From a bacterium (GTDB lineage Bacteria; Babelota; Babeliae; Babelales; JABCYS01), in assembly GCA_027452085.1 (NCBI GenBank), contig DAIDHG010000003.1:16961-33910 (forward strand): DNA of 16,950 nucleotides. Reading direction: 5' to 3'. A program made the translations under genes and the position numbers. The notes beneath the pieces are model-generated. The model was not told where the DNA came from. It was given only the letters and a program-made list of their open reading frames with translations, and ran no database searches. Below, piece by piece: positions 1 through 16,950 of this stretch (positions are counted from its first letter, which is position 1; every line of letters begins with the position of its first letter).

Positions 1-123
1 GGTGCAACGTCTGGGCCACTGGGCGCTGTTGGCGGTGCCATTATGGGCGCTACTGCTGCCATATCATTGACGCAAACGGAAAATGCTGATGAGGATGAGC
101 GACTGTACCGCAAAAGATCTTAA
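1..123 (+). CDS. 3' end of a CDS entering the window; glycine-zipper-like hydrophobic segment followed by a charged tail
   Basis: Frame +1 is open from base 1: GATSGPLGAVGGAIMGATAAISLTQTENADEDERLYRKRS*, with TAA at 121-123 overlapping the convergent stop of the next gene (TTAA, 120-123). Confidence 0.6.
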   Translation, partial: GATSGPLGAVGGAIMGATAAISLTQTENADEDERLYRKRS

Positions 124-656
124 GCCGTGCACCATGCTTTAAGAATCTCCATCATACGCTTGCGATCGATAATAATAATGTATGGTGGCGAGTCATCAGA
201 AAGTTTGCACACGTATTCTTCAAATAACTTGCGCAACAATAGAGAGCCAACCAGTTCGTGCGGATTATTTTTTATCTCTCGCATTTGATCATGCAACACC
301 ACCAATGCATACCAATCACGAAGCTCATGCGTGGGCAAAATAAATGACCAATCGCCAAACTGTCCCTGCTTGGCCAATGAATCAATTTCAGAAAGCGCTC
401 GATACAAAGCACTACATACTGCTTTAAATGTCTTTGCCTGTATATCCTCACTGAGCCCACGAGATGCATTAAGCTCTTCGCTTACCAAAGACGCATGCAA
501 TTCAAGAATTGCTGTAGGCAAGGTGGCTTGGTAATCATGGATACGCAACCACACCAACTGTTCGGGAGGATATATCGAGGTATCAACCGATGATTGGGCT
601 TTTTTTGCAAGCAGCACAATTAATAGAGCCAAAAATAAAAAAATACGTTTTCCCAT
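120..656 (-). CDS. Hypothetical secreted protein, 178 aa
   Basis: N-terminus MGKRIFLFLALLIVLLAKKAQS resembles a Sec signal peptide; strong RBS (AAGGAG) just upstream on the minus strand; no recognisable domain. Confidence 0.8.
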   Translation of the reverse strand: MGKRIFLFLALLIVLLAKKAQSSVDTSIYPPEQLVWLRIHDYQATLPTAILELHASLVSEELNASRGLSEDIQAKTFKAVCSALYRALSEIDSLAKQGQFGDWSFILPTHELRDWYALVVLHDQMREIKNNPHELVGSLLLRKLFEEYVCKLSDDSPPYIIIIDRKRMMEILKAWCTA

Positions 657-736
657 ATGCTCTCCTTTTAAACGGTATATTTTTTTGTGGGCATCATTAA
701 AATATGCGCGTCTAAAAATTCTGCAACATTGTAATT

Positions 737-3070
737 ATGACGCAACAATCATTTACCACATTTTTTGATTCACAACTGAATTCTGCACAACAGCAGGCAG
801 TGAAGCATGCTGTTGGGCCGCTTTTGGTTATTGCTGGTGCCGGATCTGGCAAAACACGCGTGATCACGGCGCGCATCGTGCACCTGATCAGCCAACAAGG
901 CGTGTTGCCCACGGCGATTGTTGCACTCACGTTTACCAATAAAGCCGCTCAAGAGATGCGAGCGCGCATCACTAAATTTTTAGCAAACACACCGGTGCTC
1001 CCATTCATCGGCACCTTCCACTCCTACTGTTTGCAACTTCTTAAAATGAATGCTCAGTTTTTGCCATTTTCGCCGTTTACCATCATGGATGCCGATGATC
1101 AGCTCAAACTCATTGGCAGCATTGTTAATCGCATGCACATGGGTAAAAAGGTATCGGCAAAGCAGGTTGCCTACCATATCTCCAATTTGAAAAACAATGC
1201 CCTTGAGAAACACGCCGATCCATTAGTTCGCAAAGTTTTCGAACAATACGAAGCCGAGAAAAAAGCGAGCCACTGTTTTGATTTTGATGATCTCCTGCTT
1301 GAAACATTGCGCATCTTTAAAAAGCATCCAGAATTTAAGGCGCAGTTTCAGGAGCGTGTGCGCCATATTTTGGTTGATGAATACCAGGATACGAATATCA
1401 CGCAGCACGAGCTGCTCAAAGAGATGGCGCTGCATAAAAAGAAATTTGCCATTGATTCACTCTGCGCCGTTGGCGACGAAGACCAATCGATTTACTCCTG
1501 GCGTGGTGCCACGGTTGAGAATATGCTCAACTTCAAAAAAGATTTCACGCCGACCACCACGGTAACGATTGATCAAAATTATCGTTCCGTGCAGCCAATC
1601 TTGGACAGCGCAAATCATGTGATCAAAAACAACTACAAGCGCAACCCCAAGAACTTATGGTCTACCAAAAAAGGAACCGATCGCATTCGCTTGCTCACTG
1701 CAATGTCTGGCTTTCAAGAAGCGGAGATTGTTGCTCATGCATTGCGCACATTGCAGGCAAATAAGATTCCGTTAACGCAAGTTGCAATCCTGTATCGCGC
1801 TCATTATCAATCGCGTCTATTGGAAGAAGCGCTTATTAAAAATTCTATTGCCTATAAGATTATTGGTGGCATCCAATTCTATGAACGCGCCGAAGTAAAA
1901 GATTTGCTTGCGTATCTCAAATTGCTCACCAACCCGTTTGATCGGGTTTCATTCTTTCGAGTGGTCAACACGCCGGCACGTGGTTTGGGCGAGAAATTTG
2001 AAGAGCAGGTATATGATAAATGGTCACGAGCAACAGCATCGATTGAAGACAACGTAGAACTCTTTGATGCAGACCCATTCAACGATAGGCCACTTCCTTT
2101 TCATGAAATTTGCAAACAGATGCTCGCCGGCTCAGAGCTGACCAAAACGAAAAAGGCGGGGCTTGCATCCTTCTTGGCTGTGTTTGATGGGCTCACGCAC
2201 CAAAGTGCACCATTGGCTACCTTAGAACATATTATTAAGACCACACACTATGCGGAATATATTAAAAACAATCACGACGCTGAAGAAGCTCAGACGAAGC
2301 TGGAAAATATTAAAGAGTTACTTTCGGCTGTTGGTCATTTCCAAACGCAAGGATTAACCACCATTGAAGCATTTCTCAATGAAGTGACATTGATGCAAGA
2401 AAAAACCAATGCCAAAGATGACAAACATGAGCGCGTGCAACTCATGACCTTACATGCGGCTAAAGGCTTGGAATTCAATACCGTTATTATTACCTCCTTA
2501 GAGGAAGGCATTCTGCCAAGCGGCCATTCGATTGGCGGCGATGGAGATATTGAAGAAGAGCGTAGGCTCATGTATGTGGGCATCACTCGCGCAGAAGAAC
2601 GGCTCTTGCTCACCAACGCACGATTCCGCTCAATGTACGGCCAACTGGATATGAAACGGCCATCCCGTTTTGTAGAAGAAATCCCGCAAAATTTTATACG
2701 CGCAGATGATTGCTCAAATTGGCACGCACCTCAATTTGCACGCTATTTTAGCCAGTGGCTTGGCGGTGTAGCACCAACTCAACAGGAATCAACCGTGTAT
2801 GTGCCTGCCTACACGGCTAAAACAACAACTCAGGTAGCAGCGCCCACCGTCGTCAACCGCGCCGCAAAACGAGCGCACGACCCTGAGCAAGAAAATGCTA
2901 CAACCAGTTCCCCTGGGGCTTGGAAGAAAAACCAACCGGTCAAGCATGCCACATTTGGCATTGGCATCATTCAAATGATCGAAAAAAAATCGCCCACGCT
3001 CATTCATATCACGGCGCAGTTTAAAGTTGGCGTTAAAAAAATTGATGCAAAATTCTTACAGCCGGTGTAA
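737..3070 (+). CDS. pcrA: ATP-dependent DNA helicase, UvrD/PcrA family (SF1A)
   Basis: Motifs LNSAQQQAV, AGAGSGKT, LTFTNKAA, GTFHS, DEYQD, VGDEDQSIYSWRGA, QNYRS, LMTLHAAKGLEF, EEERRLMYVGITRA; C-terminal Tudor-like VKHATFGIG after a low-complexity linker. Confidence 0.96.
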   Translation: MTQQSFTTFFDSQLNSAQQQAVKHAVGPLLVIAGAGSGKTRVITARIVHLISQQGVLPTAIVALTFTNKAAQEMRARITKFLANTPVLPFIGTFHSYCLQLLKMNAQFLPFSPFTIMDADDQLKLIGSIVNRMHMGKKVSAKQVAYHISNLKNNALEKHADPLVRKVFEQYEAEKKASHCFDFDDLLLETLRIFKKHPEFKAQFQERVRHILVDEYQDTNITQHELLKEMALHKKKFAIDSLCAVGDEDQSIYSWRGATVENMLNFKKDFTPTTTVTIDQNYRSVQPILDSANHVIKNNYKRNPKNLWSTKKGTDRIRLLTAMSGFQEAEIVAHALRTLQANKIPLTQVAILYRAHYQSRLLEEALIKNSIAYKIIGGIQFYERAEVKDLLAYLKLLTNPFDRVSFFRVVNTPARGLGEKFEEQVYDKWSRATASIEDNVELFDADPFNDRPLPFHEICKQMLAGSELTKTKKAGLASFLAVFDGLTHQSAPLATLEHIIKTTHYAEYIKNNHDAEEAQTKLENIKELLSAVGHFQTQGLTTIEAFLNEVTLMQEKTNAKDDKHERVQLMTLHAAKGLEFNTVIITSLEEGILPSGHSIGGDGDIEEERRLMYVGITRAEERLLLTNARFRSMYGQLDMKRPSRFVEEIPQNFIRADDCSNWHAPQFARYFSQWLGGVAPTQQESTVYVPAYTAKTTTQVAAPTVVNRAAKRAHDPEQENATTSSPGAWKKNQPVKHATFGIGIIQMIEKKSPTLIHITAQFKVGVKKIDAKFLQPV

Positions 3071-3074
3071 TGCC

Positions 3075-3119
3075 CGCGTTCATCGAAGACGGCCAGAGAT
3101 CTTCTGGCCGTCTAACGCG
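3075..3119. terminator. GC-rich hairpin between convergent genes (bidirectional terminator or REP-like element)
   Basis: Perfect 11-bp inverted repeat AGACGGCCAGA (3087-3097) / TCTGGCCGTCT (3103-3113) with a 5-nt loop, extended by CGCGTT (3075-3080) / AACGCG (3114-3119); no clear poly-U on either side. Confidence 0.6.
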
Positions 3120-3127
3120 CTCTGTAT

Positions 3128-3721
3128 TTACACCATCTCTTCGGGTGGCAACGTAATTTTTTTTCGTGCTTGCAGGCCGGACAATGAAATTTTGGCCGCC
3201 AGCGGTTTATCTTGGTATCTAAATCCTTTTGGCGAATCGATCATTGCCTGTATATCAGCCGATTCATCGATTTTTATATCGATACCCACCTTTTTGCCAT
3301 TACTTAATTTAAAACCTATTGGCGGCACAATGAAATAGCCTTTTTTGGTGCGCACTATAAGAAACGGTTTGCCAAAGACCTTAGGATTTTCCCGCACATA
3401 TGGCCCCTGCCATTTCTCAGGCATCATGAGTTGCATAGAGCCAACTTCATCGCCGACAAATTTCTCAACGTTTAAAAAATCGACGTAATTTTTTTGATGC
3501 TCAAAATTGGCAATTGAGCAGTCAGCATCTATCGATTTGAAAACATCTGAAAGCATCTGAATATCATGAGCTATCACCTCGTCGGCAAAGGTGCGCGATT
3601 CGCGCAGCAAGCCAACTATTGCGATAATGAAAAGGCTCAGAAAAAGCAATACTATGAATATGGGGAATGCGTTATGCCGTATAAAGCGAATAGGCTTACC
3701 AATAAGCGGTCTGTGCTCCAT
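3128..3721 (-). CDS. GspG-like (T2SS major pseudopilin / type IV pilin-like) membrane protein, 197 aa
   Basis: Basic leader, then an N-terminal hydrophobic helix (NAFPIFIVLLFLSLFIIAIVGLL); KWQGPYVRENPKVFGKPF matches the GspG W-x-GPY...P-x-D-PWG-x-PY signature; RBS GGAG/AGGT upstream. Confidence 0.65.
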   Translation of the reverse strand: MEHRPLIGKPIRFIRHNAFPIFIVLLFLSLFIIAIVGLLRESRTFADEVIAHDIQMLSDVFKSIDADCSIANFEHQKNYVDFLNVEKFVGDEVGSMQLMMPEKWQGPYVRENPKVFGKPFLIVRTKKGYFIVPPIGFKLSNGKKVGIDIKIDESADIQAMIDSPKGFRYQDKPLAAKISLSGLQARKKITLPPEEMV

Positions 3722-3735
3722 GCACCTTTCTCCTT

Positions 3736-4719
3736 TTAATTGAGATTACCCTGCGAGCGAATATGCGATTGTGCTTGATTGCCCACTGTTTTTTCAAACA
3801 GTTGTTGCCAGGTAGGAAACCACCGCTTGGATGCAAGCTCAAGAAATACAATACGACCGGGCACTTTAATCTTACGATCTAAAAAGATCTGCTGCATTGC
3901 CACTTTTACGTGTGCCAGCGATCCTAGCAGATCAACTAAGCCTATCGTCGATGCATAGTTTGCGGTAAAAATTTGCCCATTCGCCCAAATATCTGTTGTA
4001 GTTATATCGAGTTTTCGCGCTTGTGCAATATCTTGGCACATTGTCTGATAGATATCATCAATAAAATTTTGCTGCATAAGCCGCTCATGATCATTCATGG
4101 GGCGCATTGGCAGATCAGCCATTTTATAGTCACCAGCCTGCAAAGCATCAGACTGCCAATTTCCTTGCATAATGCCGGCACCTTCGATCATAGAATATTG
4201 CGGCTCATCCAAGTAGGCATGCGGGTAGAGCACACCAATACCACCCATCTGTGCACAGGGGCTGGCCACGATAAGATCACACGCACTGGCAATATAATAA
4301 CCTGCTGCACAGCAACAATTTTCAATAAAGGCCACAATTGGTTTCTTTTTTTTCTGCAGCATTATTTCGCGATGTAAGGCAGCAGCGGTACCAAAGCTAC
4401 CTTTTGCAACATCAATGGTCAGTAGGATGCCATAAAACTGACTACTATTGGCAAAGTATTCGATTTCTTCCAAGATATTTGCCACCGTACAACGTCCTTC
4501 ATTAATATGCACATGCCCAACAACTGTATGCCATAGAAATAAGCGCTCGGCCCGAGCACGAAGCCATAGCATAGTACCGGCGGTAAATATGGCCCCAGTT
4601 GCCATACCAATAGTAAATGGGTTCATCAGACTATAAGCTAACGGCACAGCTGGGTTTTGCTGCGCCTTTAAAGGAAGAGATGCGAGTAATAGCCCGCTTA
4701 ATAATAATATATGCTTCAT
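3736..4719 (-). CDS. sppA: S49 family (SppA-like signal peptide peptidase) homologue, probably catalytically inactive
   Basis: KKPIVAFIE...AAGYYIASACDLIVASP...GGIGV, GDYK, WANGQIFTA...GLVDLLG match S49. Start reassigned to ATG 4719 (MKHILL) because AAGGAG lies directly upstream. Signal peptide plus TM segment at the N-terminus. Confidence 0.85.
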   Translation of the reverse strand: MKHILLLSGLLLASLPLKAQQNPAVPLAYSLMNPFTIGMATGAIFTAGTMLWLRARAERLFLWHTVVGHVHINEGRCTVANILEEIEYFANSSQFYGILLTIDVAKGSFGTAAALHREIMLQKKKKPIVAFIENCCCAAGYYIASACDLIVASPCAQMGGIGVLYPHAYLDEPQYSMIEGAGIMQGNWQSDALQAGDYKMADLPMRPMNDHERLMQQNFIDDIYQTMCQDIAQARKLDITTTDIWANGQIFTANYASTIGLVDLLGSLAHVKVAMQQIFLDRKIKVPGRIVFLELASKRWFPTWQQLFEKTVGNQAQSHIRSQGNLN

Positions 4720-4804
4720 AATAGCTCCTTTTTTCATTCCATGTAACCATACCAATCTATTGCGCACGCGAGCAAGTTTTCATCCTACTCTTGGCCAGAA
4801 CCCT

Positions 4805-4833
4805 TTTATTTACCTACCAGAGGCTGTTACACT
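4805..4833 (+). promoter_or_regulatory. Putative sigma70 extended -10 promoter for the SUV3-like gene
   Basis: TG-n-TACACT at 4825-4833, about 20 nt upstream of ATG 4855; weak -35 TTTATT 17 nt upstream. Confidence 0.35.
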
Positions 4834-4854
4834 ATCATTACAAGGTATAACTAT

Positions 4855-6621
4855 ATGAGTCGACCACCAAAACGCACATTTCATAAAAGGCCACACCGGC
4901 GATCCGATCAACCATTAAGCGATAAAAGCTTTAAGCAAAGGGTTGCCGCAGCTGCGCGTGCATTGCGTGAGCTGGCAGGCGAAACACCCCGACGCGGCGG
5001 TTTTGCGTCGGCAGCAGGCCCCTCATTGCCACAAGTTAATATTAAGAAGCAAGTGCAGTCGAAAATCCAAGAGGCCTTGGATTTGCAGAGTTATAAAGAT
5101 CTTTTTCCTTTGGCACGCGGCATCAAGCGCACCCATACTTTATTAGTTGGCCCCACCAATAGCGGCAAAACCTATCAAGCATTGAATCTATTGACCGGCT
5201 ACAACTCGGGAGCCTATCTCTCGCCATTGCGATTACTGGCGCTTGAAGTACAGGAAGATATTGAAAAACGTGGCAAAGTGTGCTCATTGTTGACCGGAGA
5301 AGAACAGGATATTCGCGAAAATGCGACCTTTGTCTCATCCACCATTGAACTGCTTGCCACCGATACAGAAGTTGATGCGGTATTAGTAGACGAGGCCCAA
5401 TTATTAAGTGATCCAAAACGCGGCTGGGCATGGACTCAGGCCATTGTAGGCGCGCCGGCACGCCATGTTATTATGACCGGATCACCAGAATGCATACCAT
5501 TAATTCGCTATTTAGTTGAAAATTATTTAGGCGAAGAGCTCGAAGTCATTGAAAAGCAGCGGATGAGTGCGTTAAGTTGCCTGAAAGACGCCACCCTCTT
5601 TCTTGAAGCGTTAGAGCCTGGCACTGCCATCATCGCCTTCTCGCGCAAAAAGGTTTTGGCCATCAAGCAATATATTGAACGAAGAGGCAGAAAAGTAAGT
5701 GTGCTCTATGGCAACTTGAGCCCTTCGGCTCGTCGCGAAGAAGCGCGCAGATTTAGAGAAGGTGAGGCAGATCTTTTGGTGGCGACTGATTGTATTGGCA
5801 TGGGCCTTAATCTACCTATTAAAACAGTTATTTTTTCCACCGTATCAAAATTTGATGGCACCTCACAGCGCTATCTGACGCCGCAAGAAGTTAAGCAAAT
5901 TGCTGGCCGCGCTGGCCGTTTTGGAAAATTTGATGGTGGAACCGTAGGCGCCTTTATGAAGCAGGATCTTAAATTCGTCAACGAGTTTCTGCATGCTGCG
6001 CCCACGCCTCCAGAACAGGCGATATTTTACATTGCGCCAACGTTTGAACAGCTGGCCATGATTCGTGAGCATGTGGGGCGACCGATTAATTTATTTGAAG
6101 CCATCTCCATCTTCAGCAAACTGCAATCAGAAGATTTTACGAGCTTTGATTTAAATGAGGCAATGGAGCTTGCTTTACGCATCGAGGATGACAAACTGCT
6201 TTCTCAACTGCCACAGCATGAAAAATTTTCGTTCATTTTTGCGCCCGTCTCAAGCTCAGCCTTAATGGATTATTATTTGGATCATCTGCGCAACTTTACC
6301 AATAAACAGGTAACGCAGTTGGCAGAAAAAGGCATCAAGCCGCTGCTTGATCAAAAATTTACGACCACGGATGAAGAGCTTCACCAAGCTGAAATGTTTG
6401 TGAAAAAGCTGACCATTTACCGTTGGTTGGCCCGCAAACATCCAAAAATGTTCCCAGACCTTATTGCAGCTGAAGAGCTGTCTGATCAACTCAATACCTT
6501 TATCGAAGTTTCATTAAAGCAAAAGAATTTTTCAAAGCGCTGCATGCGCTGCAAACGAGAGCTCAGCTTTATGTGGCCGCATCGTTTATGTGATGAATGC
6601 TTCTTTAGCGGCCGCAGGTAA
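4855..6621 (+). CDS. SUV3-like ATP-dependent RNA helicase (SF2) with a C-terminal CxxC...CxxC zinc motif
   Basis: SUV3-type motifs GPTNSGKTY, PLRLLA, LLTGEE, DEAQ...RGWAWTQA, AFSRK, LYGNL, VATDCIGMGLNL, QIAGRAGR; C-terminus RCMRC...LCDEC. Confidence 0.92.
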   Translation: MSRPPKRTFHKRPHRRSDQPLSDKSFKQRVAAAARALRELAGETPRRGGFASAAGPSLPQVNIKKQVQSKIQEALDLQSYKDLFPLARGIKRTHTLLVGPTNSGKTYQALNLLTGYNSGAYLSPLRLLALEVQEDIEKRGKVCSLLTGEEQDIRENATFVSSTIELLATDTEVDAVLVDEAQLLSDPKRGWAWTQAIVGAPARHVIMTGSPECIPLIRYLVENYLGEELEVIEKQRMSALSCLKDATLFLEALEPGTAIIAFSRKKVLAIKQYIERRGRKVSVLYGNLSPSARREEARRFREGEADLLVATDCIGMGLNLPIKTVIFSTVSKFDGTSQRYLTPQEVKQIAGRAGRFGKFDGGTVGAFMKQDLKFVNEFLHAAPTPPEQAIFYIAPTFEQLAMIREHVGRPINLFEAISIFSKLQSEDFTSFDLNEAMELALRIEDDKLLSQLPQHEKFSFIFAPVSSSALMDYYLDHLRNFTNKQVTQLAEKGIKPLLDQKFTTTDEELHQAEMFVKKLTIYRWLARKHPKMFPDLIAAEELSDQLNTFIEVSLKQKNFSKRCMRCKRELSFMWPHRLCDECFFSGRR

Positions 6622-6676
6622 GATTTAATGAGTTTTACTCAACTTGTTTATTCGAAATATGCATGCAAACCAAACC

Positions 6677-6709
6677 CCGTTCGTCCTGAGCTTGTCGAAG
6701 GATGGACGG
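6677..6709. repeat. REP-like palindromic element between convergent SUV3-like gene and trpS
   Basis: CCGTTCGTCCT-GAGCTTGTCGA-AGGATGGACGG forms an 11-bp stem with G-U pairs; the CCTGAGCTTGTCGAAGG core resembles a dispersed intergenic repeat I recognise from many bacteria. Confidence 0.6.
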
Positions 6710-6728
6710 TAGATGAATGACGCTCTCA

Positions 6729-8464
<1,736 letters not shown>

Positions 8465-8661
8465 TGTATAGAGCAAGTCACATAGCATGTAGAAACCTAA
8501 CATTGGTTTTGTTTTATCACAAGCTAAGTCACAACCAGTATATTTACGCTACAACATCTGCATTACATCAACAAAATTAACACTTATTGCTGCAAACCAT
8601 TGCATATATACAGGTATTCGTTTTACGTTGTTGTGTGTTTCTTTGAGTGGGAGTAAAAAAC

Positions 8662-9489
8662 ATGTTTCAAAATTTTCAAAATATGCTCACCTGCTGGTAT
8701 CTATTTGGCTGGCGCATGGCTGTTGAAGTTATATTTTTTGCAGCACTATTTTATTACACGGTAAGTTGGCTGAGCGCAGATAAGCGCAAGAATCTGGTGT
8801 TGTGGTTTTATGGTTATTGTGCGGCGGCATTTGGCGCGCATATCTTACATCTGCCGACCATGGCTCAATTTTTATTCTTATTTGCACCGGCGGCAATCAT
8901 GATCTTTGTGCTGTTTCACCAAGACACGTTGCAGCGCAATTTCATTGTGGCAAAAAATATTACACCAGCACGTCCAACCAATGATTGGCTTGGTGATTTG
9001 ATGGGCGTATTCTTGAGCACCGTTTCAAAAAACAAACCAGTCATCTGTGTTATCGAAAAAACCGATGCTTTATGCACCCTGCTCGCCTCACCGCTTACCT
9101 TTAATACACCAATTCAAAAAAACTTATTAGAGATTTTACTCAACAGCACTGCCTTTGAGTCGCAAAAGATGATCTGGATTAACCACCACGGCCAATTAAT
9201 GGCCTTGAATGCAAGCTGGCACCAACTTGACGATGAATGGTTTAAGAGCGAAATGGGCGACACCCAGGCCTGGAAACAAGATGCCATATTGCTCACCAAT
9301 AAAACTGACGCGCTGGTCTTTAAGATTTCACCGAATCGTATGGTTGATCTGGTGGCACAGCATAAGATGATTGAGCAGGTCTCTATTAATGAAGCATTGC
9401 TCGTGATTAAACAGTATTTGTATGGCAAAGAAAAAAATGAACCGATAGCGGCTGCAAGGAGAGATCATGAACATCAGAAATCTATTTGA
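8662..9489 (+). CDS. cdaA: CdaA/DacA-like membrane diadenylate cyclase homologue with degenerate active site
   Basis: Three N-terminal TM helices ending IFVLFHQDTLQR (canonical IFQPELRR); DAC-like segments VICVIEK, LLEILL, TDALVFKIS; position upstream of ybbR-like and glmM genes. ATG 8662 is preceded by GGGAG. DGA and RHR are absent. Confidence 0.8.
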   Translation: MFQNFQNMLTCWYLFGWRMAVEVIFFAALFYYTVSWLSADKRKNLVLWFYGYCAAAFGAHILHLPTMAQFLFLFAPAAIMIFVLFHQDTLQRNFIVAKNITPARPTNDWLGDLMGVFLSTVSKNKPVICVIEKTDALCTLLASPLTFNTPIQKNLLEILLNSTAFESQKMIWINHHGQLMALNASWHQLDDEWFKSEMGDTQAWKQDAILLTNKTDALVFKISPNRMVDLVAQHKMIEQVSINEALLVIKQYLYGKEKNEPIAAARRDHEHQKSI

Positions 9490-9877
9490 GCAGAAAATCC
9501 TGCTTAAATTCTTTTCCCTTGCCTTCGGCCTCCTTTTTTGGGCAACCTGGGGGGGTAACCAGCCTACTACCATAACCTACCCGGTACCGGTCTGTGCCTA
9601 TGGCAACCAGGCCGATAAGCTCGCCGATTTCCCTGACACCCTGTCCATTACCCTGGCTGGATCACGCAATGAGCTCTATCAGATCGACTTTTCCAAGCTT
9701 GCCTGGCATATAGATACCGAGGGTTTGGCCCAAGGCCCGAACCATATCGAGCCAACCACCCAAGCTCTCTTTTTACCTTCAACGATCAAGGTGCTACACT
9801 GGTCTCCCGCTCCGCTCGTTATTTCGATGCTTGACCCGATAATAGGGCAGGCGGAGCAACAAGAAAAGCTCACATAA
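9467..9877 (+). CDS. cdaR: CdaR/YbbR-like protein (one TM plus a single YbbR domain)
   Basis: LKFFSLAFGLLFW TM anchor, then PV...P.TLSITLAG...IDTEGL..G...LP...WSP, typical of YbbR; RBS AAGGAG; 23-nt overlap with cdaA. Confidence 0.8.
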   Translation: MNIRNLFEQKILLKFFSLAFGLLFWATWGGNQPTTITYPVPVCAYGNQADKLADFPDTLSITLAGSRNELYQIDFSKLAWHIDTEGLAQGPNHIEPTTQALFLPSTIKVLHWSPAPLVISMLDPIIGQAEQQEKLT

Positions 9878-9947
9878 AACTCAGGCAATGGCTCATTACT
9901 GTTTGCCTTGAGCATTTAGCAACATGCATTAAAGGCTGTACACGGCA

Positions 9948-11324
9948 ATGACACAACACGCACAAAACCTCTTCGGCACAGATGGCATTCGTAACACCAT
10001 TGGCAGCTCGCCATTTACCAATAAAGAATTACATGCCCTTGGCGGGGCAATCGGCGCCTGGCTCAGCCAACGGTATCCGACCTCCCCCTTCATTTTGCTG
10101 GCGCATGATACCCGCGTTTCTTGTTCTTGGGTAAAGGCTGCGCTGCAAACGGGCTTATTAATGCACCCGGTGCGCATCTTTGATGCAGAAGTATTGCCAA
10201 CGCCGGCTGTTTCAAAATTATTACAAACCCTTAAAAGCCAAGGTATGCCAATCTCGGTGGGAATTATCATCTCGGCTTCGCACAACCCCTTCCATGACAA
10301 TGGCATCAAAATCGTTACGGTAGATGGCAAACTTTCCCAAAATGATGAGCTGGCGCTCTCAAAATTATATTACGAACAGTTTACCGATTGCTGCGCAAGC
10401 CATATGCATGGCCATCCGCGCGGCATTGCGCAAAGTCTGGTTGCCATCCAAGAAGGCTACATCCATGCCATTGAGAAATTCTTCCCGGAGAAATTTTTAG
10501 AAGGTAAAAAAATCCTACTCGATGGTGCCAACGGAGCTGCATCATGGCTCGCGCCAAAGATCTTCCAACGTCTGGGTGCTTCGGTGATGACCATTAATAA
10601 CAGCCCCTCGGGGATGAATATTAATGACAAATGCGGGGCCCTTCACCCGGAACAGCTTCAAGGAGCAGTACTGCTGCATAAGGCTGACATTGGTTTTGCA
10701 TTTGATGGCGATGGTGACCGCGTCATTGCCGTAGCCTCAAATGGCGAGGTCAAAAACGGTGATGATCTCATGGCAATTCTTACCCAGCATCCAACCTACA
10801 ATCAGAAACGCATTGTTGGCACCATCATGGCCAATGCCGGTTTTGAAACTTATCTCAAAGGCCAAGGCAAAGAGCTGATGCGCACACCGGTGGGCGATAA
10901 ATATGTAGCAGAAGCGATGGCAGCTCAATCGATCACGCTTGGCGGAGAACAATCAGGCCATATTATTTTGGGCGATTACTTAAATACTGGTGATGGCATT
11001 TTTGCCGCACTTCGCGTATGCCAAACCCTCATTCATATCAATGATTGGAGCCTCAACACCTTTACCAAATACCCTCAGGCCTCCACCAACATCTCGGTGC
11101 AAGATAAGAAAGATCTTACAATAACGCCGCTGGCAGATATCATCGCGGCCACCAAAGCCCAGTTGCCTGAGGGCCGTATTGTGGTGCGTTATTCAGGCAC
11201 AGAACCGCTGTTGCGTATTATGGCTGAGGCACCCTCACAGGAAGAAGCGCAACAGGTAGTAAACAGTTTATCTCAACAACTGGGGGCACAGCTTAACAGC
11301 CAAAGGATGCACCATGACGTGTAA
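9948..11324 (+). CDS. glmM: Phosphoglucosamine mutase
   Basis: LFGTDGIR, DTRVS, PTPAV, catalytic SASHNP (Ser codon 10278-10280), metal loop FDGDGDR, VGDKYV, GGEQSGH, TGDG, RYSGTEP are all intact. Confidence 0.96.
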   Translation: MTQHAQNLFGTDGIRNTIGSSPFTNKELHALGGAIGAWLSQRYPTSPFILLAHDTRVSCSWVKAALQTGLLMHPVRIFDAEVLPTPAVSKLLQTLKSQGMPISVGIIISASHNPFHDNGIKIVTVDGKLSQNDELALSKLYYEQFTDCCASHMHGHPRGIAQSLVAIQEGYIHAIEKFFPEKFLEGKKILLDGANGAASWLAPKIFQRLGASVMTINNSPSGMNINDKCGALHPEQLQGAVLLHKADIGFAFDGDGDRVIAVASNGEVKNGDDLMAILTQHPTYNQKRIVGTIMANAGFETYLKGQGKELMRTPVGDKYVAEAMAAQSITLGGEQSGHIILGDYLNTGDGIFAALRVCQTLIHINDWSLNTFTKYPQASTNISVQDKKDLTITPLADIIAATKAQLPEGRIVVRYSGTEPLLRIMAEAPSQEEAQQVVNSLSQQLGAQLNSQRMHHDV

Positions 11325-12762
11325 CAGTTGCGGTGATTGCAGCAATTGCATCCGCCCCGTCAATCTATTTACGCAATCAATGATAGCTGGCGTAGTTGGC
11401 CAAGAACCAATGTCGCATGAAGTGCTGCACTTTTTAGGCAACGCTATTGGTGCCTGGGCTATGGAAGAGTATGGGGCTGAATCGATCATCCTCCTCACCC
11501 ATGATGCAAAAAGCACCTCCCCGTGGATTCGCGCCTGTTTGGAAACGGGGCTCTTGCGCCATCCGTTGTACATCATCAATGAAAATGTAACGGCTACAGG
11601 CATAGCGGCGCATATTACCCAGCGCTATATCGATGATGGAAAAATGATTTCATTTGCCATCATGATTGGCGCAGATCACACCGCGCCGTTGGTCAATGGC
11701 ATTACTCTTGTCGATGGCGATACAGCGTTGCCAATTGATGAAAAAGCACAACGCGCCATTACTAATCACTATTTTGCTATTCATGAATCGTATCATACAC
11801 ATGAAGAGCAGGAAGCTGCAAATCGTGCACCACAAGGCGCTCACTGGTTTATTCCCGACATTAGCAAGCTCTATATTGAAGATATCATTACCGAATTTAC
11901 ACCCGCTGCATTTAAGAAACGAAAAGTTGTGCTTGACTGTGGTGACAGCGTTCTTTCACAGGTGGCACCCTATATTTTCGAGATGTTTGGCGCACACGTA
12001 ATTTCGATCGATAAAGAAAGCATTCAGTATCCTGACCGGCTAGCAAAATTGGTGGAAGAGCATGAAGCAGATATTGGATTTGCATTCAATGGCGATGGCA
12101 CTCGTCTGGTTGCTGCCGCATCAAATGGCGACATTAAAGATGGCGATGACATGCTCGCTGTTTTAATGCGATACACACCTGAAAAGATTTTTGTTACCAC
12201 CGAGATGGCCAACCAAGGGTTAGATGCCTATGCGGCCAAGCGTGGTGTAGAAATTAGACGCGTTGCTGAAGAGCCCTATGCCATTGGTCGCGCCATTAGT
12301 GATATTGACATTGCACATTTAGATACCGCTGATGGGTTATTCATCGGTGCTACCCATGCCGGACACGTGATAATGAGCGGCTATCATTACATGCCAGATG
12401 CATTGTTGGCGGCACTGCGCGTGTGTGCCACCCTGCATAAAACAAAAAATTGGGCATTTAAAACATTTGAAAAATATCCGCGGGTAACGGCAAGCATTCC
12501 GATTGATTTTGCCTGGCCGTTAGAGGATGCGCCGATTGCTGATGTGATTTTGGCCGCTCGCCGTCGCTTTCCAGCCGGCCGAATTTTTGTCTGGTATGAT
12601 ACGCTTGAACCAAAATTACATGTAACCAGCGAACATGCGCACCAAGGCATGGCACATACTGCTGCGGTTGAGCTGGCTACCCAACTGGCTGCCGAGTTTG
12701 CGAAAAAGAAGATACAGCAACAAGTGAGTGGTTTAAAAGTTGAGCCCGAGGCATATTCATAA
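11314..12762 (+). CDS. GlmM paralogue (alpha-D-phosphohexomutase fold) with degenerate catalytic motifs and an N-terminal CxxCxxCxxC
   Basis: Colinear with the upstream GlmM (LGNAIGAW, HD, LETGLLRHP, ADIGFAF, IKDGDD, ALRVC.TL, TFEKYP, GRI.V, TLEP), but SASHN>GADHT, DGDGD>NGDGT, GEQSGH>ATHAGH. Full-length open frame, RBS AAGGA, 11-nt overlap with glmM. Confidence 0.88.
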   Translation: MTCNSCGDCSNCIRPVNLFTQSMIAGVVGQEPMSHEVLHFLGNAIGAWAMEEYGAESIILLTHDAKSTSPWIRACLETGLLRHPLYIINENVTATGIAAHITQRYIDDGKMISFAIMIGADHTAPLVNGITLVDGDTALPIDEKAQRAITNHYFAIHESYHTHEEQEAANRAPQGAHWFIPDISKLYIEDIITEFTPAAFKKRKVVLDCGDSVLSQVAPYIFEMFGAHVISIDKESIQYPDRLAKLVEEHEADIGFAFNGDGTRLVAAASNGDIKDGDDMLAVLMRYTPEKIFVTTEMANQGLDAYAAKRGVEIRRVAEEPYAIGRAISDIDIAHLDTADGLFIGATHAGHVIMSGYHYMPDALLAALRVCATLHKTKNWAFKTFEKYPRVTASIPIDFAWPLEDAPIADVILAARRRFPAGRIFVWYDTLEPKLHVTSEHAHQGMAHTAAVELATQLAAEFAKKKIQQQVSGLKVEPEAYS

Positions 12763-12769
12763 GTAAAGA

Positions 12770-13969
12770 CTATTTCTTGTCTGTAGTGCTTTTCATCTCA
12801 TCGAGCTGCAGTTGAACCTTTTTGCCGATGGCATTAAAAATGCGCATTGATGTTGCGGCGATTAATTCTTGTGCAATTTTAGTTTTTTCCGCAATGGTCA
12901 ACGGCTCGTATTCATCAGTTACTCGATGATGGTCTTTTTTTGCATCGCACGATGGCACAGAATCGGCATCTGCTTCAAGATTCTTTTTAGCCAATTCTGT
13001 CACCCGATGCTGAGCTTCTAAATCTGCGCGATACAGTAATGCATTTAATAATAAGCGCGCGGCAGCTGGCATTGAAAATTGAAATAGTTTGCGAATGGCT
13101 GAAATACAATGCTGCACCTCAACAACGGTATGGGCAGTCGCAATACATTTATATGCCTGAAGGCCCATTGCCAAAACTTTTACTTCATATGAATCACACA
13201 CCGATTTATAGGCCTCTTGGTACAATGTGCCATCATTGTGCTCTGCCTGAGCTCCTAAAAAGCCAGCATTTGCACAGGCAGAGAGGTAGACGCATGCTAA
13301 TTGACGCGCCGCTACGTCTTTGGTTTGATTTGCTGCAATCTTTAACAATTCATAGCCAGGGCTCAAATGATAGTTCTCCAAGCCCATGCCCAATAATAAT
13401 ATCTGACCGAGCCGCATAACCGATGTCATTGGCGCGTCTGGTTGTTTTTGCAACTCGTTAATGATGCGTAGCGCTTCGTTATAATTTGGTTTTACGCCTT
13501 CGCCATTTATATAGCAATTCAGCAGTTGCGTTTCAGCTTCATGAAATAGACTTTGATGCGGTTCGGCCGTTGCCGATGCATGCTCATAAAAATCTGTTGC
13601 TTGCCGCAACATTTTTTTTCTTTGACCGCCAGACAATAATTGTGCGTATCGTTTACAAATATTGCCGGTCTGCAGATATATAAGGCCGAGTGAAGCTGGC
13701 AATACAAACTGATCAGATGCTGTTGGTTGCGGCGTATTTTCTACCCATGCATTCCCTGACAATACCTTACCGGCCAAGCAACGGGCGCACGGATGTTCAT
13801 CATTATCCGTTGCATCGCATTCCATGACGTGCTGCTGCCAGGCAAGATATTCTTTTTTGCTCAGCCGCGACTGTTCAGGAACCGAACTAGTGCTTGTCGC
13901 CTGCAGATCAAACGATGGTAAAACAATTACACAGGTGAACAGTGCAACTGACACATTAAAGCGAATCAT
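12770..13969 (-). CDS. Secreted Sel1-like-repeat (SLR) protein, paralogue A, 399 aa
   Basis: Signal-peptide-like N-terminus; EAETQLLNCYINGEGVKPNYNEAL is a Sel1 repeat; RLGQILLLG...LLKIAANQ is a second degenerate repeat. Confidence 0.8.
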   Translation of the reverse strand: MIRFNVSVALFTCVIVLPSFDLQATSTSSVPEQSRLSKKEYLAWQQHVMECDATDNDEHPCARCLAGKVLSGNAWVENTPQPTASDQFVLPASLGLIYLQTGNICKRYAQLLSGGQRKKMLRQATDFYEHASATAEPHQSLFHEAETQLLNCYINGEGVKPNYNEALRIINELQKQPDAPMTSVMRLGQILLLGMGLENYHLSPGYELLKIAANQTKDVAARQLACVYLSACANAGFLGAQAEHNDGTLYQEAYKSVCDSYEVKVLAMGLQAYKCIATAHTVVEVQHCISAIRKLFQFSMPAAARLLLNALLYRADLEAQHRVTELAKKNLEADADSVPSCDAKKDHHRVTDEYEPLTIAEKTKIAQELIAATSMRIFNAIGKKVQLQLDEMKSTTDKK

Positions 13970-13981
13970 AGTCTATCTCAT

Positions 13982-14983
13982 TTATTTCTTGCTGATGTTG
14001 GTAAGCTGCATAGCAATGCCAACCGTATGCAACAATTGGCAATCGTGCTGTTGCGAAAGCTCCGCGATATACTCTTTCTTGAGCTCATCCGATACACCGC
14101 AGGCAAGCGATCGCTCAGATTCGCCGCGCTGTGCCATTTCCTTCATGGTAATCTCAACAACTCGATCGCAGCCATCTTCATCAGCTTTAATAAGCAATAT
14201 TTTGCCCAGCAATTGTATTGCCAACGATGAGGCTTTTTCGGTCATAGAGTGCAGTGAACGCAATATATTCATATATTTCTCTGCAGATTCAGCAGCAAGA
14301 GAAGCTTTAAACGTATCTACCAGGCGGGCCAAGGTCTTTGCTTCGGCATCAGCATGCTTTTCCTTTAAGATCTGTGCATGCAGGTCAGCTTCTACTGGCA
14401 CTGACAGCAGGCCACAGGCATTAAAAGCAGCCAAATAACCGCGCGCGAGCGTTTGTGCACGAATATTTTCTTGCTGGCCCACAACCTGCAAAAGCAGCTC
14501 TGTCCCAGCCTTACGATCATATTTTTTAATCCCTTGGCCTAGAAAGGTCATTTGACCAAGGCGCAGTTTACCCAGCCACTGTGCTTGCGTATGCTCTTTT
14601 TGCTCAGCTATTGATTGTGCATGTTTAAATGCCTTTGCGTAATCGATATTGACGCCCAAACCATGAAGATATGCTTCCATCAACTGGGTTTCTGCTTCAG
14701 AGCGAATGCCGCGCATTCTTGAGTTGGCAGCCTTTTTATAAAATTGGACTGCTTGCTCTTCCGATTCTTTGCTCTCTTGTTGTGATGCTCGAGACTTATA
14801 GAGATCAGCAGTCGTCAAAAAAATCAGATCTACAGCCGCCGGGCGGTAGCTCTGTGCCTGTGGCGCGGTGCGTAAAATCGTTTCTTGCTCTTTAGATTCA
14901 CTAACCAATTTTGCGAAGCCGCTGGTGCCATATGCGCTTACCGCACATAGAATTAAGGGCATAAGAAGATAGGTATGAAACAT
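13982..14983 (-). CDS. Secreted Sel1-like-repeat protein, paralogue B, 333 aa
   Basis: Signal peptide (…LCAVSAYG); AVQFYKKAA, EAETQLMEAYLHGLGVNIDYAKAF, RLGQMTFLGQGIK; RBS GGAGG. Confidence 0.85.
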   Translation of the reverse strand: MFHTYLLMPLILCAVSAYGTSGFAKLVSESKEQETILRTAPQAQSYRPAAVDLIFLTTADLYKSRASQQESKESEEQAVQFYKKAANSRMRGIRSEAETQLMEAYLHGLGVNIDYAKAFKHAQSIAEQKEHTQAQWLGKLRLGQMTFLGQGIKKYDRKAGTELLLQVVGQQENIRAQTLARGYLAAFNACGLLSVPVEADLHAQILKEKHADAEAKTLARLVDTFKASLAAESAEKYMNILRSLHSMTEKASSLAIQLLGKILLIKADEDGCDRVVEITMKEMAQRGESERSLACGVSDELKKEYIAELSQQHDCQLLHTVGIAMQLTNISKK

Positions 14984-15046
14984 GAGAATTCCTCCATTTA
15001 GTAGGTCTACTCAATGTGCTACCATACAGCAGCTTTGTCAAAAGGT
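14984..15046 (-). promoter_or_regulatory. sigma70-like promoter and RBS of SLR paralogue B
   Basis: Minus strand: TTGACA (15041-15036), 17-nt spacer, CACATT (15018-15013), then TAAATGGAGGAAT before the ATG; the same elements occur upstream of paralogue C. Confidence 0.65.
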
Positions 15047-15106
15047 TCGGAGGGCCATAACCCTCAAATTTCATACCGGCCAGGCCGTCGTCTCAGGAAT
15101 AAAAGA

Positions 15107-16741
15107 CTATTGTGGATCTTGCGGAACTATAAGCTCGCGGTAACTATTTCTTAAATTGGTCATTAATTCATACAGATTGGCAATCTCTTCAAATTCCTCG
15201 CCTGTCAGCTCTTCAAAACGTTCAATAAAATTTTGAAGAGAATCAGCTGTAATCTGCATTGCACATGCCTTCACCTCATTATCCGCTAACAGCTCATCTA
15301 ATTGCCTTAAAGCGCGTTGTTGGTGATCTGCAAATACAACCACCATATTTGGATCATTCAGCAGTATACACAGATGTAGCTTTACCTGTAGACGACTATC
15401 TACATCGCGTAGCGTAGTTCCAGCGCTTTTGCTCTCAAAAAGCTCAATTAATGTCCTTAAAGCAGGCAACAGGGATACAGCAAAACCAGAGACATTGCGA
15501 TAATTAATGAGCCACACCAAATCGTTTTTTAACTGAAGTTGGCCAAAGATAGGATTTAAATCTCTGTATATCAAACACATGAGCTCCAGTAACTTACCGA
15601 TTTCTCCCCTTTTGCAGAGCAAGCTTTTCTGCGTATCTAATGCGGATATTGCGCTTAAAGGAACAACTCGTTGGGCTAAAAGCGACGAAGATATTTCTGA
15701 TAGCTTTTGAGGCGAAAAATGATCAAACAATTCATGCCCTGCGATATGATATTGTACCAATCTTATGAACTCCCAAATCAGTTCCGTTACCTGAGGCAAC
15801 GGGCTTAATGGCATAAAAACAGCACCACACTTTTTGTCTATATCTAACAATAATGTGTTGGCTAGAATGCGTACCTGCTCTGGGGCATCAGCAATAGAGT
15901 TTACTGCAAGTATCATTTGATTAATCCGTTCCCTGGAAATTGGTATCCGGCTGGTGACCTCAGCATAGAGATTGAGAACTTTGGTCAAGGAATTGATCTC
16001 GCTGCGCGAATGAGTTGCTCGAGGATTATCTCGCGCGGCTAATGCAGTTACTTCCCCTATATGCACATCATAAAAAAGGTCTGGATGTAGGTGCATCGCC
16101 ACGAGCAAATAGAGTTGGGATAACTGGCGCACCGTTGCATCGGGGGAAAATTGAGCAGTCTTCAATAATATTTTTTTGCCATACAGCACTGTATTTTTAG
16201 AAAAATAGGGCGCCTGCCCTAACAGACTCATCTGGCCTAACCGTGCACCAACTGACCATGTTAATGAATCATGCGGCTGGGAAAGCAACCGTTCTCCAAA
16301 GGTGAAAGCTCGCGGTGCATTTCTCTCTACCCCGTTGCCTAAGAGATAACATTCCATCATGCGAAAACGAGCAAATCGGTTATAGCTATGCTCCCCTTGC
16401 GCAAGCCGCCCAAACCAGTTAAATGCTAACTTATATGATTCCCGCTTTTCATGCACATTTTGACTATCTTCTGCTTGTTTGAGGTATGCTTCAGCCAGCT
16501 CTGCATAAATCGGCGCGCTCGCCACGAGCGGCAAATGGGAAATATCCATCTCCCTTGCTTGCTGTTTAGCCCGTGGTGAAAGCTCATCATGCTGCGTTAT
16601 CAGCTGGTGCGCTCGTTTTTTAGTCGTATTACTTTGATTTTTTTGCCCATCAATAGGCGTGCCAGAATTGCTGCTTGTCAGCGTATATACCGGCGCAAGA
16701 AACGAAATAACAAGAATATAATTTTTAAGGCATTGTGACAT
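15107..16741 (-). CDS. Secreted Sel1-like-repeat protein, paralogue C, 544 aa, with a long unique helical C-terminus
   Basis: Hydrophobic N-terminal leader; AFNWFGRLA, ARFRMMECYLLGNGVERNAPRAF, RLGQMSLLG; RBS GGAAGGA. Confidence 0.8.
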   Translation of the reverse strand: MSQCLKNYILVISFLAPVYTLTSSNSGTPIDGQKNQSNTTKKRAHQLITQHDELSPRAKQQAREMDISHLPLVASAPIYAELAEAYLKQAEDSQNVHEKRESYKLAFNWFGRLAQGEHSYNRFARFRMMECYLLGNGVERNAPRAFTFGERLLSQPHDSLTWSVGARLGQMSLLGQAPYFSKNTVLYGKKILLKTAQFSPDATVRQLSQLYLLVAMHLHPDLFYDVHIGEVTALAARDNPRATHSRSEINSLTKVLNLYAEVTSRIPISRERINQMILAVNSIADAPEQVRILANTLLLDIDKKCGAVFMPLSPLPQVTELIWEFIRLVQYHIAGHELFDHFSPQKLSEISSSLLAQRVVPLSAISALDTQKSLLCKRGEIGKLLELMCLIYRDLNPIFGQLQLKNDLVWLINYRNVSGFAVSLLPALRTLIELFESKSAGTTLRDVDSRLQVKLHLCILLNDPNMVVVFADHQQRALRQLDELLADNEVKACAMQITADSLQNFIERFEELTGEEFEEIANLYELMTNLRNSYRELIVPQDPQ

Positions 16742-16802
16742 GGTTTATTCCTTCCATTTACGCAATCATTGTGCCTTAAAAACAGGTCTCATGTCAAAAG
16801 GT
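16742..16802 (-). promoter_or_regulatory. sigma70-like promoter and RBS of SLR paralogue C
   Basis: Minus strand: TTGACA (16797-16792), 18-nt spacer, CACAAT (16773-16768), then TAAATGGAAGGAAT before the ATG. Confidence 0.65.
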
Positions 16803-16810
16803 AGCGCCGC

Positions 16811-16854
16811 AAAAAGAGCAGAGAGCCGGCGTTGAAATAGACCGGCTCTCTGCT
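16811..16854 (-). terminator. Rho-independent terminator for the gene entering from the right edge
   Basis: Perfect 13-bp stem AGCAGAGAGCCGG (16817-16829) / CCGGCTCTCTGCT (16842-16854) with a 12-nt loop, followed on the minus strand by CTTTTT. Confidence 0.8.
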
Positions 16855-16878
16855 TAAACCTAGAATTTGTGTAACAGT

Positions 16879-16950
16879 TTATGAAATCGAGGCAGTGATT
16901 GAGAGGCTCAATGCACCCAAGCTGTTCACCGATTGTACTGAATACACATC
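16879..16950 (-). CDS. Probable 3' end of a CDS entering from the right edge
   Basis: Minus frame reads DVYSVQSVNSLGALSLSITASIS* (TAA at 16881-16879) and ends just before the terminator. It loosely resembles the last strands of an FN3/Ig-like domain (Y-x-V-x-x-V-N-x-x-G). Confidence 0.4.
   Translation of the reverse strand, partial: DVYSVQSVNSLGALSLSITASIS

Follow-up and report, generated by a model that had tools for sequence, protein, structure and literature searches.

Four co-oriented open reading frames lie on the forward strand at positions 8662-12762 of the window (the whole 16,950-nucleotide stretch of DNA that was analysed), in the order cdaA*, ybbR*, glmM and glmM2*. The first two overlap by 23 nt, a gap of 70 nt separates ybbR* from glmM, and glmM2* begins within glmM, with an 11-nt overlap. 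An earlier reading of the letters alone (the sequence-only reading) had described this layout with its two overlapping junctions and had termed the genes cdaA-like, ybbR-like, glmM and glmM-like; the ORF map bears out the layout, and the homology calls hold in profile searches and fold matches. In the ORF map the presumed promoter region, on the same strand, is the intergenic stretch 8504..8661 between cdaA* and a divergent DUF1016_N gene (7736-8503, reverse strand). It contains a single sigma-70-like match (8516-8544, 9/12), and the scanned region as a whole gave seven matches against a shuffle mean of 8.5, that is, no enrichment.

The glmM gene (9948..11324, forward strand) encodes a phosphoglucosamine mutase of 458 aa with four PGM_PMM domains and intact catalytic motifs: SASHNP with the catalytic Ser, DGDGDR (Mg loop), GEQSGH (sugar loop) and RYSGTEP (phosphate loop). 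TIGR01455 is its best-scoring family at 397 bits, but this is under the equivalog cut-off of 447.55; solved GlmM structures are matched with an E of 8e-78. The product is the sole intact phosphohexomutase found in the genome, where GlmS, GlmU and MurA each score above their cut-offs.

The first gene, cdaA* (8662..9489, forward strand), specifies a CdaA homologue of 275 aa that, from its profile, fold match and motif alignment, is predicted to be catalytically dead. An alternative GTG start at 8647 would give 280 aa; the protein database holds the 275-aa form starting at ATG 8662. Hydrophobic helices at residues 14-30, 45-62 and 70-86 make up a three-helix membrane domain, with a conserved juxtamembrane helix (residues 86-94, HQDTLQRNF) and a DAC-fold domain at about 106-256. 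A Pfam search of CdaA* itself gave no match, the gathering threshold for DAC not being reached. With a family profile of 143 representatives all 17 matches in the PDB were DAC proteins. The best was L. lactis CdaA (9g69_C, E 2.5e-12), with which the profile is colinear (17-259 against 30-273), membrane part included, the alignment beginning inside TM1. Among the 143 representatives, Pfam at E<=0.01 detected DAC in 23 and CdaA_N in 22, these two families (PF02457 and PF19293) being those by which the CdaA-type class is defined. An AF2 model of moderate confidence (mean pLDDT 66, with 73-86 over most of the DAC part) had CdaA/DacA/DacM proteins as all of its top Foldseek matches (E 2e-9, TM-score by target 0.72).

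The catalytic motifs of CdaA* are gone. In the HMMER alignment of the family HDGAVIV has become e-e-k-m-i-w-l, TRHRAA k-w-k-q-d-a and SEETG n-p-e-t-r; in the window protein DGA reads Q-K-M, RHR reads W-K-Q, the SEETG region reads S-P-N-R and the metal-binding Glu is lost. Neither DGA nor RHR is kept in any of the 25 family members inspected. With these motifs lost no activity is expected, and it is predicted from the sequence that CdaA* does not synthesise c-di-AMP. Selection on the protein bears chiefly on its membrane helices and amphipathic juxtamembrane helix, and what was once the nucleotide pocket shows no conservation: residues 1-97 contain 19 of the 29 positions that are at least 80% conserved, and entropy is 1.25 bits in the linker versus about 2.5 in the DAC part. 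The corresponding amphipathic region of true CdaA is described by Foster et al. (PMC11686323) as highly conserved and possibly regulatory. Within the DAC domain of CdaA* E132, G177, N183 and D216 are nearly invariant, and the invariant residues of this domain coincide in the HMMER alignment with the structural core of true CdaA, (I)E of GALIVIE and D of SDAL.

The product of the partner gene, ybbR* (9467..9877, forward strand), is CdaR-like but minimal: 136 aa, with a hydrophobic helix at residues 11-27 and a single YbbR domain. Alone it stays below the Pfam YbbR threshold (E 0.094), and only 2 of 23 YbbR* orthologues match that family at E<=0.01; a profile of the 23 finds 5hqh_A (Lmo2119, the Listeria CdaR) at E 2.1e-7 and the YbbR protein 2l3u at E 0.002. 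As in CdaR, a membrane helix at the N-terminus precedes a YbbR domain, and the gene directly follows cdaA*. Firmicute CdaR carries several tandem YbbR domains; these are absent from YbbR*, where the one matched stretch spans residues 34-126 of the profile.

The last gene, glmM2* (11314..12762, forward strand), encodes a GlmM paralogue of 482 aa for which motif alignment, Pfam, and AF2 and Foldseek results point to a catalytically dead protein. Its motifs read GADHTA (catalytic Ser to Asp), NGDGTR, ATHAGH and WYDTLEP, with FTQSMIAG in place of FGTDGIR. Two of the three Mg-binding Asp, the sugar loop and the phosphate loop have gone; domain 2 has a 10-aa deletion (the PSGxNIN..CG loop) and domain 3 an insert. 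The pattern of loss is identical in all three orthologues. Pfam recognises PGM_PMM domains I-III only, and TIGR01455 scores 143 bits. The AF2 model (pLDDT 75.8, pTM 0.70) is of the four-domain phosphohexomutase fold, with GlmMs its best Foldseek matches (E 2e-29, TM-score by target 0.70-0.74). The ORF map and the alignments bear out the earlier statement that the first and last genes have full-length open frames stripped of their catalytic motifs. GlmM2* has also made gains, an N-terminal CNSCGDCSNC motif (a CxxCxxCxxC head) and an invariant C-terminal tail, 24 of whose 24 residues are identical across the three orthologues. Between the genomes G000 and G001, 11 of the 72 tail nucleotides differ, all synonymously. 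The protein is restricted to one genus and is 76-78% identical among three independent assemblies; as these three sequences are all that is known, its role cannot be general. In the best ML tree it groups with the GlmM1 of its own genus, with weak support (59/10). Its stem branch measures 2.92 substitutions per site (0.46 for that GlmM1), after which the terminal branches are short, 0.16 and 0.12.

The sequence-only reading had suggested that the complex may serve a purpose other than c-di-AMP, and a search for the machinery of this messenger is consistent with that. No canonical DAC scored above the Pfam cut-off in any of 201 genomes of the phylum (best sub-threshold score 25.3 bits, cut-off 27), in a search for which 11 of 14 known genomes scored as positive control. 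In 41 relatives there were six sub-threshold DAC matches, all inside CdaA* ORFs, and none above the cut-off; PstA/DarA was found in none of the 41. In the genome of the window itself (a fragmented assembly of 88 contigs) neither a DAC, a PgpH-type 7TM domain, PstA/DarA nor a ydaO riboswitch was found, and no c-di-AMP phosphodiesterase either, the sole DHHA1 protein being RecJ; the genome is 92.9% complete, and so absences there stand as 'not found' rather than as proof. Synthesis of c-di-AMP by any recognisable cyclase has been lost from the lineage.

The CdaA* family (588 representatives at E<=1e-3) is present in 146 of the 201 sampled genomes. Among the 41 relatives YbbR* occurs in exactly the same 25 genomes as CdaA*, its gene adjoining cdaA*, and of the 24 relatives with the pair, 18, spread over many families, have glmM immediately downstream; in one further relative a 5.6-kb insertion separates glmM from the pair. 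CdaA is kept, then, as a membrane pseudo-enzyme that is always accompanied by a CdaR/YbbR partner of one domain, and glmM usually comes directly after the two. Synteny, which the sequence-only reading named as a check, is found for these genes, but its treatment of all four as one unit fails: cdaA*-ybbR*(-glmM) is ancient and phylum-wide, whereas glmM2* is confined to a single genus.

What this small-genome uncultured bacterium keeps of the operon is a cyclase that is dead, a partner with one domain, a working GlmM and a second, dead GlmM; a conserved role independent of the messenger is therefore probable for these proteins. The explanation we favour, with a probability of roughly 0.45, is that CdaA* and YbbR* are a non-catalytic pair acting on GlmM, with GlmM2* as a specialised binding copy. 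The pair would be a membrane-anchored sensor or scaffold, YbbR* facing outward and the DAC-fold domain inward, in which the protein-protein side that the CdaA-CdaR-GlmM module had ancestrally is retained; the scaffold reading of these three proteins given from sequence alone is plausible. By docking or regulating GlmM the pair could link envelope status to the supply of UDP-GlcNAc and peptidoglycan precursors. In the one genus, tandem duplication of glmM would have yielded one copy that stayed catalytic and another that lost every catalytic motif and became specialised for binding, a putative subfunctionalisation of a moonlighting enzyme in which the Cys4 head and the invariant tail may be new contact or metal sites. 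In Firmicutes, GlmM is established to bind CdaA and inhibit it (PMC8573169; PMC11686323). That the mechanism here runs through GlmM binding is a tentative proposal, with the chances somewhat against it. R126 of B. subtilis CdaA corresponds to K123 in the window CdaA* (D, N, R or N in relatives), and D151, E154 and D195 of B. subtilis GlmM to S163, A166 and R208 in the window GlmM, in columns that vary across the GlmMs of the phylum. On the alignments, the salt-bridge residues of the B. subtilis interface appear not to be conserved, which counts weakly against GlmM binding.

This divergence also favours an alternative which we regard as doubtful but substantial: that CdaA* and YbbR* serve the membrane or envelope in a way that has nothing to do with GlmM (they might assemble, sense or gate together with a further membrane protein, for instance), through the transmembrane and linker part, that GlmM2* is likewise in an unrelated binding role via its Cys4 head and tail, and that the position of glmM reflects inherited operon order only. 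The most conserved CdaA* positions lie in the membrane part and the linker. Furthermore, families f4 and f19 (G006, G026, G021, G038) have the pair without an adjacent glmM; a gene for a DUF502 membrane protein stands beside the pair instead, and the only GlmM-like gene lies elsewhere in the genome and is more divergent (171-193 bits). Nor does GlmM need the pair: of the 16 relatives in which no pair was found, all but the fragmented G002 have retained GlmM (15 of 16). Against this, glmM follows the pair directly in most of the relatives that hold it, over many families, a dead GlmM arose and was kept inside the same operon with an 11-nt overlap, and the DAC-fold domain is full-length and foldable in all members.

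The retained DAC fold and the near-invariance of E132, G177, N183 and D216 could alternatively indicate that CdaA* still handles a nucleotide, as a non-canonical cyclase or as a receptor for a (host-derived) nucleotide, and that c-di-AMP-like signalling has not been lost. However, at the sites of DGA, RHR and the metal-binding Glu the residues are not only replaced but differ from member to member, from which it follows that the pocket is not under constraint, and the invariant residues of the domain coincide with the structural core of true CdaA. A phosphodiesterase, receptor and riboswitch were also not found in the window genome. Nucleotide handling is accordingly judged highly improbable.

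Purifying selection acts on all four genes. Between G000 and G001 pN and pS are 0.119 and 0.776 for cdaA*, 0.194 and 0.632 for ybbR*, 0.157 and 0.750 for glmM and 0.129 and 0.747 for glmM2*, giving pN/pS of 0.15-0.31 with synonymous sites saturated; glmM2* is as strongly constrained as the active copy. That cdaA* and glmM2* are decaying pseudogenes or artefacts of assembly or annotation, as missing catalytic motifs and an assembly of 88 contigs might suggest, is rejected as having next to no chance, given open full-length frames with pN/pS of 0.15-0.17, a CdaA* conserved throughout the phylum, and three independent assemblies of a GlmM2* whose tail differs only synonymously between G000 and G001. 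Recent decay, assembly error or a dN/dS near 1, any of which would have undone the sequence-only reading, are thus not what is seen; of its interpretation the homology, the motif loss, the absence of c-di-AMP machinery and the purifying selection stand, but not the four genes as one unit. It is highly probable that selection maintains these proteins as non-catalytic ones, in a lineage that does not synthesise c-di-AMP.

A broader proposal, which we consider unlikely at present, is that the phylum lays bare an ancestral, c-di-AMP-independent CdaA-CdaR(-GlmM) signalling, in which an outward YbbR sensor and a CdaA scaffold would tune GlmM and hence the flow of amino sugars to the cell wall, the binding role of GlmM having passed in one genus to a non-catalytic paralogue. 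With GlmM2*, nature would then have produced a separation-of-function mutant of a moonlighting enzyme. In the c-di-AMP field the persistent linkage of cdaA, cdaR and glmM, what CdaR senses, and the role of the CdaA membrane domain and amphipathic linker are questions without a clear answer. The CdaA* family, with its chemistry deleted and its membrane part, linker, fold, partner and mostly its glmM linkage kept, is a ready-made separation-of-function system for them: with the chemistry gone, whatever function remains belongs to the module's non-enzymatic side. The absence of a recognisable diadenylate cyclase is also documented for an entire phylum of host-dependent bacteria (0/201 sampled genomes above cut-off). 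If GlmM2* turns out to bind CdaA*, evolution would have supplied direct evidence that the partner role of GlmM can be selected for separately from catalysis; if instead its invariant tail binds some other target, GlmM2* would count as a new pseudo-enzyme among bacterial phosphohexomutases.

The closest known counterpart is the CdaA (DacA)-CdaR (YbbR)-GlmM module of Bacillota (B. subtilis, L. monocytogenes lmo2120-2118, S. aureus and L. lactis). Gene order is the same, and shared features are the three TM helices, amphipathic linker and DAC fold of CdaA, the N-terminal TM helix and YbbR domain of its partner, and a downstream glmM. The present locus differs in the loss of DGA, RHR and the metal-binding Glu, in having one YbbR domain and an extra dead GlmM, in that c-di-AMP turnover and receptor genes were not found, and in the lack of conservation of R126, D151, E154 and D195. 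Degenerate GGDEF/EAL proteins of c-di-GMP signalling are likewise retained after loss of catalysis, in scaffold or receptor roles, but in their organisms the messenger is still produced and is often bound by the dead domains, whereas here the messenger system appears gone and the CdaA* pocket is unconstrained. For GlmM2* there is a likeness to PGM5/aciculin, a non-catalytic vertebrate phosphoglucomutase paralogue: both have an alpha-D-phosphohexomutase fold, without mutase activity and kept as a binding protein in the case of PGM5, predicted to be inactive and putatively binding in that of GlmM2*. Its catalytic Ser-to-Asp replacement mirrors the engineered S108D mutant of P. aeruginosa PMM/PGM (PDB 2fkm). 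GlmM2* is set apart as a bacterial protein encoded in an operon with an active copy and a dead cyclase, and as one whose Mg, sugar and phosphate loops are lost as well.

A bacterial lineage with no recognisable means of making c-di-AMP has kept a non-catalytic CdaA (CdaA*) and a one-domain CdaR (YbbR*) as co-inherited membrane proteins under purifying selection, usually with glmM in the same operon. In the window the pair is encoded on the forward strand by cdaA* (8647/8662-9489) and ybbR* (9467-9877), which overlap by 23 nt on the ORF map. After a 70-nt gap come glmM (9948-11324) and, overlapping it by 11 nt, glmM2* (11314-12762), also on the forward strand. The four-gene block is bounded on one side by a divergent DUF1016_N gene (7736-8503, minus strand) and on the other by a convergent 399-aa ORF (12770-13969, minus strand). 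A promoter and terminator scan of 8300-13000 gave a number of sites no higher than in shuffles.

Searched alone, the product of the first gene has no match in Pfam and, in NCBIfam, only CdaM at E 0.13; a word-index protein search found nine relatives, none carrying a Pfam domain. A HMMER profile of those nine drew in 588 cluster representatives at E<=1e-3 (305 at E<=1e-30), and a profile of 143 representatives had 17 matches in the PDB at E<=0.01, 14 of them named diadenylate cyclase or c-di-AMP synthase, two DAC domain-containing protein, and one, 2fb5, a B. cereus membrane protein without a functional name. The strongest match is to L. lactis CdaA in its full length (9g69_C, E 2.5e-12), with which the profile is colinear, 17-259 on 30-273, in an alignment that starts within membrane helix 1 and runs to the DAC domain's end; the smaller nine-sequence profile has the same top three (E 0.006-0.05). 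Scanned one by one at E<=0.01, 23 of the 143 representatives match Pfam DAC and 22 match CdaA_N. The AF2 model of CdaA* (mean pLDDT 66, but 73-86 over most of the DAC part) has only CdaA, DacA, DacM or 2fb5 among its listed Foldseek matches, the best E being 2.2e-9 and the TM-score by target 0.72. Across the whole genomes of 41 relatives no Pfam DAC match was above cut-off, and the six sub-threshold matches all lie within ORFs of the CdaA* family. Because profile, single-sequence and fold matches and these sub-threshold hits concur, the first gene is a CdaA homologue. (Protein Atlas clusters, unnamed or partly with DAC/CdaA_N, agree with this but add little.)

The product of the second gene has a single hydrophobic helix (11-27) followed by about 100 residues. 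Alone it reaches Pfam YbbR only below threshold (E 0.094), and 2 of 23 orthologues do so at E<=0.01. The profile of the 23 orthologues, however, matches 5hqh_A, 'Lmo2119 protein', which we take to be the Listeria CdaR, at E 2.1e-7 over positions 34-126, and the YbbR family structure 2l3u at E 0.002. By these profile matches, which cover one YbbR domain and not several, the gene is a minimal CdaR, as the sequence-only reading had proposed.

CdaA*, nearly always in single copy, was found in 25 of 41 relatives; of 201 genomes sampled from the phylum, 146 carry it (133 of the 177 that are at least 90% complete). Families f3 (0/4), f6 (0/9), f7 (0/2), f14 (0/1), f16 (0/3) and f18 (0/4) yielded none, and f11 a single case in 23 genomes. 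YbbR* occurs in the same 25 of 41 relatives and in none of the other 16; since related genomes are not independent, the match shows co-inheritance and co-loss and is not a statistic. In 18 of the 24 relatives holding the pair glmM is directly downstream, and in another, G040, it follows ybbR* but cdaA* and ybbR* are 5.6 kb apart. (The roughly 5.6 kb inserted there between cdaA* and ybbR*-glmM, L022:3311-8885, carries ORFs of 147, 401, 429 and 429 aa.) One further genome, G015, has the pair on a short contig and is not scorable. In the remaining four, G006 and G026 of family f4 and G021 and G038 of f19, glmM is not adjacent to the pair, and the only GlmM-like gene, elsewhere in the genome, is more divergent (171-193 bits against the GlmM family TIGR01455). 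A gene for a DUF502 membrane protein lies near the pair in two of these genomes: directly after ybbR* in G021 (L031:3521-4153, E 3e-29), and about 0.8 kb downstream, past an opposite-strand 195-aa ORF, in G006 (L028:2933-3562, E 6e-30). Of the 16 relatives in which no pair was found, 15 have GlmM; the other, the fragmented G002, showed none.

The third gene encodes a GlmM with all four PGM_PMM domains and with FGTDGIR, SASHNP, DGDGDR, GEQSGH and RYSGTEP all kept. It scores 397 bits against TIGR01455, below the equivalog cut-off of 447.55 yet its best family by far, and matches solved GlmMs at E 8e-78. The fourth scores 143 bits against the same family, and in its alignment the five motifs read FTQSMIAG, GADHTA, NGDGTR, ATHAGH and WYDTLEP; the catalytic Ser of SASHNP is therefore now Asp. 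There are also a 10-residue deletion in the PSGxNIN..CG loop and two inserts in domain 3. The assignment of an active GlmM and a pseudo-GlmM thus holds, the motifs being intact in the one sequence and all replaced in the other. The four-domain build is kept in the AF2 model of GlmM2* (pLDDT 75.8, pTM 0.70), whose best structural matches are GlmMs (E 2e-29, TM-score by target 0.70-0.74); its low-confidence stretches are the N-terminal end, residues 121-128 (once the active-site loop), the inserts and the final nine residues. In alignment its most conserved parts are additions: an N-terminal CNSCGDCSNC, its four Cys kept in three orthologues and 14-16 of the first 17 aligned columns identical, and a C-terminal tail, the final 24 residues, that is identical (24/24) in all three. 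Between G000, the window's genome, and G001, of the same genus, 11 of the 72 nucleotides of the tail differ, all synonymously. GlmM2* as a membrane or secreted protein was judged improbable from a hydrophobicity scan, which has no segment above 1.4. The fold-search list also includes PDB 2fkm, a crystal structure of P. aeruginosa PMM/PGM carrying an engineered S108D change, in complex with glucose 1,6-bisphosphate; what was engineered there is the same Ser-to-Asp substitution at the same site that GlmM2* has by nature, and the structure may be useful in modelling which ligands still fit the dead site.

Pfam DAC was not found above cut-off in any of 201 phylum genomes; 11 of 14 control genomes were positive in the same search. 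The G000 assembly, in which the window is C3:16961-33910, has 982,780 bases in 88 contigs and is 92.9% complete; every genome sampled from its order and phylum falls within 0.8-2.4 Mb. The check for other DACs, phosphodiesterases and receptors that the sequence-only reading had proposed returned no DAC domain, PgpH-type 7TM domain or c-di-AMP riboswitch in this assembly, and a PstA/DarA-type receptor neither here nor in any of 41 relatives (the receptor survey covered this type and the riboswitch); the only DHHA1 protein is RecJ (TIGR00644, 507 bits). GlmS, GlmU and MurA are each present over cut-off, so the pathway served by GlmM is intact.

What the CdaA*-YbbR* pair would retain is the protein-protein side of an ancestral CdaA-CdaR-GlmM module. 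In Firmicutes the GlmM dimer docks the CdaA DAC dimer via GlmM domain 2, according to PMC8573169 and PMC11686323. The simplest continuation would be that docking of GlmM to CdaA* at the membrane persists, influenced by a presumably outward-facing YbbR* domain, and that in the genus of G000 and G001 the docking role has passed to the specialised dead copy. The contact residues known from B. subtilis are nevertheless not kept: R126 of its CdaA (R139 in 9g69_C by alignment count) is K123 in CdaA* and D, N, R and N in relatives, and D151, E154 and D195 of GlmM correspond by alignment count to S163, A166 and R208 of the third gene, in columns that are variable among the GlmMs of the phylum. For this reason, and because f4 and f19 keep the pair without an adjacent glmM and GlmM does without the pair, the probability that the mechanism runs through GlmM is put at roughly 0.35-0.4. 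The same three facts favour a membrane function of the pair independent of GlmM, which is about as probable. (In GlmM2* the sequence HWFIPDISK stands for the domain-2 helix in which B. subtilis has D151 and E154; it puts an Asp in the E154 column and hardly varies among the three orthologues, a small lead and not a result.)

Some residual nucleotide chemistry in CdaA* is very improbable: in HMMER alignments H-D-G-A of CdaA is replaced by e-k-m-i, T-R-H-R-A-A by k-w-k-q-d-a and S-E-E-T-G by n-p-e-t-r, and DGA or RHR is kept in none of 25 members from 25 genomes, among which those positions also vary. Its description as full-length and CdaA-like with lost catalytic motifs therefore stands, all 17 PDB matches being of DAC type, and the orthologues with intact DGA/RHR that might have spoken against it were absent from the 25. 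Conservation lies elsewhere. Of 29 positions at least 80% conserved across the 143 representatives 19 are in residues 1-97, among them E22, Y31, W36, D40, an invariant P76 in helix 3, an invariant H86, and L90, Q91 and N93 in the juxtamembrane helix, where mean entropy is 1.25 bits versus about 2.5 bits in the DAC-fold part. For true CdaA, PMC11686323 reports high conservation and a possible regulatory role of the same amphipathic stretch, and predicts that helix 3 forms the tetramer interface.

As explanations of the dead genes, decay and artefact can in practice be excluded: synonymous sites have reached saturation between G000 and G001 (pS 0.63-0.78), but pN is 0.119 for cdaA*, 0.194 for ybbR*, 0.157 for glmM and 0.129 for glmM2*, and recent pseudogenisation and a dN/dS near 1, raised beforehand as possible refutations, are both rejected. 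The same measure is 0.082 in trpS and 0.48 in two fast-evolving downstream neighbours. On its pN, the dead GlmM is under no weaker constraint than the live copy.

It is also much younger than the pair. Only G000 and G001 carry a second GlmM-like gene beside the first; G003, of the same family, has a single one, as do all the others. Of the four-gene synteny proposed as a check, glmM beside the pair is seen in 18 of 24 relatives, and the dead copy is confined to one genus. A search of 5.8 billion proteins with GlmM2* found two close relatives (78% and 76% identity), the next match being at 32%, and a scan of genome contigs found the G001 contig only. A tree of GlmMs gives it a stem branch of 2.92 substitutions per site versus 0.46 for GlmM1, the intact GlmM of the genus, and terminal branches (0.16, 0.12) that do not exceed those of GlmM1 (0.22, 0.14), a pattern of rapid early change and later constraint. 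In the best tree it groups with GlmM1 of the same genus, and a horizontal origin was rejected on that grouping; as support is only 59/10 and the branch long, placement is unsure, and tandem duplication of glmM is consistent with the data rather than demonstrated.

The two fast-evolving neighbours are the 399-aa ORF, which belongs to no family, and a 333-aa Sel1-repeat protein (13982-14983, minus strand). Both are syntenic in G001 but only about 30% identical (pN 0.48), versus 76-89% for their housekeeping neighbours, and their role may be host interaction. The DUF1016_N protein has 255 aa versus 386 aa in the syntenic G001 ORF, with 49% identity over 174 residues, and may be truncated or lack its C-terminal domain. 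A helicase of 588 aa is encoded at 4855-6621 (plus strand); its domains are of the Suv3 type (DEXQc_Suv3 E 1.8e-46, Helicase_C, SUV3_C E 5.6e-9), a family known mainly from mitochondrial RNA turnover. ORFs of 544, 197 and 178 aa (15107-16741, 3128-3721 and 120-656, all minus strand) have no Pfam or NCBIfam match.

A literature search over titles and the starts of abstracts found no description of a dead CdaA in this phylum or of a dead GlmM paralogue. A phylum-wide, selected, chemistry-free CdaA-CdaR(-GlmM) module, the mechanism of which we infer, would be surprising and experimentally useful to the c-di-AMP specialist. Among known systems the Firmicute CdaA-CdaR-GlmM module comes nearest: the locus shares its gene order, topology and folds, but fails the catalytic tests for CdaA in its first gene and for GlmM in its fourth.
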